This document shows positions 1-64,000 of a stretch of 64,000 nucleotides of DNA, in pieces. Positions within the stretch are counted from its first letter, which is position 1. The number at the start of each line of letters is the position of its first letter. The notes beneath the pieces are model-generated. The model saw only the letters and a list, made by a program, of their open reading frames with translations, did not search any database and was not told the origin of the DNA. Source of the stretch: Escherichia phage EPFV3-03/2025; the sequence record PV435126.1; one strand, written 5' to 3'. Both the position numbers and the translations under genes were made by a program.

Positions 1-29
1 CGTTTGCTCAACACGGCTCTCTCCTTTTG

Positions 30-263
30 TTAATCTTCGTAAATCAGGATCTCTGCTTTAGGTTTTCGTGCTTTCAGGTCCAGCTCTATCCAGTGCACCA
101 TAGCTGTTTCAAGAAAAACAGCCTGGATGCATCCGTCTTCAGCGTGTCCTACCAACATAACAAGATCTTCACCTTCGTCATCTTCATCACGAACATACAA
201 AATCTCTCCGGACTCAAAGTCTTTTACAACCTGATTATTAGATAATTTACGAATTTTTGCCAT
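30..263 (-). CDS. hypothetical protein (77 aa)
   Basis: ORF in co-oriented minus-strand array; no motif recognised. Confidence 0.35.
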   Translation of the reverse strand: MAKIRKLSNNQVVKDFESGEILYVRDEDDEGEDLVMLVGHAEDGCIQAVFLETAMVHWIELDLKARKPKAEILIYED

Positions 264-264
264 A

Positions 265-528
265 TCAGAAACCCTCTAAAAAGCTCTTGTAGAAAATAAT
301 CTCAGTATCTACACCAGTCACGATCTTGTCGTTCCTGATTTCATCTGTAAGATAGGTGTCAAAACGCAGAACCTGTGTGGTGTTGTCACACATCCACTCG
401 GCTGTGACCATGGCAAAAATCTTAGCATCTTCATTGTCCGGTGTGAATGTTACCACCTCACCGCATTTAAATTTTTCGATAGGCTGCGTGTTAGCTTTCG
501 GTTCTGCAATGGTGATTTTTGTGGTCAT
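265..528 (-). CDS. hypothetical protein (87 aa)
   Basis: ORF in co-oriented minus-strand array; no motif recognised. Confidence 0.35.
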   Translation of the reverse strand: MTTKITIAEPKANTQPIEKFKCGEVVTFTPDNEDAKIFAMVTAEWMCDNTTQVLRFDTYLTDEIRNDKIVTGVDTEIIFYKSFLEGF

Positions 529-794
529 TACTCTTCCTCCATAGTTTCACCAAATACTTCGATACGAGCGTCAAGCTCTGTTGCTTTCAGTTCTCCAACA
601 AAATCTTTCAGTTCTTTCTCGTCAAGATCATATGCCCACACACAAGATGAGCATGCAGATTTCACGATCAGCAGTGTAGATACACGGCCTGACTCTGTAA
701 TCATGCTCACAATGGTTCCTACAGGGAACGTGTTGATAGCTTTTTTAACTGGGCGTTCAGCTTTAATTACCACTTCTGTTGCCATAAATAACAT
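528..794 (-). CDS. hypothetical protein (88 aa)
   Basis: ORF whose stop abuts start of next ORF (coupled arrangement); no motif recognised. Confidence 0.4.
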   Translation of the reverse strand: MLFMATEVVIKAERPVKKAINTFPVGTIVSMITESGRVSTLLIVKSACSSCVWAYDLDEKELKDFVGELKATELDARIEVFGETMEEE

Positions 795-800
795 CCTCTC

Positions 801-2282
801 TTATTTGGCGTACTCGATTAATTCTACAGTTTTCCCAAAGCTTGGGATATAATTTTTATTATACCCTTCGGTGAGAACCCATAAAGTATCGTACTTTTTC
901 CACTTGTTGTCAACAGCCTTTTGTTCAAAGTTATGCTCAAAGTATAGGTCGGTCAGGACGATGACATCTTTTGCATTTGGTATGTTAGCGTCCAGATACT
1001 CGAACACGCAAGCGGCTGTTGTTCCCCATGTTGAGTGGACCTCATAGTTGATCATCTCGTCGATGTTCCCCCGAGTGTATACTTTAACCTCTCCAACCTC
1101 GGTTGACCAGCAGAACATCGTAACCTTGAACTCTTTATACAGATTGCACAACCCAGTGATCTCATTGAACATTTTCTTTAAAGTTCTTTGAGAGATCGAT
1201 CCAGAAACGTCTAGAGCCACCACAATATCTATAGTGTTTTCCGGATTACGGCCCGGAACAACAACGTGCTGATTCTTGTTTATAGCCCCAACTTTTCGCA
1301 TTGTGCTGGTCAAAGACCCAGATCGGCGACCGGGTTTTCTGTAGGTTAGTTCAGCCTTTCGTTTAGACAGCATACGTTGCTTAATGATGTCTATATAATT
1401 GATTACAGGCTTACCTCTGTTCTTGACAAACTCACGCACAGCCTCAGGGCAACGACCTCCGGAAGCCTGCATTGCTGCTTCCAACATGTCACCAGAGTCC
1501 TGCATGGCTTGATCTTTATCAGATTGGCTGATCACTGGTTGTGGCTGATCATACCCCATCGCCTTTCCAAGATCATCACTAGTGCCACCGTTACCACTCA
1601 TGTGATCATCGGTTTGTCGTTTATCTCCTTGAGAGTTCTCGCCTTTACCGTTCTTACTTTTACCACTATTCTGATCTCTTTGCTTATCAAGAACCGCATA
1701 GACGTTCTCAGCAATCCATCCATGGAACCTCATGTCACAGTAGCAACTAGCTAAGAAGCCAAAAGGCTTACCTTTTACGAACTCAGTGCTTTTCCCCTTC
1801 GGGAAGAAAACACAAGGAGGCTTGCTAAAGTCAACCACAAGACCTGTGTTGATAACGTGATCACAAGCAATATTGAACAGTTCCGGCTCAAAGCTTTTAC
1901 CACGGACCAAATGATCACAGATAATATGCCCCACCTCATGTGACAGAAGAAAGGCCACCTCTTTCACAGATTTTGGGGAATAGAAAACCTCAGCCATCTC
2001 AAACTGCTTGTCAGTCAGAGATGCTTTAAGAATGGTTTTACGCTCATCTGCCAGCCCCATAATGAACTCAGGGCTGTAGTAGATGCGTTTATGGTCTGTT
2101 GCCATAGTGGAGCACCATGTGTGGTTTTCTACGAACTGCAACCCTGACAACAGTGTGCCATAAAACGGCAGCTTTTCAAGAAGATACATGCGTGCTGCCT
2201 GCAGCATTCGCAAGGCGTCATCTTTTTGTGCGGCAATGATTTCTGAACTTCTGCTATCCATTAAAACTCCAGAAGGGGCCAA
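801..2282 (-). CDS. VWA-domain protein with HExxH metallopeptidase-like N-terminal region (493 aa)
   Basis: HEVGHIICDH zinc-peptidase-like motif; VVALDVSGSIS MIDAS-type von Willebrand A motif. Confidence 0.8.
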   Translation of the reverse strand: MAPSGVLMDSRSSEIIAAQKDDALRMLQAARMYLLEKLPFYGTLLSGLQFVENHTWCSTMATDHKRIYYSPEFIMGLADERKTILKASLTDKQFEMAEVFYSPKSVKEVAFLLSHEVGHIICDHLVRGKSFEPELFNIACDHVINTGLVVDFSKPPCVFFPKGKSTEFVKGKPFGFLASCYCDMRFHGWIAENVYAVLDKQRDQNSGKSKNGKGENSQGDKRQTDDHMSGNGGTSDDLGKAMGYDQPQPVISQSDKDQAMQDSGDMLEAAMQASGGRCPEAVREFVKNRGKPVINYIDIIKQRMLSKRKAELTYRKPGRRSGSLTSTMRKVGAINKNQHVVVPGRNPENTIDIVVALDVSGSISQRTLKKMFNEITGLCNLYKEFKVTMFCWSTEVGEVKVYTRGNIDEMINYEVHSTWGTTAACVFEYLDANIPNAKDVIVLTDLYFEHNFEQKAVDNKWKKYDTLWVLTEGYNKNYIPSFGKTVELIEYAK

Positions 2283-2294
2283 TGGCCCCTGTCA

Positions 2295-3350
2295 TTATTT
2301 AACGTGCTTGAAAATACCAGCCAACTCGGTCATTGTCATGCGAGTGGTCTTCATAAGGTCTGTCATAGCCTTCTCCATGATTGGAGATACTACCATAAAG
2401 TTACCCTTGGTGAAACCTTTATTCCAGTCGGTCACTAATAGTGGTTTAAGTCCGGCCCCGAGACGCTCACCAGTCAAAGCACAACATTTTCGGATGTATG
2501 TGCTCTTAAATTGACTGAATGACAGATCAACTTTCATACCTGCATCGTAGAACGTCTGGCAATAGAAAGTGTAAGCTTTGGCAATCTCAACATCGTCAGG
2601 CAGTGCAGGAACCTCTTCTGTAAGCTCTTCTTCGACCCCTTTAGGCTCTTTTTCCTCTTCGTAAGTCTGTTGCATCATCTCTTCAATCTCCTCTGCTACA
2701 GGCTCGTTTACAATGTCAGAAATGTGCTTGTTTGCTCCACGATTAGCCATGAAGTTTTTAAAATCCTGCATTGGTGACATATCTTCCTCCCATTCTTCGT
2801 CAAAGAGTGCTAGTTTATCCTCTTCCGTTCCATATTGCAAGATGAAATCTTCAAAAGTGTAATCACCTTTCAATTTCTCCATACGCTCTTCGCTCAGGTG
2901 GAGCATCATCTGCTGGACAATTTTTCGATCAGTTTTGTCTTTAATCAAGACTGCGGTCTTTTTATCTACCAGGCAGTCCTTTAGAGAGTTGCATCTCAAT
3001 CCCACCACACAACAATTATCAACAGCATAAGGACCTTCATCATCTATCCGCTCTAGGGAGGGGTAGAAAGGATTTCCCAGTCCGTTTTCATCTGTGTGCA
3101 TGTCGAAAGGTATAAGGGTATAGTCGCACACCCCCTCTCCTAAAAGTTTTTTACCAAATAGGAGGTATTCTTCCCATGACAGGTTGAACTCTATATCTCG
3201 TTTCCGTGCATTATTTTGTTTGCGTCTGTATTTTTTGAGCAGGCGCTCTAACTCTTCTGGTGTATAATATTTTTCAAGATTCATGAGTTGTCTCTTGTGC
3301 TCTGTAGGTGAAGAAATCTTATCAAGTGCCTCAACAGATGTCAACCTCAA
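2295..3350 (-). CDS. hypothetical protein (351 aa), possible degenerate HNH-like motif
   Basis: ERIDDEGPYAVDN...LRCNSLK resembles an HNH core with His replaced; acidic C-terminal half; function uncertain. Confidence 0.45.
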   Translation of the reverse strand: MRLTSVEALDKISSPTEHKRQLMNLEKYYTPEELERLLKKYRRKQNNARKRDIEFNLSWEEYLLFGKKLLGEGVCDYTLIPFDMHTDENGLGNPFYPSLERIDDEGPYAVDNCCVVGLRCNSLKDCLVDKKTAVLIKDKTDRKIVQQMMLHLSEERMEKLKGDYTFEDFILQYGTEEDKLALFDEEWEEDMSPMQDFKNFMANRGANKHISDIVNEPVAEEIEEMMQQTYEEEKEPKGVEEELTEEVPALPDDVEIAKAYTFYCQTFYDAGMKVDLSFSQFKSTYIRKCCALTGERLGAGLKPLLVTDWNKGFTKGNFMVVSPIMEKAMTDLMKTTRMTMTELAGIFKHVK

Positions 3351-3357
3351 AAACGTG

Positions 3358-3386
3358 TTGACTTTACCCTAAATCCACGATATAGT
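3358..3386 (+). promoter_or_regulatory. sigma70-type promoter
   Basis: -35 TTGACT 3358-3363, 17-bp spacer, -10 TATAGT 3381-3386; upstream of ORF 3427 at the divergence point. Confidence 0.5.
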
Positions 3387-3426
3387 TCACCCATTCGAAA
3401 GAAAACGAACACAGGAGTACTTAATC

Positions 3427-4326
3427 ATGGCAAATCTTAACAGCTTTAGCACTCGATGGAAACAAGATATCACAACCAATCTCTCTGCAGGCGATATCCT
3501 TTCTGCAATTTACGAGGCTTTGGATGATAAAGCTACTTCAAAATCGGTTTGTACCAACCCGTTAATTCCTATGGTAATGAAGGTGATTGAGCGTAGGTTG
3601 GTATCCGGATCTGATAAGTGGACATATCTGGATAATGGAGGCCACACTTACTCCAACGGCTATGTCGATATAAAAGTAGAATATGCGGTATCATATCGCC
3701 GGAGCGGCTCTGTAACTTTCAACTTCTCTGGTGGTTTCCGATCTCTGGCAACTTCACCTTTTGTTTCCTCAGAGGAGAAGTTTGAACTTCCGTTCCTTTG
3801 GATGATGGCTAACGCGACAGGCAAAACCCCTGTAAGCATTCGCGTAAAATACAACTACAACGGATCTAGTAAGATCTATGCTGAGAGTGTCTCAGCAAGT
3901 TTTTATTTTGTGATGGGGGATGGAATCCTCAAACATATAAAGATGTGCGATATGCATGATGTTATAAATGAAGTGACTGATAAGAATGTTCTGGTGAAGG
4001 ATCTCAACAATTTTTATACACCAGGGGACTATTACGTCAACCGTCCACTGTGCATCTTTAATGCTGCACACCCTTTAGGTGAGTATTTGATTGCCAATAG
4101 TGATATTGCCAATAACCGCTTCGAGGTAGCAAGAGTACAGAATGAGGTGTTGACATCTTGCAAGAGCGGTGATAAGTTTACCGAAGAAGAGATGGGTGTT
4201 TTAGAGATGATGGGATATAAGTGTAGCCTTTGGGTAGATGAGGTGTTTAATGACGGCATCTATGGACAGGATATTTACCCGTTAAAGAAGTATACTGATT
4301 CCAGTTTAATTTACGCGGGGATTTGA
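3427..4326 (+). CDS. hypothetical protein (299 aa)
   Basis: ORF with AGGAG 10 nt upstream of ATG; first gene of plus-strand block. Confidence 0.55.
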   Translation: MANLNSFSTRWKQDITTNLSAGDILSAIYEALDDKATSKSVCTNPLIPMVMKVIERRLVSGSDKWTYLDNGGHTYSNGYVDIKVEYAVSYRRSGSVTFNFSGGFRSLATSPFVSSEEKFELPFLWMMANATGKTPVSIRVKYNYNGSSKIYAESVSASFYFVMGDGILKHIKMCDMHDVINEVTDKNVLVKDLNNFYTPGDYYVNRPLCIFNAAHPLGEYLIANSDIANNRFEVARVQNEVLTSCKSGDKFTEEEMGVLEMMGYKCSLWVDEVFNDGIYGQDIYPLKKYTDSSLIYAGI

Positions 4327-4601
4327 CTATGATGAAGGCATGTGGTAGTGTATACTATGTGGGTGAAAATGTTCAGGCAGACAGTGTGTGGAAATCCATT
4401 AAGTCCACCACCGATGATGCCTTCTTGAGCGGGTTATGTTTCCCCAATCCCGGAGACATTCTCCCTTACCCTGGGGATTTTGTTGTCAACAAGACGGACG
4501 GTTATACCGTGTGCCTGATGGTAGAAAAAATCTTTTTAGACACTAGACACAATCACCGTCTTGTGTTAAAATTTCAAGAATGTAAAATGACAGTTGCCTA
4601 A
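4323..4601 (+). CDS. hypothetical protein (92 aa)
   Basis: ORF overlapping upstream stop by 4 nt; no motif recognised. Confidence 0.4.
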   Translation: MTMMKACGSVYYVGENVQADSVWKSIKSTTDDAFLSGLCFPNPGDILPYPGDFVVNKTDGYTVCLMVEKIFLDTRHNHRLVLKFQECKMTVA

Positions 4602-4613
4602 GGAGGCCTACCA

Positions 4614-4970
4614 ATGTCTAAAGTTACTTATCGTGCAGCTATTTACTGCAATGAGCAACCAATCAATAATGATGGTCACTGCTTTTTTAAAGAAAATCAG
4701 TTGGGCTGTATTGCCCTCCTTGATGAAGGGGAAGGTTATATGATTGCATTGACAGGGTTTGAGCCTGAAGCCTTGGAAGCCAATCTGGACTACCTGGTAG
4801 AGAAGGGTGCTGCAGACCTGGTTGCCAATGGCCTCTCCATAAGCCTTGAAGAAGTGGAGCGCTTCATGGGCAATTACCGTGTAGTGCGTGAGTTTACTAT
4901 CGAGGTGGAAACTCCGGAGTGGGGTAGCACTGAAACTAATGCTGAAGAAAAAGAAGAGGGGGTAGAATAA
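4614..4970 (+). CDS. hypothetical acidic protein (118 aa)
   Basis: ORF preceded by AAGGAGG; acidic C-terminus. Confidence 0.5.
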   Translation: MSKVTYRAAIYCNEQPINNDGHCFFKENQLGCIALLDEGEGYMIALTGFEPEALEANLDYLVEKGAADLVANGLSISLEEVERFMGNYRVVREFTIEVETPEWGSTETNAEEKEEGVE

Positions 4971-5227
4971 TGAAAGTGCAGATCTTGACTAATGCCGAGA
5001 AGATGTTTATCGAAGATACGCCTTTTGAAACTGGTGAGCTACAGTTTGTATATTTTGTTGACTTAGATAAGGTTTTTCCTGCGCTGAATCTGGGTTTGGA
5101 GAAAGTACCTTATAAAACTCTATGCCAGGTTGTCCGTGCCTTAGCCGCAGATGGGGAGTTCCACACCCTTGAAGATATCCAGACCTATGGGTATCTTGAA
5201 CTGCAACGAGAAGAAGAGGTAGACTGA
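4970..5227 (+). CDS. hypothetical protein (85 aa)
   Basis: ORF with ATGA start/stop overlap with upstream gene. Confidence 0.45.
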   Translation: MKVQILTNAEKMFIEDTPFETGELQFVYFVDLDKVFPALNLGLEKVPYKTLCQVVRALAADGEFHTLEDIQTYGYLELQREEEVD

Positions 5228-5229
5228 TA

Positions 5230-5610
5230 ATGGCCCAGTGGAAGACAACAGTTGACCTTCATGATCAGTGGTTAGGACGCATAACTGAAGACGGGAAACT
5301 GGTAGAGTGGGACAACAAGCATGTTAGCGAGTTGGCAAGTATTGTGGCTGGCAAGTTACGCTCCAAGTTCCCTGAACAACTGGATCCTGATAGTTCAAAG
5401 TTCGATCCTGAGTTGGAGGATGTTGTATACTACTTCGACACCGTGGATGACTACGATGCGTGGTTTGCAGCACTGGAGTTATACCCACAAGGATCCGCTA
5501 TGCGCCGGATGGAAGAAGATTACCCTCCGTGTGAGCAATTCAATAGTGCAATGACTTGCCTTTATGATTGGGCAGATAAGAACCTTGTCTGGATTCGGAC
5601 TGCATTTTAG
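5230..5610 (+). CDS. hypothetical protein (126 aa)
   Basis: ORF in operon-like array; no motif recognised. Confidence 0.5.
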   Translation: MAQWKTTVDLHDQWLGRITEDGKLVEWDNKHVSELASIVAGKLRSKFPEQLDPDSSKFDPELEDVVYYFDTVDDYDAWFAALELYPQGSAMRRMEEDYPPCEQFNSAMTCLYDWADKNLVWIRTAF

Positions 5611-5654
5611 TGGGTAGGGATGGCGGCAAGGATGCTGCTTAAGGAGCAGTAGAG

Positions 5655-5924
5655 ATGTTATACCAGCAGTACGAACTTCGTGCAGAAAAAGAATTAAATT
5701 TTGACAAAGATATTCACAGATATTATTATGGGAAAGTTAGAGGGCAAGCAAGAAAGTGTACTCCAACACTCTTTCATGCCAGCAGACGACTAGCTCCAGA
5801 AGAGGCAACAGCAGAAAGGGTTGCATATGGCTGGAGAGTTGCGTATGATATTGACAGATCCGATGTGATGTCTGTTTTGGAAAACTTTGAAAACACTTAC
5901 ACACAAGTAGAGGACTTTTACTAA
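5655..5924 (+). CDS. hypothetical protein (89 aa)
   Basis: ORF in operon-like array; stop overlaps next start. Confidence 0.45.
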   Translation: MLYQQYELRAEKELNFDKDIHRYYYGKVRGQARKCTPTLFHASRRLAPEEATAERVAYGWRVAYDIDRSDVMSVLENFENTYTQVEDFY

Positions 5925-7108
5925 TGTCAAGAAACGTATTCGAAAGTGGTCAAATCACTGTCCGCGAGTTGCCAGCTATTATTCAATTTGCCCAGCGTCA
6001 TAACCGATCTGTCCTGATTTTAGGACCGATGGGTGTGGGGAAGAGCCAGGTGATGAAGCAGATTGCTGATAATATGTTCGGTGAGCGAGATGACAACCTG
6101 GTTGACGTGCGGCTGTCAGATAAAGATCCTGCTGACTTGTCTGGACTGCCTATCCCTGTAGAGGCAGATGGAACTACACGCACAGTGTTTGCAATTCCAG
6201 AATTTTGGCCTGCAGACTCGGACTGGAGCGGAATTATCTTTCTGGATGAGCTTACTCATGCAGATAACTACCTGCAGAAGGTTGCAATGCAAATTATGCT
6301 CGACCACAAGTGCGGCACCTATGCATTTCCTAAGGGCTCTGTTTTTGTAGCTGCAGGTAACCGTGCTACAGATGGTGCTGTTCTTTCAGCGCTCGAAGCT
6401 CCTCTGGCTAACCGCTTTATCATTGTAGAAGTTACAAGCAATGCAGAGGTATTTATTGAGGACTACGCCTTCCTTAATGGTGTGCATTCCTCTGTAATTG
6501 GATATCTGAAAAGAGTTCCATCAGCTATCGATAATTATGAGGCTATGGCTGAGATTAATTGTCCATCTTTTGCCACACCGCGATCTTGGGTTGCTGCATC
6601 TGACATCCTGCACGATTTTGACAGCGGCATTATTTCTGACGCTATGGCTCGTGTTCTTCTGCAAGGTGCTATTGGTCACACTGCAGCGGTAGAAATCTGG
6701 ACCTACCACACCAAGAAACGAAACTTGCCAGAAATCGGTCGGATTATGGCAGGGGGTTGCAAAGAATATGTAGGTCCTAAGCAGCCAGATATCTTGTGGA
6801 TTCTTGGGTCTGAAGGCTGTATTGCTATTCGGAATATGATGGAAAATGCAAGTGTCTCAGATGAAGATCTTGTTAGCTGCGTGGCAAACTTCCTTGATTT
6901 CCTTTGGGAAAATTTCAAGGATGAGAACCGAGACTTTGTATTCTCAGTCTTTATGGCGATGATGAAACCCAACGCCCTAGGAAATGCCTTACTTATTGGT
7001 AAAGGTCGGGACAAGATCGTTGCTCAGCTGATCAAAGCATACCCGAACCTGATGAAGATTGTAAAAGAGTTTGGTGAAGAGTTTAGCGCCATTTTAGCTA
7101 AAGCTTGA
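5924..7108 (+). CDS. MoxR-like AAA+ ATPase (394 aa)
   Basis: Walker A GPMGVGKSQ, Walker B IIFLDELTHA, MoxR-like spacing and length. Confidence 0.85.
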   Translation: MSRNVFESGQITVRELPAIIQFAQRHNRSVLILGPMGVGKSQVMKQIADNMFGERDDNLVDVRLSDKDPADLSGLPIPVEADGTTRTVFAIPEFWPADSDWSGIIFLDELTHADNYLQKVAMQIMLDHKCGTYAFPKGSVFVAAGNRATDGAVLSALEAPLANRFIIVEVTSNAEVFIEDYAFLNGVHSSVIGYLKRVPSAIDNYEAMAEINCPSFATPRSWVAASDILHDFDSGIISDAMARVLLQGAIGHTAAVEIWTYHTKKRNLPEIGRIMAGGCKEYVGPKQPDILWILGSEGCIAIRNMMENASVSDEDLVSCVANFLDFLWENFKDENRDFVFSVFMAMMKPNALGNALLIGKGRDKIVAQLIKAYPNLMKIVKEFGEEFSAILAKA

Positions 7109-7117
7109 GGAGGTTGT

Positions 7118-7498
7118 ATGGCTAAAGTAGGTAAGCGGGGAAACTACTTGGTGGTATTGACAGAGGAGCCGGAGAAGGAGTACGAATGCAGCTCCACTTG
7201 CGTGATCGATATCCGAGAAAAAGATGTAGATGAAATCTGGTTTAAAATATTAGACGCTTGCGACAGCAGTGACTATTTCTTCATCTATGTCAACGATAAA
7301 GCGGGATTCTTCCATGACGATGGAGAGTTACCGTATGAAATCTATGAGCTTGTAGAGGCTTGTCATCGTGGAGATGCGGAGTTGTTTGGCCTACGGCTGA
7401 AAAGCGGTAAATTCTTCTACCAAGACGAGTGCATGAATCTTCACAACTTCGTAGAGGGAACTTGCAACGATGGAGAGATTCTGGCACACTACGACTAA
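7118..7498 (+). CDS. hypothetical protein (126 aa)
   Basis: ORF followed by intrinsic terminator. Confidence 0.5.
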   Translation: MAKVGKRGNYLVVLTEEPEKEYECSSTCVIDIREKDVDEIWFKILDACDSSDYFFIYVNDKAGFFHDDGELPYEIYELVEACHRGDAELFGLRLKSGKFFYQDECMNLHNFVEGTCNDGEILAHYD

Positions 7499-7511
7499 TT
7501 TCTAAGACCAC

Positions 7512-7538
7512 CCCCGCTTCGGCGGGGATTTTCTATTT
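7512..7538 (+). terminator. rho-independent terminator
   Basis: GC stem CCCCGC/GCGGGG with UUCG-type tetraloop, then ATTTTCTATTT. Confidence 0.7.
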
Positions 7539-7547
7539 GGAGTTATT

Positions 7548-8048
7548 GTGAAAATTAAAATCTTTGCTATTATTTTGAGCGCATTTTTATCGCTGCCTGT
7601 TGTTGCAGCACCAAAACAAAAAGTATACCACACCTGCAAGCCATCGGATACTAAGGAGAACATTCTGGCATGCAATATCTACAGGGAAGCCAGAGGAGAT
7701 GGCACGATGGGTATGCTGGCATCTGGGTTTGCCACACTAAACAGGAAATCTCACCCTAAATACCCAGACACTATAAGAAAGATTGTCTACCAACCTAACC
7801 AGTTTTCGTGGACAAACCACGGCAAAACTTTTAAGGTGACAGAAAAAGATTCATGGGATCACGCTAAAAGTCTTGCAAAGATGCTTCTAAAGGTCTATAA
7901 TAACAACCATGTTGCATACATGGCTATGGATATAACAGGTGGAGCAACACACTATCATACAACAAAAGTACGACCGGAATGGGCAAAAAAGATGCAGAGG
8001 ACAGCTCAATTCGGGAGTCATATCTACTACAAGGAGCGCAATAAATGA
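7548..8048 (+). CDS. secreted SleB-like cell wall hydrolase (166 aa)
   Basis: N-terminal signal peptide MKIKIFAIILSAFLSLPVVAAP; YREARGDG...LNR...QPNQFS matches SleB/Hydrolase_2 signature; GTG start. Confidence 0.7.
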   Translation: MKIKIFAIILSAFLSLPVVAAPKQKVYHTCKPSDTKENILACNIYREARGDGTMGMLASGFATLNRKSHPKYPDTIRKIVYQPNQFSWTNHGKTFKVTEKDSWDHAKSLAKMLLKVYNNNHVAYMAMDITGGATHYHTTKVRPEWAKKMQRTAQFGSHIYYKERNK

Positions 8049-10027
8049 TTGTAAACAGTAATGAAACTAAAGCAGTGCTAACTGGGAATTTGGAGGTCAC
8101 AAGGGGATCAATTTCTCTGAACAAAGAGACTTTTGGGTTAATCATTAAAGGGATTTATGAAGATAAGGTGCTGGCAAGCTGCCGTGAACCAATCTTCAAT
8201 GCTGTAGACTCCCATGTTGAGTCTGGACGTGGTGATGTTCCGATCATCATTCACTCCCCTACAGATCTTGAACCATACTTCTTTGTGCAGGACGTTGGCC
8301 TCGGTATGTCAGAAGAGATGGTCCGCAACACTTTCATGAACCTCGGTGAGTCAACCAAGCGCAACAGCAACGCTCTGGTAGGCAATAAAGGTGTTGGTTC
8401 AAAGGCCCCGTTCAGCATGGTGGACACTTTCGATGTAATCAGTGTGCACAATGGTGTGGAAAGCACATATCTATTGTTCTTGGATCAGGGTATCCCAAAT
8501 GTCACCAAGATCCGTGAGCGGAAGACTGAAGAGCACAACGGGGTAAAAGTTCAGTTTCATGTTAAGAAAGAGCATGTTCTGAAATATCGCACTGCTATTG
8601 CATCATGTCTGCGCTATGCAAAATTTCCGTTCACTGTCACCGATCCGATGACGAGCAAGATGCTGGAGGGAGACAAAGTAGAGGCGCAGTATTATTATGA
8701 AAAAGATGGTTGGAAGATGACCATCCTGAAGGGCTATACCAGCTCTGACGAGAGTCGTGTGGTAATGGGTCACCAACCTTACCGTTCTAAGTTCCTGGAA
8801 ACACTAACAGATTATCCTGCAATTTGTGTAGAGATCCCTATCGGAGATTGCAATATTAACCCAGGGCGTGAGTGGACCATAGAAGGTCACGACGATGGTG
8901 GATTCCAAGATCGTTTGGAAGCTTTTGTCAAAGAAGGCATTCGCCTTCGTGGAGCAGAAGTTGTTGCAGAACTGGAGACAGCAAAAACATCCTCAGAAGC
9001 ACGCGAGATGATGAAGAACAGTGGAGTGTTCGGGCACATTTTCGGCAAGAATTTTATGTATGACCGCTGGGAAGAAACAGGGTTAGGGAGTTTGGGGGAC
9101 TGCGAGATCTTCGCTGGCGGCTTAAATAAAGGCCGCATAGGTTACGCCTGCTACGGAAAGGTAGAATTCTTACGGGGAGTTTATTTAGTATTTAACGACG
9201 GAGACGGCAAATATAACCGGAATAAGTGTAACTACTTAAGCGAGATCACCGGACGCAACGTTTTCTATTGCCGGAACACGGATCTGGTAAAAGAGTTTAA
9301 AGAGGCGGCACACCATCCGTTCTTTGCAGATACGGTCAAATTGTTATCAGAGCTCCCTCGCCGACCTGTGAAGAAAGGTGAAACAAAAACTCGTTATGAG
9401 CCCGGTTATTGGGTTAAAAAACTTGAGAAGGATGGTTACTTCCGTCGTGAGCGTATTACCAAGGCAGAGTTCAGGAAGATTAAGCACTGCATACCATATG
9501 AGGGGGATATCCAACGTGGAAGTTGTTGGCTAGGTCAGATGAGTAACATCTACCAGCAAAATTATGACCGTGTGCGTGCGGCACTCCAGATCCCTGAAGG
9601 GGAAGATCTATACCTGGTATCGGAATCTCGTCTGCTTTGGACTGATCCTGATTGCCAGTATGTTACAGAGAAGAATGTGGAACATTTGTTGAAAGAGGAT
9701 GCTTGGAAATTCTTACTGACTCGCGCAGCAAATGAAACTTCATATGACAGCCTGTATAGACAGTTGGGAAAAATTATCCCTATGCAAGATTTTGGAAATT
9801 ATAAGCCACATTTCCACAAGTGGGAAGGTAACACCACGTGGAAGTACGGTGAGCTGAATCATCGTGCCAAAATCTTAATCGCCAACCGGGTTAAGTGCGG
9901 GAAGGCATATATTGCGAGACTGGAAAAGAAATATCCACTTTTGAAGCATGTAGGCTTGAAATATTGGGACACTCCTGCTATGATTGAATACCGTGAACTG
10001 ATTGATACAAAGAATAACATCAAATAA
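8045..10027 (+). CDS. Hsp90-like GHKL ATPase domain protein (660 aa)
   Basis: Bergerat-fold motifs FNAVDSHVE (N box), DVGLGMSEEMV (G1), NLGESTKRNS, GNKGVGSKAPFS (G2); C-terminal about 500 aa unassigned. Confidence 0.6.
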   Translation: MIVNSNETKAVLTGNLEVTRGSISLNKETFGLIIKGIYEDKVLASCREPIFNAVDSHVESGRGDVPIIIHSPTDLEPYFFVQDVGLGMSEEMVRNTFMNLGESTKRNSNALVGNKGVGSKAPFSMVDTFDVISVHNGVESTYLLFLDQGIPNVTKIRERKTEEHNGVKVQFHVKKEHVLKYRTAIASCLRYAKFPFTVTDPMTSKMLEGDKVEAQYYYEKDGWKMTILKGYTSSDESRVVMGHQPYRSKFLETLTDYPAICVEIPIGDCNINPGREWTIEGHDDGGFQDRLEAFVKEGIRLRGAEVVAELETAKTSSEAREMMKNSGVFGHIFGKNFMYDRWEETGLGSLGDCEIFAGGLNKGRIGYACYGKVEFLRGVYLVFNDGDGKYNRNKCNYLSEITGRNVFYCRNTDLVKEFKEAAHHPFFADTVKLLSELPRRPVKKGETKTRYEPGYWVKKLEKDGYFRRERITKAEFRKIKHCIPYEGDIQRGSCWLGQMSNIYQQNYDRVRAALQIPEGEDLYLVSESRLLWTDPDCQYVTEKNVEHLLKEDAWKFLLTRAANETSYDSLYRQLGKIIPMQDFGNYKPHFHKWEGNTTWKYGELNHRAKILIANRVKCGKAYIARLEKKYPLLKHVGLKYWDTPAMIEYRELIDTKNNIK

Positions 10028-10037
10028 GGAGACCAAG

Positions 10038-11243
10038 ATGATTTTCATCTACGAACATTTCAAAACCCGTAAAGAAGCACGAGACCGCCGTGCAGAACTT
10101 GAGAAGAAGGGTTTCACATGCGCTATTGAGAAAGGTAACACAACCTGGACACTGGCCGTGGGTGCCCCAGAGGTGTTCGATCCTGACCGTGACAGCGTTT
10201 GTTACACCCGTGAGGATTTTGAAACCCGTGAAGAGGCCCGTTTATTTCGATATGGGCTGGAAGACAACGGCAAGTACGCCATGATCTTGGATTTAGGGGA
10301 GGAGTCCTTTAAACGCTGGGGAGTGGTATACCCGCTGTGCGTTGTTCACGGTGTGGGGTTCACTGGGGTAGCAGTTAAGTCAGAAGAACCTTCGGTAGAA
10401 GTCAAAGATCCGGTTCTGGAGGTGGTGAGCAGTGTGTCTCAGCAACAGACTCGAAGCATCGAGCCTCTGGTAGTTATTTGTGGGGAACTCTTGCAGATCA
10501 CTTGCAACGAAGGCATTTTTGAAATTCGCCGCAGTGAAAGTGGGGAAGTTTACCAGAAAGTCTTCAACCATATCTCTGTTCAGGAGTATGACGAGGCAAT
10601 TGGTGAAATCCTTGTCTGGCTGGAACGCAAGAATGAGTTCACTACACTGGCAGACAACCTGATCATGAAAGATGGTAAGCTCTACTACTACGGTGTAGAG
10701 ATGCGATCTACCATTGCAAAGAAAATTGAGAAAGATTATGCAGATGGAACACTGGATGACCGCTATGTGAAATTCCTAGTTCGCCTGTTACGCAATCCGT
10801 CTGCAAAATCTGTAAACATGCTCTACGATTTTATGCAGGCAAACGACATTCAGATTGCAGAAGATGGTCGAATCATTTGCTACAAAGGGGTTCAGTTTAA
10901 CGGTAACAAGTGGGTGGATTGGCACAGCGGTAAAGTCCCACAATACCAGGGAGCTTTTGTATCCATGCCTCGTAACTTTGTAGAGGATGATCCGGAAGCT
11001 GCATGCTCTTATGGCCTGCACTGTGCCAGCAAAGAGTATGCAAAGAGCTACGGCACTGTGATGACGGTTATGGTTGACCCTGCCGATGTGGTCAGCGTAC
11101 CTTACCAACACAACAGCGCTAAGTGCCGTGCATGCCGCTACGAAATCGTAGTAGCTCCAGAATCGCGCAAAGATGGAGACCCAATCGAGTACGTGGTTGA
11201 CCGCGACGGCAACACTATCGACACTATCTACGAGGAGGCGTAA
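10038..11243 (+). CDS. hypothetical protein (401 aa)
   Basis: ORF; start moved to ATG 10038 with AGGAG upstream; no motif recognised. Confidence 0.5.
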   Translation: MIFIYEHFKTRKEARDRRAELEKKGFTCAIEKGNTTWTLAVGAPEVFDPDRDSVCYTREDFETREEARLFRYGLEDNGKYAMILDLGEESFKRWGVVYPLCVVHGVGFTGVAVKSEEPSVEVKDPVLEVVSSVSQQQTRSIEPLVVICGELLQITCNEGIFEIRRSESGEVYQKVFNHISVQEYDEAIGEILVWLERKNEFTTLADNLIMKDGKLYYYGVEMRSTIAKKIEKDYADGTLDDRYVKFLVRLLRNPSAKSVNMLYDFMQANDIQIAEDGRIICYKGVQFNGNKWVDWHSGKVPQYQGAFVSMPRNFVEDDPEAACSYGLHCASKEYAKSYGTVMTVMVDPADVVSVPYQHNSAKCRACRYEIVVAPESRKDGDPIEYVVDRDGNTIDTIYEEA

Positions 11244-12613
11244 TGGAAAAAGGGCAGTACGATGTAGGCACAGATGCTGCCCTTGTTGCAATCATGAGTG
11301 GTGAGAATGTCTTCGTAAGTGGACCTGGTGGAACCGGGAAGACATATCTTATCAACATGATCCAGTCCATGTATGGAGACTCTTGCATAACGGTTGCCCC
11401 GACAGGGGTAGCCGCTTTAAACGTTAATGGAGCAACAGCGCACCGAACTTTCGATCTTGCCGCAGGTGTGAGCATGGAGTCAGACTGGACAGCAATAAGG
11501 GCAAAAACAGCAAAGCCTCTGAAAAGCAAGGCATTTACCATCCTAATTATCGATGAAATCTCTATGATCCGTGCTGACAAGTTCATAGAGATGGATAGAA
11601 AACTCCGCTTTCTTCGGAAAAATGACAAACCTTTCGGAGGCATTCAGGTGTTATTGTTTGGAGATTTCTACCAAGCGCCTCCAGTTGTCTCTTCCATGGA
11701 GAAAGAAGCCTACTTCAACTTCTACCACACAGATCTGTGTTGCTATACAGAATCTTGGGAGGATCTTAATCTTCACAATATAGCCTTAGTAGACCAGTTC
11801 CGTCAGGAATCTGTTCGCTTCGCCACAATGTTGAACTGTGTTCGTGAAGGTCGTCGCATAAAAGAGGTTGTAGCAGAGCTTAACACTCGTTGCTATCATG
11901 GAGGTGTCCCAACAGATGCTTTGACTATCTGCGCCACCAATAAGCAAGCAGAGGAGGTGAACAGACGTTTCTATGATGCCATTCAGGCCCCAGAGAAGAC
12001 CTACATTGGTAAAATGAAGGGTAAGTTCCCTTCCACACTGCCTGTGGAGCAGGAAATGAGGCTGAAGATAGGGATGAAGGTTATGATAACCTCAAACGAT
12101 GTTGACCCTACTCACAAAGTTCCGTATTATGTCAACGGTACACGTGCCACAGTGGTAAAATTCAAGACTAAATCCGTGATAGTTGAGCTAGAAGACGGGA
12201 CACAGGTTGAAATTGAGCCGAGATTGTGGGAGAATAACGAGTACAAACCTTCCCAGAGGTACAATATTGCCGAAAGGAAGATGGAGAAGTTCATAGAGAG
12301 GGTTGTGATCGGGTCTTATGAGCAACTCCCTTTGAAATCTGGGTACGCAGTAACATCGCATAAAAGTCAAGGACTTACGCTAGATTGTTACAACCTAGAC
12401 CTCGGAAAGAACGGAGCTTTCTCTCCCGGAATGACGTATGTTGCCTTGAGTCGGGTTAAGACGATACAAGGAATAAACTTGTTGCGTCCATTAAGAGAGG
12501 TGGATATTATTGTTGACCCGCGAGTCGTAGAGTTTTATAATACAACTTTCCCTGGCTTAGACGAGAAAGTCAGGAAAGATTTTGAAACTAGAGCAGAAAA
12601 GGGGGACGTATGA
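11243..12613 (+). CDS. Pif1/RecD/Dda-type superfamily 1 DNA helicase (456 aa)
   Basis: Walker A VSGPGGTGKTYL, Walker B IIDEISM, C-terminal GYAVTSHKSQGLTLD. Confidence 0.85.
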   Translation: MEKGQYDVGTDAALVAIMSGENVFVSGPGGTGKTYLINMIQSMYGDSCITVAPTGVAALNVNGATAHRTFDLAAGVSMESDWTAIRAKTAKPLKSKAFTILIIDEISMIRADKFIEMDRKLRFLRKNDKPFGGIQVLLFGDFYQAPPVVSSMEKEAYFNFYHTDLCCYTESWEDLNLHNIALVDQFRQESVRFATMLNCVREGRRIKEVVAELNTRCYHGGVPTDALTICATNKQAEEVNRRFYDAIQAPEKTYIGKMKGKFPSTLPVEQEMRLKIGMKVMITSNDVDPTHKVPYYVNGTRATVVKFKTKSVIVELEDGTQVEIEPRLWENNEYKPSQRYNIAERKMEKFIERVVIGSYEQLPLKSGYAVTSHKSQGLTLDCYNLDLGKNGAFSPGMTYVALSRVKTIQGINLLRPLREVDIIVDPRVVEFYNTTFPGLDEKVRKDFETRAEKGDV

Positions 12614-12948
12614 GTTTGTGGAGAAATATAGTTAACTACGTGTGTGGAAATCCAAATCCTGAAGAGAAGGCTGTTGTGATTCACGATTTTACTAAAAGAT
12701 CTCGTGAAAAAGACCTCCTGCTAACAAAGGTGATCGATAAAGACCCTGTAGGGGACTGGGCAGGGTTTGCGTTTACATCTGACAAATACACCTTTAACAA
12801 AGGTGACTACCTTGTTGTGGATTTTAACGAAGACATCGAGGGTGCTGAACCTTACTATCAGACCCTTGTCGTTGCGGAGTGTGTTGAGCTCTCTGCAAAC
12901 ATGCACAGTTTGATTCTTTTTGAGCTTGACTCTGAAGACCTTCAGTAG
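12610..12948 (+). CDS. hypothetical protein (112 aa)
   Basis: ORF with ATGA overlap with helicase stop. Confidence 0.45.
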   Translation: MSLWRNIVNYVCGNPNPEEKAVVIHDFTKRSREKDLLLTKVIDKDPVGDWAGFAFTSDKYTFNKGDYLVVDFNEDIEGAEPYYQTLVVAECVELSANMHSLILFELDSEDLQ

Positions 12949-13008
12949 TAAGATGTGAGCATAAAGGGGAGGAACTCCTCCCCACAAAACTGAGGAGAGC
13001 ACCAAACG

Positions 13009-13311
13009 ATGAAGCGTTACAAACCATACACTTTTGAAATCGATTTCGAACTTGACGATATGCTCACTGTAGAAGCTCAGGCAGTTGTCCAGTTGCCAGA
13101 TCCGGAGTGCCGTGATTCTGATGTTGATTATTATGGATTTAGACAGATTACCGATTTACATGTTTACCACAACGGAGAGGAGGTGGACTTTCACCAACTC
13201 CCGAACGATCTGCGACACTCTATTTACAAACGTGCAGCCCGTGAACTAGAATCATATCTGGATGCAGCGACAACAGCAGCAGCATTTGCTGAAGAAGTAG
13301 GGGGATTCTAA
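13009..13311 (+). CDS. hypothetical protein (100 aa)
   Basis: ORF in co-oriented array. Confidence 0.45.
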   Translation: MKRYKPYTFEIDFELDDMLTVEAQAVVQLPDPECRDSDVDYYGFRQITDLHVYHNGEEVDFHQLPNDLRHSIYKRAARELESYLDAATTAAAFAEEVGGF

Positions 13312-13706
13312 TGATTACGGATGTGAAGATTATCCAATACCACTTAACCAAATTGGAAGATGCTGAAAAAGAGCTTGCAGAAGTTCTGAATAGCGGGTAT
13401 ACTTTATTGACATGCTCCTGTTCAGACACATACATTGTGTGGACACTTGCTAAGAAGGGAGAACCAGCAGGAATCTTGGTGCCAAACCCTAAGATTATTA
13501 GTGAGGTGGACGACTACTCTCAGGATGGCCTGCCAGAGTGTTGGGAAGCATGGGAAGGTGGTGAAAACCCTGCACCAGGTAAGTGGGTAAAATACAAGCT
13601 ACGTAGCGGTGCACAGTATGCTGACTACTCTGATGACCTAGACTGGAGTCACGCTTCACCAGGATCGTCTGCAAGTGCATATGATATCGTTGCTTTTCAG
13701 GAATAA
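13311..13706 (+). CDS. hypothetical protein (131 aa)
   Basis: ORF in co-oriented array. Confidence 0.45.
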   Translation: MITDVKIIQYHLTKLEDAEKELAEVLNSGYTLLTCSCSDTYIVWTLAKKGEPAGILVPNPKIISEVDDYSQDGLPECWEAWEGGENPAPGKWVKYKLRSGAQYADYSDDLDWSHASPGSSASAYDIVAFQE

Positions 13707-13718
13707 TGGGAGAGTGTT

Positions 13719-14201
13719 ATGTCAGATTTCATGTGGAAGGTAGGCTATGCCTCTCCTGAAATGTGCGAGGCCTGCTTTGTGAAAATAGGCCGCGAGGATA
13801 TCGACAAAGTGATCCTTAAGTTTCGTGATGTGTCTGTGATCGGCAACCGAGTGCTTAAGCACTTAAAGAATCTGAAGCTCACCAAGAAGAAGTTCTTCGG
13901 ACTTTTCGAAGAGAAAGTCGATGCTTGGACCCATTGCATTCAGGAAGCTAAATCTCACTATAGTGCTATCGTTACCCCAGAACGGGTAGCCAAGATGGAA
14001 GGATTTATCAACAGCACAGAGTTTGAGTGCCTAAAGGCTGCCCTTGATAGCTATCCAAAGTGCCTCAAACACCTTGACAAGTATGTAGAAAAGGATGGGG
14101 AAATGTATCTCACCCTGGACGCATACTATGAGATGCAAGAAATTTTAAATTTAGATTTGACATTGGTATCCACCGAGTATACAATAGGTATCCGGGTTTA
14201 A
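13719..14201 (+). CDS. hypothetical protein (160 aa)
   Basis: ORF followed by intrinsic terminator. Confidence 0.5.
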   Translation: MSDFMWKVGYASPEMCEACFVKIGREDIDKVILKFRDVSVIGNRVLKHLKNLKLTKKKFFGLFEEKVDAWTHCIQEAKSHYSAIVTPERVAKMEGFINSTEFECLKAALDSYPKCLKHLDKYVEKDGEMYLTLDAYYEMQEILNLDLTLVSTEYTIGIRV

Positions 14202-14209
14202 CACTAGGT

Positions 14210-14234
14210 CCTGCCCGAAAGGGTGGGGCTTTTT
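14210..14234 (+). terminator. rho-independent terminator (copy 1 of duplicated hairpin)
   Basis: CCTGCCC-GAAA-GGGTGGG stem-loop followed by GCTTTTT; same hairpin recurs at 25612. Confidence 0.65.
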
Positions 14235-14252
14235 GCATTAGGAGACAGCAAA

Positions 14253-15017
14253 TTGAAATTTATCTACAAAGAACACCACCACAAAGGTGTTGTGTGGAGT
14301 CTATTTGATGGGTCTGGTGGTGCAGTCATTGACTGGGCAAAAGCTGGGTATCTGTGCCTGTGCTTTAATGCAGAAGGTGCTGACCATGGTAGCTATGCAG
14401 AGGTGATAACCGATCATCCCAACATTCACTACGTGGATTATTGGATTGACCCGTGGTTCCCTCAAGAAACTTTTTGCATGTACCCAGCTCCAGACTTTAT
14501 TCTTGCATTTCCTCCGTGCACGCATTTAGCAGTATCAGGTGCTGCACATTTTAAGAAAAAGCTGGCTAAGGACCCCCTGATCCAAATTAATGCTGTAAAA
14601 GATGCTCGGGTTGCGGAAGAGCTGGGAGAGATCTACGATTGCCCGTGGCATGTAGAGAATCCTGTGGGTGTTATGTCCACACTGTGGCGCAAACCTGATT
14701 ACCGTTTTCACCCTTCGGATTATGGCGGGTATTTACCGGAAGATGATGTAAACCCATGGTTTCCTGAATTTATAGCTCCACGTGATGCCTATCCAAAAAT
14801 AACTTGCGGATGGATAGGTAACGGATTTATAATCCCGGCCACAAAACCTGTCCCGCAGATAGTGGATGCGGTTAGTGGTTATTCTATGCAACACGCTAAG
14901 CTAGGTGGAAAGAGTGCAAGGACGAAGATGATTCGAAGCCTTACACCACGTGGCTGGGCTAAAGCTGTATTCTTAGCAAACGAGCCTGCAGTAAGGAGCA
15001 GAATTAATGGGCAGTAA
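14253..15017 (+). CDS. DNA cytosine-5 methyltransferase-like protein (about 254 aa)
   Basis: Motif I LFDGSGG, motif IV AFPPCTHLAVSG (PC-Thr instead of PCQ), motif VI HVENPVG; start placed at TTG 14253 after AGGAG because ORF-track start lies inside the terminator. Confidence 0.5.
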   Translation: MKFIYKEHHHKGVVWSLFDGSGGAVIDWAKAGYLCLCFNAEGADHGSYAEVITDHPNIHYVDYWIDPWFPQETFCMYPAPDFILAFPPCTHLAVSGAAHFKKKLAKDPLIQINAVKDARVAEELGEIYDCPWHVENPVGVMSTLWRKPDYRFHPSDYGGYLPEDDVNPWFPEFIAPRDAYPKITCGWIGNGFIIPATKPVPQIVDAVSGYSMQHAKLGGKSARTKMIRSLTPRGWAKAVFLANEPAVRSRINGQ

Positions 15018-17085
15018 ATTCATGGCATCTGCATACAACCGTTTCGGTGAGCCAAACCCGAAAGCAACCAAATATAAAAGTGGGGGGAGTGTGAAACGAG
15101 ACTATCGTGATGAAAAAGAGGTCGAAACTGTAGAGACTGTTTTAGAAAATACTAAAATTGTCCCTGTTCCACAACAAAATATCGGACTGATGGCTGCACA
15201 ATACTTCGGTGTGCGATCAGCATTGTCTCAAGAAGATGGGGTAACGGTCACTGCAACATATTTCCCATATTACGACCGCTACGGTAATCTATCTGGCTTT
15301 AAAAAGCGCGACTGGACAATCCCTAAAGAGCAAAGGGGCCATTTCTCAGTTGTTGGCATAGTAAAGGCCAACTCTCAGATGTTTGGTCAAAAGCTGTGTG
15401 CATCCTCCAACAACCGTAAACAGATTAACGTTTGCGAGGGGGAGGGTGATGTTATTGCAGCATGGCAAGCTGCATATCAGATACAAGTGAAAGGTATTCT
15501 CACCAATGCTAAAGCCCCAGCGAAGGTGAAGCAGTGGGCTAAAGAAGTTCAAGATGGGATTGATGCAGTTATCGACGGCGGGGATCTGGCAGGAAAACCC
15601 TGCCTGCCTTTTGTTGGAATTAACTGCGGGTGTGCAAACGCCGTAGATACTTTTGCTAACAATGAGAAATTTATCCGTAGCTACGGAACAGTGGTCCTTG
15701 CAATGGACAACGATGCAGCTAACGAGGTAGAGAAGCAAAAACACGTTATCAAAGGTGTTGAGGCCACACATAATATCGCAGCATTTTTGATGGCTGATAA
15801 CGTTTACCACGTGGAATACCCTGGTGAAGTAAACGATCCTGATGGTGTAAAAGACATTCGTGACATGCTGAAGGCTAAAAAGCTGGAAGATATTGTCAAC
15901 ATGTTCCGTCACCCAGTCAAATATGTGCCTGATGCTGTATCTGATTTAGAAGACTTCTCCATTGAGTCTCTTCGTAAGAAGACTTCCAATGGCGTAGATA
16001 TCAGTGCGGAGTTCCCTAAATTGCAGAAGATGCTGAAAGGGCTCCACAAAGGCACCTTGATGATGCTGACAGGCCCATCTGGCGGTGGTAAAACAACTGT
16101 AGCCAAGAAGCTGGAACACTGTATTGCAAGATACTTGATGGATCCAACATGCCCTAAAGCTGATGACTATGAAGAGGATGATCGCCTGTGCCTGATTCAC
16201 CTTGAAGAGGATCCTGAGGAAGCAATCAACTCTCTATACGCCAACCAGCTGGGATTTGATGTTAAAGAGTTTGTTGAAGACCCCAGTCAGTTCCTTACCG
16301 ACCAGGAGCACGCTGAGATCCATCAATCTTGGGCCAAGGCCGGAAAAATTAAAGTGTTCAAGCATTTCGGCTCCATCCCTGTGGATGAGCTGATCACTAA
16401 GCTTAAACAAATGGTGTGTCTGTATCACTGCCGTTACATTGTGCTGGATCACCTGTCCATGGTGATTTCAGGGCTTAATGTTAAGGATGAGCGCAAAGAA
16501 CTTGACATGGCTATGACTCAACTAGCTGCGTTCTGTAAGCAGTTTAATGTGTTTATCTTGGTTATTGCTCACCTGAAGCGCACAGAGATTATACCTCCTA
16601 AGGATAAGGATGGGAATCCGTTGCCTTTCTGGTATCCTGTACGAAAAGAGAACCTTCGTGGTAGTGCCGGATTGGAGCAACTCAGCTGGGTAGTTGTTGG
16701 GGTAGAGGCAGAAGAGATGGTGGATCGTTCTCGTGGGCGTGTCCGACTAGTAGGTCTTAAAAACCGCCCAGCAAAAACGTTAGGTATTGCGGACACTTTG
16801 GTTATGGATCCTCACACAGGCAAGTTCCACGATGCCAGCAATTGGTATTGGGATAAAGAAATGCAGATGTTTACAGACGGAGAAGGTGGGGAGGTTGTTT
16901 GGAGACCTCAGGCTATGTTTGAGGATCAGGATCATGCAGTTGTGGAAACACCCATGGGTAAGGTTGTGGCTGATAAGGTTGTAACTCCTACTGTTACCCC
17001 AGTTGACACGCAGGAAGATCCTCAGTATGATGATCCGTCCTCTAACCACGTCCCCGGTTTTGAAGACGACGAAACACCTTTTTAA
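15007..17085 (+). CDS. Toprim primase / DnaB-like helicase fusion (692 aa)
   Basis: Toprim motifs VCEGEGD and VLAMDNDAANE; Walker A MLTGPSGGGKTT; DnaB-like C-terminal region. Confidence 0.85.
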   Translation: MGSKFMASAYNRFGEPNPKATKYKSGGSVKRDYRDEKEVETVETVLENTKIVPVPQQNIGLMAAQYFGVRSALSQEDGVTVTATYFPYYDRYGNLSGFKKRDWTIPKEQRGHFSVVGIVKANSQMFGQKLCASSNNRKQINVCEGEGDVIAAWQAAYQIQVKGILTNAKAPAKVKQWAKEVQDGIDAVIDGGDLAGKPCLPFVGINCGCANAVDTFANNEKFIRSYGTVVLAMDNDAANEVEKQKHVIKGVEATHNIAAFLMADNVYHVEYPGEVNDPDGVKDIRDMLKAKKLEDIVNMFRHPVKYVPDAVSDLEDFSIESLRKKTSNGVDISAEFPKLQKMLKGLHKGTLMMLTGPSGGGKTTVAKKLEHCIARYLMDPTCPKADDYEEDDRLCLIHLEEDPEEAINSLYANQLGFDVKEFVEDPSQFLTDQEHAEIHQSWAKAGKIKVFKHFGSIPVDELITKLKQMVCLYHCRYIVLDHLSMVISGLNVKDERKELDMAMTQLAAFCKQFNVFILVIAHLKRTEIIPPKDKDGNPLPFWYPVRKENLRGSAGLEQLSWVVVGVEAEEMVDRSRGRVRLVGLKNRPAKTLGIADTLVMDPHTGKFHDASNWYWDKEMQMFTDGEGGEVVWRPQAMFEDQDHAVVETPMGKVVADKVVTPTVTPVDTQEDPQYDDPSSNHVPGFEDDETPF

Positions 17086-17143
17086 TGTTTAACCAAGAGT
17101 GGGAGGGGTAGTACAACCGCCTCCCCTTTAAGGAGAACTGTAT

Positions 17144-20100
17144 ATGAGCATGTGGTCGTTCGATTTTGAGGCCTCTGGCTTGCTGGAAGACCCAGATCTT
17201 TATTATCACTGCGGTTTGTTTAAAGAGCTGAATAAGAACCGTTTTATGCTGTTCCTCCCCCTAAATGACCGCACACACTACTCTGAAGAGGATGTGGAGA
17301 AAGCTAAGAACTTCATTCTGGCAAAAAAGACCCTTTATACAGATTTTGAGGCTCGCATAGCAGATTTTTCAGAGTTGGAAGGCTGGCTTACAGGTAATTC
17401 AGATTGGTCACCTACGGCTTTGAACTGTCATAACTGCTACAGCTACGACTTTATGCTGATGGAAAGATTATCCGGTATTCATTTTGATATGTTCCGTGAT
17501 CCTAAATGCATGGGAACTATCAACGACCACCAGGTTAATCTGTTTGATACGTTAGCGATGAGTCGAATCTTGTGGCCTGACCGCCCTTTGCCAAAAGGTT
17601 GTCCGGACGCAGTATTCAATCCAGTTACCAAGAAAATGCAGCCTGTTGGGCCTCATGGCCTTATGGCATGGGGCTATGCCCTTGGTAACCAGAAAGTTCA
17701 AATCGATGACTGGCGTGAGCTTCCGCTGTGGAAGTATGTGGATCGTGTGTTCGAGGACGTTATCATTCAGGAGTTGCTCTGGAAGGAGTTGGTAGCTGAA
17801 TCAAAAGGTGTATTCTACGGCAAATCTGACATGCAGAACTTTATGTATGACCCTGCCAAAGAGAAGCCTAAAGGATTCAAGAAGATTACCTGGAAGAATG
17901 CATTACGCCGAGGCATGCTGCAGCATTTCCTGATGGAGCTGCAGGCTCGACAGGGTGTGTATTTCGACATAGATGGGGCTATTGCTTTACGTGACCGCTG
18001 CGATGCGTGGATGAAAGAGATCGCTGATCGTGTTGAACCACAACTTCCTTTAAAAGAGTTATCAATGTCTCAGCGGCCTAAGTTCCCTGAAAAGCCGTTT
18101 AACCAGGATGGGACAATCTCTAATAACGGTTGGAAATGGTTAAAAGACAAGCTTGGCTATCCTGTGGATATGGGTGCTTTAGAATTCAAAGCTCCGCCTA
18201 AGCGAGCCTTTACCTCCACAGGAGATGTCAGCAAAATGGGGATAAAATGGTGTGAAGAGATGGGCTGCAAAGACCCCGATAAGATGGCTGATTTCTTAAG
18301 GGGGTATATTAAAGGAACCTCTACACCGCACCCTTTACCTAAAGAACTAATGGATCAGGCAATAAGTGATCTGCAGCAGAAGCGGATGCCTGACTGCAAG
18401 ATACCTATGAAGATCAGCAACCAGGACGACATCAAGCGATACCTGATCAGTGCTGGTTGGCTCCCAACAATGTGGAGAACTAAGGATGTAACTAAAGACA
18501 GCAAGAAGAAAGCTTTACCTGATGCAGATGTTGATGCACGAGTATATGCATATATGGACGAGCTTTTGGAGTCAGAGTATTGTGACCTGATTATCAACTT
18601 CTGGAACAAAACTGATGCCAAGTTCCAGACAACCGTGCACAAGTTCCGAAGCTTCCCTAACTCAGAAAGGATTAAAAAGGAAGTGTTTGGGAAGATACGT
18701 AGAAAAGCCAGAGCGCTTATTACTTCTCCGCAACTGAAAGATACGTTTGGACACCTGTGCCCGAATCTTGAAAAATTGAACGGGGAGATGGCTAAAGATA
18801 TCGTTTTGTGGTTATCATTGCGAAACCGCAGATCGGTCCTTGATCCAATCAAGGAGGATAAGGTTGATACTGGTCTTCTTAATCATCCACGTTTGAAGAT
18901 TGACCATAAGCTTCCTGCTAAAAGTTCTGGATTAACAAACACTTCAAGACAGAAACACAGCATTTGTGCAAACATGCCTAAACCATCTCCTAAAGTGGTT
19001 ATGGGTAAAGAGATGCGTAGTCTGTGGGGTGTTCCTCCAGGATACTTTGAGATCGGTATTGACGGGTCTAACTTAGAGCAGCTTATTGGGGCTTGGGGTG
19101 CCTTTGAGTTTGACAACGGCCTGTATTATGATGTTGTAAGTAACGGCGATGCACACTGTTATTCAGGAGATACACAAATTCTCACGGAGAAAGGGTGGGT
19201 GAGGTTTGAAGATCTTGATCCGGGAACACAAGTGTTCCAGTACGATCACAACACCTCGTCGATGAACCTTGTTACTCCATTAAATTACGTTAAGCGTAGT
19301 TATTGTGGGGATATGTATCATTTCCACAACAGCAGTGTGGATTTTATGGTTACAGATCAACACAGGATGCTGACCGTGGATCACAGAAGCAATAAATTGT
19401 TTGAAGATTTGGCAAAAGACCTGAAAGCAGGTAAAGGGTCTAATTCAGGAAGAAGGTTTATCCATGCGGCAGAGTTTTATGGGAATACAACCTTATCTCC
19501 TGCCCAGGTTAATTTGCTTATTGCTATTCACGATGATGGGTACTTGCATACAAATAAGGACGGCAGCATCGTGTGCAGGATTCAGGCCGGGAAGGGCAGA
19601 AAAGTTGCAACGCTTTTAGATACTTTTTCTGCTCTAAGCCTTAGTTATGTAGAGCAGAGCGGGAAAACCACAAAAGGAGGCTTACTGGCGAGAAGGTTCC
19701 AATTCCACGTTCCGTCCTGGGTATTTGAGTTTTTGGACAGCAATAAGGATTTCACCTACAACCTGATGGACCTTGATAAAGAATCTAAAAACCTGTTTAT
19801 AGCTTCTTTATCTAACTGGGACGGGTGGGTATCTCCCGAAGGTGGAAAAGTTGCCTACTACTCTCAGGCCGAGTGCAGGAAGAAATCTGTAGAGGTTGTG
19901 TCTGCGCTGGCTACTCAGTGTGGTTTACGGAATAATACGGTGGCGATTCACAAAAAAGGTCGTTCCGTACAGCACAGAATCACGATTGGTAGCAAACAGA
20001 GAGCAGGGTTGCTGACACTATCTAAAGAGCCTGTCGGGGTGAGCGGTTCTTTGGTTTATTGCGTTACCGTCCCTTCTGGAGCAATCATTGTGAGAAGGAA

Positions 20101-20536
20101 TGGTAAAGTGGCAGTGTGCGGTAACTGTAATAACGCCAAAGCTTACTCTTCTGTAGCAGGCAAGGAGATTTCCCGTAACGATGGTAAGCCTGTCACGTAC
20201 GGTGTTATGTACGGGGCACAAAAAGATAAAGTTGCAGACATGCTGGATATCTCTCCAGAGTTGGGGCAAAGGGTAATCGATGCGCTTTGGGATGCCAACC
20301 CAGGTCTTAAGGGGCGTAAAGAGGATCTGGAGAAATTCTGGGAAGCAACAGGTAAGAAATTTATCTACTCTTTTGACGGTCATGCCATCTGGACCCGATC
20401 TAAACACTCTTTACTTAATGCATACCAACAGAATGGTGGTGCATCGTTGTGTGACTTAGTTGGGATACTCATGCACCACCAAATGGTGAAGCGTGGGTGG
20501 TACGATGAAGGTGTCCGTCGTATTATTTATTACCAT
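17144..20536 (+). CDS. family A DNA polymerase, exon 1 (contains intein)
   Basis: 3'-5' exo motif SFDFEASG; motif A-like DGSNLEQL...GDAH; T7-like motif B RNDGKPVTYGVMYGAQ after the intein; ORF lacks motif C unless spliced to exon 2. Confidence 0.9.
19157..20125 (+). mobile_element. intein (323 codons) with LAGLIDADG-like endonuclease motifs inside DNA polymerase
   Basis: Begins CYSGDTQIL (block A), TDQH (block B), LLIAIHDDGY and FIASLSNWDGW (LAGLIDADG-like), ends ...VYCVTV...RRNGKVAVCGN followed by Cys. Confidence 0.75.
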
Positions 20537-20812
20537 AAATAACATTGTGGCTTCATAGAGTAATCTATGTCGAATAACCTCTTTAACTGCGGGAAGCCTA
20601 AACCTTATGGCAAGGTAATCCGCAACGAAGCGCTCAAAAGAGCGAACGCTCAGAGGCCATTCCGAAAGGAAGTAGACCAGCAAGTGCGGTCGAAATGGGA
20701 GGATTCCTGTGGTTGCTTATCATAGGAATATGAGATGGTCCGATCCTACGTGAAAACGTATGGCTATGCACGTAATGGTGCGGGGTAGCTTAACGACCTA
20801 CCTGAACTATTG
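20537..20812 (+). mobile_element. group I intron (276 nt, no ORF) in DNA polymerase gene
   Basis: Starts after exon U (cat|), ends with G before gat; P-like aactgcgggaag 20585-20596, Q-like aatccgcaac 20617-20626, S-like gagatggtccga 20732-20743; splicing restores in-frame HDE motif C. Confidence 0.6.
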
Positions 20813-21166
20813 GATGAGTACCAACTTCAAGTCCCTGACACGCCTAAGTATAAGACTGTGTACACCTTCGACACAATTGAAGAACTGGAAGCATTTAAGG
20901 CAGAACAGGAGGCCAAACTTCATGTGTTTGACGGTCATAAGTACAAAAAGGCACGCAAGGATGAGAACGGAAACGAAGTGGTTGACAGAGACGGAAACAC
21001 GGTGTACGATCCTATTCTGAACGATGACGGAAAGCTTGAACTTATCTGGAGCCCTGTGGGTGAAATGGTGGTGCATTGCTTCTGGCAAGCTTCTAAAATG
21101 ATGGGCGTCCCGTTCCAGATCACAGGTGAATACCTGTGCGGTCGTAATTGGGGTGATTGTCACTAA
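20813..21166 (+). CDS. family A DNA polymerase, exon 2 (C-terminal 117 aa)
   Basis: Same frame as exon 1; DEYQLQV completes YYH-DE motif C; C-terminus VPFQITGEYLCGRNWGDCH resembles Pol I terminal G-NW-H. Confidence 0.7.
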   Translation, partial: DEYQLQVPDTPKYKTVYTFDTIEELEAFKAEQEAKLHVFDGHKYKKARKDENGNEVVDRDGNTVYDPILNDDGKLELIWSPVGEMVVHCFWQASKMMGVPFQITGEYLCGRNWGDCH

Positions 21167-21215
21167 TGTAAACTATCAACACATGGAAGTGTTGTTGAGC
21201 AAAGAGGAGACTTTT

Positions 21216-21500
21216 ATGGTAGTAGAACCGACAAAAACATTTACCTCCATGACTATTCCTGTTATTATGCAGGTAGAGTGCGTTCAGGTGTCCCAAGTGT
21301 GGCCAGGTACTAAAATTCCAACAGGGCCTGATTTCTTCCAGGTTGGAAAGGTGTACAATGTATGGAAGGCACCGGATTGTTACCCTTTCATTAAAGATGA
21401 CCGTGGAATGTTATGGTATCTGGGAAATGATTTGACACTACATCTTGGAAATGCTATTATTGCAGTGTTCCGGCTCAACAAGAAGGGGGCAGATCAATGA
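21216..21500 (+). CDS. hypothetical protein (94 aa), KDDxG-W paralogue family
   Basis: Start moved to ATG 21216 after AAGAGGAG; contains IKDDRGMLWYL. Confidence 0.45.
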   Translation: MVVEPTKTFTSMTIPVIMQVECVQVSQVWPGTKIPTGPDFFQVGKVYNVWKAPDCYPFIKDDRGMLWYLGNDLTLHLGNAIIAVFRLNKKGADQ

Positions 21501-21724
21501 CAACTTTGGTTAAAGCTACGTTTGTAGAAGAAAAGATGACAGGCTTGTCATTCTTTAAAGAAGGAAAGACCTACAAGGTTTATTACGATAAGGATCGCGG
21601 AAACAATATGATCGAAGACGAGGAAGGTATTTCCTGGTATATCTCTCACCTGGCAAATGGTGAGTATCATATCTATGGAACCACCCTACTTGCCAAGTTT
21701 GTAGCTGCTGAAGAGGATCTATGA
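21497..21724 (+). CDS. hypothetical protein (75 aa), KDDxG-W paralogue family
   Basis: IEDEEGISWYI motif; ATGA overlap with neighbours. Confidence 0.45.
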   Translation: MTTLVKATFVEEKMTGLSFFKEGKTYKVYYDKDRGNNMIEDEEGISWYISHLANGEYHIYGTTLLAKFVAAEEDL

Positions 21725-21915
21725 AAGTAAAGTATCTGGCTGAAGGTATGAGTAGGTATTTTACCCTTGGAGAAGAGTATTGGCCCTTTACGGAAAATGG
21801 AGATGTATACGTGAAGGATGACCAAGGTGTGCCGTGGTTTCTGCACCATAATGGGTTGGGGTATTCCATCTACTGCGGTGCAGTGAACAACACAACCCTT
21901 GCAGAGTTTGTCTAG
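21721..21915 (+). CDS. hypothetical protein (64 aa), KDDxG-W paralogue family
   Basis: VKDDQGVPWFL motif. Confidence 0.45.
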   Translation: MKVKYLAEGMSRYFTLGEEYWPFTENGDVYVKDDQGVPWFLHHNGLGYSIYCGAVNNTTLAEFV

Positions 21916-21925
21916 AGGAGGCAGA

Positions 21926-22297
21926 ATGTTAGTAAAAGGTACCCACACAGTCAAGCAACGTATTGAGGTTGAGATTGATGATTGTGAGCTGAAGCATATC
22001 TTACGGTCGTGCTCCAACGTTTTGCTCCTCAGTATTCTCCAGGAGCGAGCGGAGAACGAGTTCTTAAATGCACTGGCAGGCCGTCCTGGGGACTTCTGTG
22101 TGCGTAAGCGTGAAGATCATAAGTCATGGTTGTGGGAAATCGATGCCGACTGGGATTACCACAAAAATGAGGGCATAGATGAGCCTATTCGTGAATTGAC
22201 AGATAAAGAGATTCAGATGTACAATGAAGTTTGTCATTGGGCAAAACGCCAACAAATTTACCTCGACCCTGCGTGGATGATTGAAAATAGCCATTGA
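21926..22297 (+). CDS. hypothetical protein (123 aa)
   Basis: Start moved to ATG 21926 after GAGGAGG. Confidence 0.45.
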   Translation: MLVKGTHTVKQRIEVEIDDCELKHILRSCSNVLLLSILQERAENEFLNALAGRPGDFCVRKREDHKSWLWEIDADWDYHKNEGIDEPIRELTDKEIQMYNEVCHWAKRQQIYLDPAWMIENSH

Positions 22298-22322
22298 CAA
22301 GAAGTAAGATTGGGTATAAGAT
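22294..22322 (+). promoter_or_regulatory. sigma70-type promoter
   Basis: -35 TTGACA 22294-22299, 17-bp spacer, -10 TAAGAT 22317-22322. Confidence 0.4.
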
Positions 22323-22373
22323 GCTTCACACAAACAGAGAGTTTATTTTTAAATAATTAAGGAGACTGCTAAG

Positions 22374-22628
22374 ATGAAAATCACTTTGAAGCCAGAATGT
22401 GTTGCAAATGACCGAGCTTTTAAAGATTGCACAATCGGTGCAATTTATGAAGCAGAGTTTTGTGAGAACCCTCTGGTAAAAGCCCTTCTGGAAGAAGGGG
22501 CACCTTTATCACAAGAAGAACTTGATGAGTTGGAAAACTCAGCCCAGTGCCTTACCTTTAAAGATGATGAAGGAGATTCTGTCTGGTGCACTGTTAACGA
22601 AGTAGTTTTTGTAAAACCTGAGCATTAA
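22374..22628 (+). CDS. hypothetical protein (84 aa), paralogue of 22692..22964
   Basis: LKPECVANDRAFKDCT...FKDDEGDSVWCT parallels the next ORF. Confidence 0.5.
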   Translation: MKITLKPECVANDRAFKDCTIGAIYEAEFCENPLVKALLEEGAPLSQEELDELENSAQCLTFKDDEGDSVWCTVNEVVFVKPEH

Positions 22629-22631
22629 TAC

Positions 22632-22660
22632 TTGACAACATCGATAGGGCCTAATACAAT
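22632..22660 (+). promoter_or_regulatory. sigma70-type promoter
   Basis: -35 TTGACA 22632-22637, 17-bp spacer, -10 TACAAT 22655-22660. Confidence 0.5.
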
Positions 22661-22691
22661 GGCTCTATCAAAACGGAAGGGGACCACAACA

Positions 22692-22964
22692 ATGACCAAA
22701 CAGTATCAACGAATTAAAGCCAAGGTTAAGCCAGATTACTTAGAGAAGGACTCTGCTTTTCGGGACTGCACTGCAGATAAAGTTTACACAGGTGCTGTTC
22801 TGTTAAACGATAAATTTGAAGTGGATGGGCTTGGCAAAGAGGCTACTATCAAGGATGACCAGGGAGATTATGTTTGCTGCACCACACGCGAGCTAGAAAT
22901 CTTAGAATACTTCGGTGAAATCTTCACCTCTCTTGATGATTACTTAGATGACGAGGCAGAGTGA
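22692..22964 (+). CDS. hypothetical protein (90 aa), paralogue of 22374..22628
   Basis: Start at ATG 22692; VKPDYLEKDSAFRDCT...IKDDQGDYVCCT. Confidence 0.5.
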   Translation: MTKQYQRIKAKVKPDYLEKDSAFRDCTADKVYTGAVLLNDKFEVDGLGKEATIKDDQGDYVCCTTRELEILEYFGEIFTSLDDYLDDEAE

Positions 22965-23365
22965 TGAAAAACATTTGGGATATCAATATCTTTGAAGCCT
23001 CTGAGCTTGACGGTGCCGATGGGGTTATTATAGTTTCTGATGGAAAGGCAACACTGACCTCTGGACTGACCTATGAGGACACTACCTACGCATTGGGCGA
23101 TCTTGCCTTGTTGAAATCAACAGGCGACTCTCTGGAAGAACGTCTGCAAGGATTTGCCTTTAAAGAAGGCACAAACACCACACTGATGTGCACTACACGC
23201 ACTGTTCAGTTGGGCAACGGGGTATATATGGTCATTGCAGTGTGCCCCAAATTCAGCAACATTAATAAAGATGATGCTGACGCTGTCAACGACGTGGTTG
23301 TCCTATTCGTGGGTGACGCTATGGCAGATCTGATGAATGCAGGAGAAGCAGCAAATGAAGACTGA
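22961..23365 (+). CDS. hypothetical protein (134 aa)
   Basis: ORF with ATGA overlap with upstream gene. Confidence 0.45.
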   Translation: MMKNIWDINIFEASELDGADGVIIVSDGKATLTSGLTYEDTTYALGDLALLKSTGDSLEERLQGFAFKEGTNTTLMCTTRTVQLGNGVYMVIAVCPKFSNINKDDADAVNDVVVLFVGDAMADLMNAGEAANED

Positions 23366-23657
23366 AAACATTACACCAGAAGGATTCCTGAAAGTATACC
23401 GTGAACTATTGTATACCACAGAGGATAGTGTTCTAGAGTACCCAGAATATCTTTTGCTATATAAGTATCTGCAGGAAGCTGGTGAAAATCTTCCAATTAG
23501 CGCAGAAGGGGGTCCAAACTGGGTCTACAGTGCATGGAGAAAGGTTGACATTCTCCCAGATCCCGGTAAAGATATGGTAGTTTGGCAGCTTATCAACAAC
23601 ATCGGGATTCCAATCTTTGATGAAGCTGTTAAAATCTATTTTGAACTTGACGATTAA
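23355..23657 (+). CDS. hypothetical protein (100 aa)
   Basis: Start moved to ATG 23355 after AGGAGAAG. Confidence 0.45.
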   Translation: MKTENITPEGFLKVYRELLYTTEDSVLEYPEYLLLYKYLQEAGENLPISAEGGPNWVYSAWRKVDILPDPGKDMVVWQLINNIGIPIFDEAVKIYFELDD

Positions 23658-23674
23658 TATCAGGAGACCTTAAG

Positions 23675-23920
23675 ATGGCTGAAGTAGTTGCTCGTGCAGG
23701 ACAGAAAGTGCGTTGTGTTGAAGTGGGTTTTGGTGGCAAAGGGTGTCAAAACTTGACTCAAGGTAAGGAATACACTGTTGTTTCTGGCGGTGGTGACAAA
23801 AGTATTGTGTTCGATGACCATATTCTGGATGTTGAAAACTTTGAAATAATTGACGATGATGGTGATCCAATCACCTGCCTGCTGGACGGGAATTGGGGAA
23901 CTTTTGAAGTGATTGGCTAA
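23675..23920 (+). CDS. hypothetical protein (81 aa)
   Basis: ORF in co-oriented array. Confidence 0.45.
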   Translation: MAEVVARAGQKVRCVEVGFGGKGCQNLTQGKEYTVVSGGGDKSIVFDDHILDVENFEIIDDDGDPITCLLDGNWGTFEVIG

Positions 23921-23957
23921 CAAATACCTGTTGTAATTTACAGAAGGAGATGCTAAA

Positions 23958-24368
23958 ATGGTGTCTCCTTTATGTTGTTCAAATAAAATCGGAGATTCCA
24001 TAATGGAACAAATGAACGATCAAGCGTCGGTTGCGATGAACGAGCAAGAACAACCTCAAGAATTTTTCTTAGGGTTAAGCAAAGATCAGGTGTCTCTCCT
24101 GCTAGTGCTCTCTTCTTTCATGGGGAGACTTCAGGAGCTCACACAACAACCAGAGGCTGAACAATTATTTCAGGCTCTGCGCGAAGAAGAAAAATATCGT
24201 CGTTTGGATTATGCCTTAGGTTGGGTAGCTCAGCAACGAGATATGCTAATGGCCCTTTCTGGGACGACAAGTTTTGCAATGGGCCTGTTGGCTCAAGTGC
24301 AAGACAAATTAATTCAAGCAGGGTTTGCACACACAGCAAACACCAACGAAGAACAAGGAGACAAATAA
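23958..24368 (+). CDS. hypothetical protein (136 aa)
   Basis: ORF preceded by AAGGAG. Confidence 0.45.
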   Translation: MVSPLCCSNKIGDSIMEQMNDQASVAMNEQEQPQEFFLGLSKDQVSLLLVLSSFMGRLQELTQQPEAEQLFQALREEEKYRRLDYALGWVAQQRDMLMALSGTTSFAMGLLAQVQDKLIQAGFAHTANTNEEQGDK

Positions 24369-25594
24369 TGAGCGTTATTCAACAATTTGCCAACCCGATG
24401 AATCCGCGTGAAACTGTTTTACTGGCTCACGGTATGATTAAACGTGTCAGCATCAAACCTATCAAAGGTGCTGATCCTACAACAGGTATTAAAACCACTG
24501 TGTGGCAAGGTAAGAAAATCGAGTCCAGTCACACCATCTCTTTACTGATTTCTGAACTGGATTCTTCTGATAACCTACTTCAAGGTGGTGAAGAAGTTTG
24601 GATCAGCATGGGTGATAAATTGCTCAAACCAGGTCATCAAGATTCCGTCTCTGTTAAAATTGATGACAAGTGGGAAACAGTAACGCCGGGATGGATCGTA
24701 AATATCCCTTTAAAGGCAAATGAGCATAACGGTAAGACCTACTACAAAGGCTCATTGGCTAAAATGGTTAAGCTGGGGGCAGGAGAGGCTCCAGCAGCAC
24801 CACAGCAACAAAAACAGCAACAAGGCACACAATCACAAGGCCAGAAGCAGAAACCTCAGCAGAATGCCAATCAGGACGTTTTACGCATCTATGGTGATGT
24901 GACTCAGATTGTTGGCAATGTGGTTACTGTCAATGACCACAAGATCGGTGAAGGTGCTATGGTTGTCTCCGATGAGCAGCTTAAAGACCTGATAGTTGGC
25001 GGTCGTGTTGCAGCTATTGTTGACAAAGACACCGGGAATATTATCAGCGGCTTTAAGGCCTACCCACCTAAAGCAGAGAACGGCACTCAAGGTTCTGGTG
25101 GCAAGCGTAAATCCTCTTACGACCCTATTGGTGTAGAGACGGGGCACAGCATCAATGCGTTGCAAATCATCCTAGATCGCGGATTCAAGGTTGACAGCCC
25201 TTTAGATGTGGCTAAAACATTGCACGTGGTCACCATCGAGCTTAAGAAAGAGTACGCTCAAGCCACCAACCGGACCGAAGATGAAGTAGGTGCCAGTGTT
25301 GGTAACGCGGTATTGAACGCTTGTCGCCGTATTGACAAGAAAACGAAAGTTGATGATTTTGCAGCAGCAATTACTGCAGAGGCAAAAGATGTCTTGACTA
25401 ATCTTGCTGAACCGTTGTATGATTGGATCAAGAACGGTGCTGGAGCCACTGACCATCAAGAGCCTCAAGCTGCCAAACAGGAAGGCGCTCCACAGCAAAA
25501 CACTGTAGACGCCCCTCCTGTAGATGATGACGGAGATGACCCGATGGATCAGAATCCAGCACAGTATGACTTCTGTGATGACATACCTTTTTAA
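24368..25594 (+). CDS. SSB-like protein with canonical SSB C-terminal tip (408 aa)
   Basis: Ends ...YDFCDDIPF (bacterial SSB-Ct DDIPF motif); Gln-rich linker; start at ATG 24368 after AAGGAG; N-terminal fold not verified. Confidence 0.6.
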   Translation: MSVIQQFANPMNPRETVLLAHGMIKRVSIKPIKGADPTTGIKTTVWQGKKIESSHTISLLISELDSSDNLLQGGEEVWISMGDKLLKPGHQDSVSVKIDDKWETVTPGWIVNIPLKANEHNGKTYYKGSLAKMVKLGAGEAPAAPQQQKQQQGTQSQGQKQKPQQNANQDVLRIYGDVTQIVGNVVTVNDHKIGEGAMVVSDEQLKDLIVGGRVAAIVDKDTGNIISGFKAYPPKAENGTQGSGGKRKSSYDPIGVETGHSINALQIILDRGFKVDSPLDVAKTLHVVTIELKKEYAQATNRTEDEVGASVGNAVLNACRRIDKKTKVDDFAAAITAEAKDVLTNLAEPLYDWIKNGAGATDHQEPQAAKQEGAPQQNTVDAPPVDDDGDDPMDQNPAQYDFCDDIPF

Positions 25595-25611
25595 CATCTA
25601 GTTAACATAGC

Positions 25612-25637
25612 CCTGCCCGAAAGGGTGGGGCATTTTT
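25612..25637 (+). terminator. rho-independent terminator (copy 2 of duplicated hairpin)
   Basis: CCTGCCC-GAAA-GGGTGGG stem-loop then GCATTTTT; identical hairpin to 14210. Confidence 0.65.
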
Positions 25638-25656
25638 GTATAAGGAGATCTGAAAA

Positions 25657-26073
25657 ATGACACTAGAAGATATCATTGTTAAACCTGAGAACTATGACCA
25701 ATACAATCTATCAACTCAATCTGTAGATCTTGGATGCGCCACTGTCAGTGCGTGGCTGGTTAACGGAAAAGAGCTGGATAAATGCTTAGAAGCTCACATG
25801 ACTGTTAACAAGTTCCTGGATGAAAATACTCACTGGCTGGAAGGTGCAGGTGTATACGCTTCGTGGCTGGAGAGCATGGGATTTGACTACCAGTCTGAAG
25901 AAGGGTGGTGGAGCTATTTAGCTATCTGTCCAGAGACGTTGAAATGCTTCATGAAATATTCTGAAGATTTGGAGTACCGGGCGGTGGTTGATAGTGCTAT
26001 TGCCCGTTATAGCCGCAAACCTTTTTCCCACGACATTAAAACTGTGGAAGAATTTGTTGAAGTTTTCTGTTGA
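25657..26073 (+). CDS. hypothetical protein (138 aa)
   Basis: ORF preceded by AAGGAG. Confidence 0.5.
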   Translation: MTLEDIIVKPENYDQYNLSTQSVDLGCATVSAWLVNGKELDKCLEAHMTVNKFLDENTHWLEGAGVYASWLESMGFDYQSEEGWWSYLAICPETLKCFMKYSEDLEYRAVVDSAIARYSRKPFSHDIKTVEEFVEVFC

Positions 26074-26098
26074 CACAGGTTGGAAGGTGTGCAATTAT
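26070..26098 (+). promoter_or_regulatory. possible sigma70-type promoter
   Basis: -35 TTGACA 26070-26075; weak -10 AATTAT 26093-26098. Confidence 0.3.
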
Positions 26099-26169
26099 AA
26101 CCTTGCAGAGCTGGAGGGTGTGATGAACGAAGAAAACTGGGATGTGTAACTAACAGGAGGCCACTGCCC

Positions 26170-26367
26170 ATGATTTATCGAATCCGTGTAAGAGAAGATG
26201 CACCAGGCTGTTACTTTGACTGGCGTGGGTGGTGGTTTCTCCACCCGATGGATGGACTCACAGATAGAATGCTGGATGCTGCCCTTTATACAGATACAGA
26301 CATAGAATATAATCTCTATCTGAAGGACGGTATAGATAACGGTCTATTTGAAGCAATTCCTGTGTAA
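26170..26367 (+). CDS. hypothetical protein (65 aa)
   Basis: ORF preceded by AGGAGG. Confidence 0.4.
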   Translation: MIYRIRVREDAPGCYFDWRGWWFLHPMDGLTDRMLDAALYTDTDIEYNLYLKDGIDNGLFEAIPV

Positions 26368-26435
26368 GAGGATGTGATAGCCATGTTTTATGATCTTCCT
26401 ATAGCGCCACCACCTGTTGAACCCGGAGAACTAAG

Positions 26436-26861
26436 ATGACCTATGAAATGCCAAAACTGATTCGTGATGATGCCCAAAACGCTCACACCATTATTATGGG
26501 CAAACGCATGGATATTATTTGTCATAAAGATTTCTGGGAAGGAAGTTACTTCACAGAGTATTTTGGTAAACTGGACAATGGTCTGCTGATCCAGTTCTAC
26601 ACCGATGCGGAAAACAACATTCACTGGGAGTTCGAAACTGAAGATATTCATAAACTTTTCACCTTCCTCGGTATTAAGGTTGAGGCCAAGTTTGAAGAAG
26701 GCGAGTGCGACGATTGTGGATTCTACGAGGTAACAGATTTCTATCTCCCAAGTGGTGAGAACCTTTACTATGAAAGCCACTTCGGCAACTCAAATATGCC
26801 ACAAGGTTGGGATGAGTTTTTTGAAATTGCGGAAGAGGAGCTGGCATACCGTGATTATTGA
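26436..26861 (+). CDS. hypothetical protein (141 aa)
   Basis: ORF whose stop overlaps the start of the macro-domain gene. Confidence 0.5.
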   Translation: MTYEMPKLIRDDAQNAHTIIMGKRMDIICHKDFWEGSYFTEYFGKLDNGLLIQFYTDAENNIHWEFETEDIHKLFTFLGIKVEAKFEEGECDDCGFYEVTDFYLPSGENLYYESHFGNSNMPQGWDEFFEIAEEELAYRDY

Positions 26862-27309
26862 TACTGTAGAGGGAGATTTAATCTCCCTTTTTAAGAGCGG
26901 TGCTGGTCACCTGATCCACGGTTGTAACTGCTTCCACACAATGGGCAAGGGGATAGCAAAACAGATTGCCCGTGAGTTCCCTCAAGCATTGGCAGCTGAC
27001 AAAGAGACCAGACACGGTTGCCTAAGTAAACTGGGTGCGTTCTCCCGATGGGAGCACTTATCTCCGAGAGGTATTGTCTACGGAATCAATCTGTATACTC
27101 AGTTCTACCCAGGACCTAATGCTGAATATTTCTCAATCCTGAAAGGCTTTGAGCTAGTCAATGAGGTATTCAGTGGATCGACTTTACCATTCTACATCCC
27201 TAAGATCGGGTGCGGCATAGGCGGTTTGAAGTGGGAGCACGTAGAGGACGTTATTAACCTTGCCACTTTTGATATGAATATTATCGTGGTGGAGTACAAA
27301 AAGTGTTGA
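26851..27309 (+). CDS. macro-domain (ADP-ribose binding/processing) protein (152 aa)
   Basis: HGCNCFHTMGKGIAKQI and IPKIGCGIGGLKWE resemble the two glycine-rich macro-domain motifs; GTG start 26851 after GAAGAGGAG. Confidence 0.55.
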   Translation: MIIDTVEGDLISLFKSGAGHLIHGCNCFHTMGKGIAKQIAREFPQALAADKETRHGCLSKLGAFSRWEHLSPRGIVYGINLYTQFYPGPNAEYFSILKGFELVNEVFSGSTLPFYIPKIGCGIGGLKWEHVEDVINLATFDMNIIVVEYKKC

Positions 27310-27334
27310 CAGCGGGTTTTTGAGATGGTATAGT
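27306..27334 (+). promoter_or_regulatory. sigma70-type promoter
   Basis: -35 TTGACA 27306-27311, 17-bp spacer, -10 TATAGT 27329-27334. Confidence 0.5.
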
Positions 27335-27362
27335 CACCACAACGATTGAGAGAGGGAGCACT

Positions 27363-27533
27363 ATGGAGACTAAAATCTTAATTCTGGCTGTGATAGATAC
27401 AACCGAAGGGGCTGTGTTCGAATCTGCAGGAGGGTATTTCTACCTACCCTACGGAAAAAGAACTGCTGAACCAGGTAGAGATTCAATCATCAAAGTGTTC
27501 CCGTGTGCTTTCTGGCTGGAGATTTTGGTATAA
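27363..27533 (+). CDS. hypothetical small protein (56 aa)
   Basis: ORF below ORF-track cutoff, downstream of promoter 27306 with GAGAGGGAG upstream. Confidence 0.3.
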   Translation: METKILILAVIDTTEGAVFESAGGYFYLPYGKRTAEPGRDSIIKVFPCAFWLEILV

Positions 27534-27559
27534 GATTGCAGAGGATTTGGGAGAGAATT

Positions 27560-27754
27560 ATGAGAAACAAGAGAGAGCTTTACTCTGGCGAGTGGATAAA
27601 CGATCAACAGGTTGGAGAGGTAACCTGCTTCCGGTGTTTTACTCGGTACAATCTTAAAACTGCACCAAAAAGTGTTCCAAAGACTGATGGTTATTACATA
27701 AAAGAGCCTCATTGCCCGAAATGTAAATGCCGAGTATACTGGAGTAACCTGTAA
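27560..27754 (+). CDS. hypothetical zinc-ribbon protein (64 aa)
   Basis: CFRC...CPKCKC cysteine pairs; start at ATG 27560. Confidence 0.45.
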   Translation: MRNKRELYSGEWINDQQVGEVTCFRCFTRYNLKTAPKSVPKTDGYYIKEPHCPKCKCRVYWSNL

Positions 27755-27758
27755 AAGA

Positions 27759-27786
27759 TTGACATCTGAAAACTACAGTGTATAAT
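27759..27786 (+). promoter_or_regulatory. sigma70-type promoter (consensus)
   Basis: -35 TTGACA 27759-27764, 16-bp spacer, -10 TATAAT 27781-27786. Confidence 0.6.
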
Positions 27787-27817
27787 ATACGCACAGACTA
27801 ACAGAGAGCGACGTATT

Positions 27818-28009
27818 ATGGTAATTTTTAACCGGGATGGCATCATAGTTAGACAGCACCCCTTCCTTGAATACTATCAAATTGAGCAATGGTGCTACGG
27901 AGATTGCAGTCACTCCTATGGGCAAAGTTGGGGATATCGCACAGTTTTTGAATCAACAGACCTTGACAAAGTAAGACAGAAAGTTTTAGAACTTATTAAC
28001 AACAAGTGA
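27818..28009 (+). CDS. hypothetical protein (63 aa)
   Basis: ORF downstream of consensus promoter. Confidence 0.45.
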   Translation: MVIFNRDGIIVRQHPFLEYYQIEQWCYGDCSHSYGQSWGYRTVFESTDLDKVRQKVLELINNK

Positions 28010-28019
28010 GTATCGTGCC

Positions 28020-28352
28020 ATGGTAACATTGGAAAGACGTAAAGCTATCGCCGCCACACTGGCAGACATCTTTTGGGATTGCAACTTAAAAGATACCCGA
28101 AATTGTGGCGCATCTGTAGATGTATTATTCCCACGGCCCACCATTGTTGCTATGGGAAACCTGTTAAACGTAGTGTACGGAGCATGGGACAAAGAAGGTG
28201 GATTCTATATCTGGCAACCTGACTACGGAGCCTGGAAAGAGGTAAGGGGTGCGGATGACTTTGGGCCTACAGTTGCTAAGATGGATGGCTGGGAAATTTA
28301 TGTTGGAAACGACATGAGGCTGAAAGGCGAGATTGTTTACTGGTTACCTTAA
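28020..28352 (+). CDS. hypothetical protein (110 aa)
   Basis: ORF in co-oriented array. Confidence 0.45.
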   Translation: MVTLERRKAIAATLADIFWDCNLKDTRNCGASVDVLFPRPTIVAMGNLLNVVYGAWDKEGGFYIWQPDYGAWKEVRGADDFGPTVAKMDGWEIYVGNDMRLKGEIVYWLP

Positions 28353-28372
28353 GAAAGTGCAGGAGATAAAGT

Positions 28373-28618
28373 ATGAACAAAGGGTGGACATTTGTAGACG
28401 GCGTTAAAAACATGCCTCTAGGAAAGTATATCGTAGCCATGACTGATGAGGATGGCAATGTAGATTTCGGAGCTTGCGAGGTTGTTCTTGCAGGGTCTGG
28501 TAACTATGTGGACAAAACTGGGATAATTAACGGTCAGTTCTACTTTGATCACAACCCTGTTGTAGCGTATATGGCTATGCCAGAGTTCAAGTTCCCAAAG
28601 GGGGGTGCCGATGTTTAA
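28373..28618 (+). CDS. hypothetical protein (81 aa)
   Basis: ORF preceded by AGGAG. Confidence 0.45.
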   Translation: MNKGWTFVDGVKNMPLGKYIVAMTDEDGNVDFGACEVVLAGSGNYVDKTGIINGQFYFDHNPVVAYMAMPEFKFPKGGADV

Positions 28619-28805
28619 GCTTAAATCTGCATGGAACATTGCTGTAGGTGATGAGATCCGCATTCCAGGTGGTAAAACTATTATGAAAATATCTCGTATC
28701 GAGTACGAAGGTGACCGTGTATTCCACATCTTTGCAGAAGATGGTCGAGAAATTTATATACAGGCAGGCTCACACATCTATATTCGTAAATGGGATGACA
28801 AATGA
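28605..28805 (+). CDS. hypothetical protein (66 aa)
   Basis: ORF overlapping neighbours at both ends. Confidence 0.4.
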   Translation: MPMFKLKSAWNIAVGDEIRIPGGKTIMKISRIEYEGDRVFHIFAEDGREIYIQAGSHIYIRKWDDK

Positions 28806-29131
28806 CAGAGATCATCATTTCAACTGCAGGATATGTATTCCTGACAATCATTGCGCTGATCATCTTGGTGGTGGTGTATGGATTTGTTATCCTGCCTATT
28901 CTTGAGACATTTAGTTTGTGTCGGTGTTGGAGAAAGGCTTACGGACCACAGCCGTGGAGAGACTGGCCCCACCTGTTACGCATAGCGTTCTCTTATGCCT
29001 ATGATCACTCCAGTAGTGCATGCATAACCGGGTATCACGCCCACAACTGGAACTGGGAAGGGCTGGGGAGATGGAGTGTTATAAAAACTATACCTCTACG
29101 CATGTACAAGCCTAAAAACAAAGATAGTTGA
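28802..29131 (+). CDS. hypothetical membrane protein (109 aa)
   Basis: N-terminal hydrophobic stretch YVFLTIIALIILVVVYGFVILPIL. Confidence 0.45.
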   Translation: MTEIIISTAGYVFLTIIALIILVVVYGFVILPILETFSLCRCWRKAYGPQPWRDWPHLLRIAFSYAYDHSSSACITGYHAHNWNWEGLGRWSVIKTIPLRMYKPKNKDS

Positions 29132-29134
29132 TAC

Positions 29135-29431
29135 TTGAAAATCCCTGGCACATCAAGTATAAGGGGGATTTCTAAAATGGATTTCCTCCTTTTGATATTT
29201 TACCTAGCCGGATATTTTAAAATTCCTAGAAAATCAGAAAATGGATCGAAAACTAAAATGGATTTTTTCAAGACAGGCACGATAAGCTGCGCTGCTCATT
29301 CTATCATTCGCACCGTACTCCAAATCACCGTTCCAGATTTTCCGCACACACTCTCGCCCTTCTACCAGAACTTTCCCAACTTACCTTCGGCCTTTTATGA
29401 CAATAAGTTAATTATTATCAGTAAGTTTTGA
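29135..29431 (+). CDS. hypothetical protein (98 aa), doubtful
   Basis: ORF-track ORF with non-ATG start; low-complexity; adjacent to repeat region. Confidence 0.25.
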   Translation: MKIPGTSSIRGISKMDFLLLIFYLAGYFKIPRKSENGSKTKMDFFKTGTISCAAHSIIRTVLQITVPDFPHTLSPFYQNFPNLPSAFYDNKLIIISKF

Positions 29432-29444
29432 TACATCTCTCTCA

Positions 29445-29625
29445 GTACTCGATCTGTTTTTCATTTCAAAGATTGGATTTTCTGAAAAATTTTCTCGATA
29501 AATTTTTCGGTACTCGATCTGTTTTTCGTTTTCTGAATCAGATTTTCTGGAAATCGTTCCGGCGCTCGACCTGAAATTTTTGGGGACGAAATCGATTTTT
29601 CGTTTTCAGAAACGGATTTTTAAAA
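29445..29625. repeat. AT-rich degenerate tandem repeats (about 65-bp unit, 3-4 copies)
   Basis: Units beginning gtactcgatctgtttttc at 29445 and 29510, degenerate copies near 29565 and 29590. Confidence 0.6.
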
Positions 29626-29734
29626 TTTCTATATGGGAATATTTTAGGAGGTATTATTTTATATAGAATTGTCACGGTAGGTAATTAGCATGCTAACTAA
29701 ATTTATGAAATGCGAAAAGTTCTCATTTAGAATT

Positions 29735-29753
29735 TTGAATGATAATCATTCTC
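29735..29753. promoter_or_regulatory. Fur-box-like site 1
   Basis: ttgaatgataatcattctc matches 15/19 of Fur consensus GATAATGATAATCATTATC. Confidence 0.3.
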
Positions 29754-29985
29754 GTTTGCAGAATAACGGGCACCCCCGGTGATTGTCTCCCGGCCCCTAC
29801 TGCCCCGGCTTGTTATTATAGTATCACACAGGACAAAGAAAGCAAGAAGTTTTTGCATAAATTTTTAGACGATAATGATAATCGTTCTCATTTCATGCAG
29901 CGCCCATCCCCGGTGGTTGTCTCCCCCGTCACCGGTGCCTGCCGTCCTTTCGATATGTATATTGTGCCACCTGGCGGGGCCGCTG
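29738..29985. repeat. two copies of an about 110-bp direct repeat (29738-29845 and 29871-29985)
   Basis: Each copy: gataatc(a/g)ttctc..gcag..ccccggtg(a/g)ttgtctccc..tat(t)at..ac. Confidence 0.6.
29871..29889. promoter_or_regulatory. Fur-box-like site 2
   Basis: gataatgataatcgttctc matches 17/19 of Fur consensus; overlaps a possible -10 downstream of TTGCAT 29854-29859. Confidence 0.35.
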
Positions 29986-30102
29986 TCAACACTTTTCAAA
30001 AAAAAAAATTCTAACCTGATGCGCTAACCGCTGCAACCTGGCGGGGCCAGCCTGGTGGGCCTACGCTATAGGATAGGCAACAATTGAAGAGGAGGTACAA
30101 AA

Positions 30103-30279
30103 ATGAAAGGTAATAGGATCCCCCTGGAAAATGTAGCTATTAATAACGCTGAGGCTATCGCCCTGGTTGAAAAGGCTATGGCGGGAGCGTTGGAACATAA
30201 AGAAGAGTACGAAAAAATGATGGTCAACCTAGCAGGGGCGGCGGCTGGAGAATTCTACCCAAAAAATAATTTTAACTAG
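30103..30279 (+). CDS. hypothetical small protein (58 aa)
   Basis: ORF below track cutoff; GAAGAGGAGG upstream of ATG 30103. Confidence 0.4.
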   Translation: MKGNRIPLENVAINNAEAIALVEKAMAGALEHKEEYEKMMVNLAGAAAGEFYPKNNFN

Positions 30280-30282
30280 TGG

Positions 30283-30311
30283 TTGACAGCTCGGACAGTT
30301 TTTGTTATTCT
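30283..30311 (+). promoter_or_regulatory. sigma70-type promoter
   Basis: -35 TTGACA 30283-30288, 17-bp spacer, -10 TATTCT 30306-30311. Confidence 0.45.
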
Positions 30312-30364
30312 TATCCTCGCAAGGTGAACAACACCACACTAATCAACAGAGAGGATAAAAAATC

Positions 30365-30562
30365 ATGAACGCCTACGGAATTAAAGTACGTCGCAGCACT
30401 CGCCAGGTGGTCACCGATCAAATGATTTGCCAGGTGGATGTGACCATCAACAACGGGCAAGGCCTTTATAAATTCCGTCGCGGTCAGAGCTATACCCGGC
30501 AACAGCTTAATCGTTGCGCCCTGACAAAAGGCCAGATCAACCACTGGTTTAATAAAAAATAA
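30365..30562 (+). CDS. hypothetical protein (65 aa)
   Basis: ORF with conserved leader agaggataaaaaatcATG. Confidence 0.5.
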   Translation: MNAYGIKVRRSTRQVVTDQMICQVDVTINNGQGLYKFRRGQSYTRQQLNRCALTKGQINHWFNKK

Positions 30563-30565
30563 GTA

Positions 30566-30594
30566 TTGACATATAGGCCGACACCAAATACACT
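30566..30594 (+). promoter_or_regulatory. sigma70-type promoter
   Basis: -35 TTGACA 30566-30571, 17-bp spacer, -10 TACACT 30589-30594. Confidence 0.45.
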
Positions 30595-30626
30595 AAAAGC
30601 ACAAAAGACACTGAGAGGATAAAATC

Positions 30627-31025
30627 ATGAAAACCACCACCTTTAATTTTGATAATGCGGACTTTTCTTTTTCTGATGTCAATAACTGCCGCCGTGATCG
30701 TGGATTTTACAAGGCCTATAATCTGGTGGGCCTGGATGATGACAATAATTTGCACGAAGTAGCTGAGATCCGGTATTATGCCGCCGCCAGCGGGAACACT
30801 CATTACTGCGTTTTTTGGATACACGACAACAAGAACAATAAGTACGGCTATACTGGCGGCAAGGCGAGCGGACACGGTTATGATAAAGCCAACGCAGCAC
30901 TTGAGAGCGCATTAAATGCTATGGGGATCACTGCCGACGGCTGGATCTACGAAGAAGAGTTTTTGTCGGCACTTGCTGACCGCCTGGGCTATAAAAAGCA
31001 CATTGTGACATGTGCCCACGAATAA
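30627..31025 (+). CDS. hypothetical protein (132 aa)
   Basis: ORF with conserved leader gagaggataaaatcATG. Confidence 0.5.
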   Translation: MKTTTFNFDNADFSFSDVNNCRRDRGFYKAYNLVGLDDDNNLHEVAEIRYYAAASGNTHYCVFWIHDNKNNKYGYTGGKASGHGYDKANAALESALNAMGITADGWIYEEEFLSALADRLGYKKHIVTCAHE

Positions 31026-31031
31026 AAATCA

Positions 31032-31059
31032 TTGACACGCTGCAAAATTCAAGTAAACT
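31032..31059 (+). promoter_or_regulatory. possible sigma70-type promoter
   Basis: -35 TTGACA 31032-31037; -10-like TAAACT 31054-31059; followed by leader hairpin ggcggga..tcccgcc. Confidence 0.35.
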
Positions 31060-31107
31060 AGGCACAAAAGGCGGGAATGTCTCCCGCCAACATAAAGGAA
31101 AAAGATC

Positions 31108-31512
31108 ATGAATAAGAACGTACGCCGCATCATGAACGAGCTGGCAAACGATGAAAAAATTATTGACATGCATTTGATCAACATTTGCCGCCGTTGTGTA
31201 ACATACAACAACCGCGCCGCAAAAGCGCGTGAGATGAACGCAAAAGGCACCTTAAAGCCATTTCAGGTGGTGGTAAAGGCCATTAAAGATGTAACTAATA
31301 CGGCAAACCAGGCACAGGAGAACACCAACGAGAGTACCAATATTGATCCGGCTTACATCATGAAACGGATCCGGATCTGTAAGAATAAAGAGCAGATATA
31401 TAACGTCATAGATTGGTTGGATTCTATGGGCGACGTGGTGTACAACAGGTTTTCTGCAGCTATTGAGATCCAGCTTGACAGGTTGGACGGGAAAGTACTG
31501 AAAACTTATTAA
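31108..31512 (+). CDS. hypothetical protein (134 aa)
   Basis: ORF in small-gene array. Confidence 0.5.
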   Translation: MNKNVRRIMNELANDEKIIDMHLINICRRCVTYNNRAAKAREMNAKGTLKPFQVVVKAIKDVTNTANQAQENTNESTNIDPAYIMKRIRICKNKEQIYNVIDWLDSMGDVVYNRFSAAIEIQLDRLDGKVLKTY

Positions 31513-31513
31513 G

Positions 31514-31559
31514 TTTATTTTTAGATGGCCTTGACTCCAGGGCCATCAATAAAGTAAAC
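31514..31559 (+). repeat. promoter-embedded palindromic repeat, copy 1
   Basis: tttatttttaGATGGCCttgactccagGGCCATCaataaagtaaac; 7-bp inverted repeat flanking TTGACT. Confidence 0.6.
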
Positions 31560-31592
31560 TAGTCTCAACTAAGCGAAAAAGGGGGCTTTAAG

Positions 31593-31712
31593 ATGAGCAC
31601 TACACGCCCATACACAAAGGTAACTATTATCGTTTGCGTTGTCGGTTACATCCTGGCGCAAATGTTAATGAGTAGCGCCAACAGTTTTGCAAAATTTTTC
31701 TTAAATTTTTAA
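31593..31712 (+). CDS. hypothetical small hydrophobic peptide (39 aa)
   Basis: ATG 31593 after AAGGGGG; TIIVCVVGYILAQMLM hydrophobic core; below track cutoff. Confidence 0.35.
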   Translation: MSTTRPYTKVTIIVCVVGYILAQMLMSSANSFAKFFLNF

Positions 31713-31740
31713 TTGACAAGCTAACCCAAATCAGTATACT
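31713..31740 (+). promoter_or_regulatory. sigma70-type promoter
   Basis: -35 TTGACA 31713-31718, 16-bp spacer, -10 TATACT 31735-31740. Confidence 0.55.
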
Positions 31741-31795
31741 TAAACACGTAAACGGGAAAACTTCCCAAAACACAAAAAAAAAAGGAGAAAACACC

Positions 31796-32137
31796 ATGAC
31801 TACTATGACCGCCGCAGAAAAAGCTATGCAGATCGCCGCGCTGAAAAAACAGATCGCAGACCTTGAGAACAAGATCGATAACTTTGAAATCGACGAGGAC
31901 AAGTACGACGAAAACTATGATGACTGGTTAGACGAGATCTACGGCGAAATTATGATCGGTAACATTTCTTTTCTTCCGTCGCGTATCCTCAAGGAGTTAG
32001 ATCCTATCGCTTACCGCTGCGGATTTAGCGACTACATCGACAGCTTGGATATTGAGGACGATGAAGAATATCAAGAATTGCAGGCAGAGCTGGAAGAAGT
32101 GAAAGAGGAGCTTTCAGAGCTGGAAGAAAACGAGTAA
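31796..32137 (+). CDS. hypothetical highly acidic protein (113 aa)
   Basis: Asp/Glu-rich throughout with coiled-coil-like heptads. Confidence 0.5.
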   Translation: MTTMTAAEKAMQIAALKKQIADLENKIDNFEIDEDKYDENYDDWLDEIYGEIMIGNISFLPSRILKELDPIAYRCGFSDYIDSLDIEDDEEYQELQAELEEVKEELSELEENE

Positions 32138-32139
32138 AA

Positions 32140-32185
32140 TTTATTTTTAGATGGCCTTGACTCTAGGGCCATCAATAAAGTAAAC
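32140..32185 (+). repeat. promoter-embedded palindromic repeat, copy 2
   Basis: tttatttttaGATGGCCttgactctagGGCCATCaataaagtaaac; upstream of ORF 32226. Confidence 0.6.
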
Positions 32186-32225
32186 TTTACACTGTTAACA
32201 CTGAACTGATGAGGAGTTAAAACCC

Positions 32226-32471
32226 ATGGCAGCACTAATCACAAAATATTATGCGCCCACCAACACCAAAAGCGCCCGTATCATGGTAAAAGGCTTCGGA
32301 CGTAAAAAGGTTTACGCCTGGGACTATTCCCTAGATATGGAAGACAATTATACCAACGTAATGACCGATTTTATTAATGATCTGAATAAACAGATCTTAA
32401 CCGACTACAAAGTGACCGATATTGCTTACATAGGTGAAGGCGGGATCTGTTTTGTAGGCATTGTGAAATAG
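32226..32471 (+). CDS. hypothetical protein (81 aa)
   Basis: ORF preceded by GAGGAG. Confidence 0.5.
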   Translation: MAALITKYYAPTNTKSARIMVKGFGRKKVYAWDYSLDMEDNYTNVMTDFINDLNKQILTDYKVTDIAYIGEGGICFVGIVK

Positions 32472-32472
32472 T

Positions 32473-32520
32473 TATTTTTTCGGTGGTCCTGGTTGCAGGG
32501 CCATCTATAAAGATAATTTA
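32473..32520 (+). repeat. promoter-embedded palindromic repeat, degenerate copy
   Basis: ttattttttcggtggtcctggttgcagGGCCATCtataaagataattta; upstream of ORF 32548. Confidence 0.4.
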
Positions 32521-32547
32521 TTAACACCATGAAAGGAGAAAGTACAC

Positions 32548-32901
32548 ATGATTAGCGGGGCTAGTTTTATTATTGGCGCTATTGCTACGGCTTTAATTGT
32601 AAACAAGATCCAGGATAAAAAGGAAAGAGGAAGTACCGCCCTTGCAGAATATCCATTTTGGACATTTAACGATAACGAAGATTATATTATAAAGTATAAA
32701 AATAAAGAAGGCGACCAAGTAACACCGCGACCGATCCCGGCTTACAAAATGCAGGAAACACTATACCGCTTGGAGGCGGGGGGCGCAAAAATTGTTGACT
32801 TTTGGGGATACGACCACACAGATCAGGAAGTTATAAAGCGCCGTATCCGGGCTATTCAGGCCAATATTGAGGTTAACAAGGGGGGAATATATGAAAATTA
32901 A
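32548..32901 (+). CDS. hypothetical protein with N-terminal hydrophobic segment (117 aa)
   Basis: MISGASFIIGAIATALIV hydrophobic N-terminus. Confidence 0.5.
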   Translation: MISGASFIIGAIATALIVNKIQDKKERGSTALAEYPFWTFNDNEDYIIKYKNKEGDQVTPRPIPAYKMQETLYRLEAGGAKIVDFWGYDHTDQEVIKRRIRAIQANIEVNKGGIYEN

Positions 32902-33088
32902 TTTCGAGAAAATTGTAAAGCGCCCTCATGATTCCGAAGAGTTGCCAGAACGCCGACAGCGCAACAATAAACTGAATAGGCCAAAAAGGTTTGGGAAGAT
33001 CTGGCGGAATCATTATGATCGTAAATTGCCCGGCCTACTTTTGGAACGTGAACGACAGGCAGAACGATACCGCCATAAAGACAAATAA
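32891..33088 (+). CDS. hypothetical basic protein (65 aa)
   Basis: Start at ATG 32891 after GGGGG; Arg/Lys-rich; followed by terminator. Confidence 0.4.
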   Translation: MKINFEKIVKRPHDSEELPERRQRNNKLNRPKRFGKIWRNHYDRKLPGLLLERERQAERYRHKDK

Positions 33089-33096
33089 CAACCAAC

Positions 33097-33126
33097 GCCC
33101 CGCCATTGTGCGGGGCTTTTTATTTC
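33097..33126 (+). terminator. rho-independent terminator
   Basis: GCCCCGC-cattgt-GCGGGGC stem-loop followed by TTTTTATTT. Confidence 0.75.
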
Positions 33127-33247
33127 TATCCTACGAATAGCGCCCCTGGTTGGCCCTGTAAGCGCCAAAAAGGCCCCCACCTATGCAATCGCCCCCCTTT
33201 AACCTGAAAGCATCGCCTAGGGCCGTTTTATAGCGTTAAAAATATCA

Positions 33248-33275
33248 TTGACATCGTCAACAGGTTAGCTATAAT
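33248..33275 (+). promoter_or_regulatory. sigma70-type promoter (consensus)
   Basis: -35 TTGACA 33248-33253, 16-bp spacer, -10 TATAAT 33270-33275. Confidence 0.6.
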
Positions 33276-33307
33276 AACCACATCAAAGAGAGAAAGGAGT
33301 AAACGCC

Positions 33308-33568
33308 ATGCGTAAATTAAAAAATTTTGATAAAGTTGATGTTATCCTGAATAATTTTTACTACTGCAACAACAAGGCTATTTGGTGGCGTGATAGTTCC
33401 ACCGATAAAGTCAGGGCGCGCTTTCTCCAAGGTCACTGGCAAGGCCGCCCAGTGATTAAAATCATGGGGCAATTGGTAGCGTTTAAAAATTGCCGCCGTG
33501 TTGATGACGTTGAAGAGATTTTAAACATTTTGCGCCACAATAATTTAAAAAATAGTGTTGACAAGTAA
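33308..33568 (+). CDS. hypothetical protein (86 aa)
   Basis: ORF downstream of consensus promoter. Confidence 0.5.
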   Translation: MRKLKNFDKVDVILNNFYYCNNKAIWWRDSSTDKVRARFLQGHWQGRPVIKIMGQLVAFKNCRRVDDVEEILNILRHNNLKNSVDK

Positions 33569-33585
33569 ATCTCAATAAGTATAAT
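33558..33585 (+). promoter_or_regulatory. sigma70-type promoter (consensus)
   Basis: -35 TTGACA 33558-33563, 16-bp spacer, -10 TATAAT 33580-33585; followed by leader hairpin ggcgggaaaacttcccgcc. Confidence 0.6.
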
Positions 33586-33642
33586 TAAACACACAGGCGG
33601 GAAAACTTCCCGCCACTAACAAAGAAAACAGGAGAAAATATC

Positions 33643-34266
33643 ATGACCACCGTTAACATTACCACAGGTTACAATTTACCTTTCGACGTGCTGACCGACG
33701 AACAAAAAGAAAAAGCCATTGAAATGGTACGCGAAAGAGAAGAACACAGCGGGGATAATTTTTTTGCAGAAAGCGTAATTGAACACTATAAAGAATATGT
33801 CTTTCCAGAGTACGGCCTTGAAGATACCGAAGTACATTGGTCCGGCTTTTGGTGTCAAGGCGATGGCGCATCGATCAGTGCTGAAAATGTAGACTTAGAA
33901 AAATTCTTGCGTAAAGTCAAGGCCCTGACCAAGTTCAGATCAATTCGTCACTTGTTCGGCACAATGCACGATGGCGAACTATCCGCCAGTATTGAACGCG
34001 ACAAGTACAGCCATTACAGCCATGAAAACACTGTAAGCGGGTACATTGATACCACATGGCTAGATCTGACCGCTAAACAAGAAAACAAAGTGGAAGACCT
34101 GGAAGAACTGATCACCGAGACGGTACGGGAGCTATCCCGCAAGGTTTACGTAGACCTGGAGCAAGCCTATCTTGAACAATTCACTACCGAAAACCTGATC
34201 GGCCTTATCGAGGCCAATGATTGGCGGTTTGATGTGGATGAATATGGCGAGATGACTTTTTCATAA
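33643..34266 (+). CDS. hypothetical protein (207 aa)
   Basis: ORF downstream of consensus promoter; acidic. Confidence 0.55.
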   Translation: MTTVNITTGYNLPFDVLTDEQKEKAIEMVREREEHSGDNFFAESVIEHYKEYVFPEYGLEDTEVHWSGFWCQGDGASISAENVDLEKFLRKVKALTKFRSIRHLFGTMHDGELSASIERDKYSHYSHENTVSGYIDTTWLDLTAKQENKVEDLEELITETVRELSRKVYVDLEQAYLEQFTTENLIGLIEANDWRFDVDEYGEMTFS

Positions 34267-34274
34267 ATAAAGTG

Positions 34275-34302
34275 TTGCAATAACCTAAAAACCTGCTATA
34301 TT
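34275..34302 (+). promoter_or_regulatory. sigma70-type promoter
   Basis: -35 TTGCAA 34275-34280, 16-bp spacer, -10 TATATT 34297-34302; leader hairpin gggggcaagacgtttgccccc follows. Confidence 0.45.
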
Positions 34303-34356
34303 AAAACTCAAGGGGGCAAGACGTTTGCCCCCACACAAAACAAAGAGGAAAACATC

Positions 34357-34737
34357 ATGAAAAACACTACTAAAGCTATTGACACCGTCATGTTTAACCT
34401 GGTTACCTTTCGCGAGGATATGAAAGATCTTCCACGTGAAACAGTGTGCGATCACATTGAAAACTATCGCAAACTAATCAAAGAGTTGCCTTTAAAACGT
34501 GATCAGTATGCGGCTAATGCCATGCTTAATGCCATGATCAAAAAGATGATCCAGTGTGATTTAACTCTGGCCTATGACTATGCGGGTGGTCGTTTTGCAG
34601 TATACAATCAGCCCGTGCCAGGTATGGGCACCACCGAAGAATTGCACGCGCTCAATCTAAAACAAGACGTGTGGGATAGTATGCCTCGCGTGGTGGTGTG
34701 GGCAGAAAGCGGAAAGATTTACGGCGATAATTTTTAA
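34357..34737 (+). CDS. hypothetical protein (126 aa)
   Basis: ORF followed by intrinsic terminator. Confidence 0.5.
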   Translation: MKNTTKAIDTVMFNLVTFREDMKDLPRETVCDHIENYRKLIKELPLKRDQYAANAMLNAMIKKMIQCDLTLAYDYAGGRFAVYNQPVPGMGTTEELHALNLKQDVWDSMPRVVVWAESGKIYGDNF

Positions 34738-34746
34738 TCAGGTAAC

Positions 34747-34773
34747 AGGCGGCATATTTGCCGCCTTATTGTT
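34747..34773 (+). terminator. rho-independent terminator
   Basis: AGGCGGC-atattt-GCCGCCT stem-loop followed by TATTGTT. Confidence 0.6.
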
Positions 34774-34801
34774 AAACAGAACTGCAAAAGAGGTACATAG
34801 A

Positions 34802-35173
34802 ATGGAATTTATTATTTTGGCTGTATTGGTTGCCTTGTTTAACGCCTGGATCGCTGGCAAGATGGGTAGATCCGCCTTTTTATGGTTTATTATATCTATT
34901 TTCCTGGGGGTGGTTGCAACTATTGTATTGGTTATCCTTGCAATTGTTGACAAGGGGAATAATAGAAAGGGTAAAGTATTTTCAGACCTGTACGACGCTC
35001 AAACGTTTGTCAACGCCTATTATAGTGATCTTCCGGTCTCCTTGCGTTGCAGCCTTGCACAACAAGTTTTCGATGAAGCTAAAACCAGAGATCAAGCCCA
35101 TGAGATATGTTTAACTGAGGCGGATCGCCTATTTGAGAGGAATAGAAAATATGTGGGCCAACCGTTTAAATAA
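34802..35173 (+). CDS. hypothetical membrane protein (123 aa)
   Basis: Start at ATG 34802 (ORF-track start lies in terminator); two hydrophobic helices. Confidence 0.5.
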   Translation: MEFIILAVLVALFNAWIAGKMGRSAFLWFIISIFLGVVATIVLVILAIVDKGNNRKGKVFSDLYDAQTFVNAYYSDLPVSLRCSLAQQVFDEAKTRDQAHEICLTEADRLFERNRKYVGQPFK

Positions 35174-35396
35174 TGCCATGTTAATTAATCCCTTTAGTGA
35201 AGATTTGAAGCCAGCCGCCTGGCGTGACGGATTCAATAACGAACGCTTTATTTTCAGGCCTGATCTTGAGGAATTTTATAACAATGGATCGAACAACAGC
35301 GGAGATAATTTTTCTTGTGATGTGCGTGGTGATGGTACTCCTGGGGGCCATTGTAAACCACGTCACTACTACCAGAAGGGAAGGGGGAGACGATGA
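35151..35396 (+). CDS. hypothetical protein (81 aa)
   Basis: Start at ATG 35151 after GAGAGG; overlaps upstream gene end. Confidence 0.4.
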   Translation: MWANRLNNAMLINPFSEDLKPAAWRDGFNNERFIFRPDLEEFYNNGSNNSGDNFSCDVRGDGTPGGHCKPRHYYQKGRGRR

Positions 35397-35512
35397 CACC
35401 CAAGGATAAGCCCCGCACCGATAAGGTGCGCCGCGTTATGGTATGGCTTGAGATTATCGCCCTTGAAATATTGCTGGGCGTAGGGATGTACTTTATCGCT
35501 GTAAGTAACTAA
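35393..35512 (+). CDS. hypothetical small membrane peptide (39 aa)
   Basis: ATGA overlap with upstream stop; VMVWLEIIALEILLGVGMYFIAV; followed by terminator. Confidence 0.35.
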   Translation: MTPKDKPRTDKVRRVMVWLEIIALEILLGVGMYFIAVSN

Positions 35513-35516
35513 GAAC

Positions 35517-35543
35517 GGCCCCCGATCATGGGGGCCTATCTTT
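35517..35543 (+). terminator. rho-independent terminator
   Basis: GGCCCCC-gatcat-GGGGGCC stem-loop followed by TATCTTT. Confidence 0.65.
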
Positions 35544-35648
35544 AAAAAAAATTCTTCCGGGGTGTTGCAATCCGGTCCGGAATGTGGATAATAACAATCA
35601 ACGGGGAGCTAATCCCCACCACCACAAAAACCAGAAAGGAGAAACAAA

Positions 35649-35849
35649 ATGAGCAACAATATCCGCGTTATTAACTTCAAAAAAGAAGAAAAAATTGCCG
35701 TGCTGATTGACGGTCAAGAAATCTTCAAGGGCGACTATGAAGATCATCAAACGGCGATTAGTATCACTCGCGTAATTGGTTATCATAATTTCTACCCCCA
35801 AGGCGCTGAGGCAGCAGTTAAACGAATCAAAGAGATTGTAGGCCTGTAA
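35649..35849 (+). CDS. hypothetical protein (66 aa)
   Basis: ORF preceded by AAGGAG. Confidence 0.5.
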   Translation: MSNNIRVINFKKEEKIAVLIDGQEIFKGDYEDHQTAISITRVIGYHNFYPQGAEAAVKRIKEIVGL

Positions 35850-35851
35850 AA

Positions 35852-35897
35852 TTTATTTTTAGATGGCCTTGACTTCAGGGCCATCAATAAAGTAAAT
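35852..35897 (+). repeat. promoter-embedded palindromic repeat, copy 3
   Basis: tttatttttaGATGGCCttgacttcagGGCCATCaataaagtaaat; upstream of ORF 35941. Confidence 0.6.
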
Positions 35898-35940
35898 TTA
35901 AACCCTGTTAAAATAATCAGTGCAAAAAGGAGCAATGATC

Positions 35941-36240
35941 ATGTTTATACCCGCCAATAATCTTTATTTCTTTGATGGTCAGATCGTAGACGGCGTGGAA
36001 GTTGAGATCACTGGGTGCCTCGGCGGTCAGGTTATGACTTTTCGGAATAATGCCTTTGATGATTCTCGTATCGTTATGAGAATGGAAGTTACGAAGCTGG
36101 ACGACAAGAAAGTACTTATTGACTATTCTGTGAAAGATCATCCAGACTACCACATGATCTATGGTGATTTGTGCATTGTTGACCGTGACAAAGTGGGCGG
36201 CATTGTGATCGCTATTGTGAACGATGTTTTCTCTGTATAG
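35941..36240 (+). CDS. hypothetical protein (99 aa)
   Basis: Start at ATG 35941, 8 nt after AAGGAG. Confidence 0.5.
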   Translation: MFIPANNLYFFDGQIVDGVEVEITGCLGGQVMTFRNNAFDDSRIVMRMEVTKLDDKKVLIDYSVKDHPDYHMIYGDLCIVDRDKVGGIVIAIVNDVFSV

Positions 36241-36301
36241 TTCCGGCAAATGATGCAAAATAAGGCCCCTAGCAGGGCCTGCAGCGATATAATCACATAA
36301 A

Positions 36302-36332
36302 GGCTATGCGGTTGCATGGCCTTTATTATTTT
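36302..36332 (+). terminator. rho-independent terminator
   Basis: GGCTATGC-ggtt-GCATGGCC stem-loop followed by TTTATTATTTT. Confidence 0.6.
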
Positions 36333-36464
36333 AGCGTTACAGCGGCCCCCAAGGCGCTTAAAAATTCTTTAAAGAAGTACTTGCATCAAGCCCTACAATA
36401 TGGATAATAGGACGTGTCAGGGGGGCGGCCCCAATCATTAACCGGATAGATAGGAGTTAAAACC

Positions 36465-36749
36465 ATGGCTATTGTTACCGCTGGCGATGTAGTAGAAATG
36501 GAAGCAAAATACTTAAAAGCGGGTATGCATATCTTACGGAATGATCAAGAGTTATTATTAACGATGGTCGACTATAATCCCGGCCAGGATTATCCAAGCA
36601 TCGACTACTTTTTTGAGTATGTTGATGAAGAATTAAAAGAGGATGAGGCCTATTGCGGTGAGTTCTGCAATTTCTTTTGTCCTGATGAGGTTGTAAAGGT
36701 TATCTATCAACCTGGCGTAGCTTTCCCGCTGCACGCTATCAATAAATAA
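36465..36749 (+). CDS. hypothetical protein (94 aa)
   Basis: ORF preceded by TAGGAG. Confidence 0.5.
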   Translation: MAIVTAGDVVEMEAKYLKAGMHILRNDQELLLTMVDYNPGQDYPSIDYFFEYVDEELKEDEAYCGEFCNFFCPDEVVKVIYQPGVAFPLHAINK

Positions 36750-36814
36750 ACCTGGCGGGGCCGAAAAGGCCCCTACAGCATAAAATCATAAAAAATAAAG
36801 AGAGGCAAATCATC

Positions 36815-37048
36815 ATGATGGAACAAATTAAACGCGCTGAGGCTATTAATGGCAATGTGATCTATTTTGTCAGCAAAAACGAAAAAGGCGTACCATATGC
36901 GGCGGTAATAGTACAGCCTGACGGAGATTATTGGTTTACTGTATACGGATCTTATTCTTTTGGGCGTCCAGTGCATGATAAAATTTTGAAAGTAGCGAAC
37001 CCCACCGGGAAGAATATCACGGCAGAAAAATTTTTTGAAAAGTGTTGA
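36815..37048 (+). CDS. hypothetical protein (77 aa)
   Basis: ORF with leader aagagaggcaaatcatcATG. Confidence 0.5.
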   Translation: MMEQIKRAEAINGNVIYFVSKNEKGVPYAAVIVQPDGDYWFTVYGSYSFGRPVHDKILKVANPTGKNITAEKFFEKC

Positions 37049-37075
37049 CATGACCATATAAAACTGTAGTATATA
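37045..37075 (+). promoter_or_regulatory. possible sigma70-type promoter
   Basis: -35 TTGACA 37045-37050; -10-like TATATA 37070-37075 with long spacer. Confidence 0.3.
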
Positions 37076-37123
37076 AATCAAAGGGGGCAACAAGCCCCAC
37101 CAACCACAAAGAGGATAAAAATC

Positions 37124-37303
37124 ATGGCTATTATTGCAAAAACTGAGATCGTAGGCTTAGATTCTATTCTCCTCGCATATGAGGAAGCTATAGAAATGTA
37201 TGTGGTTTCCTATGGTGAGTATATCCGTGAATATAAATCTATTGATCTGGCTTTTGAATGTTATATTCGCCAGGTAAATAAAGCATATGATGATTATCGT
37301 TAA
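37124..37303 (+). CDS. hypothetical protein (59 aa)
   Basis: ATG 37124 with leader aaagaggataaaaatcATG; below track cutoff. Confidence 0.45.
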   Translation: MAIIAKTEIVGLDSILLAYEEAIEMYVVSYGEYIREYKSIDLAFECYIRQVNKAYDDYR

Positions 37304-37394
37304 AATAGTTTGGCAACAAACAACCATCTAACAAAGCATAATACATAAGGTGGTAGAATGATCCTCCACCCGGAACAAAGAAGAGGTAAACACC

Positions 37395-37640
37395 ATGAAA
37401 AGCAATAAAGGTTATAACGGTTACAAAAACAAAACTCATTGGAATGTAAGCCTTTGGATTAATAACGATGAGTCATTGTACCGGTTGGCCCAAAGCTTTA
37501 TTAACGCTAATGCTAATCGTAATGATGCGGCGCGGGATATGATGCTTTTTCTGGAGCTAACCGGACAAGATAAGACCCCGGACGGCTTCAAGTACAGCAC
37601 TACGGCGATCCGCGCCGCTATGGTTGGAATGAAACACTAA
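37395..37640 (+). CDS. hypothetical protein (81 aa)
   Basis: ORF with leader agaggtaaacaccATG. Confidence 0.5.
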   Translation: MKSNKGYNGYKNKTHWNVSLWINNDESLYRLAQSFINANANRNDAARDMMLFLELTGQDKTPDGFKYSTTAIRAAMVGMKH

Positions 37641-37824
37641 TAGCCGCCTTACCCTGGGGCCGTGGCAGCGGCCCTATGAATAAGGTTACTAACAGAAGAG
37701 AATAAACACCATGAAACAAAAATTAATTGATGCTGTGATCCTGGTTATTGCCCTGGGTATTGGCCTGATTGCAACCATGGCTAATGTGATCTTGTCTTCC
37801 AACGGTATCGGGTGAGGTTGACAA

Positions 37825-38040
37825 ATGATCACTAACAAAACAGGCAAAACAGAATTTTTACGCAACTTACAGATCGGCAAGCCTGAGATCTGGTACTGCA
37901 CTAAAACACCGCGTGACGAAATGAAAGACTTCACCGCCACGCTGAAGCGGGTAAAGATATCCATTACGCAGAAAAAAGCCTTGATAGTGGTGGAAGGTGA
38001 GATCCCTCAAGCCGTTGTTATAGTTGAGCGTACAGCATAG
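37825..38040 (+). CDS. hypothetical protein (71 aa)
   Basis: ORF in small-gene array. Confidence 0.45.
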   Translation: MITNKTGKTEFLRNLQIGKPEIWYCTKTPRDEMKDFTATLKRVKISITQKKALIVVEGEIPQAVVIVERTA

Positions 38041-38129
38041 TTTAATCTATACCGTACGCCCCATTAACTAACAAAGCATAAACAGGCGGCGGTAACCGCC
38101 TTAAACGCAGCAGAAAGAGGATAGACAAC

Positions 38130-38414
38130 ATGAAAAAGATGATCGCAGTGGTTGCCCTGGTTATTGGACTTAATGCGCCTGTAATGGCTAAAGAGCTGGC
38201 AAAAGAGGTAGATCTAACTGATATCCATGCCGTCAATCAAATCGGTGTTACTTATCGGTTATGCCTTGCCGCAAAAACTTTCCAGGACGGCACAACAGAG
38301 TACTACGGATTCGAAGGCATCCGGTGCGGTGAGCTTGCTCGCGACCTTAAGGAAGATCCAGACCTGGAGGATCTGCCGATAACCGTAAACGGGAAAACTT
38401 ACGTGAACCGTTAA
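38130..38414 (+). CDS. hypothetical secreted protein (94 aa)
   Basis: Signal-peptide-like N-terminus MKKMIAVVALVIGLNAPVMA. Confidence 0.5.
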   Translation: MKKMIAVVALVIGLNAPVMAKELAKEVDLTDIHAVNQIGVTYRLCLAAKTFQDGTTEYYGFEGIRCGELARDLKEDPDLEDLPITVNGKTYVNR

Positions 38415-38416
38415 CC

Positions 38417-38551
38417 ATGAGAAAGATAATTATTACCATGGGGATCGTGGCGGCAATGTTGGCGATCTTTCCCTTTATGGTTAGGTATGTGCTGATCGGT
38501 GTTGTCCTGGTAGTCAGCGATCTGGTGTTATATATTAACTCATTGTTTTAG
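38417..38551 (+). CDS. hypothetical small membrane peptide (44 aa)
   Basis: ATG 38417 immediately after upstream stop; single hydrophobic helix. Confidence 0.35.
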   Translation: MRKIIITMGIVAAMLAIFPFMVRYVLIGVVLVVSDLVLYINSLF

Positions 38552-38559
38552 GTGCGATA

Positions 38560-38751
38560 ATGACAGCAGAAGAAGTTAAAAAAGTACTGGCGGTACTGCG
38601 TTATCATAATCATTGCAAGGTGAAGAATGATCCTGATTATCTTGATTCATCCCTTGAAGAGGATACACTACAAGCCATAAGCAACATGCAAGAATTGCTT
38701 AAGCGTATGACAGAGAAAAACCGACCGGACTATATAGGCGAAAAAGTATAA
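38560..38751 (+). CDS. hypothetical protein (63 aa)
   Basis: ORF in small-gene array. Confidence 0.45.
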   Translation: MTAEEVKKVLAVLRYHNHCKVKNDPDYLDSSLEEDTLQAISNMQELLKRMTEKNRPDYIGEKV

Positions 38752-38880
38752 TCTTTATAAACCATAAAACAGGGCTTGTAATGGTCCTGTTTTTTGTTAT
38801 ACTTGTTTCACGGGTGGCACCTGGCGACGGGGGGAGACAATCACCGGTGGTGCCTGTTATATAAAAAACTATAAAAACCG

Positions 38881-38909
38881 TTGACATCTGCCAGGTGGTG
38901 GGGTAACAT
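38881..38909 (+). promoter_or_regulatory. sigma70-type promoter
   Basis: -35 TTGACA 38881-38886, 17-bp spacer, -10 TAACAT 38904-38909. Confidence 0.45.
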
Positions 38910-38963
38910 TTATCTTGAAGGGGCAAAAGTGCCCACACAACAACCAGAAGAGAGGAAAACGCC

Positions 38964-39236
38964 GTGTCAAGCTGGATTAACCAAGAAGTCGAATCACGTT
39001 TTAATGCTATTTGGGATCTCATCGAAAAAGAGGACGGAACATCAAGCCCCTACCTTAATAATCTTGAATTCCATTTTGTGGAAGCGATGAACGCAGAACA
39101 TGATCACGAAGGCGGCGCGGATGAGTTCGCTAAAGGGTATGGCTTCACCAATGCCAACGAAATGATCGAGGCGGTTGTACTCCAGGCTGAGGAAGATTAT
39201 CAATTAAAAACACTTGAATTTTGCCGCCGTAAGTAA
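38964..39236 (+). CDS. hypothetical protein (90 aa)
   Basis: GTG start after AGAGAGG. Confidence 0.45.
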   Translation: MSSWINQEVESRFNAIWDLIEKEDGTSSPYLNNLEFHFVEAMNAEHDHEGGADEFAKGYGFTNANEMIEAVVLQAEEDYQLKTLEFCRRK

Positions 39237-39297
39237 TAAGATAATGACACGGGCCAAAAGGCCCACCAAACCAGAACCCCATAAAGAGGTAAACATC

Positions 39298-39561
39298 ATG
39301 AAACGTCTTGATCAGCTCAAACTAGTTCAGTACATGGCCTACAAAGTTCTTGAAGTCCAAAAAGGTAGCAAAAAAGAGGTTTGCGAGAAAGCATATAAGA
39401 TCTTTACCCGTAAAAAAGATGATTGGATGTTACGCCAGACCAAAAAGGCTGACATCTTGGGGTACCTGGAAGAAGAGATCCGGCTTGAAGAGCAAGAAGA
39501 GATCCGCCGCAGTGAGGCAGATTATCAGGCAGCTTGGGAAAGCTGGATGAGCAACAAATAA
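39298..39561 (+). CDS. hypothetical protein (87 aa)
   Basis: Start at ATG 39298 with leader aagaggtaaacatcATG. Confidence 0.5.
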   Translation: MKRLDQLKLVQYMAYKVLEVQKGSKKEVCEKAYKIFTRKKDDWMLRQTKKADILGYLEEEIRLEEQEEIRRSEADYQAAWESWMSNK

Positions 39562-39628
39562 TACAACAAGTTACGGTCAGGGGGGGCAATAAAGCCCCTT
39601 GATCACATAAAAATTATGCTATCCCTGG

Positions 39629-39657
39629 TTGACAGGGATCGGCAGTTTTGCTATATT
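39629..39657 (+). promoter_or_regulatory. sigma70-type promoter
   Basis: -35 TTGACA 39629-39634, 17-bp spacer, -10 TATATT 39652-39657. Confidence 0.55.
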
Positions 39658-39706
39658 CTTTTTTGAAGGGAAGTTGTAAGAAAATTAACTAAGAGGTAAA
39701 AACACC

Positions 39707-40126
39707 ATGAACATTAAATCTAATAATCCGGCATATAGCTTTGATAACGCTTTTTGTCACGGTCCGGCGGCGAAAGGATTCGAAATCGATGGTAAACTAA
39801 TTATTGTCAATGTTGACGGGGAAGAGGTTGCAGTATATCCGGTGGCAGACGTTAAAAGCCGTCTACAATGCCGCATGGATGTTACCGCCTATCAGCTTGA
39901 TCCGGTCCGCATAGTTGCCCTGGTCCTGGAAGAAGAAATTAAAGCAATGCACCACAGCAACAAGTTTATTGGTGACGCTCAAGATAATATGAAGGTATGC
40001 CGCCATAAAGTTAATGAAGTGCTTAAAGAATATGGCTTTAAAGATCTGATGATCAAACGTGAGGAAAAATTCCGCTACCGTAACGACCTGGCAAATCGGA
40101 TTTTTGAAATATACGAATCATTATAA
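39707..40126 (+). CDS. hypothetical protein (139 aa)
   Basis: Last gene of plus-strand block; followed by terminator. Confidence 0.55.
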   Translation: MNIKSNNPAYSFDNAFCHGPAAKGFEIDGKLIIVNVDGEEVAVYPVADVKSRLQCRMDVTAYQLDPVRIVALVLEEEIKAMHHSNKFIGDAQDNMKVCRHKVNEVLKEYGFKDLMIKREEKFRYRNDLANRIFEIYESL

Positions 40127-40144
40127 TTTTTTAACTGAATTATC

Positions 40145-40170
40145 AAGGGGCTTAGGCCCCTTTCTTTTTG
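40145..40170 (+). terminator. rho-independent terminator
   Basis: AAGGGG-cttagg-CCCCTT stem-loop followed by TCTTTTTG. Confidence 0.65.
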
Positions 40171-40779
40171 TCTGCTCTTCCCCATACCATAAACGGCCCT
40201 ACCTGACAAGTGGAATAATTGACGAGCCATCAATCCCGCACACTGTACAAATATACATGTAAAATAGCTATTGCATAACCTTTCATTGTGTGGTAGCGGT
40301 GCTATTTTTACCCGTTTTCTCTCCCAAAATTGCACGTAATGCAGCTATTGCACAAAATTTAACCTGATGCACATCTTCAGTATACTGTCAACAATTAAAA
40401 ATCTTTATAAGTCATACACTTACACAAACCAAAAAGCGTGTCCTACGTGAAAAATCGGGTGTAACTATAGCCGACAGATCTCAGAATCCACGTACAATCA
40501 CCATTCTATAGCCTGCAAAGTATTTATTCCAACCACAGAATAACGGAATAGTCAATACTTGTATAAAATAATTATTCGTGTAAACTGCATAACATAAATC
40601 TTCTCATGTGTCAACATTTTTCGTAAACAGTCCGAAATTGTCACGATAGGTTACTATAATCAGAGAAATCTTTAGTCGTCTAATGTTTACTGTACATAAC
40701 TATACTGACTGGAATCATTAGATGACTAAGAGAAAGATAAGAAATAATTAACAATGTAATTGTTTTATCTGCAACAATA

Positions 40780-41170
40780 AGGCAACTATGCAAACGAATG
40801 GCATGGCGCGACGGAGTCGCGACATAATATAAAAGCAGTAACCATCACCCCCGTGATAGTTTGTCTGCAATCTATTAATCAGATCATAGTTGCCTTGTAT
40901 TTAGTTAATCATGACATAACAAGCAGGGCAACTATAGATCTTCTAATAGTTGCCCTGCTTTTATATTATGTCATATATTATTAACTTGTCAATTGTCACC
41001 TTGCTAATTGTTTTCATGCAAACGAATGTCATGGCTTATCATCTCTGTGTAAACTGTCAATGTGTAAACAGTCTACGCAGGAACAATCTATACGTGAACA
41101 GTGAAACATGAAATAATAACAGTCGTTATTGTGTCGAAAGTGTCGTATTGTGTGACATTGTGTCAGACAA
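40780..41170. repeat. iteron/inverted-repeat cluster in non-coding region
   Basis: GGCAACTAT motif 4 times (40782, 40887 rc, 40927, 40946 rc) incl. perfect 15-bp inverted repeat 40921-40935/40946-40960; direct repeats tgcaaacgaatgNcatggc (40790, 41015), gtgtaaacNgtc x2, TTGTGTC x4. Confidence 0.7.
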
Positions 41171-42691
41171 GTTTTTCTCCTCTTTGTCAAGTGCTGCATG
41201 GAAAATTTACAATCTGGTATGGTAGCATTTTTGCGGCCCCGTTTACATGCATGAGTGTATGTATAATCCTTGTTGTGTGGGCGTTTAGACGTCTGGACGG
41301 TCAGAAGTCCGCAGGTTAATATCTAATCTATTGGTCGCTAACTATATCCACCACAAATAATAAGAAATACAATTGTTATATTCGTAAACAGTAACCCATG
41401 TTATCAATCCCTGTATGTATCGCCAGTGGTGCGCATAATGGGTATTATGTTAAATTGCCCGTAATGATAACGATTCTCACAATGATAAGTATTCTCATTC
41501 ATCCACACAAAATAGCTTGCAAATGTTGTGCCACTGTGTGAACGGCCTCGCCTATTAATTTGCCTCACTGCCCCGATATTTGAGAATTGTTATAAGAATG
41601 AGAAGTATTCCCATTCCGTCCGCCTGGCAGCACTCCAGTCGCTACCGGCTCCTGACAGGGTAGCACTCCTGTAGGACAAGCACAAAATCTGGGCATAACT
41701 GGACCTGTTCAGATATTTCTGGCTGACTCTTCAGGTCTGTGTGGGAAAAGCCAACCTCTCCGGCGGGGCAGGGGGGGTCTGCATGGCAGATTTCACCTGG
41801 AGCGAAACCCTTAAGGGTAAGATGGGGTGGTATTACAGGAAAAATTGCAGGTCAATTAAAAAATTTACGTGGTGTATGAAGCCCTCTTCAGGCAGGGCGT
41901 GTATTATGGGATGAAACCCTCTTCAGGTGATGATATTTGTGGGTGTGATATTTGCTGGAAAGCCAGATATGACGGGGCTCCCGGCGGGGATGGGGTAGTA
42001 CAGGCAGGGAAAATGTGGGGATGTGGTGTGGTAAATTGATCAGGCAGGTAGGATATGGAATATGTTACAAGTATGTTAAATATGGAGGTAGGATATTTGT
42101 AAGATTTGTGTGTAAAATCAAATACTTATGTGGTGTTGTGGTATTTTCTATAAATAATTCAAGTTTAATAGGTGATATTTGTCTCCATCTACTTTGTGTG
42201 GTAAACAGATTCTAATTGAATTGGTTTACAAGTGTATATAAAGTATACAAATTAAAGATATAAGAAACCCCCCTCCCCCCTTCGGCTACCATTCACCTTT
42301 TCCTCTGACTGGTACTTAAACACTTATTCAGACTCTTCAGGTTATCACCCATATATCATATGGCAGTGACTGGTGTCCTCCGGCCCCTCTTTCGTCACCC
42401 GTCCGCTTCGCCATGCTAATGCCATAGCTAACTGTTCGGTTGTTCACCCTGTTCACTCAGGTGTATCTCCATACCCCTTCAAACCGAAGAGAACAGAAAA
42501 CCCGAATTACTCGGTAAAAGAAAAGAGAAGAACTTAATTTTATCAGGATAGGCAAGAATGTCAAGGCATGACTGCTCACTAAACAAGCAAACAGTCATGT
42601 GTGGGAGGTAAGTGATTGTGGTGGTAGGAAATTTAGTTGAAAGATGTGTTATAGGTGCTTCCAGCACTTTAGCCTGGCAGCTAATTGTGTG

Positions 42692-42907
42692 TCAGTCCAG
42701 CGGTTCATCCTCTACTTCACTGAAATCAATGTTCATGGTCTCTTCCCAACCATCGATCTCAGCACAAGAGTGGAGTTCTTTAGGGTTTACTCCCAAAGCC
42801 TCAGCAACAGAGTCTATATTTAACACCTCTGGCAGGTATGATTCATCGAATTCAAGGTAAATCAGGCCACGAGTGTTGTCAGCTCCACCAAATATTTCTA
42901 TCTTCAT
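42692..42907 (-). CDS. hypothetical acidic protein (71 aa)
   Basis: Last ORF of minus-strand block. Confidence 0.4.
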   Translation of the reverse strand: MKIEIFGGADNTRGLIYLEFDESYLPEVLNIDSVAEALGVNPKELHSCAEIDGWEETMNIDFSEVEDEPLD

Positions 42908-43027
42908 AAAATCTCCTCTGGGAATGAGAGTGTGAACAGGATTATACGTTCCAATGCACTGGAATTTATATACGTTTGCCTCTTCAGGCCATGCTTTAGC
43001 ATGATAAACTTGTGTGGGCTCGGTGCT

Positions 43028-43363
43028 TCATAGTCTGCCACCTCTGAACTCTTCGTTCTCAGGCATGATAGAGAACCAGATGGCTATGATGTCCTCCCAC
43101 GTCAGGTCATCAGCCTCAGGGTCCACCTGGGACGGAGATAGAGAATCCTCAGAATTGAAGTTTTTCTCTGCGGTCGCTTCTTCAGATGTCTCTTTAGGTG
43201 CATGTGTGTTGGTCATGTTCCACCCGTGAGTATTCCGGCAACAGCCGCTATGGACGTAATGATCATCAGGATCACCACCAAAACCTCGGACAATGTTTTC
43301 ATTGCGTATTCCATATTCTTCAAACGATGTGAGGATACTATCACAGGAGCTGTAATGTGTCAA
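43028..43363 (-). CDS. hypothetical acidic protein (111 aa)
   Basis: ORF in co-oriented minus-strand array. Confidence 0.45.
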   Translation of the reverse strand: MTHYSSCDSILTSFEEYGIRNENIVRGFGGDPDDHYVHSGCCRNTHGWNMTNTHAPKETSEEATAEKNFNSEDSLSPSQVDPEADDLTWEDIIAIWFSIMPENEEFRGGRL

Positions 43364-43575
43364 CAGAAACGCCGCGAGGGTTGGTTAAAATCCGAGCGTA
43401 TGGTGATTTGGGTCAAAACGGACGTGCGTTCTCGCTACGCTCGAAATAGAGAGTTGTTTGTAAGCAGCTCTTAAACGCTCTGTAATGATATTAACTACCT
43501 AAGGTATGGAATCGTGCACCAGATAAAGAAAAGGACGCCACAGAGCGTCCTAGGTGCCTTAAATTTGATATTTTG

Positions 43576-43887
43576 CTATACCCATGAGGGCTTGTCTAGG
43601 TTGGAGTAGCTGAAGGGGGTCAAAAGGTGACTGTCAAAATCTTTCAAACTGTCCAAGTCTTTTTCCTCGTCCTGACACCATCTGTGCCTGCATTTATTGT
43701 TGTAGTGCATGGAATGCATAGCGTTCTGCAACTTAACAGGTACAAGTGATTCAGGAGTAGATAGAATTGTTGGGTATGCCAGGACTATCTCAAACAATGG
43801 AAACACATCGAAACTGAAGTCTATTTCTGCTGAGGTTGCTGGCATATAGGAGTATTTAGCTGTCGTTGTAGACATAATCCACCTCAC
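43576..43887 (-). CDS. hypothetical protein (103 aa)
   Basis: ORF in co-oriented array. Confidence 0.45.
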   Translation of the reverse strand: MRWIMSTTTAKYSYMPATSAEIDFSFDVFPLFEIVLAYPTILSTPESLVPVKLQNAMHSMHYNNKCRHRWCQDEEKDLDSLKDFDSHLLTPFSYSNLDKPSWV

Positions 43888-44210
43888 ACAGGCTTGATAA
43901 TACCTTCACCGAATAACTCTTCATATTTAATCTTATCAGGATCCCACTCCTGGATAATTTCGAAGACAATATCCAGCCCAGGGATAATCACTTCTCCGGT
44001 ATCAAGTCTGGCAAGAACAAAACCGGAAGGTTGAATGGTTTCCCAGTTGCGACGATTAGAATAGATAACTTCGAAAATATCGCCAACCGCAATCTGTTGA
44101 TCAAGGTGTTCAAGATTCTCTTTCATATAAACGCAGCGTATTTTCCGTGCAGGCCACAGGCCCCCTGCATCACGTTTATTTAGCTCTTTTACAGTAATCG
44201 GCATTAGCAT
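43884..44210 (-). CDS. hypothetical protein (108 aa)
   Basis: ORF with ATGA overlap with downstream gene. Confidence 0.45.
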   Translation of the reverse strand: MLMPITVKELNKRDAGGLWPARKIRCVYMKENLEHLDQQIAVGDIFEVIYSNRRNWETIQPSGFVLARLDTGEVIIPGLDIVFEIIQEWDPDKIKYEELFGEGIIKPV

Positions 44211-44263
44211 TTCTGATCTTCTCCATAGATAGTAAAAAGAGGGGCCAAGACCCCTCTTCGTTG

Positions 44264-44569
44264 TTATTCTGCAGAGCGTTTGAACAGAATGTCTGCTTCA
44301 GACATGTGCTCAACCTCTTCTTCGATTTTAGCTCGACGTTTTTCAGCTTCGTAGCGGATATCGAATTCGGTAGCCACCAATGACTTGATAAACTTAGGAG
44401 AATACAGGTGATCCTGTTTCTCGACAAGAATAATATCCTTGATAGCGTCTTTCAGATCTTTAATCTGAAGCTGAAGTTCCACCAGCTCTTCAATTGTTTT
44501 ACGGAGGCGATCACGCTCTGCAGTGTCAGAAGGCAGAGAGGTGAACAGTTCAACTTTAGATTTAGCCAT
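44264..44569 (-). CDS. hypothetical protein (101 aa)
   Basis: ORF in co-oriented array. Confidence 0.45.
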   Translation of the reverse strand: MAKSKVELFTSLPSDTAERDRLRKTIEELVELQLQIKDLKDAIKDIILVEKQDHLYSPKFIKSLVATEFDIRYEAEKRRAKIEEEVEHMSEADILFKRSAE

Positions 44570-44597
44570 AGTAAGAGTCTCCTTATATTGTTTTAAA

Positions 44598-44849
44598 TTA
44601 ACGTTCTACAAAAATACCATTCAGTTCGATAACCAGGAATTTCTGATCTTCACTATCGTCACGTGCTAGCACCTCACAGACGTAACGGTCATCTCCGTCA
44701 TCATCACAGTCAAATACAAGGCTGAGGACTTTATCATGATAAATCTTCGACACTACTGCCTCGTAAGTATTGCCGATTGTGAATCCAAGATAATCCCCGA
44801 TGCATTTGACAACAACATGGTCGCCAGCATTTAAGTCAATCTTCGTCAT
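44598..44849 (-). CDS. hypothetical protein (83 aa)
   Basis: Start moved to ATG 44849 after AAGGAG. Confidence 0.45.
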   Translation of the reverse strand: MTKIDLNAGDHVVVKCIGDYLGFTIGNTYEAVVSKIYHDKVLSLVFDCDDDGDDRYVCEVLARDDSEDQKFLVIELNGIFVER

Positions 44850-45004
44850 TACTGTGCTCCTTGGGTGATAATATGGTATGTAAAACTTTAACCAGAGATG
44901 TGAATAACGCCCCAAAACACACAGATAGCGCTAAAACGGATAAGGCCATCATTAAAGCTTCAGTAAAATCAGTCATTCCTCACCTCTTGTTAGTAACTAT
45001 ACTA

Positions 45005-45268
45005 TCATTTATCTTCGCCGTCAAGAACTTTTTTAAATATCTCAGGAATATCTCCTGTTCTTAGATAGCTCATGACCTCCCAAGGTTTCCACTTGAACTT
45101 CTTGCACAGTAAGGCAGCCGAGATCGTCTCGTTGCGAAAAGAAAGGATATTAATATCCCACTCTGAGAACCCCAATTTCCGAAGAGTGGCTATAGAAATC
45201 CTCACAGCAACCCAACAAGAGAGGCACGCAACAAACGCCACTGCCACAACCCACATCAGGATGTTCAT
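45005..45268 (-). CDS. hypothetical membrane-anchored protein (87 aa)
   Basis: N-terminal hydrophobic helix ILMWVVAVAFVACLSCWVAV. Confidence 0.45.
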   Translation of the reverse strand: MNILMWVVAVAFVACLSCWVAVRISIATLRKLGFSEWDINILSFRNETISAALLCKKFKWKPWEVMSYLRTGDIPEIFKKVLDGEDK

Positions 45269-45357
45269 ACAGCCCCCTTAATGAAATACAAGGCATAGTG
45301 TTAAGGTTGCTACCCAGCAAATAATTAACAGTGCCGTTGCAACCTTGGCAAGATTTA

Positions 45358-45645
45358 TCATAGTGTCTCTAAAATTTCATACCCTTCGGGTCGGAAAACA
45401 AGCCACTCAGGTGCTCCATTTGGTCGATACGCTTTATACAGAACAACCTGATCTCGGCACATGCACATGGCTACATAGTTTTCATCAACACCTGCCTCCT
45501 GCATTGCATCTTCTTCTCCGGCAACAGCCTTGCTTACAACTTCCTTGGTAGGCAGGTGGGCGATCAGCTCGTCACCATCGTTAATTCCAAAATGACTGAG
45601 TTCTCCATTGGTATCTTTAATCTTGATCTTAACCAAATCTTTCAT
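45358..45645 (-). CDS. hypothetical protein (95 aa)
   Basis: ORF in tandem small-gene array. Confidence 0.45.
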   Translation of the reverse strand: MKDLVKIKIKDTNGELSHFGINDGDELIAHLPTKEVVSKAVAGEEDAMQEAGVDENYVAMCMCRDQVVLYKAYRPNGAPEWLVFRPEGYEILETL

Positions 45646-45974
45646 TAGTCTTCCTCCAGGTTCAAAGGTCCTAAGATTTCATATGCTAGATTAGAAGTTA
45701 CCAGAGGGTCTTCTGCATCTTTAGTATTATACCATCCGTGAATAACCAGAGTCCCACTTTGCTTCATGTCTAACTGGAACTGTTCTGCCGTTTCCTCATC
45801 CATCTCCAAGATCTCCATGAGGTATTTGATGTTAGGAAGGTATGCAGCTGTTACAGTCCCCTCTACCAGGCCTTCAGGCCAACCTACATCCGGATGACAA
45901 GTAGGGACCAGAGAGGTCAGCTTGATAGTGTATGCTTTTTCTGCACGAGCCTTCAGTAACGGATCAATTTTCAT
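45645..45974 (-). CDS. hypothetical protein (109 aa)
   Basis: ORF in tandem small-gene array. Confidence 0.45.
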   Translation of the reverse strand: MKIDPLLKARAEKAYTIKLTSLVPTCHPDVGWPEGLVEGTVTAAYLPNIKYLMEILEMDEETAEQFQLDMKQSGTLVIHGWYNTKDAEDPLVTSNLAYEILGPLNLEED

Positions 45975-46324
45975 TATTCTTCCTCCTCTTCGGTGCCTGC
46001 TTCCAGTAGTAAGTTAAGAACATCTTCAGCAGAAGGTTCGTAGAACTCTTGGCCTTCGTTGTCGATGATGCGATAGTCATCACCCCGAATAATCAGAGGA
46101 TCGTCATCAAAACCTTCAAGACCTTTAACAACGACAACACGGTCGATTGCCATCATTGTAAGAACTTTATCGACATCTTCCTCTGCTACACCATACTGCA
46201 GCAGAATGTCTTTGGTAGGAGGGACAGCATCCACCACAACACCGTTACCAAAACCTTCCGGAAGTTTAGCTAAAATATCTTCCGGAACCACATTCATATC
46301 AAAACCTGTGATCTCTACTTTCAT
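45974..46324 (-). CDS. hypothetical highly acidic protein (116 aa)
   Basis: Strongly acidic, ends GTEEEEE. Confidence 0.5.
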   Translation of the reverse strand: MKVEITGFDMNVVPEDILAKLPEGFGNGVVVDAVPPTKDILLQYGVAEEDVDKVLTMMAIDRVVVVKGLEGFDDDPLIIRGDDYRIIDNEGQEFYEPSAEDVLNLLLEAGTEEEEE

Positions 46325-46585
46325 TTACAGAACCTCTTCGTCAACTACTTCATAAAAATGGCTTGGGATTGCAATGGCGTTCTCGCCTTCACCTAAGAAC
46401 ACTGTCCCACTAACGATTAACATTAGAAGAACGTCTGCGATACCTTCCTCGGGGACGTTGCCAAAACCTTTAATCAGCTCGTAGGTTGGAAGATTTACCT
46501 CTAAGATGTCACCATCTTTGGAGCGGAAATCAACACCATCCTGAATCTCTGCCGTTTCAAGGTTTTTCAATTTAATCTTCATCAA
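46325..46585 (-). CDS. hypothetical protein (86 aa)
   Basis: N-terminus MMKIKLKNL and C-terminus YEVVDEEVL shared with neighbouring small ORFs. Confidence 0.45.
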   Translation of the reverse strand: MMKIKLKNLETAEIQDGVDFRSKDGDILEVNLPTYELIKGFGNVPEEGIADVLLMLIVSGTVFLGEGENAIAIPSHFYEVVDEEVL

Positions 46586-46661
46586 TCAGTCTCCTGTCTT
46601 GTTAAGATGAAGGTATTATTGCACACAGGGTTGGTGTTGTCAACACCTGTGTGGAATAAAA

Positions 46662-47057
46662 TTACTGAAACAGTGCAGATAAATTACCTTCTGGTGGGAA
46701 CTTATCTGCCAAGAACGGAGTCAGAACAGTGGCCTTCTGAAGATCTGGAGTCCACTCGTTGTTCAGAACATCCCAGTAGTACGCAATGTTGCTGTGTGGG
46801 TGCCGCATTACGAACTTTTTCCCTTCGTAGTCAGTTGAAACCTCTACAGAAGAAATAACAACAGAATCTTCAAGAGTTTCTTCATAGAAAGATCCACCCT
46901 CGAATTTCCAACGAGATGCAAGAGCTCCTGCCTTAAACGCTGCAGATAACGGACTGTCGGCAAGAACATACATTTCTTGCACTCTGTCGCTACGATCTTT
47001 GCTTCTTACGTTGTATACAGTATCTGAGCTATACTCAACACGGTATAGACTTACCAT
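46662..47057 (-). CDS. hypothetical protein (131 aa), paralogue of 48860..49258
   Basis: Shares HP-S..YYW..WTP segment with 48860..49258. Confidence 0.5.
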   Translation of the reverse strand: MVSLYRVEYSSDTVYNVRSKDRSDRVQEMYVLADSPLSAAFKAGALASRWKFEGGSFYEETLEDSVVISSVEVSTDYEGKKFVMRHPHSNIAYYWDVLNNEWTPDLQKATVLTPFLADKFPPEGNLSALFQ

Positions 47058-47389
47058 TACCGCACCTCCTCAATAACTTCCACATCTGAACCTACCACAA
47101 ATGCAAAAGGGCAGGTTTCATGAAAGACATCCGGATCGCCGCCAAGCTTGCTAACTATTTCTCCACCACTAATAAACACAAGCTCACCGATATTCATCAG
47201 ATTGCTGAAATAGTATCCATAATGATTAAAGAATGCAGCAGGGTCAGGCAGACTAGTAGCCTCAAGCTCTACATCGGTTGAGATTACTTTCTTATCATAC
47301 CCTCTGGCCTTTTGAGATGCAAGATCTGCAGAATCCTCAGGCGACCGGAGATGCACAGGAATTGTTTCACCAATAAAGCGTACTTTCAT
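47057..47389 (-). CDS. hypothetical protein (about 110 aa)
   Basis: Start moved to internal ATG (MKVRFIGE); C-terminus VGSDVEVIEEVR. Confidence 0.45.
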   Translation of the reverse strand: MKVRFIGETIPVHLRSPEDSADLASQKARGYDKKVISTDVELEATSLPDPAAFFNHYGYYFSNLMNIGELVFISGGEIVSKLGGDPDVFHETCPFAFVVGSDVEVIEEVR

Positions 47390-47393
47390 ATTC

Positions 47394-47657
47394 TCACCCA
47401 ACAACCATAGCTTCAAAAGGGGTCATAAACGAATAAACAGCATTATCATCTGCTTCAGGAAATGCCCCCAAAGACTTCATGTCTGAGCCCTTGACAAATA
47501 CAAGGTTCTGATCAAAAGCTTCTTGTGGATCAATCCGATACATATTTCGTAGGGTATCACTTACCTCATCATCAAGAGGCGAGTATGCTGTGCACGTTTT
47601 TCCAATCAAGCTTTGAGAATCAGGGTATCCACCTGAAGTTTTAAAATAAACAATCAT
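47394..47657 (-). CDS. hypothetical protein (87 aa), GxDLxxAGA-like family
   Basis: VFVKGSDMKSLGAFPE resembles the shared motif of family at 49271/49515/53168. Confidence 0.45.
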   Translation of the reverse strand: MIVYFKTSGGYPDSQSLIGKTCTAYSPLDDEVSDTLRNMYRIDPQEAFDQNLVFVKGSDMKSLGAFPEADDNAVYSFMTPFEAMVVG

Positions 47658-47745
47658 ACAGTATCACCTCTGGTAAGAGATGGGGATTCCTTTCCCACAA
47701 ATAATTACAAACCTTTCTTGTCGAGGAAGTATGGCTAACCCAAGA

Positions 47746-48015
47746 TTACTCCTCTACAACCTCATACACATCCGGAGTTACAATCAACTCTTCTCCGTTG
47801 CCTGGAGCAACAAACACTACCAAACCTTCCGGTGTGTGCTTTTTAGCCATCTCGATGACATCTTCTCGCAGAGCTGGCTCCATCAAATCAAAACCTTCAC
47901 CCAGAGCATCACGAACCACCTTCATGTAGTCCACTGGTTGTGCTTCAACGATCATGCCTTCAACCAGTCCGCAGTTTTTGTCTGCCAGCTCAGTTTTGAA
48001 TAATTTAATTTTCAT
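47746..48015 (-). CDS. hypothetical protein (89 aa)
   Basis: N-terminus MKIKLFKT and C-terminus YEVVEE as in neighbouring small ORFs. Confidence 0.5.
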   Translation of the reverse strand: MKIKLFKTELADKNCGLVEGMIVEAQPVDYMKVVRDALGEGFDLMEPALREDVIEMAKKHTPEGLVVFVAPGNGEELIVTPDVYEVVEE

Positions 48016-48152
48016 TTAGAGGTCTCCTCAATTATTTGATATTAATAGCCGTAACCTAACACATTAACTACAACTGCGATTGCAAACATAATTTCAAAGC
48101 ATGCAATCTCTACATTTGGGACTAATTTCTTAATCATACCCATTGTAGCACC

Positions 48153-48470
48153 TCAATCCCAAAAGTCAATCTTTACTTTACCTTTTCCCTTACCTTTCTT
48201 TCCACCGCATTTAGCCAACTGGCGTGCTGCAACATCCACCATACGGTCAGTTGCCTCGTAAGCATCGCTACCTTTAGCTTTGGCGATAACTTCTTTCCCA
48301 GAATTGTCAAAAATAAAAGCCATAACTTCCTGGTGATCATTTTCAACTTTTACACTCACACGTGCATAGTTGGCAGATGGGTGCAAACGCTCCAGTTTGG
48401 ACATTTTGTGGGAAATGAAAGACACCATACCTTCAGTGATCTCTACGTTGCCAGTGATTTCAATCTGCAT
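48153..48470 (-). CDS. hpf: ribosome hibernation promoting factor (HPF/YfiA-family) homologue (105 aa)
   Basis: MQIEITGNVEITEGM..KLERL...VSVKVEN and GSDAYEATDRMVDVAARQLAK align along the length with E. coli HPF (MQLNITGNNVEITEAL...VVLKVEK...GQDMYAAIDGLIDKLARQLTK), recalled from memory. Confidence 0.75.
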   Translation of the reverse strand: MQIEITGNVEITEGMVSFISHKMSKLERLHPSANYARVSVKVENDHQEVMAFIFDNSGKEVIAKAKGSDAYEATDRMVDVAARQLAKCGGKKGKGKGKVKIDFWD

Positions 48471-48551
48471 AACGTGCTCCTTTTAAAGAAGAGGGAACCA
48501 AACCCTCTTTGAAAATAATGATACTAAAGATCAAATGTTGTGTCAACAGTT

Positions 48552-48842
48552 TTACAGCTTGTCGTCGATAGTTTTTAAAATATCTACTGCAAGATCTGCC
48601 ATTTTACGAACATACTCTGCAAACTCAACAGGATCCTTGATCAATGAGTTCACAGGGTCGTACCCTAGAGCGTTCAAAATGGCTGCAGCATCTACAACCT
48701 TCTCATCATTTGCGAAGATCTCTCCGTCAAACTTGTAGGTCCATTTTGAGTCAATCTTGGCAGGGAAGGATTGGTCAACGCTTGTTACACCATCCTTTTT
48801 AAACGCTCCGGGGTTATCAGTGTCCAGAACTAAATCCATCAT
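48552..48842 (-). CDS. hypothetical protein (96 aa)
   Basis: ORF in co-oriented array. Confidence 0.45.
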   Translation of the reverse strand: MMDLVLDTDNPGAFKKDGVTSVDQSFPAKIDSKWTYKFDGEIFANDEKVVDAAAILNALGYDPVNSLIKDPVEFAEYVRKMADLAVDILKTIDDKL

Positions 48843-48859
48843 GTTAGTACCTCACTGTT

Positions 48860-49258
48860 TCAGTTTAGCTTTTCTTCAACAACCCCATAACTTGGGGCAG
48901 AGTCAAGAGCTTTCTGGTTTAAAAGTGGCGTAGCAGAATCTGCAAACGGTGTCCAAGTTTTTGTTCTGGCATTCCAGTAATGCTTCACTCTAGAATCTGG
49001 ATGCACTATAACAAAAACTTTTTCACTTGTCAACACATTAATTTCTTCCACACCCTTGCTGATAATTTCTCCGTCATATCCTCCGGTCTGGTATCCTTCG
49101 TACCAGGTTCTTGCATAGGCATAGCCAGCCTGCCAGCATGCAGCCTCCTCCGAGGTGGAGACTACGTAGAAGTCTTTCTCAAATTCTGGGATACGCCCTT
49201 GCTTTACGCTCCAAGCTCCGCGAATTTTCATTGTAACTTTGAACAGTTTGTTTTTCAC
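48860..49258 (-). CDS. hypothetical protein (132 aa), paralogue of 46662..47057
   Basis: VIVHPDSRVKHYWNARTKTWTP parallels VMRHPHSNIAYYWDVLNNEWTP. Confidence 0.5.
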   Translation of the reverse strand: MKNKLFKVTMKIRGAWSVKQGRIPEFEKDFYVVSTSEEAACWQAGYAYARTWYEGYQTGGYDGEIISKGVEEINVLTSEKVFVIVHPDSRVKHYWNARTKTWTPFADSATPLLNQKALDSAPSYGVVEEKLN

Positions 49259-49270
49259 AACGGTTACCTA

Positions 49271-49525
49271 TTACAGCTCTACAATATCTGCATCTGACCC
49301 TGCCCCAAAGGCATAATAGGACTCTTTCCCGAAATAATATTCAGGTGCACCAGCGGCGATCAGGTCTGATCCTAAGATAAACACCACGTTGTGGCCTACA
49401 TAACTATGATGTTGCCGCACAGGATCATCCCACGGTAACCCTTCAAAGTATACCGCAGGAACGACCTTTCCCTTCAGGAAGGATTGTCCCAAGTAGACGT
49501 TAGAATCAAGAATTTTAACCTTCAT
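49271..49525 (-). CDS. hypothetical protein (84 aa), GxDLxxAGA family
   Basis: MKVKILDSNVYLGQ...ILGSDLIAAGA...DIVEL. Confidence 0.5.
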   Translation of the reverse strand: MKVKILDSNVYLGQSFLKGKVVPAVYFEGLPWDDPVRQHHSYVGHNVVFILGSDLIAAGAPEYYFGKESYYAFGAGSDADIVEL

Positions 49526-49742
49526 GATCGTCCTCCACTATCTCTACATCCTCACCTAGGGCAAAGTTGTAGGTCCACTGACTGTCAAAGCAGTCCTGAG
49601 ATGCACCAGCGGCAATAAGATCTGCTCCTTTTATTTTTAAAAGGTCAGGGTAATCTTCGTTAGGGACAGCAGTAAACACTTTTCCTACTAAAGGCTCCTG
49701 ACCAATATAGAAGCTTGAATCTAAAACTTTAACTTTCATCAA
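49515..49742 (-). CDS. hypothetical protein (75 aa), GxDLxxAGA family
   Basis: MMKVKVLDSSFYIGQ...IKGADLIAAGA...EIVEDD; tandem to 49271..49525. Confidence 0.5.
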   Translation of the reverse strand: MMKVKVLDSSFYIGQEPLVGKVFTAVPNEDYPDLLKIKGADLIAAGASQDCFDSQWTYNFALGEDVEIVEDDHEG

Positions 49743-50026
49743 CGGTCTCCATCAGGTGGTTGTGGGACGTAAACACTGTTACGAATATCGTCCGCAGTAT
49801 AGTAATAAGTGTCTCCAACCCTATCTCTGGCTGCAATGTACTCTGCTATACCAATAAGTGCCATTGATTTGGTGGCGTATCTTCCCAACTCGTTAGCTCC
49901 CCAGTAGAATTTAGACCAATAGGGAATAAGACCGAACAAATATACCTTTTGACGAACTTCCCAGTAAGTGCCTTTCCCGACAAGTTTAAACTCGACTTCA
50001 CCACTGTTAATCTTTTTCATTATCAA
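49739..50026 (-). CDS. hypothetical protein (95 aa)
   Basis: ORF with ATGA overlap. Confidence 0.45.
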   Translation of the reverse strand: MIMKKINSGEVEFKLVGKGTYWEVRQKVYLFGLIPYWSKFYWGANELGRYATKSMALIGIAEYIAARDRVGDTYYYTADDIRNSVYVPQPPDGDR

Positions 50027-50319
50027 TCTCCCTCCACCGTGGTCGGATTGTCAGTAAGAAATTGAGCATTAGCTGGAGGCACACCTGACATTTTCCACAC
50101 AACCATAAGTTTGTAACCCGGAACCCTATTAAGTGCAGATCGAGTAGAGTTTGTGCACGTATACTTTCGCTTTCCAAACCCGTTCTCCATCATAATCCAG
50201 TACCCAGTATCTTTGTCACCAGGTATCGGTAGACCACCTTCATCAACCCACTGAATGGACCACGGCACGATGGCTACAGCTTTATATTTAAACTTTTTAA
50301 ACCACTCAAAAAGTTTCAT
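50023..50319 (-). CDS. hypothetical protein (98 aa)
   Basis: ORF with ATGA overlap. Confidence 0.45.
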   Translation of the reverse strand: MKLFEWFKKFKYKAVAIVPWSIQWVDEGGLPIPGDKDTGYWIMMENGFGKRKYTCTNSTRSALNRVPGYKLMVVWKMSGVPPANAQFLTDNPTTVEGD

Positions 50320-50414
50320 AATTCAGCCCCGCATAGACATAATCACTATAAACAGGCAAATAATAAATCCGAATGCCACGCCACCCATAAACGTTAATAT
50401 TGATGCAATCATAG

Positions 50415-50600
50415 TCAATCAGCCTCGCTTGGCAACTCTTCTACCTTAACATGCCGAAAAGTGTTACCGTAATGGTTGATCCATGACATCAGCTCGCTTT
50501 CTTGCTCTTCCTCTGGGATGAACTCTCGAATGCTGACAAGTTTTAAGAAAACCCAATCACAATCTGCACCCATTCTACCAGACAGGCAATAGTGCTTCAT
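50415..50600 (-). CDS. hypothetical protein (61 aa)
   Basis: ORF in co-oriented array. Confidence 0.35.
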   Translation of the reverse strand: MKHYCLSGRMGADCDWVFLKLVSIREFIPEEEQESELMSWINHYGNTFRHVKVEELPSEAD

Positions 50601-50618
50601 AAAACCCTCCCGCCTGGT

Positions 50619-50813
50619 TTAGAATATTGCTTCTTCCATTGCACCTGAGAGCAACAAAGAGGTGATCTGGCTAACATTCATCTCAGACTCTACTTCCTCC
50701 CCTTTGAAAGGTTCGCGGCAGAATAGGACTGTTTCAGGACTTTTACTTCGAACAATATAATACAAATCATTCAATGTGTTGTAGTAATAAGTGTTAAAAC
50801 GTAAGTTTTTCAT
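50619..50813 (-). CDS. hypothetical protein (64 aa)
   Basis: ORF in co-oriented array. Confidence 0.35.
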   Translation of the reverse strand: MKNLRFNTYYYNTLNDLYYIVRSKSPETVLFCREPFKGEEVESEMNVSQITSLLLSGAMEEAIF

Positions 50814-51097
50814 TTTCTAGTCCCCTTCTTAGATTTTTGTGTAGAAACGCTTTCTGCAATACGAGACAAACGTTCTTCTGAAGCCTTGCCTATTCCAGGT
50901 TTTTTGAGTGGATTATCTTTATGACCACAATCCAATTGGATATTGGATACCTCTCCAACCTTGTAAGTCAATTCTAGCAAAAGGTTGTCGTCCTTGTCAA
51001 ATGTTCTTACGATAAATTTTTTATCGTTCTCCTGAACTTCATATCTGGTACCTGCAGTATACAGCATGGTGCCATCAGCATAGGATATCCAGATCAT
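50810..51097 (-). CDS. hypothetical protein (95 aa)
   Basis: ORF with ATGA overlap at both ends. Confidence 0.45.
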   Translation of the reverse strand: MIWISYADGTMLYTAGTRYEVQENDKKFIVRTFDKDDNLLLELTYKVGEVSNIQLDCGHKDNPLKKPGIGKASEERLSRIAESVSTQKSKKGTRK

Positions 51098-51459
51098 TGA
51101 GCCTCCTTCTGCTGCAACAGCATTAACTCTTTGTTAGAGATCTTTACTGCTGTTTTTATTGTTCCGTCTTTACGGAACCACGACCAGAACTCTACAGTGT
51201 CCCCACTATCAAGCAAAGCATACCCGTGGTAGAAGTCTTTGTCCTTAGACAGTTTCTCATCTATGTCTGCATCGACACATTCGTGATCCATAGCATTTTG
51301 CCTGAATGCATCGGTTATGCCAATGCACGCCTTGCTCTCAAGACTGGTATATCCGGTATCTTTTAATTCGGTTTCCCAAACCCAGTATCCTGCAAAAGCT
51401 ACGACAGTTACCAGCCCCATAGCAGCTACCAACTTTAATACCGATTTAATCTTTGCCAT
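51094..51459 (-). CDS. hypothetical membrane-anchored or secreted protein (121 aa)
   Basis: N-terminal hydrophobic segment LKLVAAMGLVTVVAFAGYWVW. Confidence 0.45.
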   Translation of the reverse strand: MAKIKSVLKLVAAMGLVTVVAFAGYWVWETELKDTGYTSLESKACIGITDAFRQNAMDHECVDADIDEKLSKDKDFYHGYALLDSGDTVEFWSWFRKDGTIKTAVKISNKELMLLQQKEAQ

Positions 51460-51519
51460 TCTCTCTACCTCTTTCTTAACTTATTTAACTATGGCACATC
51501 CTTTGTGCCTCATTGCACA

Positions 51520-51981
51520 CTACTTAAACAACAATTCAAAATAGTGAAAAATTAACAGAAGTTGAATTACGCCCAGCACAACGGCAAGTATGTTAATCTT
51601 AGAATCAAAAAACTTCTTAACTTTTACTCTAAAAGGTTCCTTAATGTCCTTTACGATCCTATCTATAGATGACCTCATATCTCTGATTACCATCCTGAAC
51701 ATTAAAGACGGATGATCCTTCTCTGTAACGGAATCGAAAACATACTCTCTTTGATCATAAGGGCCGCCAGCTCTGCGTATTAACCTCTCCACAGAGACCT
51801 CGAACGTCACACCTGTAACGTAATCATCTATGACAAGTAGTGACGGGTCTTTACCATCAAGAGGCATCAAAGTTATCTTTCCAGATTTTGTTAAAATTTC
51901 TCCTTTTTCAAGTAAGGTGTACCAATGCTCTCTGCCAAGGCTGTTGAGGCACGTTTTTACATATTTAACAAACATCGTCAC
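51520..51981 (-). CDS. hypothetical protein with C-terminal hydrophobic helix (153 aa)
   Basis: C-terminal ILAVVLGVIQLLLIFHYF. Confidence 0.45.
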   Translation of the reverse strand: MTMFVKYVKTCLNSLGREHWYTLLEKGEILTKSGKITLMPLDGKDPSLLVIDDYVTGVTFEVSVERLIRRAGGPYDQREYVFDSVTEKDHPSLMFRMVIRDMRSSIDRIVKDIKEPFRVKVKKFFDSKINILAVVLGVIQLLLIFHYFELLFK

Positions 51982-52181
51982 CCCTCATCGCACGTCTGAT
52001 ATAACCACTCTATGAAATCTTGATACCATTCGCCCTCTGAGCGCTCCGTAGGCCAATAATCTTCACCCTCTCGTGCATTAAAATCTGAGTATTCAACTTT
52101 CCACTCCTTTACCAGCTCGTGGAGAAGGTTTTCAGCCTGCTCTAAAGATTTATTTTTTACCATTGCTGTCTCCTTTTTCAA
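51978..52181 (-). CDS. hypothetical protein (67 aa)
   Basis: ORF with ATGA overlap. Confidence 0.4.
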   Translation of the reverse strand: MKKETAMVKNKSLEQAENLLHELVKEWKVEYSDFNAREGEDYWPTERSEGEWYQDFIEWLYQTCDEG

Positions 52182-52382
52182 GATAGTTATACATCAGAAC
52201 TGCACCACCTAAGATGGCTACCAGTAACAATATCCCAGATAGCATCTCAATAAACATGGCTTGAAACACTGAAAGGTCTCCCTAAATTAACGCACCATTT
52301 TAAATACATGCTCTTTTCCCATAAAGGTGCCTGGCTAAGATCTGCGTAGAACGCAATCTCTTTAAGAACAGTATAGATAGTT

Positions 52383-52610
52383 TTAGGTGCGGTCTCCATC
52401 CCTACTCTCCTTCCGGATATTCTTGTAGTAATCGACTAGGCACATTATTACGATGAAGATAACAACAGGCCAAAAAGGTGCAGCAGTGATGATGGTGATA
52501 AAATCATCAAACTTCACCCTTCGTCTGGACACGATGCATATACCTGTCAAGAATACCGCTGTTATAACGGATATTACCAAGTAACCTATTAGCACAACAT
52601 TTATACTCAT
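52383..52610 (-). CDS. hypothetical membrane protein (75 aa)
   Basis: Two hydrophobic helices. Confidence 0.4.
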   Translation of the reverse strand: MSINVVLIGYLVISVITAVFLTGICIVSRRRVKFDDFITIITAAPFWPVVIFIVIMCLVDYYKNIRKESRDGDRT

Positions 52611-52640
52611 TAGCCCTCCCTTTGTAGGTTAAATTTTATA

Positions 52641-53171
52641 CTACAGATGGTTGCTTATGGTGTCAAGAAAATTATCCCGTTCTTTCTTGGAGTTTTCACG
52701 GGTGTAGCTGAAAAACATATCTAGAATAACCTTATTGATATATTCCAGCTCCTCTGTGTTCAGGTACTTAGCAGGATCTACAATGACATCCCAAGTCTCA
52801 TACAGACCGCACTCATGATAACCCCAACGCTGCTCAATTGTCAAGCTGAGCGGCAAATCTTTACCGTCACAAACAACCTTCCATCTACAAATGCTGGTAT
52901 CTGGGCACACCTGTGTACGGTATACCTGTACAAAATCCAATCTGAATTTGAGGTACTCGTCATACAATTTAAGCACAAAGCTCTCGATTTGTGGAGACAC
53001 TTTTGCAGCAAACTGTGCGTATTTATACTTGCACTGGATGATCTTTCTGCGTTTTGCAGTTAAATTTTTTGCAGCCAGTTGTTCTTCAGTGTATCTCCAC
53101 CGATCAACAAACGCAACAGGGTCTTTGTCCCCATAAAGGTCTTCCCAGTTAATCAGAAGCATACCTGTCAC
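52641..53171 (-). CDS. hypothetical protein (176 aa)
   Basis: ORF in co-oriented array. Confidence 0.5.
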   Translation of the reverse strand: MTGMLLINWEDLYGDKDPVAFVDRWRYTEEQLAAKNLTAKRRKIIQCKYKYAQFAAKVSPQIESFVLKLYDEYLKFRLDFVQVYRTQVCPDTSICRWKVVCDGKDLPLSLTIEQRWGYHECGLYETWDVIVDPAKYLNTEELEYINKVILDMFFSYTRENSKKERDNFLDTISNHL

Positions 53172-53401
53172 TCCTCCACAACTTCAAGACCTTTACCGCC
53201 TCGCTCTGGCAGATTACTTAAAGACAGGTAATACGTATAGTCAGGAGAGATCCTGCCAGACTCTGCACCTGCAGATAGTAAATCTTTTCCCTTAACCATG
53301 ACAACATTATCGTTTGCAGATAGTCGTTTTGCTTCCACAATTTTACCAACGCAGTCAACCAAGGAAGGGTACCCTAAATCTGTAAGAAATTTAACTTTCA
53401 T
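53168..53401 (-). CDS. hypothetical protein (77 aa), GxDLxxAGA family
   Basis: MKVKFLTDLGY...VKGKDLLSAGA...LEVVEE. Confidence 0.5.
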   Translation of the reverse strand: MKVKFLTDLGYPSLVDCVGKIVEAKRLSANDNVVMVKGKDLLSAGAESGRISPDYTYYLSLSNLPERGGKGLEVVEE

Positions 53402-53440
53402 GCTACCTCCTACTTCTACCGTCCCTGGTAAGATAAATTA

Positions 53441-53839
53441 TTACTGAACAAAGCGCGGAGCTGGGAAGGATAACTCTTCTAAAGAGAAGATTTCATTCCC
53501 CACAATCCATGTTGCAGGATCATCTGGGTTGACTGGATAGATAATCATCACCTCGTCAGTGTTACATACCCGCTTTTTACCTGTGGAGTCATCAGCAACC
53601 AGCATGCGCGGTTCTTCAGAAATGCACAAGTATCCTCCTCGGCCCACTGTTCCTTCCACAGGATCTTGTCCTTTGATCACGATGATTATCTTCTCTCCTG
53701 AGGCGATATTACCTTGCACACTCACCGTTTGACCAACCTTGGATGTGCCAATCTTAGTGACTTCGAACATTACATCCCGAATTACTGTTGCATAATCGCC
53801 AGACACTTTCTTACCTTCTTTAGTGATCTCAATCTTCAT
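53441..53839 (-). CDS. hypothetical protein (132 aa)
   Basis: ORF in co-oriented array. Confidence 0.5.
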   Translation of the reverse strand: MKIEITKEGKKVSGDYATVIRDVMFEVTKIGTSKVGQTVSVQGNIASGEKIIIVIKGQDPVEGTVGRGGYLCISEEPRMLVADDSTGKKRVCNTDEVMIIYPVNPDDPATWIVGNEIFSLEELSFPAPRFVQ

Positions 53840-54075
53840 ACACTGGGCTCCTTAAATGAATCTATGTAATCAATTAAATCCCAAGCATCCCTATGACCTG
53901 TCAGAGGGTATACTTCTCCAAGAGGGATCATAGCAATAAGTCTATCAAAAACCCAGTCTGGACGCAACATTTTATGATGATATTCCCACTCACCTTCTAC
54001 AGACTTTTTCTGAGTGATCAGAATCTCTGTGTAGTGTTTTGCCTGTCTTGAGTAGATTGAAAATGACTTGTACAT
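53836..54075 (-). CDS. hypothetical protein (79 aa)
   Basis: ORF with ATGA overlap. Confidence 0.4.
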   Translation of the reverse strand: MYKSFSIYSRQAKHYTEILITQKKSVEGEWEYHHKMLRPDWVFDRLIAMIPLGEVYPLTGHRDAWDLIDYIDSFKEPSV

Positions 54076-54112
54076 AGATGACCCCCCCTCTTGTTGAAAA
54101 CAAAATACACTA

Positions 54113-54397
54113 CTACCAGGTTACTGTCAAGTAGGCAACCGTGTTATTTTTCTCCGGAGAGATGCCAACAACATCCACCTGCAGACCTCCTGCCCTCAAA
54201 TCCCCAACGATGTGTGGGAAGTAGTCTGAGAGGTGCGATGGGAGATTTATCGAAAATCCGCATCCCAGAAAGCCTGCTAACGCTTTATTTTGTATCTCCC
54301 CTACAATCGCATCATAAATGGAGTTAAGCTCGTCAGGGAGCGTTACAGGGCGTTTTAGCGCTAACTGGTGCAACTTGTCCTTAGCACTCATTTTCAT
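54113..54397 (-). CDS. hypothetical protein (94 aa)
   Basis: Start moved to ATG 54397 giving ATGA overlap with methyltransferase stop. Confidence 0.45.
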   Translation of the reverse strand: MKMSAKDKLHQLALKRPVTLPDELNSIYDAIVGEIQNKALAGFLGCGFSINLPSHLSDYFPHIVGDLRAGGLQVDVVGISPEKNNTVAYLTVTW

Positions 54398-54927
54398 TTC
54401 AGGTCTACCTCTGGAGGTGCCAACCACATAAATGGCGGCAGGTCTAAACGGTTCTTCTTGTCCCACACAAAATATGCATATGCTTGCCCGTCAGTTCTGC
54501 CATTTGATTGGAATGATGGACGCTTAGATATTGTGATCACAGTGGTAGGTGCATTATCAAGCCACCATTCAAATCTGGCTTTGCTTTCCAGAAAATTAAG
54601 ACGCAAAAGCATAATAACTACGTCAGCATCTTTCAACGCCTTGTCTACAAACTCACGAGCCAGGCTGTACGGTGGGTTGGTGATAATACAGTCAACATGG
54701 TTGTATTCTGTATTCAGATAGTCAACACCTTCTTGGATTTCTCCCCATGCAGATCCTAACGGCATACGGGAGTAGAACACACCTGAGGCGCTATTTCTGC
54801 AAGGCTCTAGGTAGGTCCAGTCTTCTGGGAACGGAATAAGGTCATACAGCCCTTCTGCACACCACTCCGGTGTCACATACTCGTCGTAAGCGTTACGTTG
54901 TTCATCAGGTTTTCTAGCACAAGTCAT
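54394..54927 (-). CDS. putative DNA N6-adenine methyltransferase, phage Dam-like (177 aa)
   Basis: TPEW...LEPC...CIITNPPYS catalytic NPPY motif. Confidence 0.5.
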   Translation of the reverse strand: MTCARKPDEQRNAYDEYVTPEWCAEGLYDLIPFPEDWTYLEPCRNSASGVFYSRMPLGSAWGEIQEGVDYLNTEYNHVDCIITNPPYSLAREFVDKALKDADVVIMLLRLNFLESKARFEWWLDNAPTTVITISKRPSFQSNGRTDGQAYAYFVWDKKNRLDLPPFMWLAPPEVDLK

Positions 54928-54978
54928 GCAAATCTCCAGATCATAAAAGCCCTCCGAAGAGGGCTTTAGAATTAATGT

Positions 54979-56028
54979 TTAAGCTTCTTCGACAATTCCT
55001 GCACCCAGGATTTTTTCATTGAGCTCTTTTGCTGTTTTAATAATATTGTCCACCAGACGCTTGCGGGTCTTATCTTTAACCTGAACTTCTTCACCTCCGT
55101 TCAGGGTGGTTTTCAATTGGGACAAAATGTCCTGAAGCTCTACCACAGAGAATCGCTGCAGATCTTCCGAGGTAATCTCACCAAGTGCAATCTTAACGGT
55201 CTCACCGCTCTCCATCTGTAGATTCAGGAACACAGTGTGAACATCACCTTTCACACCATTTGCTTTTGCAGACTCAACAGCATGAACCAGCTCGTCCAGA
55301 GATGTGCATTGGTGAATCTCTGGCAGGCCTGCTTCACCTAGCACACCTTCTTCATCACTTTTTGCCAAAAGCTTTTTCGGTTTCTGTCCATTCTGAATGC
55401 GCTGAATGTTTTCATCGTCCAGAATGATAGCACCAGTTCGAGATGCCAGCTCTTCTCCATCTAACCACACTTCGCCACCAGCTGTGATGGATGCGATTTC
55501 ATCTTCTGTTAACACCCCACCGTAGTATTTTTCAATCAGGCGTTCAAAACGTTTCTTCCAGTAGTTGATCTGGGTATTCATGTTCACACCGTTACCATAG
55601 GTGCCACCTTGATAGTAGTGGAACATAAATTCTGTGTCCGGAGCTACAGTTCGTTCTTTGCAACCCAGCCATAAGATTGTTCCTGCCGAGCAGCACATCC
55701 CTTCAGCGTGTACAACAACGCTTGCCTGAGACTCGCGGAATGCCTGCAAATACGCCATAGCAATGTGAACGCAACCACCGGGGCTGTTAATGATTACACG
55801 GATACTTTCTTCTGGCTGTGCCATACGAATTGTTTGCAAACGGGACATATGATCCTGCAAATCTTCAAGATCGTCAATATAAAGAACGTGGTCAACAACA
55901 GGTGTTGGGTAGCTGTATGTTTCCATAATACCACCCGGCATACCAAACATTTTGTTACTCATAGGTTCGAAACCGTTCTGTTTTTCTTTCATGCCGTGTA
56001 CCATGGTGCTGCGAGGTGTTAAATTCAT
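54979..56028 (-). CDS. ClpP-family serine protease with C-terminal extension (349 aa)
   Basis: IRVIINSPGG, GMCCSAGTIL (Ser nucleophile) and FMFHYYQGG (His) parallel ClpP INSPGG / GQAASMGAFLL / VMIHQPLGG. Confidence 0.75.
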   Translation of the reverse strand: MNLTPRSTMVHGMKEKQNGFEPMSNKMFGMPGGIMETYSYPTPVVDHVLYIDDLEDLQDHMSRLQTIRMAQPEESIRVIINSPGGCVHIAMAYLQAFRESQASVVVHAEGMCCSAGTILWLGCKERTVAPDTEFMFHYYQGGTYGNGVNMNTQINYWKKRFERLIEKYYGGVLTEDEIASITAGGEVWLDGEELASRTGAIILDDENIQRIQNGQKPKKLLAKSDEEGVLGEAGLPEIHQCTSLDELVHAVESAKANGVKGDVHTVFLNLQMESGETVKIALGEITSEDLQRFSVVELQDILSQLKTTLNGGEEVQVKDKTRKRLVDNIIKTAKELNEKILGAGIVEEA

Positions 56029-56088
56029 GAGAAATCCTTAATATTGGAAGTTGAAAGCTATTTATTTAAACCTGATTCACATTTACCT

Positions 56089-56400
56089 TTATTTAGCAAT
56101 CACTATAGAATACTTACGATTGTCAGAAGCATCACAGCTCAATGATTGCCAGTCTACCACATACCACGTATCATTGTCAACAATTACTTTATCGCCTGTT
56201 CTGTAGCAGGTGCTGCTTTCAATAATCCTAGACTCGATAAAGAATCTGTGTCGGCGCTCACGTAGCAACGCTAAGTTGATTATATTACCACCACTGTCCT
56301 TGGTCCACACATTCTTGGATCCTTTATTTGCCAAAATTGTCTCGCCGTTATATACAAACAGGCAGTATATTTTATTCAGTCTCTCTTGTATTGTAGCCAT
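56089..56400 (-). CDS. hypothetical protein (103 aa)
   Basis: Start moved to ATG 56400 after AAGGAGAAGG and downstream of promoter 56431-56459. Confidence 0.45.
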   Translation of the reverse strand: MATIQERLNKIYCLFVYNGETILANKGSKNVWTKDSGGNIINLALLRERRHRFFIESRIIESSTCYRTGDKVIVDNDTWYVVDWQSLSCDASDNRKYSIVIAK

Positions 56401-56430
56401 ACTGTGTCCTTCTCCTTGTTTTGTCCAATA

Positions 56431-56459
56431 ATAATATCTAAAGCTCACCTGTTTGTCAA
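56431..56459 (-). promoter_or_regulatory. sigma70-type promoter (minus strand)
   Basis: -35 TTGACA (rc of 56454-56459), 17-bp spacer, -10 TATTAT (rc of 56431-56436). Confidence 0.5.
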
Positions 56460-56503
56460 CAACTGTTTTAGATATTTAAGGGTGGAATAACCACCCTTCT
56501 GTA

Positions 56504-57292
56504 TTACTCGGAAACAGGAGTCCAAATATGATTTGCACGATCCTCAATAAGATTGAGTGCAATCTGACGGCCTAACCCGGAACGAACGACATCGTCTGGA
56601 CTATCAAAGCTAATCATTCCAACCTCAGGATCTGGATGACGCGTAAAGAAATCTGTCACCCATGCAAGGCCAGATTTACCAGGGATGTCACGTTGGCTGT
56701 TATCGCCCATAATTACAAGGGTGGCCTGATCAGAGATCCTTGTGATAATTGACAACATTTCTTCAGGATTGGTTTGCTGTGCTTCATCAATAAGGACAAA
56801 GCATCGTTCATCAAAACTACGACCACGAATGCTTTCAACCTCACAAATCTCGATACGGCTGTTCTGACCGTCCCCAAGCATTGCTGCAAAAGCACCTTTG
56901 CCAACACGACGACAAATCGTGTCCATCATGCTTCTAAGATAGGGCCACAGTTTCTGCATTGCATTTCCAGGTTTAAATCCTGAAGTCTTTCCTGTCTGAA
57001 CGTAAGGGCGTGCAACAATGATCTTATCAATCTCGTTCTTGCGCAGAAGATCCCCCGCATATGCAGATGCCATGAATGTCTTACCGGATCCAAACACACC
57101 GTTTACAATGATAATCTTACGCGACCCTAGATAATCAAGATACTTTTGCTGCTTTTTATTCATTGGTCGGAGAGCTGGAGCGGTGTGCTCTCGTTCGTCA
57201 GCAAATTTTTCAGCAGCCTTACGCAGGCGATCAGATTTGCGAGCCTCTCTAGCTTCATCACGCATGCGTTTTGTTTCTTTAGCTCGACCCAT
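56504..57292 (-). CDS. phoH: PhoH-like ATPase (262 aa)
   Basis: Walker A GVFGSGKTFMA; VLIDEAQQT; PhoH-like conserved C-terminal region. Confidence 0.85.
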   Translation of the reverse strand: MGRAKETKRMRDEAREARKSDRLRKAAEKFADEREHTAPALRPMNKKQQKYLDYLGSRKIIIVNGVFGSGKTFMASAYAGDLLRKNEIDKIIVARPYVQTGKTSGFKPGNAMQKLWPYLRSMMDTICRRVGKGAFAAMLGDGQNSRIEICEVESIRGRSFDERCFVLIDEAQQTNPEEMLSIITRISDQATLVIMGDNSQRDIPGKSGLAWVTDFFTRHPDPEVGMISFDSPDDVVRSGLGRQIALNLIEDRANHIWTPVSE

Positions 57293-57330
57293 GTTGGGAC
57301 TCCTTTCAGATTGAGATGTGCCAAGTACTT

Positions 57331-57681
57331 TTACTGCAATAGTTTTTCAATAGCCGCTTCCATGCTGCTTGCAACAGCCTGAACTCGGATATTCATCTCT
57401 TCTTGGTGGATCAGCTCCTTAAGCTCTTTAATGGTAAATTCTTTAGAGAAACCTTCCACCATAATCTTGTGTAAGGCTTCTTGCGTATCTACCTGCAAGA
57501 ACTTTTCCAGTTTGTTGGCAGAGGCTTCTAAATCAGCCCGAATACGAGGGTCATCTGTGCGATTCAGCATCAGGCGTAAGCCATCAAGATTAGTAGAAAT
57601 AGCGTCTGCATGTTGAGTAACTAACCGTGGCAAAATGAGATCTACAAACTTATTAGCCAAATCGATACGTTCTTGTGTCAC
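57331..57681 (-). CDS. hypothetical protein (116 aa)
   Basis: GTG start overlapping stop of upstream small peptide ORF. Confidence 0.45.
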   Translation of the reverse strand: MTQERIDLANKFVDLILPRLVTQHADAISTNLDGLRLMLNRTDDPRIRADLEASANKLEKFLQVDTQEALHKIMVEGFSKEFTIKELKELIHQEEMNIRVQAVASSMEAAIEKLLQ

Positions 57682-57791
57682 TGTTGCACCCCCTCTTCAT
57701 CCTCATGATGTTTCTTTTCACGCTTGTGTTTTTTCTTAAGCTCAAGCGCAATCTCTTTTTTGTACGCCTTCTTCAAGGCCTTTTTAGCCAT
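57678..57791 (-). CDS. hypothetical small basic peptide (37 aa)
   Basis: ATG 57791 after GAGGAGG; Lys-rich; GTGA overlap with next gene; downstream of promoter 57821-57850. Confidence 0.35.
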   Translation of the reverse strand: MAKKALKKAYKKEIALELKKKHKREKKHHEDEEGVQQ

Positions 57792-57820
57792 TTGGCACCT
57801 CCTCTGCTTTCATTACGCTA

Positions 57821-57850
57821 ATTATAACCAACTTAACAAGACTTTGTCAA
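57821..57850 (-). promoter_or_regulatory. sigma70-type promoter (minus strand)
   Basis: -35 TTGACA (rc of 57845-57850), 18-bp spacer, -10 TATAAT (rc of 57821-57826). Confidence 0.5.
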
Positions 57851-57853
57851 CAA

Positions 57854-58327
57854 TTAGTCAACCTGAACCCAACCGCCTGCTACCTTTTTAAACATTCTTT
57901 GGTTATCGCTGCCTCGGAATGGTTTCTTGGTTGGTAAATCTTTTACATACTTTCCATCAATGACGATATCAGCCAGTTTAAGAACATCACTAGAGATATG
58001 CTCAAATGTGAACCCAGTATACACAAGAATAGTTTTCTTGTCACCAAACTTTTCCTTAATTCTCCTCATAAGGTCAATAATACCTGGCTCATTATAAGTA
58101 GCCAAAGGCTCTCCACCAAGTAAAGAAATACCGCATACAGATTCATTGTCTAAATCCAACAAAATTTTCTGCAAATCTTCTTCGGTGAACTCTCTTCCTT
58201 TATCTTTTGACCAAAATGCTTGATTAAAGCAACCAGGACAAGCGTGTGGGCACCCAGATACCCACAAAGCTGTCCTAATACCTGGTCCCTCGGTGTAAGA
58301 TATCTCTGTATACCCGACAATATTCAT
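57854..58327 (-). CDS. nrdG: anaerobic ribonucleotide reductase activating protein NrdG (radical SAM)
   Basis: MNIVGY...EGPGIRTALWVSGCPHACPGCFN matches NrdG N-terminal CxxxCxxC cluster; start taken at ATG 58327. Confidence 0.85.
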   Translation of the reverse strand: MNIVGYTEISYTEGPGIRTALWVSGCPHACPGCFNQAFWSKDKGREFTEEDLQKILLDLDNESVCGISLLGGEPLATYNEPGIIDLMRRIKEKFGDKKTILVYTGFTFEHISSDVLKLADIVIDGKYVKDLPTKKPFRGSDNQRMFKKVAGGWVQVD

Positions 58328-58440
58328 ACATACTCCGCATCGCATTTAGGACAATGCCAAATAAAATCGTCCAGTGCCTTACACCAACGAAGATTGCAAT
58401 GACAACCACACTTGCAAATTTTATAAATACCTGTAGACAT
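58324..58440 (-). CDS. hypothetical Cys-rich small peptide (38 aa)
   Basis: ATG 58440 after AGGAGG; CKCGCHC...HCPKC; ATGA overlap with nrdG start. Confidence 0.35.
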   Translation of the reverse strand: MSTGIYKICKCGCHCNLRWCKALDDFIWHCPKCDAEYV

Positions 58441-58503
58441 ACTGCACCTCCTAGTTTACTGTGTAACAACAATATGCCACATCCTTGTGACTTTTGTCAA
58501 GTA

Positions 58504-59466
58504 TCAGCAACCACAACTTCCGTAGTGCTTAACCCGTTCTATAACCTCCGCTTGCTTACCTTTATTGTAAGGACGAGAGTTTGGACTGGACAGATACCCG
58601 GATACGCGTCTGATCACACTGATCGTTCCTTCTTCATGGTTTCCACATTCTGGGCATACAAAGCCTTTAGCTGTTGCACTGAACTCACCAGAGAATCCAC
58701 ACTTAAGACATTTATCCACAGGCTGGTTAATACCAAAATACATAATGTGTTTATATCCGAAATCAACAAGAGCTTCCAAAGCATCTAAGTTGTTTTTCAG
58801 ATTTGGTGTCTCTATGTACCCAATGTTGCCACCAGAGGAGATCATAGCAAAACCTTCCTCATACTTCCACTTATCAAAAGGCGAGCTATTGATCCATACT
58901 GGCTGATGGAAACTGTTGGTGAGGTATTCATGCTCGTGCTTCAACACTTCTGGGTATTCACGATCCAGACAGGTTGCAGCTTTATAGCATAAACTCTCAG
59001 AAGGTGTGCCGTACAAGCTAAATGCTAGTCCACTTTCCTTCTTGTATCGCTCACAAGCATCTTTCATGTGCTGAAGGATTCCAAGAGCTAAAGCCTTGTC
59101 ACCCTCTCTGCCCAAAATCTGACAGGTTTCATACACACCAATATACCCAATACTGATGGAAGCGTACCCGTCATAGAAGAGTTTATCGATACTCTCTTCA
59201 GGATCCAGGCGAGCAAGAGCTCCTTCACACCACATGATAGGGTTCTGCCCTGCCTTTGTTCCTTTTAGACGGTTAACCCTTACAAGGTGAGCCTCATATG
59301 CCAAATCCAAATATTCGTCAAGAACTGCAAAGAAATCAACACCTTCCGTTTTAGCTTTTGCCGCAATCATTGGTAGGTTAAGGCTAACAACACCCAAGTT
59401 GAATCTGCCAAGGTATTTCTCCTCGCCTGTTACAGGGTCGCTATATTTCGATAAGAAACTTCTACA
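58504..59466 (-). CDS. nrdD: anaerobic ribonucleoside-triphosphate reductase NrdD, exon 2
   Basis: Begins CRSFLSKYSD...GRFNLGVVSLNLP; C-terminal glycyl-radical motif RRVSGYL and Cys cluster. Confidence 0.85.
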   Translation of the reverse strand, partial: CRSFLSKYSDPVTGEEKYLGRFNLGVVSLNLPMIAAKAKTEGVDFFAVLDEYLDLAYEAHLVRVNRLKGTKAGQNPIMWCEGALARLDPEESIDKLFYDGYASISIGYIGVYETCQILGREGDKALALGILQHMKDACERYKKESGLAFSLYGTPSESLCYKAATCLDREYPEVLKHEHEYLTNSFHQPVWINSSPFDKWKYEEGFAMISSGGNIGYIETPNLKNNLDALEALVDFGYKHIMYFGINQPVDKCLKCGFSGEFSATAKGFVCPECGNHEEGTISVIRRVSGYLSSPNSRPYNKGKQAEVIERVKHYGSCGC

Positions 59467-60228
59467 CATTATGTTCAAGGTGGTTCGCAAGGCCACCCCC
59501 GCACCTTTACGTGCTGCTGCATGTCCCCATGCAGATCAGACTATATCTTCACACTTAGTGTGTCTACCATTTCGAGTGTCATCAGCTTACACCCTACACC
59601 GCTACATTCATCACGGTTAGTCGTTAGGCATTTCGTAACAGAACTCGTAATCATAGTTATTAGGTGCACCACGTTTCAGGATAGCAGATATTCTTTTTCT
59701 ATCTATTCCTAAAACATCAGCACAACATCTCAGACTCTTAAAGTGAATAACCACACCAGTTAATTTGTGGGTGGCTTTCACCCCGTGACATCTTGTGTAA
59801 AAAGCATAACAGTTGTTGTCGTATCCTTCTTGAGTATTGTCTGGGCAAGCTCCCCACTCAAGGTTGTATACGCTGTTATCTTTCCTGTTGTCACCTTTGT
59901 GCTTAACATATGGTAAATTGTCTGGATTTGGTAAAAACGCTTCAGCAACAAGTCTGTGAACCCTTAGGCAAACAGTCTTTTTGTTCTTGCGTATCCTGAC
60001 AAGACGGTAACCTGTGTTTATCTCTTCCCACGAATGAATAATTCTTTCATTTTCGTATCGGGTGCAATAAACATTGCCCATCTCGTCAATTTCATAACCT
60101 TCAAAATCACGAATTTGTTTTCTCATTTCAGGACTCCTCTTAGTCAGGAGTTCTGTTACGTTTAGCACGGGATTGTCCGTTCTGGAGTTTCCCCGTTTAG
60201 ATAGATTTTACATGAGCAGTTATAGTTT
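59467..60228 (-). mobile_element. group I intron in nrdD carrying an HNH homing endonuclease ORF
   Basis: Exon 1 ends ...TSMG (after U), exon 2 begins CRSFL (after G); S-like element aagatatagtct (rc of 59538-59549); splice joins two halves of a full-length NrdD. Confidence 0.65.
59617..60126 (-). CDS. HNH homing endonuclease (intron-encoded, 169 aa)
   Basis: VHRLVAEAF...NP...VKHKGDNRKDNSVYNLEWG HNH motif; ATG 60126 after AAGAGGAG. Confidence 0.8.
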   Translation of the reverse strand: MRKQIRDFEGYEIDEMGNVYCTRYENERIIHSWEEINTGYRLVRIRKNKKTVCLRVHRLVAEAFLPNPDNLPYVKHKGDNRKDNSVYNLEWGACPDNTQEGYDNNCYAFYTRCHGVKATHKLTGVVIHFKSLRCCADVLGIDRKRISAILKRGAPNNYDYEFCYEMPND

Positions 60229-61389
60229 ACCCATGCTTGTTACTTTGCCGTCTGTTGAACCTGTCACTTTACGATTCAGCGGAACAGAAACAAAGTCAGG
60301 ATAAATCCGCTCTGCAGAACATTCTAGAGCCAATCGTTTCAAATCGTAGTTAGGATCCCCAGGGTTCATGTTGACACCCTCCTCTAAGAAGAACAGCACT
60401 TTAGGGAACACAGGTGTGATCCGTTCTTCACCAAGACCCATTTTGTGAACTTTCAAGTAGTTTTTGGTAATCATTCTACCAAAGACCGAGGTATCTAGCC
60501 CTAAACTTAATGTGATGAATGGAGTTTGCCCGTTGACAGAAGTTAACGTATTGATTTGGTAGAGCAAAGTTTGCATACTATCAAACACGTCTTTATCTGT
60601 CATTTGCATTGCAACAGTCTCAGCATCTGGCAACCAATGTTCCTGACAAAATTTAAGGTTCTTCTCGTAGGTTGCTTCAGCATACTGTGCCAGATAATGA
60701 TCAATATGGCTCATGGTCTGACCACCATATTGAGCACTAGCTACTGCACTAGAGATTTGGCTAAGGATTGTTGTTGCAACCCCTATTGACTTCGGCTTAC
60801 TGACATGGGCGTTGCCAATGTTGAATCCGTTTTCCAGCATATCCGGATAATTTACCAAACAACAGTTTGTTAACGGACTGATCAGGTAGTCAAGATCATG
60901 CACATGGATGAAGCCTTTGTTGTGCTCTTCGGAGACACGGTCTGGCAGGATCTGTGTTGATGCAAGATGTTTGCTAAGGATTCCTGCAAGCAGGTCACGA
61001 TGAGTGTGTACATGATTAGTAGGCTTATTTGCGTTTTCTTTTGTAAATTCATCACAAGTACGATCCAAGAAGCCGCTAATATCTGCAAGCAGTTTTCCAC
61101 CTGCCTCTCTGTTATTATCCCTTGTCTGTCTATACTGGATGTATTCTCTGGCTGCACATTTTAAACCCATATCCATAAGAGCATCTTCAACAAGGATATG
61201 GATATTTTTTACAGAGATCGTGCACTGGTCAGTTGGCAGATTGTTGGCAACAACTTCATTAACCGCACAGGCAATCCGGTAAGCTTCTTCTTCAGTATGT
61301 CCAGACTCAAGTAAGGCGGACTCTGCCGCCTTGATCACCTTAATTCCGTTATAAAACTCTTCTCTACCGTCCCGTTTTACAACTTTCAC
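60229..61389 (-). CDS. nrdD: anaerobic ribonucleoside-triphosphate reductase NrdD, exon 1
   Basis: N-terminal ATP-cone-like MKVVKRDGREEFYNGIKV; ends ...KVTSMG at the splice site. Confidence 0.85.
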
Positions 61390-61664
61390 TTTTTCTCTCC
61401 AAAACCATTCTTAACAAAAGAGATGAAATCGTCAGCACCACCTATGTGGATACTGTCAAGGTTGCTTTCCAAGAAGATCTGAGGCAACGTTCTGGGAACA
61501 AATGGGCTACACTTCTCGATAAGCTCTTCTTTTGTGTATCCTTCACCTAGCGTCTTGTATACGAAAGGTATGCCTTTACTGACTGCAAATTCTTTTGCTC
61601 TTACACAATGTGGGCAGTTATCCTTACCGTAAATGATGATGAAAAAAGATTTTTCGCAGCTCAT
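61386..61664 (-). CDS. glutaredoxin/thioredoxin-like protein (92 aa)
   Basis: CPHC active-site motif near N-terminus (IIIYGKDNCPHCVRAK); sits between nrdD and nrdB. Confidence 0.7.
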   Translation of the reverse strand: MSCEKSFFIIIYGKDNCPHCVRAKEFAVSKGIPFVYKTLGEGYTKEELIEKCSPFVPRTLPQIFLESNLDSIHIGGADDFISFVKNGFGEKK

Positions 61665-61667
61665 ATA

Positions 61668-62756
61668 TTAAAACTCCCAAATTTCTTCTTCAGCGTCGTT
61701 AACAGTTGTGTTGACGCGGTAGTCAGTGTTCGACATTTCTTGGTTCGCCGTCTGTTGCAATGAAGGTTTCATCCACACCTGCATAAACGGTAGCGGGTCC
61801 TTTGTTGGCGGCACAAAGTCTTTGTCGATGTCGTAATAATCATAAATCGGTGAGCAGTTATAGTCAACCCATTCTTTAAGCAACGGTGAATTAAGACCTA
61901 TAATCGCTCTTCCTTCGCTGAAAATATAGTCACTCCAACCGTACTCCTTGGTCCGCACTTCGTCAAGAATTTCTTTTAACTCACCCTTAATCTCAAGAAA
62001 GCTTTGCTCCCATGCAGGATCATCAAGCAGGATATCGATGATAGCAAAATCACCTTTCGAATGCAGCATTTCATCAAGCATAATTTTTTGAACAAGTTGT
62101 GCCACTTGAACAAAAATACCTTGCTCAGCTACTGCGAACGTACATGCAAAACTTGCAATAAACTCAATACTTTCTAGAGCTAAAAGTGCAAAAAGTGCTC
62201 TAAGGATACATTTCCGTACAACATCTTCTTCAACACTGGAAGGATCCAGTCGGTATTTTGCACCAATAACCTCAAGCTCTTGCATATATTTGACAATAAC
62301 TCCAGATCTGCTCAGCACGTTCTGGTTTTCCTGAATCTCTTCTATAATCTCGCGAGCATTAGGAAGGCATTGTCTAACAATCTCTGAGTAAGTTAGTGCA
62401 TGAAGAACCTCAATCTCAGACTGCTTCATCAACAAGGTGAAAAGCTCACTGTTGGTGATAAATGGTGAAAACAGACAAATGATAGATCTTGCTGCAACAC
62501 TGTCTGCCTCCCATTGCCACATCAGTGTCTGCACCATCACATCGTAAGTTGACTTTGAGCATGTTACGAAATCAGAAATAGACTGTGACAAATCTACTTC
62601 GTCCTCTGCCCAATCTTGTTCTTTTTGTTTTTTGTATAGTTCAAACAGCTGTGGATACTTTTTGTTAATAGAGTCGTACATCCCCATCTGCTGTCCTAGA
62701 AACAGCGGATAATCACCAGTTTTATGAGCAGTGTTCTCAGTATTAAATACGGACAT
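61668..62756 (-). CDS. nrdB: ribonucleotide reductase class Ia beta subunit NrdB (362 aa)
   Basis: N-terminal similarity to NrdB; paired with nrdA upstream. Confidence 0.9.
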   Translation of the reverse strand: MSVFNTENTAHKTGDYPLFLGQQMGMYDSINKKYPQLFELYKKQKEQDWAEDEVDLSQSISDFVTCSKSTYDVMVQTLMWQWEADSVAARSIICLFSPFITNSELFTLLMKQSEIEVLHALTYSEIVRQCLPNAREIIEEIQENQNVLSRSGVIVKYMQELEVIGAKYRLDPSSVEEDVVRKCILRALFALLALESIEFIASFACTFAVAEQGIFVQVAQLVQKIMLDEMLHSKGDFAIIDILLDDPAWEQSFLEIKGELKEILDEVRTKEYGWSDYIFSEGRAIIGLNSPLLKEWVDYNCSPIYDYYDIDKDFVPPTKDPLPFMQVWMKPSLQQTANQEMSNTDYRVNTTVNDAEEEIWEF

Positions 62757-62794
62757 TATTCTACCTCTAAAATGGGGCCGAAGCCCCTTTTAAA

Positions 62795-64000
62795 TTACAG
62801 TGCACAACTTTCGCAATACGGATCTTCAACTGAACTATCTGCAATCAAAGGATAGTTCTTTCTTGTTTCATCTTCAGCCTGTTTCTTCGCGTGAAGCTCC
62901 TCTGTCAAAGAGTCACCAGCACCAACCCTAGAGTTTAAGTAATACCATGTCTTCATCCCGAATTTAGTAGCACGGATAAGATACCCAAGCTGCTCCTTCA
63001 TTGAAATTTTACCATCTTTCAACTTGGTGTAATCAATATATAGGTCAGCACTGATTGCCTGTCCTGTGAATTTTTGAATCACAGCATACATATCAATCAT
63101 GTCGTTAGTATCAACGTCCCAAGCCGAGGTATAATACTCTTTCAGTTCATCATATTCAGGAACGATAAACAGCACCTGTCCTTGTGGCGACTTTTTAAAG
63201 ATAATGTGCTCACGGACAGGATAAACCCCGTTAGTTGTGTTTGTTGCCAACGAGGAGCTTTCATTAGGCATATATGCTTCAAGAACGCTATTACGTAGTC
63301 CACCGTTTTCAATAATTTCTTTACGTAACCCTTCCCAATCCTGCTTAAGAGAAGGATCTTTCACCACACTATCGACCTCTTTGTTATAAGTGTCGATTGG
63401 TAACCAACCCTCTGGGTATTTTGTTTTATGCATCCACTCGCAGACACCACGCTCTTTTGCCAATCGTAAACTTGCCTTATGCAAGCTGTAGCTGTGAAGC
63501 TCTGCAAGATCGTGAACAAGCTGTTTACTTTCAGGAGACCCGTAAGCAACCTTGTGGCTGGCAATAAAATGTGCAATATTGGTAAGGCCAACCCCGATGG
63601 ATCTGCGTTTTTTAACAGTGCTCTCCATATTTTCATACGGATATGTCATGATTTCCATAACATTGTCAATCATAAGCACAGTGTAGTATGCAACATCCTC
63701 ATACTCCTCTGGGGTAACCCTTCCAGCTACAAGGGATGATAGGAAGCACAATGCAACCTCACCATCATCAGCATCGTACTTGAAGATATTACGCATATCT
63801 GAATAGCCTTTTGTCGGAAGGGCTATCTCTGCACACAGATTACTTGAATAGATTACATCTTTAAAAGGTGTATGCCTATTCATCTCATCTGTCCAGTACA
63901 CATACAGCCTGCCTACCTCGGTACGCTGCGTGATCAGTTCAACAGCAAGGTCTCTAGCACGGATCCATGTTTTAGGAATGCTGTCATCTTTAGCGATACG
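62795..64000 (-). CDS. nrdA: ribonucleotide reductase class Ia alpha subunit NrdA, C-terminal part (5' end outside window)
   Basis: SSNLCAEIALPT active-site segment; C-terminal ...CESCAL; frame open to window edge. Confidence 0.9.
   Translation of the reverse strand, partial: RIAKDDSIPKTWIRARDLAVELITQRTEVGRLYVYWTDEMNRHTPFKDVIYSSNLCAEIALPTKGYSDMRNIFKYDADDGEVALCFLSSLVAGRVTPEEYEDVAYYTVLMIDNVMEIMTYPYENMESTVKKRRSIGVGLTNIAHFIASHKVAYGSPESKQLVHDLAELHSYSLHKASLRLAKERGVCEWMHKTKYPEGWLPIDTYNKEVDSVVKDPSLKQDWEGLRKEIIENGGLRNSVLEAYMPNESSSLATNTTNGVYPVREHIIFKKSPQGQVLFIVPEYDELKEYYTSAWDVDTNDMIDMYAVIQKFTGQAISADLYIDYTKLKDGKISMKEQLGYLIRATKFGMKTWYYLNSRVGAGDSLTEELHAKKQAEDETRKNYPLIADSSVEDPYCESCAL

Follow-up and report, generated by a model that had tools for sequence, protein, structure and literature searches.

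The closest described counterparts of the intron considered here are those in the T7-like DNA polymerase genes of phages ΦI and W31, which are self-splicing and reported at 'site 881' in E. coli Pol I numbering (Bonocora & Shub 2004, as described in PMC3428280). They resemble our intron, by description, in their family A T7-type host gene, their subgroup IA2 and their P7.1-GUA-P7.2 arrangement, G-U-A between P7.1 and P7.2 being a stated hallmark of the subgroup; they differ in residing in podoviruses, in carrying an HNH endonuclease ORF in P6a (the same place as in Mangalyan and FV3) and in their demonstrated self-splicing, whereas the present intron is an ORF-less element from a myovirus whose splicing is predicted. 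In the Certrevirus CB7, RT-PCR has demonstrated splicing of HNH-bearing polymerase introns, and its nrdA is, like the polymerase described here, a single essential gene of nucleotide metabolism or replication that has acquired an intein as well as a group I intron, although the host gene differs (PMC7344957). The polymerase introns of CB7 and SSE-121 (Vequintavirinae) carry HNH genes, unlike our copy, and these polymerase genes hold a further intron in motif B (VTYG/MYGA, the slash marking the insertion point), with no polymerase intein reported; the second intron of the Seunavirus SSE-121 shares both the YYH/DE site and the P1 sequence of ours. The ribonucleotide reductase genes of SPβ also carry both introns and an intein, in a host gene different from the polymerase. 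Among inteins, PI-SceI, PI-PfuI and TliVMA share with the present one a HINT plus double-LAGLIDADG design, predicted in our case, together with Cys1, a terminal Asn and insertion in a conserved active site, but at 11-14% identity, with lengths of 360-454 aa against 323 aa, and without two substitutions seen here, Gly for the penultimate His and Cys for Asp at F:4. The closest solved relative by sequence is the AceL NrdHF intein (PDB 6zgq; PMC7891396), probably of phage origin as is ours. Both have the PNHRM block B, a Met at B:12 and a Cys at F:4; G:5 is occupied by a hydroxyl or thiol residue in each, and His is missing from F:13 and G:6. AceL NrdHF, however, starts with Ala1, is a naturally split intein with an associated GIY-YIG gene and resides in a ribonucleotide reductase, whereas our intein is contiguous and has Cys1 and a LAGLIDADG domain.

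The locus lies in a 64,000-nucleotide stretch of DNA (the window, meaning the whole stretch analysed) from the genome of a Vequintavirus (rV5-like), a 137-kb myovirus of E. coli. We read it, with high confidence, as one family A (T7-like) polymerase gene of an rV5-like phage whose active-site region has been invaded by two selfish elements independently of each other, so that both must excise themselves before the enzyme can be active. Both elements, an intein and a group I intron separated by at most 137 codons, are genuine and of an ordinary kind; records of sister phages already annotate the polymerase intron, and the intein is rare and unannotated. The features lie far beyond chance: the Rfam model RF00028 (Intron_gpI) scores 64.7 bits on the intron (curated cut-off 50 bits; E = 4e-14 over the whole window), and an exhaustive HMMER search with the insert found 7,418 proteins at E <= 1e-3, the matches being embedded in unrelated host proteins. 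The original prediction, that a family A polymerase is interrupted by an intein and a small group I intron, is borne out by independent evidence for both elements and both pairs of boundaries, and every element it described was found in its place, exact to the base. The analysis yielded the boundaries, an RNA fold with covariation, a protein fold, the catalytic residues, a presence/absence polymorphism and an intein-linked flank patch (Table 1).

Table 1. Coordinates of the polymerase gene, its two insertions and their elements in the window
Feature	Position	Strand	Evidence or detail
Polymerase exon 1, N-extein part (aa 1-671)	17144..19156	+	ORF list; alignment to T7 DNA polymerase residues 468-506
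Intein, 323 aa (aa 672-994)	19157..20125	+	Precise absence in rV5; homologues; PDB profile; AF2; Foldseek
Block A CYSGDTQILTEKG	19157..19195	+	Cys1 at 19157-19159; Cys1 in 145/145 family domains
Block B DFMVTDQHRMLT	19340..19375	+	Thr66 (B:7), His69 (B:10), Met71 (B:12); family: His 145/145, Thr/Ser 144/145 domains
LAGLIDADG motif 1 NLLIAIHDDGYL	19511..19546	+	Acidic Asp127 at 19535-19537, invariant in alignment A1, D/E in 136/145 domains; model helix 115-127
LAGLIDADG motif 2 NLFIASLSNWDGWV	19790..19831	+	Acidic Asp222 at 19820-19822; W221 and D222 invariant in alignment A1, D in 135/145 domains; model helix 208-221
Blocks F and G LVYCVTVPSGAIIVRRNG KVAVCGN	20051..20125	+	Cys302 (F:4), Cys321 (G:5), Gly322, terminal Asn323
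Polymerase exon 1, C-extein part	20126..20536	+	Alignment to T7 DNA polymerase residues 507-653
Extein patch travelling with intein, 27 nt	20126..20152	+	Comparison with intein-less alleles
Group I intron, 276 nt, IA2-like, no endonuclease ORF	20537..20812	+	RF00028; NHEP1 boundaries; covariation; MFE z = -2.8
P1	20533..20550	+	Exon CCAU 20533-20536 pairs GUGG 20547-20550; U•G pair at 5' splice site; kept in 5/5 homologues
P2 hairpin CAUAG/CUAUG	20554..20569	+	Compensatory changes in 3/5 pairs
P3	20578..20702	+	CCUCUU 20578-20583 with GGGAGG 20697-20702; encloses P4, P5, P6, P7 5' strand, P7.1, P7.2; compensatory changes
P4	20588-20593/20619-20624	+	Within P3; compensatory changes
P5	20596-20598/20614-20616	+	Within P3; compensatory changes
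P6	20631-20635/20640-20644	+	Within P3; compensatory changes
P7 pseudoknot	20655..20740	+	GGCCA 20655-20659 with UGGUC 20736-20740; paired 100%; one compensatory, one single-sided change
P7.1 and P7.2	20660..20691	+	UUCC-GAAA-GGAA 20660-20671, G-U-A, GACC...GGUC 20675-20691; GUAG invariant in alignment A2
P8 hairpin, 10 bp	20704..20728	+	4 compensatory pairs
P9, GAAA loop	20745-20763	+	5 compensatory pairs
P9.1	20767-20782	+	1 compensatory pair
P9.2	20784-20802	+	3 compensatory pairs
Intron terminal G (20812) and P10 3' strand	20812..20816	+	GAUG 20813-20816 pairs CAUU 20543-20546; 4 bp; 94.7% of cells paired across homologues
Polymerase exon 2	20813..21166	+	DEYQLQV... to ...GRNWGDCH and stop codon; aligned to T7 D654 and E655

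Two open reading frames in the ORF list of the window, 17144-20542 (1132 aa) and 20810-21166, make up the polymerase. The first has a ribosome-binding site (AAGGAG) upstream of its ATG and begins MSMWSFDFEASGLL; this start aligns weakly with DIEANALL of T7 exo I, in keeping with the anticipated exo motif. Its N-extein holds the 3'-5' exonuclease domain, motif A (GIDGSNLEQL) and NGDAH. Beyond the insert, the C-extein runs from Cys+1 (20126-20128) through motif B, RNDGKPVTYGVMYGA, to ...IIYYH, the His being the first residue of motif C; the claim that motif A precedes and motif B follows the insert thus agrees with what is present. The frame also ends before motif C, as had been proposed, at the second codon of the intron, a TAA (20540-20542), which stops translation of unspliced mRNA. 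Exon 2, which completes motif C with the catalytic Asp-Glu and supplies the C-terminus, continues in the frame of exon 1, because 20813 - 20537 = 276 = 92 codons, and joining 20536 to 20813 reads IIYYH/DEYQLQV with the catalytic HDE restored, both as originally read. Motifs A, B and C are collinear with T7 DNA polymerase residues 468-658 only once both insertions are excised from the alignment.

Within motif C, the intron falls between the codons for His and Asp. NHEP1 offers a natural intron-less allele, in which exactly these 276 nt are missing and exons 1 and 2 are contiguous, reading ...YYH/DEYQ... unbroken in a single 3747-nt polymerase CDS; the spliced window protein is identical to its product at 1237 of 1249 positions. 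The covariance search that the original prediction proposed came out positive, as given above, with no match of RF00028 to the NHEP1 locus as negative control, so the group I elements claimed for the insert are upheld by a score above the curated threshold and by helices with compensatory changes. Homologues at the same YH/DE site number five (253-328 nt); across these five sequences only, with the structure drawn from the window sequence, 96.8% of cells are paired, against 35-43% with partners slid, compensatory (double) changes occur in 28 of 73 pairs, and the observed values were reached by none of 500 shuffles. The intron is preceded by U and ends in G, as read earlier. We take Pol I site 881 to mean after His881 of motif C QVHDE, which would be the H/D junction of the window intron.

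The same 276 nt occur at 100% identity in Vequintavirus LL12 (MH491969) and in BASEL phages (e.g., MaxTheCat MZ501094), which share the intron but have a polymerase free of the intein, and whose records give the CDS as a two-piece join with the note 'intron splice site predicted based on homology'. To our knowledge, structure, subgroup and experiment are all unpublished for the LL12 and BASEL intron. The LL12 genome announcement mentions the intron (PMC6658697). The rV5 reference record and paper still describe the polymerase as a 775-aa protein that is truncated, accompanied by separate ORFs. The window intron is an ORF-less form of an HNH-carrying intron, versions of which in sister phages (Mangalyan, FV3) carry the HNH gene in P6.

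The insert upstream reads CYSGDTQ...VAVCGN, then Cys, and lies downstream of motif A and upstream of motif B, following the residue aligned with T7 His506. Its predicted length of 323 codons is confirmed at both ends by rV5, a natural intein-less allele from which exactly this segment is missing (GDAH/QNNAEAY). Blocks A and B, both LAGLIDADG segments and VCGN before Cys, all of them claimed at the outset, are present, and the catalytic residues are conserved family-wide: the terminal residue is Asn in 145/145 domains, and position +1 is C, S or T. The AF2 model (pLDDT 94.4) suggests that a two-motif LAGLIDADG homing endonuclease domain interrupts a HINT splicing domain. A profile matched the verified AceL NrdHF intein in the PDB (E = 8.5e-12, over the N-terminal splicing half) and Foldseek matched TliVMA, PI-SceI and PI-PfuI (E 1e-12 to 1e-14, TM 0.64-0.72) as well as I-DmoI, but the window intein alone stays below the curated Pfam and NCBIfam thresholds (Hint_2, 23.5 vs 28.4 bits; TIGR01445, 14.1 vs 24.5). 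LAGLIDADG Pfam models did not match the intein, nor did a word-indexed homologue search return matches to it. The family to which the intein belongs is very large and has a block F Cys resembling that of class 3; the combination of Cys at F:4 with Gly where the penultimate His is expected is an unusual detail, recalling a class 3 intein. Related inteins occupy the same polymerase site in four proteins (P0007, P0009, P0018 and P0046, all confirmed DNA_pol_A).

The 276 nt could instead stay in the mRNA, with the polymerase made from two polypeptides, the exon 1 product and a 118-aa exon 2 product. A formal TTG start is available to ORF 20810-21166, several GenBank records annotate the polymerase as two separate CDSs, and split, non-spliced phage genes are known (cited in PMC7344957), the Aeh1 NrdA gene split by mobE being the model. 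We nevertheless consider this arrangement extremely improbable: the 276 nt constitute a complete group I ribozyme whose helices are backed by covariation, its guide sequence aligns precisely the exon ends that are contiguous in NHEP1, and the division would part His from Asp-Glu within motif C. Separate translation of 20810-21166 had been named in the original prediction as evidence against it; start signals were looked for, and the sequence ahead of exon 2 holds neither an in-frame ATG nor a Shine-Dalgarno sequence, while the TTG overlaps the last intron bases.

As for the intein, it might be decayed and non-splicing, or a retained insertion domain, the polymerase either working with the insert in place or being a pseudogene. 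The sub-threshold scores and the replacement by Gly322 of the penultimate His, which usually assists Asn cyclisation, point that way, but Gly at G:6 is the norm of the family (141/145), so it is not a sign of decay, and all the positions that splicing requires (Cys1, Thr66, His69, Asn323 and Cys+1) are intact, matching a family of thousands. A retained 36-kDa domain beside the equivalent of T7 His506, a residue that contacts the incoming nucleotide, would probably block the fingers, and six independently isolated lytic phages carry the insert in what is presumed to be their only replicative polymerase gene; we judge such decay or retention very improbable. It is unlikely, too, that the intein splices by a class 3-type route, in which Cys302 (F:4) instead of Cys1 would first attack the N-terminal junction and a block-F branched thioester would pass to Cys+1. 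The AceL NrdHF intein (6zgq), a verified class 3 intein with an M-C-T triplet, lacks the same two His residues, and the window has M71, C302 and C321, with family counts of 143/145 for Cys at F:4 and 134/145 for T/S/C at G:5; the C-terminal motifs look alike in a comparison by eye with the partial 6zgq sequence, and a few members at one insertion site seemingly start with S, K or A, position 1 being extrapolated there, where alignment starts only at query residue 5-6. Class 3 inteins are defined by an absent N-terminal nucleophile and Trp at B:12, and the window intein has neither feature. Cys1 occurs in 145/145 full-length domains (a slightly biased count, as alignments had to start at position 1), and block B has the canonical Thr (B:7) and His (B:10); Ser1 or Cys1 is already known in 3 of 37 WCT-triplet inteins (PMC2807308).

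Returning to one gene with two excisable insertions, we infer RNA splicing, protein splicing and homing as follows. The intron would fold as a P1-P10 ribozyme whose internal guide sequence CAUUGUGG (20543-20550) would pair both exon ends (CCAU/GAUG); an external guanosine would attack after U20536, and the freed exon 1 would then attack after G20812, so that the motif C codons for His and Asp become adjacent and encode the junction peptide IIYYHDEYQLQVPDTPK, whereas unspliced mRNA would yield a protein devoid of the catalytic Asp-Glu. The resulting 1248-aa precursor, with the intein after the His506 equivalent, would first undergo an acyl shift at Cys1 (or attack by block-F Cys302); after transfer to Cys+1, Asn323 would cyclise and the peptide bond would form again, giving a 925-aa polymerase (GDAH-CNNAKAY) and a free LAGLIDADG endonuclease. 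This endonuclease probably cuts intein-less polymerase alleles of co-infecting phages, with repair copying the intein in. The intron may be an immobile remnant or be mobilised by the HNH enzyme of its sister-phage versions; its mobility is speculative because it has no endonuclease gene.

The intein occurs in 6 of 133 related records, annotated in none of the six, at 99% identity in five and 88% in WM, and is found with all four intron states. Identity to rV5 is 67% over the first 60 nt after it, compared with 92-100% elsewhere, and the patch of 27 nt, strongly diverged from intein-less alleles, is consistent with a co-conversion tract or with target recoding, as judged from sequence comparison. 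It is matched only by the six intein-bearing records, all others aligning from position 28 onward.

The interval 17144-21166 matches 133 phage records, among them Escherichia phage YP-6 (97.4% identity) and the type phage rV5 (about 94%). Nearly all of these records belong to Vequintavirus, and the locus therefore encodes the replicative polymerase, of family A, in an rV5-like myovirus. The original prediction read this gene as interrupted by both an intein and a small group I intron, and every statement it made about the sequence proved correct. Both open reading frames, 17144-20542 (1132 aa) and 20810-21166, appear in the ORF list; the first closes with a TAA one codon beyond IIYYH, and, as the 276 nt of the intron amount to 92 codons, exon 2 lies in the same frame as exon 1. 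Joining 20536 to 20813 yields IIYYH^DEYQLQV (^ marks a junction throughout), and the 323-codon insert CYSGDTQ...VAVCGN, followed by Cys, occupies residues 672-994 (nt 19157-20125). When both elements are removed, and only then, motifs A, B and C are collinear with those of T7 polymerase and the catalytic Asp residues are in place (phmmer E = 7e-16 against T7 gp5), with DGSNLE corresponding to D475, GDAH to H506, RNDGKPVTYGVMYGA to R518-Y526 and HDE to H653-E655; exon 2 has no Pfam match. The interpretation as intron plus intein is thus supported: both elements sit at catalytic motifs of a T7-type polymerase, and for them we infer RNA splicing, protein splicing and homing.

The covariance search proposed for the intron returned the Rfam group I model, RF00028, at 20527-20762, spanning the full model (1-253) with 64.7 bits against a cut-off of 50 (E = 4e-14). 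This was the sole Rfam match across the 64 kb, and no second group I intron was found in the window by this search. The boundaries are fixed by the intron-less allele of phage NHEP1, a single uninterrupted polymerase CDS of 3747 nt that is without exactly 20537-20812 and keeps the frame. In BLAST, window segments 17144-20536 and 20813-21166 align to neighbouring NHEP1 bases, the junction there reads TATTACCAT^GACGAA with no other register possible, and 1237 of 1249 positions agree between the spliced window protein and its NHEP1 counterpart; as a negative control, the NHEP1 locus gave no Rfam match. By match span, some 25 of 60 sampled records are intron-less. The 276-nt intron carries no endonuclease gene, and its only ORF (52 aa, 20567-20725) has no Pfam domain match. 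This ORF, which overlaps the P2-P8 core, and the rV5 genes gp222 and gp221 are regarded as spurious. By these comparisons the element is a textbook group I intron that would be removed from the RNA.

We drew helices P1 to P10 by hand from the window sequence and set them on window coordinates (see the table). Through P1 and P10, the guide sequence CAUUGUGG base-pairs to the end of either exon. In an ordinary MAFFT alignment of five intron sequences, scored against the structure derived from the window sequence, 96.8% of cells form standard pairs, compared to 35-43% after a shift of the 3' partners by 1-3 columns. Among the five sequences, 28 of 73 pairs have changed on both sides, and none of 500 shuffles attains any one of the measures observed. 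Compensatory changes are seen in P2, P3, P4, P5, P6, P7, P7.2, P8, P9, P9.1 and P9.2, while P7.1 is missing from the Vibrio phage copies. Thermodynamic folding alone gives P2, P4-P6, P7.1, P8 and P9 (z = -2.8). A GCUA/UAGC pairing seen near P9.1 in the window lacks conservation in the Vibrio copies, and P9.2 was preferred. Subgroup IA2 is recognized by a G-U-A link between P7.1 and P7.2 (PMC3428280), and the window intron possesses this link.

Features of the polymerase locus, its intron and its intein (residue counts over 145 full-length family domains), and allele states among 60 sampled rows of the 133 records (approximate, from match span)
Feature	Coordinates	Details
Primase/helicase gene	15007-17085	upstream of polymerase; ORF list and annotation in relatives
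Intron P1		CCAU/GUGG, U20536•G20547 at 5' splice site (CCAU^); conserved in 5/5 homologues
Intron P2, P3, P4, P5, P6		next after P1
Intron P7 pseudoknot		GGCCA/UGGUC
Intron P7.1 and P7.2	20660-20691	UUCC-GAAA-GGAA, GUA, GACC...GGUC
Intron P8		10 bp
Intron P9		GAAA loop; P9.1 and P9.2 next
Intron P10		GAUG/CAUU, 4 bp; 94.7% of cells paired
Intron 3' terminal base	20812	G20812
Intein position 1		Cys 145/145
Intein B:7		Thr/Ser 144/145; window T66
Intein B:10		His 145/145; window H69
Intein F:4		Cys 143/145
Intein G:5		Thr/Ser/Cys 134/145
Intein G:6		Gly 141/145; window Gly322
Intein G:7		Asn 145/145; window N323
Intein +1		Cys 84, Ser 45, Thr 16 of 145; window Cys
LAGLIDADG helices		NLLIAIHDDGYL (D127) and NLFIASLSNWDGWV (D222); both acidic residues conserved across family
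Intein absent, intron none (2778 nt)		~25 records
Intein absent, intron HNH-bearing (3620 nt)		~14 records
Intein absent, intron 276 nt		~8 records
Intein absent, intron 328 nt		2 records
Intein present, intron various		3 records

In the alignment of the processed protein, the intron falls between T7 His653 and the catalytic Asp654 of motif C. Compact introns of JEP1 (328 nt), the Avunavirus 18-1-2 (317 nt) and the Vibrio phages K412 (254 nt) and 10AMN (253 nt) interrupt this YH^DE site as well. Mangalyan has the same intron backbone with an HNH ORF, the stop codon of which lies in the 3' strand of P6, and SSE-121 (Seunavirus) has an HNH-bearing intron at YYH^DE with the same P1 as the window's. 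The introns of Mangalyan, SSE-121 (its second) and 10AMN were placed by exon homology and gave no Rfam match at the gathering threshold. We take His881 of E. coli Pol I to stand directly before Asp882. In the T7-like phages ΦI and W31, self-splicing IA2 introns with an HNH gene in P6a are reported at 'site 881', numbered as in E. coli Pol I (PMC3428280). These are thus read as occupying the same site as the window intron, a correspondence drawn from residue numbering. In the related Certrevirus CB7, the two HNH-bearing polymerase introns splice, as seen by RT-PCR (PMC7344957).

The SSE-121 locus also holds, at 358-999, a further HNH-containing group I intron (63.8 bits). We had considered the intein's site for this first intron, but the interruption falls in motif B (VTYG^MYGA). 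Introns therefore target at least two catalytic motifs in this polymerase lineage, and the intein occupies a third site. The stretch 1484-1699 of the Av-05 locus bears on the kinship of terminase and polymerase introns, which appear to be related in this subfamily. In Bacillus phage Goe21, a 251-kb phage, 46 nt at 1501-1545 of the locus, between two hypothetical genes, are 91% identical to the P1-P3 region; this locus gave no Rfam match at the gathering threshold, and the stretch may form the 5' part of an intron that carries an ORF.

The intein is delimited by the rV5 allele, which aligns to 19156 and resumes after the insert, so that GDAH^QNNAEAY in rV5 stands opposite GDAH^(323 aa)^CNNAKAY in the window. 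The rV5 sequence at the insertion point is GGAGACGCACAC^CAAAACAATGCTGAGGC, and removal of the intein would produce a ligated extein junction of VVSNGDAHCNNAK. The insert follows the equivalent of T7 His506, between motifs A and B. The comparison to intein databases that had been suggested was borne out for the family and fell short for the single sequence: the family profile matches the solved AceL NrdHF intein (E = 8.5e-12), but the window insert alone scores below the curated thresholds of the Pfam Hint/Intein_splicing profiles (Hint_2, 23.5 vs 28.4 bits) and of TIGR01445 (14.1 vs 24.5). With the intein as query, a word-indexed search for homologues gave no match at E <= 1e-3. Exhaustive HMMER searching with the insert returned 7,418 representative proteins at E <= 1e-3, of which 1,967 reach E <= 1e-10; the matches mostly span residues 1-323 end to end and lie internally in proteins of many lengths. 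In these host proteins the intein is flanked by conserved sites, whether of polymerases, of DExH helicases or of Toprim primases; in four family A polymerases (P0007, P0009, P0018 and P0046) a related intein shares the window's GDxH^ site. AlphaFold on the single sequence was useless (pLDDT 36) and a 24-sequence alignment was needed, with which the intein was modeled at pLDDT 94.4 and pTM 0.91. Foldseek matched this predicted model to TliVMA (E = 1.7e-14), PI-SceI and PI-PfuI at E = 1e-12 to 1e-14 and TMq 0.64-0.72, and on this model the insert has the HINT fold. Invariant in the 24-sequence alignment are C1, T10, H69, D127, K149, K197, W221, D222, C302, G322 and N323. The insert is an LAGLIDADG intein of canonical architecture, and it belongs to a very large, essentially uncharacterised family found mostly in replication proteins (polymerases, primases and helicases). 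Six lytic isolates carry the intein in a gene that we take to be their sole replicative polymerase, and it is from their viability that we infer protein splicing of the window intein.

The residues predicted to serve in splicing are less conventional. The penultimate His at G:6 that is typical of class 1 inteins is absent, its place being taken by Gly322. This His is not essential, because the AceL NrdHF intein (PDB 6zgq), closest in sequence among solved relatives and a verified class 3 split intein (PMC7891396), is also without it; that intein has Ala1, an M-C-T triplet in place of W-C-T and no His at F:13 or G:6. The window intein has Gly at G:6, and Met71, Cys302 and Cys321 where the WCT triplet would place Trp (B:12), Cys (F:4) and Thr (G:5). 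By eye against a partial 6zgq sequence, the C-terminal FH(C)LSVPGKSF of AceL NrdHF resembles the window's VYCVTVPSGAI. Unlike AceL NrdHF, however, the window intein keeps Cys1. In the family at large, the class 1 nucleophile Cys1 nearly always occurs together with the class 3 branch-point Cys at F:4 and with Gly for the penultimate His, a pattern that recalls AceL NrdHF apart from the retained Cys1. Class 3 inteins have no Cys, Ser or Thr at position 1, whereas Cys1 is invariant in this family. The combination of Cys1 with class 3 features is not unprecedented, as 3 of 37 WCT-triplet inteins in the founding class 3 paper have Ser1 or Cys1 (PMC2807308). Given the invariance of Cys1, Thr at B:7 and His at B:10, a class 1 route is favored for the window intein. 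It is conceivable, though in our estimation improbable, that the family links class 1 to class 3 in both evolution and mechanism, using either or both thiols, or alternatively that a Cys1-Cys302 disulfide acts as a redox switch on polymerase maturation. In this family, a class-3-like active site that retains Cys1 offers a modest lead for protein-splicing biochemistry. Among homologues at an 'AEKPNDLH^' site, P0016 and P0030 start with C, while P0011, P0012 and P0052 apparently start with S, K or A, with position 1 extrapolated from alignments starting at query residue 5-6. In the latter three proteins the terminal Asn is followed by a further intein-like N-terminus (ISGN^CLSSDTELLT), which suggests tandem or nested inteins.

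The predicted model of the intein also matches the free LAGLIDADG endonucleases I-DmoI and I-SceI at E of about 5e-6, along with the endonuclease domains of PI-SceI and PI-PfuI. Pfam LAGLIDADG_3 does not match the window insert, and it matches 4 of the 24 aligned family members (best E = 3.8e-5). With D127 and D222 both intact, this enzyme may be active. Over the first 60 nt on the 3' side of the intein, identity to rV5 is only 67% versus 92-100% elsewhere, and the first 27 nt of this flank occur only in the six intein-bearing records. Co-conversion with a diverged donor would be expected to leave such a 27-nt patch, as would a recoding of the endonuclease's target. The intein would home through site-specific cleavage of the intein-less allele, for which the patch is indirect support.

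The intein is present in only 6 of the 133 related records. Five copies are about 99% identical to the window's, in records with whole-gene identities of 92-97%, and the copy in WM is 88% identical. The intron states that accompany it are none in NHEP1, 276 nt in YP-6, 241Ecol014PP and the window, 328 nt in JEP1 and HNH-bearing in Mangalyan and WM. The mix of alleles in the sample thus indicates that intein and intron behave as independent, polymorphic mobile elements. One 4-kb gene provides a compact natural experiment in selfish-element dynamics in which all combinations occur among closely related phages, intein present or absent by intron absent, ORF-less (two variants) or HNH-bearing. This allele set, together with the intein-linked flank signature, is suited to the study of homing, co-conversion and element loss. 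In 241Ecol014PP, similarity to the window stops 12 nt before the polymerase stop codon, and a free-standing HNH endonuclease gene (4531-5178 of the locus) lies directly downstream of exon 2; it may be a further homing insertion at the 3' end of the polymerase.

The intron is already known from sister genomes, while the intein is new for the Vequintavirus group. The 276 nt are 100% identical in rV5, LL12, MaxTheCat and about 20 other records. LL12 and MaxTheCat are annotated with the polymerase as a two-piece join, in LL12 with the note 'intron splice site predicted based on homology', and the LL12 announcement mentions the intron in one sentence (PMC6658697). The rV5 paper describes only terminase introns and treats the polymerase as a 775-aa protein. 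The rV5 reference record (NC_011041) misannotates the polymerase at 501-3555 of the locus: compared with the window, a 1-nt indel yields a tiny gp224 and a 775-aa gp223 without the N-terminus, exon 2 is listed on its own as 'DNA polymerase' (gp220), and hypothetical gp222 and gp221 lie inside the intron. None of the six intein-bearing records annotates the intein, and we found no paper on an intein in a Vequintavirus polymerase. In many records of rV5-type phages, which are used in typing and therapy, reference included, the polymerase appears as a truncated protein, together with fragments and spurious ORFs from the intron. Correct annotation is made possible by the exact coordinates and by two rules, CCAU^...G^GAUG for the intron and GDAH^C...N^C for the intein. 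Our findings leave current understanding unchanged; their value lies in annotation repair, the allele set and a minor lead on intein mechanism.

Elsewhere in the 64-kb window no tRNA genes were found, and across about 29 kb (25600-54900) neither strand has an ORF of >=250 aa, a region taken to be a block of small genes as in rV5-type genomes. Among the GenBank records, about 16 of the MG0656xx series are named 'Campylobacter phage' with C. jejuni as host, show about 94% identity to E. coli Vequintavirus across the polymerase gene and in some cases carry the identical 276-nt intron; the host labels look doubtful, or those phages look to be coliphage contaminants.

What the first reader, a model, noticed from the sequence alone, without database searches (positions are those of the whole stretch)
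21216..22964. Tandem array of small paralogues sharing a KDD(Q/R/E)G..W motif
Five consecutive plus-strand ORFs just downstream of the polymerase carry (I/V)KDDxG(x)(P/S/L)W(F/Y)(L/I) or a close variant. 22374 and 22692 additionally share (L/V)KP(E/D)...AF(K/R)DCT. This looks like local gene duplication and divergence.
Basis: seen in the sequence. Interest (0 to 1): 0.5.

Follow-up and report, generated by a model that had tools for sequence, protein, structure and literature searches.

The report
Duplicated small beta-barrel phage genes
Downstream of the DNA polymerase of an rV5-like E. coli phage lie a duplicated triplet and a duplicated pair of tiny genes of unknown function; the triplet is predicted to fold like Gp54 of phage Bas11, a small protein known only for setting off a bacterial immune sensor, so this is a modest lead, not a new kind of system.

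Summary
The window is a Vequintavirus (rV5/FV3-like E. coli myovirus). The motif is real and far from chance: all 4 six-frame matches to [IVF]KDD.G in 64 kb, and all 6 to a looser form, lie in this array.

Formal alignment gives two paralogue groups, not one family of five. A-B-C (21216-21915) is a tandem triplet and E-F (22374-22964) a tandem pair; both are highly significant. They are separated by an unrelated gene, D. A link between the two groups is only suggestive (HHalign 14-44%). A further gene outside the finding, G (23675-23920), does join the A/B/C superfamily (HHalign 91%).

The motif is the hairpin between the third and fourth strands plus a core aromatic residue. It is a fold signature, not an active site.

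The array is conserved across the genus under purifying selection and absent from sister genera. Remote relatives occur as 2-5 repeats within one polypeptide in replication modules of other phages.

The most likely role is a set of non-enzymatic binding modules acting on host or replication factors. That role is inferred, not shown.

The parts
21216..21500 (+). Gene A (94 aa; rV5 gp219 / FV3_00205 orthologue). First member of the A/B/C paralogue triplet. Motif IKDDRGMLWYL begins at 21390.
   Evidence: Start codon and RBS. Smith-Waterman z = 11.2 against B. Full-length alignment. pN/pS 0.02. phrog_12922, unknown function.
21497..21724 (+). Gene B (75 aa; rV5 gp218). Central member of the triplet. 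Its start overlaps the stop of A (ATGA). Motif IEDEEGISWYI begins at 21611.
21721..21915 (+). Gene C (64 aa; rV5 gp217). Third member of the triplet. Its start overlaps the stop of B (ATGA). Motif VKDDQGVPWFL begins at 21811; most orthologues have VKDNFGTPWFL instead.
21926..22297 (+). Gene D (123 aa; rV5 gp216). Not a member of either family. It is an unrelated backbone gene that interrupts the array.
   Evidence: No similarity to A-G. phrog_6273. It is the only gene of the block with homologues (35-39% identity) at the same position in Seunavirus 4MG and Mydovirus KB57.
22294..22322 (+). Sigma-70-like promoter match (TTGACA-17-TAAGAT) upstream of E. It lies at the position of the annotated rV5 promoter P220.
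   Evidence: rV5 annotation. This is a consensus match only.
22374..22628 (+). Gene E (84 aa; rV5 gp215). Member of the E/F paralogue pair. Very acidic (pI 4.2), with an inserted acidic segment. Motif FKDDEGDSVWC begins at 22557.
   Evidence: Smith-Waterman z = 13.6 against F. HHalign 94.5%. Alignment with 14 invariant columns. pN/pS 0.09. pI.
22632..22660 (+). Sigma-70-like promoter match (TTGACA-17-TACAAT) between E and F.
   Evidence: This is a consensus match only.
22692..22964 (+). Gene F (90 aa from the ATG at 22692; rV5 gp214). Member of the E/F pair, with an acidic C-terminal tail. Motif IKDDQGDYVCC begins at 22848.
23675..23920 (+). Gene G (81 aa; rV5 gp211). Motif IIDDDGDPITC begins at 23846.
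   Evidence: A profile built without G finds it at E = 1.2e-5 to 2.7e-5 among 910 window ORFs. HHalign 90.8%, E = 1.2e-6. phrog_4927.
23943..23971 (+). Terminator-like hairpin directly after G.
   Evidence: This is a pattern match only.
44598..44849 (-). ORF J (83 aa, MTKIDLNAGDHVVVKCIGDYLGFTIGNTYEA...FDCDDDGDDRYVCE). Possible dispersed member of the same superfamily.
   Evidence: E = 0.05-0.2 against profiles that do not contain it. The alignment covers the GxxY and DDDGD segments. Pairwise similarity is not significant.

Best explanation
**Shown.** The block holds two sets of tandemly duplicated genes for very small, mostly acidic, single-domain beta-barrel proteins.
- A-B-C is a triplet whose genes are probably translationally coupled through ATGA overlaps.
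- E-F is a pair.
- G is a more distant relative of A/B/C.
- All sit in the replication/early gene block of a Vequintavirus, flanking an older unrelated gene, D.
- The genes are real, fixed across the genus and under purifying selection.
- A/B/C are predicted to adopt the rare six-stranded barrel with a long loop between strands 1 and 2 that was solved for Gp54 of phage Bas11. E/F are predicted to be five-stranded SH3-like barrels.
- The KDDxG..W motif maps to the tight turn between the third and fourth strands plus a buried aromatic residue. The other conserved residues (F, G, Y, A, F) are core or turn positions. The motif is therefore a fold signature and not a catalytic site.

**Inferred.** The proteins are non-enzymatic binding modules made early in infection. 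Each paralogue would bind a different host, or possibly phage-replication, macromolecule. Examples are neutralising a host defence or housekeeping factor, or being recognised by a host sensor. The only solved structural relative, Gp54 of Bas11, binds the zinc-finger-like sensor domain of CapRelSJ46 through residues at sequence positions resembling the FKxG and GxSW segments conserved in A/B/C. That correspondence is by eye only. Duplication then gave several specificities. In other phages the same module is instead strung as 2-5 repeats in one polypeptide.
For: **Paralogy.**

**Non-chance motif clustering.**

**Real genes.** pN/pS is 0.02-0.20. The array is present in 115 of 117 matching Vequintavirus records. 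Every gene has an RBS.

**Fold.**
- B model: pLDDT 90.1, built without templates.
- The motif falls at strand-turn-strand in both models.

**No enzyme or known domain.** Pfam is negative and all PHROGs are of unknown function.

**Remote relatives.** There are single-domain proteins and proteins with 2-5 repeats. They sit beside DnaB, primase, RecA, dNMP kinase and ArdA genes and occur in Enterococcus phages.

**G membership.**

**Lineage-specific accessory nature.** The genes are absent downstream of the polymerase in Seunavirus, Mydovirus and Certrevirus, where only D is kept.

**Acidity.** pI is 4.2-4.9 for B, C, E, F and G.
Against: - No function has been measured for any member, and Gp54 itself has no known function.
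- The link to Gp54 is structural only. HHalign of the A/B/C profile against the Gp54 sequence gives 0.1%, and profile searches of PDB sequences do not find it. Convergence on a small barrel cannot be excluded.
- The E/F to A/B/C link is weak.
- Strong purifying selection, especially on A (pN/pS 0.02), and the position inside the replication module would fit a housekeeping replication role as well as an arms-race role.
- SH3-like barrels often bind nucleic acids.
Confidence: 0.55

Rival explanations
1. The two groups (A/B/C plus G, and E/F) are unrelated small barrels. The shared (K/E)DDxG is a convergent beta-hairpin turn motif. Only the within-group duplications would then be real, and there would be no five-member family.
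For: All cross-group pairwise z scores are 2.1 or less. Cross-group HHalign on orthologue profiles is 0.6% or less and aligns only the 6-residue motif. The F model resembles generic SH3 domains and does not hit 9axb in its top 60. E and F rank only 12th and 13th of 327 ORFs against the enriched profile. D-x-x-G turns are common; for example, spurious ankyrin and propeller hits arose through 'IKNKEGKT' and 'DDEGNIWF'.
Against: The motif occurs nowhere else in 64 kb, yet it occurs in two neighbouring families at the same position in the fold. An enriched profile lacking E and F aligns 41 columns, covering both the aF..G..Y and DDxGD segments, at 44% and E = 2.3e-4. Controls give 0.1-0.2%. The order of secondary-structure elements is the same up to the fifth strand.
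Confidence: 0.4
2. The proteins are accessory factors of phage DNA replication or nucleotide metabolism. They would be small OB/SH3-like nucleic-acid-binding or polymerase/helicase-binding subunits, not host-directed effectors.
Against: The proteins are absent from the same locus in sister genera that have an orthologous polymerase. Essential replisome subunits are not usually genus-specific. Strongly acidic proteins (pI 4.2-4.9) are poor nucleic-acid binders. The closest solved structure, Gp54, is non-essential.
Confidence: 0.25
3. The ORFs are not functional genes. The region would be decaying or non-coding, and the repeats would be DNA-level repeats read in frame.
For: All are annotated 'hypothetical'. 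In phage Alma, A and E are split.
Against: pN/pS is 0.02-0.20 with pS of 0.05-0.32. Lengths and starts are conserved in 115 of 117 records. The predicted folds are confident. Every gene has an RBS. Paralogues are only 27-38% identical at the protein level, so there is no DNA repeat.
Confidence: 0.02

Closest known systems
Gp54 of Escherichia phage Bas11 (JohannLBurckhardt, Drexlerviridae), PDB 9AXB. It is the second trigger of the CapRelSJ46 toxin-antitoxin defence (Zhang et al., Nature 2024, PMC11578894).
SH3-like small beta-barrel fold (for example the RecD SH3 domain in 5LD2, FeoA, and the Sho1 SH3 domain in 2VKN)
PHROG families 12922, 12623, 12802 (A, B, C), 12544, 11936 (E, F) and 4927 (G); Pfam DUF7244
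   Same: Each gene is a full-length member of its own PHROG (E = 1e-27 to 1e-66). Weak cross-hits mirror the paralogy found here. DUF7244 gives weak hits to G and to one repeat protein.
   Different: All these PHROGs are of 'unknown function' and are not grouped together. The DUF7244 hits are below Pfam's threshold (15-22 bits against a cut-off of 27).
Multi-repeat relatives in other phages (P0089, 346 aa with 4 repeats; P0092, 571 aa with 5; P0096, 388 aa with 5; P0098, 361 aa with 4; Enterococcus phage proteins)
   Same: They carry the same module signature: (G)(D/M)x(V/I)(K/R)C ... (F/Y)(F/W)T.GK.Y.V ... (I/V).DD.G. They also lie in replication or early modules.
   Different: There the copies are fused in one polypeptide. 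Here they are separate, partly overlapping genes. Individual repeats match only at E = 1e-3 to 1e-8.

Membership tests
A/B/C paralogue family (this window) | Significant full-length pairwise and profile similarity | tested here: met
   Smith-Waterman z = 11.2, 9.8 and 5.3, with 0 of 1000 shuffles reaching the observed score. HHalign 80% and 67%. Eight invariant columns across 20 sequences.
E/F paralogue family (this window) | Significant full-length pairwise and profile similarity | tested here: met
   z = 13.6. HHalign 94.5%, E = 7.6e-8. Fourteen invariant columns.
   Pairwise z is 2.1 or less, and HHalign on orthologue profiles is 0.6% or less. Enriched profiles give 13.7% with E = 2e-3 and 44% with E = 2.3e-4, against controls of 0.1-0.4%. 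As single sequences, E and F rank 12th and 13th of 327.
A/B/C superfamily including G | G is detected by a profile that does not contain it | tested here: met
   hmmsearch E = 1.2e-5 to 2.7e-5 among 910 window ORFs, the first non-seed hit. HHalign 90.8%, E = 1.2e-6.
Gp54(Bas11)-like six-stranded barrel | Six-stranded small beta-barrel with a prominent beta1-beta2 loop that superposes on 9AXB | tested here: met
Gp54(Bas11)-like six-stranded barrel | Sequence homology to Gp54 | tested here: not met
   HHalign of the A/B/C and enriched profiles against Gp54 gives 0.1%. 9axb is not found by profile searches of PDB sequences at E up to 10.
Gp54(Bas11)-like six-stranded barrel | Binds and activates CapRelSJ46 | not testable with these tools
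   This needs co-expression toxicity or binding assays. Even Gp54 homologues from Bas5, Bas8, Bas10 and SECphi27 do not activate.
Gp54(Bas11)-like six-stranded barrel | The same fold in E/F | tested here: not met
Pfam DUF7244 | Score above the gathering threshold of 27 bits | tested here: not met
   G scores 15.3 bits (E = 0.021) and A, B, C, E and F give no hit. Only 2 of 31 superfamily sequences hit, and weakly.

The most novel reading that the evidence does not exclude
A/B/C, G, possibly E/F and J, the several Bas11 small ORFs that match the same profile, and the multi-repeat proteins of other phages together form a large, so far unrecognised superfamily of Gp54-like small barrels. Phages would carry these in multiple copies as a diversified toolkit that binds host immune sensors or other host proteins. 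The fold called 'very rare in nature' would then be common among phage ORFans. Vequintavirus paralogues would be candidate triggers or inhibitors of CapRel-type or other defences.
Probability: 0.15. Interest if true: 0.6.

Novelty: new member of a known kind. Interest (0 to 1): 0.33.

Why it matters
Small early phage ORFans are the main reservoir of anti-defence proteins and of the triggers that bacterial immune systems sense, and most cannot be classified by sequence.

Nine 'hypothetical' genes are resolved here into two duplicated families, one remote relative, and three genes (D, H and I) that showed no similarity to them.

One family is tied by predicted structure to the only solved protein of this fold, Gp54 of Bas11. 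That protein directly binds the CapRelSJ46 immune sensor, which gives a concrete experiment: test rV5-type gp217-219 and gp211 against CapRel and other defences.

The work also suggests that the Gp54 fold is not a one-off and that the module can exist as separate genes or as fused repeats.

On its own, a paralogous cluster of small phage genes is an ordinary finding.

Tried and rejected
- **Pfam scan of all ten genes in the block.** Only I matches a family (DUF7238). The others have nothing above threshold.
- **Word-indexed homologue searches with B, the A/B/C alignment and the E/F/G alignment.** These returned only proteins from E. coli records and vequintavirus-size contigs, apparently orthologues, with no remote relatives.
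- **tblastn of B against 50,697 phage records.** Hits were confined to the genus, plus one weak hit in phage Ivi (E = 0.09). That hit proved to be the C-terminal domain of a two-domain protein carrying the same signature.
- **Exhaustive profile search.** Of 17 hits, I judged five to be repeat-driven false positives from their aligned repeats and set them aside. P0091 has ankyrin-type repeats, P0099 is a Vgb-lyase propeller by Pfam, and P0090, P0094 and P0097 have other repeats.
- **Sequence link to Gp54.** None was found.
- **Foldseek of the F model against BFVD.** This was meant to link E/F structurally to A/B/C. Only the F and E orthologues and one Edwardsiella phage protein (E = 0.01) were found, so it did not decide the question.
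- **tblastn of P0096 against phages.** No match.
- **ORF J against each family, pairwise.** Not significant.
- **Positive or diversifying selection as a signature of an arms race.** Not seen at whole-gene level; pN/pS is 0.20 or less.
- **Literature.** The rV5 genome paper does not mention these genes as paralogues. My one search for Vequintavirus transcriptome or early-gene work listed nothing that looked relevant by title, and I did not open those papers.

Full report
**Source and gene map.** The window is a Vequintavirus, an rV5/FV3-like E. coli myovirus of about 137 kb. Positions 20500-24500 are 96.9% identical to phage YP-6 and 96% identical to FV3.

With RBS-supported starts, the genes downstream of the DNA polymerase are:

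| Gene | Coordinates | Length | rV5 orthologue |
|---|---|---|---|
| A | 21216-21500 | 94 aa | gp219 |
| B | 21497-21724 | 75 aa | gp218 |
| C | 21721-21915 | 64 aa | gp217 |
| D | 21926-22297 | 123 aa | gp216 |
| E | 22374-22628 | 84 aa | gp215 |
| F | 22692-22964 | 90 aa | gp214 |
| H | 22964-23365 | 134 aa | gp213 |
| I | 23337-23657 | 106 aa | gp212 |
| G | 23675-23920 | 81 aa | gp211 |

All are annotated 'hypothetical protein' in the rV5 and FV3 records. A/B and B/C overlap by ATGA.

In the six-frame translation of the whole 64-kb window, [IVF]KDD.G occurs four times (A, C, E, F). The looser [ILVFM][KEI]D[DE].G occurs six times (A, B, C, E, F, G). Every occurrence is in-frame in this array and none is elsewhere. 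This clustering cannot be chance. Three details need correcting. The five ORFs are not consecutive, because D intervenes. F has no tryptophan. G is a sixth motif-bearing gene outside the stated coordinates.

**Formal alignments.** Smith-Waterman scores against 1000 shuffles gave:
- A-B z = 11.2
- B-C z = 9.8
- A-C z = 5.3
- E-F z = 13.6
- every A/B/C versus E/F pair z of 2.1 or less
- E-G z = 2.6

I built orthologue profiles from seven other vequintaviruses. HHalign on these gave A-B 80%, B-C 67% and E-F 94.5%. Cross-group values were 0.6% or less and aligned only the six motif residues. A/B/C align over their full length with invariant F20, Y26, D41, G44, W47, A66 and F68, and near-invariant G23 (B numbering). 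E/F share 14 invariant columns, including DxAFxDC and DDxGDxVxCT. There are therefore two clear tandem-duplication families and not one family of five.

**Are the genes real?** The whole block is present at 88-97% DNA identity in 115 of 117 matching phage records. Pooled pairwise pN/pS values are A 0.02, B 0.20, C 0.13, D 0.08, E 0.09, F 0.06 and G 0.13. The polymerase exon gives 0.04. These are translated genes under purifying selection. There is no gene-wide signal of diversifying selection.

**Structure.**
- AlphaFold2 on the A/B/C alignment, without templates, gave a confident all-beta model of B: pLDDT 90.1, pTM 0.78. It has strands at 2-10, 25-31, 36-40, 46-48/51-53, 56-60 and 64-70, and a short helix in the long loop between strands 1 and 2.
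- Gp54 directly binds the pseudo-zinc-finger domain of the CapRelSJ46 toxin-antitoxin defence and activates it. The barrel opens on binding. Contacts involve G24, I25, S39, L41, W43 and W53.
- I retrieved the Gp54 sequence. It shows no profile-level similarity to A/B/C (HHalign 0.1%; PDB sequence searches). By eye, FKKGIEI and SGLTW correspond to FKEGKTY and EGISW of B.
- In both models the (K/E)D(D/E)xG motif is the turn between the third and fourth strands, and the following aromatic or cysteine residues lie in the fourth strand. Together with the nature of the invariant residues, the motif is a structural signature and not an active site.

**Wider family.**
- The exhaustive HMM search of 1.84 billion representatives with the A/B/C profile found only 17 proteins at E of 1e-3 or less.
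- After removing repeat-driven false positives, two kinds of true relative remain. Single-domain proteins: P0088 and P0093, a divergent B-C pair with adjacent locus tags on a 136.8-kb contig, and P0100. Multi-repeat proteins with 2-5 copies of the module in one chain: P0089, P0092, P0095, P0096 and P0098.
- P0092 sits between DnaB, primase, helicase and RecA genes. P0096 sits near dNMP kinase, nucleoside deoxyribosyltransferase, an actin-like partition gene and ArdA.
- P0089-like proteins occur in 94 phage records, 91 of them Enterococcus phages.
- The module signature is (G)(D/M)x(V/I)(K/R)C...(F/Y)(F/W)TxGKxYxV...(I/V)xDDxG. No Pfam family covers it.

**Do G and E/F belong?**
- A profile of A/B/C plus these remote repeats contains no E, F or G sequence. 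It finds G as the first non-seed hit among 910 window ORFs at E = 1.2e-5 to 2.7e-5. HHalign gives 90.8%, E = 1.2e-6. G is a member.
- The same profile aligns to the E/F family at only 13.7% (E = 2e-3).
- After adding G, J and Bas11 members, still without E or F, the value is 44% (E = 2.3e-4) over 41 columns that include both the aF..G..Y and DDxGD segments. Controls D, H and I give 0.1-0.4%.
- As single sequences, F and E rank 12th and 13th of 327 window ORFs.
- I rate common ancestry of E/F with A/B/C/G at roughly even odds.
- ORF J (44598-44849, minus strand) is a possible dispersed member, with E = 0.05-0.2 before it was included in any profile. Pairwise comparisons are not significant.
- Several small ORFs of Bas11 itself match the enriched profile (bas11_0048 at 7e-4, _0061 at 9e-4, _0041 at 2.5e-3) and show the signature.

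**Synteny.**
- In Seunavirus 4MG, Mydovirus KB57, and Certrevirus CR3 and phiTE, I scanned the 4.5 kb downstream of the orthologous polymerase (3.4 kb in phiTE, where the record ends). It contains no detectable A, B, C, E, F or G homologue.
- Only D has homologues there, at 35-39% identity. D is therefore the older backbone gene. The triplet and the pair are genus-level accessory genes on either side of it.
- Sigma-70-like promoter matches are enriched in the block: 15 against 6.7 ± 2.5 expected. One lies at the site of annotated rV5 promoter P220 upstream of E. A terminator-like hairpin follows G.
- The rV5 paper places these genes in the transcription unit comprising genes 10-1-238-164, which also contains the polymerase and helicase genes. 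It does not mention any paralogy here.

**Interpretation.**
- Shown: tandem duplication (three genes plus two), a remote sixth member, real and conserved genes, confident barrel models, and a strong predicted-structure match of B to Gp54.
- Inferred: the proteins are small, mostly acidic (pI 4.2-4.9 except A), non-enzymatic binding modules made early in infection. Their paralogues would bind different host or replication factors.
- The only functional precedent is Gp54's direct binding to a host immune sensor. Gp54's benefit to its own phage is unknown.
- Rivals: convergence of the motif between the two groups (0.4); a replication-accessory role (0.25); non-genes (0.02, refuted).

**Verdict.** Paralogous clusters of small ORFans are common in large phages, so interest is moderate to low. 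The Gp54 link and the separate-gene versus fused-repeat forms of the module are the useful leads.

Noticed in passing
window 20527-20762 (+): A group I intron (Rfam RF00028, 64.7 bits, E = 6e-15) interrupts the DNA polymerase gene inside motif C. Exon 1 ends ...RRIIYYH(K*) at 20542 and the downstream ORF resumes (L)DEYQLQV... near 20810. FV3 carries an HNH endonuclease ORF at this place. Phages magaca and B9-1 have an uninterrupted polymerase.
   Followed up: partly
window 19157-20125 (+): A probable intein of 323 aa lies in the DNA polymerase (residues 672-994, CYSGDTQIL...KVAVCGN followed by C). It is absent from the FV3 polymerase, which otherwise aligns end to end. There is a weak Hint_2 hit (E = 9e-4), and by eye there are LAGLIDADG-like segments (LLIAIHDDGYL, LFIASLSNWDGWV). 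The same gene therefore carries both an intein and an intron.
   Followed up: partly
window 44598-44849 (-): An 83-aa ORF (J) carries the family signature (GDHVVVKC...FTIGNTYEA...FDCDDDGDDRYVCE). It may be a dispersed extra copy on the opposite strand. Statistical support is marginal.
   Followed up: partly
window 50813-51133 (-): An ORF (K: MIWISYADGTMLYTAGTRYEVQENDKKFIVRTFDKDDN...) gives a weak match to the enriched profile (E = 0.02-0.1; HHalign 14%).
   Followed up: no
L004 501-818 (phage APECc02) and protein P0034: Some A orthologues have an in-frame 11-aa tandem duplication of the motif region (APDCHPFIKEK / APNCYPFIKDD). Duplication therefore also acts within the gene.
   Followed up: no
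protein P0058 (131 aa, metagenomic contigs): This is an F-H fusion. The N-terminal 72 residues of F are joined to the C-terminal part of H, which implies a deletion across the F/H junction in some vequintaviruses.
   Followed up: no
L009 (phage Bas11, MZ501085.1) 8760-8930, 12579-12944, 17370-17555: Bas11, the phage that encodes Gp54, also has several other small ORFs that match the A/B/C-derived profile and show the GKxY...DExGD signature. These are bas11_0041, _0048 and _0061, with weaker matches to _0071 and _0079. The module appears widespread among E. coli phage ORFans.
   Followed up: partly
L003 (phage vB_Eco_Alma) 1501-1722 and 2661-2813: A and E are each split into two ORFs in this record. 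These are apparent frameshifts, due either to sequencing errors or to pseudogenes.
   Followed up: no
GenBank records MG0656xx, matched by window 20500-24500: Sixteen records named 'Campylobacter phage', with C. jejuni given as host, are 88-92% identical to E. coli vequintaviruses over this block. The labels are probably wrong or reflect contaminating coliphages.
   Followed up: no
window 20500-24400: Sigma-70-like promoter matches are about twice the shuffled expectation (15 against 6.7 ± 2.5). Several lie inside coding sequence, for example 21432-21460 within A and 22196-22225 within D.
   Followed up: no

Follow-up and report, generated by a model that had tools for sequence, protein, structure and literature searches.

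The 64 000-nucleotide stretch of DNA analysed here (the window) is that of an rV5-like coliphage (Vequintavirus). Its + strand carries a gene for a 408-residue protein that ends in the C-terminal tip of bacterial single-stranded DNA-binding proteins (SSBs), by which host SSB draws in enzymes of repair and replication. A sequence-only reading had proposed either a divergent phage SSB or a mimic that uses this tail to capture the partners of the host SSB. That proposal is supported and agrees with the published reading of the orthologue Bas52_0087.

Gene and domain layout

The features of the locus, from the upstream gene to the terminator, are as follows.

24003–24368, + strand: gene for a helical protein of about 121 residues (phrog_7310, function unknown), whose TAA stop overlaps the ATG of the SSB-like gene
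24355–24360, + strand: strong Shine–Dalgarno sequence AAGGAG, 7 nt before the ATG at 24368
24368–25594, + strand: SSB-like gene (phrog_4477, orthologue of Bas52_0087), an intact open reading frame of 408 codons plus stop
24368–24784, + strand: residues 1–139, OB fold 1 (OB1) from structure prediction, the putative ssDNA-binding domain
24785–24874, + strand: residues 140–169, disordered Gln-rich linker
24875–25075, + strand: residues 170–236, optional small second β-barrel from structure prediction (OB-fold-2 of the preprint discussed below)
25076–25114, + strand: residues 237–249, short disordered Gly/Lys-rich linker
25115–25438, + strand: residues 250–357, four-helix domain, better conserved across the family than the other folded parts
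25121–25123 and 25418–25420, + strand: codons of Asp252 and Tyr351 in the four-helix domain, the positions mutated in DRT10 escape phages
25439–25564, + strand: residues 358–399, disordered acidic Pro/Gln-rich tail of variable sequence and conserved acidity
25565–25591, + strand: residues 400–408, tip YDFCDDIPF of the bacterial SSB-Ct type with a free C-terminus
25592–25594, + strand: TAA stop, identified by comparison with relatives as the empty insertion site for an endonuclease VII-like homing endonuclease
25610–25641, + strand: intrinsic terminator (9 bp GC-rich stem, GAAA loop and T-run), starting 16 nt after the stop

The ATG start is well supported by the position of the AAGGAG sequence and by the overlap of the start codon with the stop of the preceding gene (TAATG), through which the two genes are translationally coupled. 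A TTG start at 24221, giving 457 residues, was rejected: the homologues all begin with MSV and none uses the longer form, a strong Shine–Dalgarno sequence precedes the ATG, and the additional stretch is the neighbouring gene in another frame. The translation ends in ...NPAQYDFCDDIPF, directly followed by the stop, and its C-terminal peptide is written as PAQYDFCDDIPF. The terminator is common to relatives, where it lies 3′ of the endonuclease insert. The phrog_7310 gene is found directly 5′ of the SSB-like gene in at least three genera (22–28% identity), and this conserved position suggests that its product is a possible functional partner of the SSB-like protein. The orthologue of this upstream gene in the JLBYU08 record is labelled 'putative single-stranded DNA-binding protein'.

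Structure prediction gives two β-rich domains where the sequence-only reading had suspected two OB-fold-like regions, and the Gln-rich linker that it had noted is borne out (13 Gln in 30 residues). Structure comparison places OB1 with confidence as SSB-like, within the OB-fold class of SSB, RPA and PriB. Structural matches of the protein include RPA32, RPA70, Thermus SSB and D. radiodurans SSB. Class-conserved positions in the family alignment comprise the aromatic residues His55, Trp78, Trp102 and Tyr126 and the basic residue Lys97, which would fit an ssDNA-stacking surface. Disorder is predicted for residues 359–408. RecO is also among the structural matches, and RecO too has a helical domain behind its OB fold, which would suggest a recombination mediator or strand-annealing factor. 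Such a role is very improbable: the RecO matches cover the OB part only and are equalled or bettered in score by dozens of SSB, RPA and PriB matches, a long, disordered acidic tail that closes with an SSB-Ct tip is a hallmark of SSBs, and no other SSB that could be mediated was found by tblastn or among the JLBYU08 labels. RecO, which also has a zinc-binding motif, binds the SSB tip and does not itself carry it.

The claim that the N-terminus is unlike the canonical SSB OB fold also holds. Pfam returned nothing for the protein even at E ≤ 1, searches of PDB sequences (phmmer and profile) found no relative and matched the tail only, and in hhalign the OB domain of E. coli SSB reached a probability of only 0.1%. 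Sequence homology to canonical bacterial SSBs was dropped as an explanation, since these searches link the tail alone. No Pfam or PDB relative of the four-helix domain was found.

Family, replication context and a described orthologue

The protein matches phrog_4477 (function unknown) from end to end (E = 4.4e-172, residues 1–408 against profile positions 1–393 of 393). Proteins of 95–99% identity occur in 113 phage records and one of at least 99% in one more, while homologues below 60% identity occur in 166 further records from phages of Klebsiella, Salmonella, Cronobacter, Pectobacterium, Enterobacter, Erwinia and Serratia; of the 281 phage records with the family, the majority call it 'hypothetical protein'. 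Searched exhaustively with the family profile, 1.84 billion representatives yielded 248 clusters at E ≤ 1e-3. Two architectures are seen, a long form of about 350–420 residues like that of the window and a short form of about 260–300 residues without the middle barrel. The second barrel is absent from most members (mean gap fraction 0.63 over family representatives), and Asp252 is 83–86% conserved across the family.

Two sets of public records in this family carry questionable labels. In KR296694.1 (Salmonella phage 40; L002 4001–5182) the homologous gene is split into three open reading frames labelled 'terminase large subunit', 'hypothetical protein' and 'single-stranded DNA-binding protein'; the split probably reflects frameshifts or sequencing errors, and the labels are spurious. 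About 20 'Campylobacter phage' records of the MG0656xx series (MG065661.1, MG065654.1 and MG065656.1 among them), with Campylobacter jejuni given as host, are 90–99% identical to rV5-like or phi92-like coliphages at the SSB-like locus, and to judge from this similarity their host labels look doubtful.

In the window, genes for a PIF1-like helicase, a DnaB-like primase/helicase and a DNA polymerase lie 5′ of the SSB-like gene, and the gene order of this replication region is the same in relatives. The short form of phi92-like phages is likewise sited after helicase and polymerase. Two very distant short-form members come after a primase/helicase and a gene of polymerase size; one of the two loci gives an explicit match to family-A polymerase. 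JLBYU08, a close relative whose complete genome has 236 features, encodes a polymerase, primase, helicase, ligase, RNase H and exonucleases, and its only SSB labels are those of the orthologue of the window gene and of its small upstream neighbour. Searches by tblastn with E. coli SSB, T7 gp2.5 and T4 gp32 gave tail-to-tail similarity only. Given the position in the replication module and the lack of another SSB in the JLBYU08 labels or by tblastn, this gene is the only plausible SSB of these phages.

Other features of the region are recorded as side observations. A macro-domain protein (26752–27309, + strand; partial PF01661 match, E = 2.5e-6) is encoded about 1.2 kb downstream, and a weak Macro_2 match lies near the short-form locus L011. 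The DNA polymerase gene holds both an intein and a group I intron. The intein (in 17144–20542, + strand), an insertion of about 324 residues at 672–995 relative to JES2013 with flanks 99% identical, is recognized from its start, CYSGDTQIL, and a weak Hint-domain match. The intron (20527–20762, + strand) matches Rfam RF00028 (64.7 bits, E = 4e-16), and splits the gene, so that the open reading frame 20810–21166 supplies the final ∼117 residues of the polymerase.

By its sequence the window protein is the orthologue of an already described protein, Bas52_0087 of phage RudolfGeigy/Bas52 (QXV84166.1), with which it shares 96.6% collinear identity over 100% of its 408 residues and has Asp252 and Tyr351 at the same numbering. 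The match on MZ501102.1 covers 75981–77204, and the bas52_0087 gene spans 75981–77207. Genomic position and flanking genes are the same, and OB-fold-1, OB-fold-2, the four-helix bundle, the disordered region and the C-tip are predicted in both; the tips differ (YSFDDDIPF in Bas52_0087, YDFCDDIPF in the window protein).

Escape mutants of Bas52 were isolated against DRT10 (UG17), a reverse-transcriptase/SLATT system (bioRxiv 10.64898/2026.04.29.721553, 30 April 2026). In that study both escape mutations, D252V and Y351C, lie in Bas52_0087 at a predicted oligomer interface, the wild-type protein supplied in trans strengthened restriction, expression of the protein alone neither triggered DRT10 nor harmed the cell, and SbcB overexpression weakened the defence (10.64898/2026.04.29.721553). 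Phold and AlphaFold2 were reported to give 'an SSB-like architecture' made up of a pair of OB folds, a bundle of four helices, a disordered stretch and the C-tip FDDDIPF, and DRT10 to restrict Vequintavirinae and Stephanstirmvirinae, and also Queuovirinae and Markadamsvirinae (10.64898/2026.04.29.721553, Fig. 4A text). The first two of these BASEL subfamilies both carry the SSB-like family. The SSB-like reading given here coincides with the published one. The present analysis adds family-wide conservation of the tip, the two architectures, the upstream partner, the lack of another SSB and a possible masking of the tip linked to an endonuclease. The DARNA and type IX retron preprints have no bearing on the phrog_4477 family.

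The C-terminal tip and its extension

The SSB-type tip identified by the sequence-only reading is far above chance expectation. The final nine residues are identical to those of E. coli SSB (MDFDDDIPF) at seven of nine positions, and the open reading frame 24368–25594 is the only one in the window to end in DDIPF; from composition, 1.3e-4 such frames would be expected among the 361 six-frame open reading frames of at least 60 residues, and 4e-3 for the looser pattern [DE][DESC][IVL]PF. The family profile aligns with E. coli SSB only in the tail (residues 151–178). Across 138 aligned representatives, conservation is highest in the last nine residues (mean frequency of the top residue 0.68, compared with 0.30 for OB1 and 0.39 for the helical domain), Pro407 and Phe408 are each present at 94%, and 111 of the 138 sequences end exactly in xPF. 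The tip is kept down to about 31–33% identity while the linker before it varies, and its codons differ synonymously between lineages (ATA/ATC/ATT, CCT/CCG/CCA and TTT/TTC), indicating that selection acts on the tip peptide.

A genuine phage SSB might use its tail to contact the phage polymerase or primase-helicase and to auto-regulate the OB fold, in the manner of T7 gp2.5 and T4 gp32, the resemblance to the host tip then reflecting shared chemistry or ancestry and not host recruitment. The polymerase, primase/helicase and PIF1-type helicase encoded next to the gene are in keeping with this, as are the family-wide acidity of the tail (median net charge −7 over the last 30 residues), the precedent of T7 gp2.5, in which the C-terminal Phe is required for polymerase interaction, and the minority of tips that depart from the strict bacterial consensus (ends LDF, VAF, PPF and IPW). 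It is nevertheless unlikely, as the family tips are mostly DDIPF, DDLPF or DDVPF, the bacterial SSB-Ct consensus, and most fit D-D-[DES]-[ILV]-P-F far more closely than chemistry alone needs; members from enterobacterial phages match the enterobacterial SSB tip over 7–11 residues. Members ending in ...PPPF or ...DDLPF, when searched against cultured phages for their hosts, matched enterobacterial phages only (32–34% identity).

The same tip could instead belong to a decoy or hijacker, the many copies of which would titrate or redirect host SSB-interacting proteins (ExoI, RecQ, RecJ and UDG, for example) away from host SSB, thereby protecting phage DNA or shutting down host replication and repair, with ssDNA coating not being the main task. 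The tip being the most conserved segment of the family, the identity of some members with host SSB over the last 11 residues (PPMDFDDDIPF) and the modulation by SbcB/ExoI dosage of the DRT10 response that the protein triggers (10.64898/2026.04.29.721553) all point in this direction. The confident SSB-like OB fold, the fixed position in the replication module and the lack of another SSB argue for a genuine ssDNA-binding role, however, and overexpression in E. coli is non-toxic (10.64898/2026.04.29.721553), which is not expected for an effective titrator of essential SSB partners. The decoy reading is decidedly unlikely also because whole lineages bury the tip under a C-terminal extension.

This extension is linked to an endonuclease VII-like homing endonuclease gene (phrog_1035, E = 4e-41). 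In JES2013, Bas54 and rV5 the gene lies immediately 3′ of the tip Phe codon; the stop codon is missing, and ...DDIPF runs on into 15 further residues, APVGLQYGKSRI[YH]AL (the fused extension is written as APVGLQYGKSRIHAL). In this long variant the endonuclease start codon falls within the Tyr codon of the extension. In Bas58 a shorter endonuclease variant starts 8 nt after a retained TGA and the tip is free. The insertion site is empty at 25591/25592 of the window, which has no extension. Among 60 evenly spaced records sampled from 115 of Vequintavirus, the site is empty in 34, like that of the window, 13 show the span of the long tip-burying variant (∼1/5) and 11 that of the short variant, the assignment of span to variant having been checked in three genomes only. 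The loci with an insert or extension are as follows.

L001, 10225–10867: endonuclease insert/extension locus
L007, 601–1187: endonuclease insert/extension locus
L013, 7186–7230: extension in another genus, followed by only a 10-codon endonuclease remnant and then a terminator
L014, 2160–2493: extension in another genus, together with the endonuclease
L015, 7877–7924: endonuclease insert/extension locus

The phi92-like phage ESCO9 also has the extension with an endonuclease remnant only (10–11 codons in L013 and ESCO9). All sampled Justusliebigvirus matches (at least 93% identity; 56 records in those bands) run through the extension, so that it is apparently present throughout this genus, and most phAPEC8-like phages stop at the tip. 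Simple read-through into the endonuclease gene is only a partly adequate explanation, since L013 and ESCO9 keep the extension with a mere remnant, and it is strained further by Bas58, which has an endonuclease without the extension. The first seven residues, A-P-x-G-L-Q-Y, lie 5′ of the endonuclease ATG and are kept through synonymous changes. Selection on the protein, a constraint from ribosome binding or from the target site, and co-conversion during homing could each account for this.

In SSB-Ct recognition, the free α-carboxylate of the terminal Phe forms part of what is recognized. The buried-tip variants thus imply one of three things: that the phage can do without a free tip, that it tolerates the extension, or that the tip is under regulation. 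That the 15-residue extension serves as a natural on/off mask of the SSB tip, as opposed to a neutral scar, is quite unlikely. If it did, selfish-element traffic at the tip codons would toggle the access of the phage SSB to the host SSB interactome, and perhaps change how the phage is perceived by DRT10 and other defence systems.

Proposed function and comparison with known systems

Taken together, the protein is likely to be the phage's own replicative ssDNA-binding protein with a host-type tip, a member of the non-canonical family phrog_4477 from the replication modules of large lytic phages. The N-terminal OB fold would bind ssDNA at the phage replication fork, as suggested by its fold, its conserved aromatic and basic positions and its genomic context. 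The small second barrel, which most members lack, may be an optional accessory OB fold, and the four-helix domain could mediate self-assembly or cooperativity, in line with the interface location of the escape substitutions in the preprint. Tip identity with host SSB and established SSB-Ct biology suggest that the free Phe carboxylate would dock into the SSB-Ct pockets of host proteins such as ExoI/SbcB, RecQ, PriA or Pol III chi, so that host partners would be either recruited to phage ssDNA or competed for with host SSB. From the genetics of the orthologue Bas52_0087 only, the protein, or an ssDNA state that it creates, appears to be needed to activate DRT10; contacts between tip and partner might change ssDNA processing in the infected cell, and DRT10 would sense this change.

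Bacterial immunity is repeatedly triggered by phage SSBs (Retron-Eco8, DRT9, DARNA and now DRT10), and for Vequintavirinae, Stephanstirmvirinae and related phages the family can be annotated as the likely replicative SSB. An unrelated body with a host SSB tip offers a clean way to find out which of the host's SSB partners are needed, or neutralized, by a virulent phage, and the free-tip (Bas52 and Bas58) and buried-tip (Bas54) natural variants of the BASEL collection provide a ready genetic test.

One comparison is with the short forms of phi92-like phages (Stephanstirmvirinae), such as ESCO9_00171, annotated as 'single-stranded DNA-binding protein', which share OB1 (42% identity over 88 residues), the helical domain (32% over 159 residues), the tip DFDDDIPF and a site downstream of helicase and DNA polymerase, but lack the middle barrel. 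In Justusliebigvirus the 15-residue extension APIGLQYGRNFLHCF comes after the tip. RPA and the Deinococcus and Thermus SSBs also have more than one OB fold per polypeptide, whereas the second barrel here is small and missing from most family members, and RPA has no counterpart of the helical domain and host-type tip. An acidic C-terminal tail with a terminal aromatic residue is shared with T7 gp2.5 (DUF2815), the net charge here being −12 over the last 51 residues with Phe at the end; however, no sequence similarity was found by tblastn with gp2.5 as query, the domain architecture differs and gp2.5 ends in ...DGDF in place of the host SSB consensus tip. With E. coli Ssb (PF00436) the protein shares a disordered linker followed by an acidic DDIPF-type tip at a free C-terminus. 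It differs in an OB domain without detectable sequence homology, in the additional small barrel and four-helix domain and in being more than twice as long, and it probably assembles through its helical domain and not as the OB–OB tetramer of bacterial SSBs.
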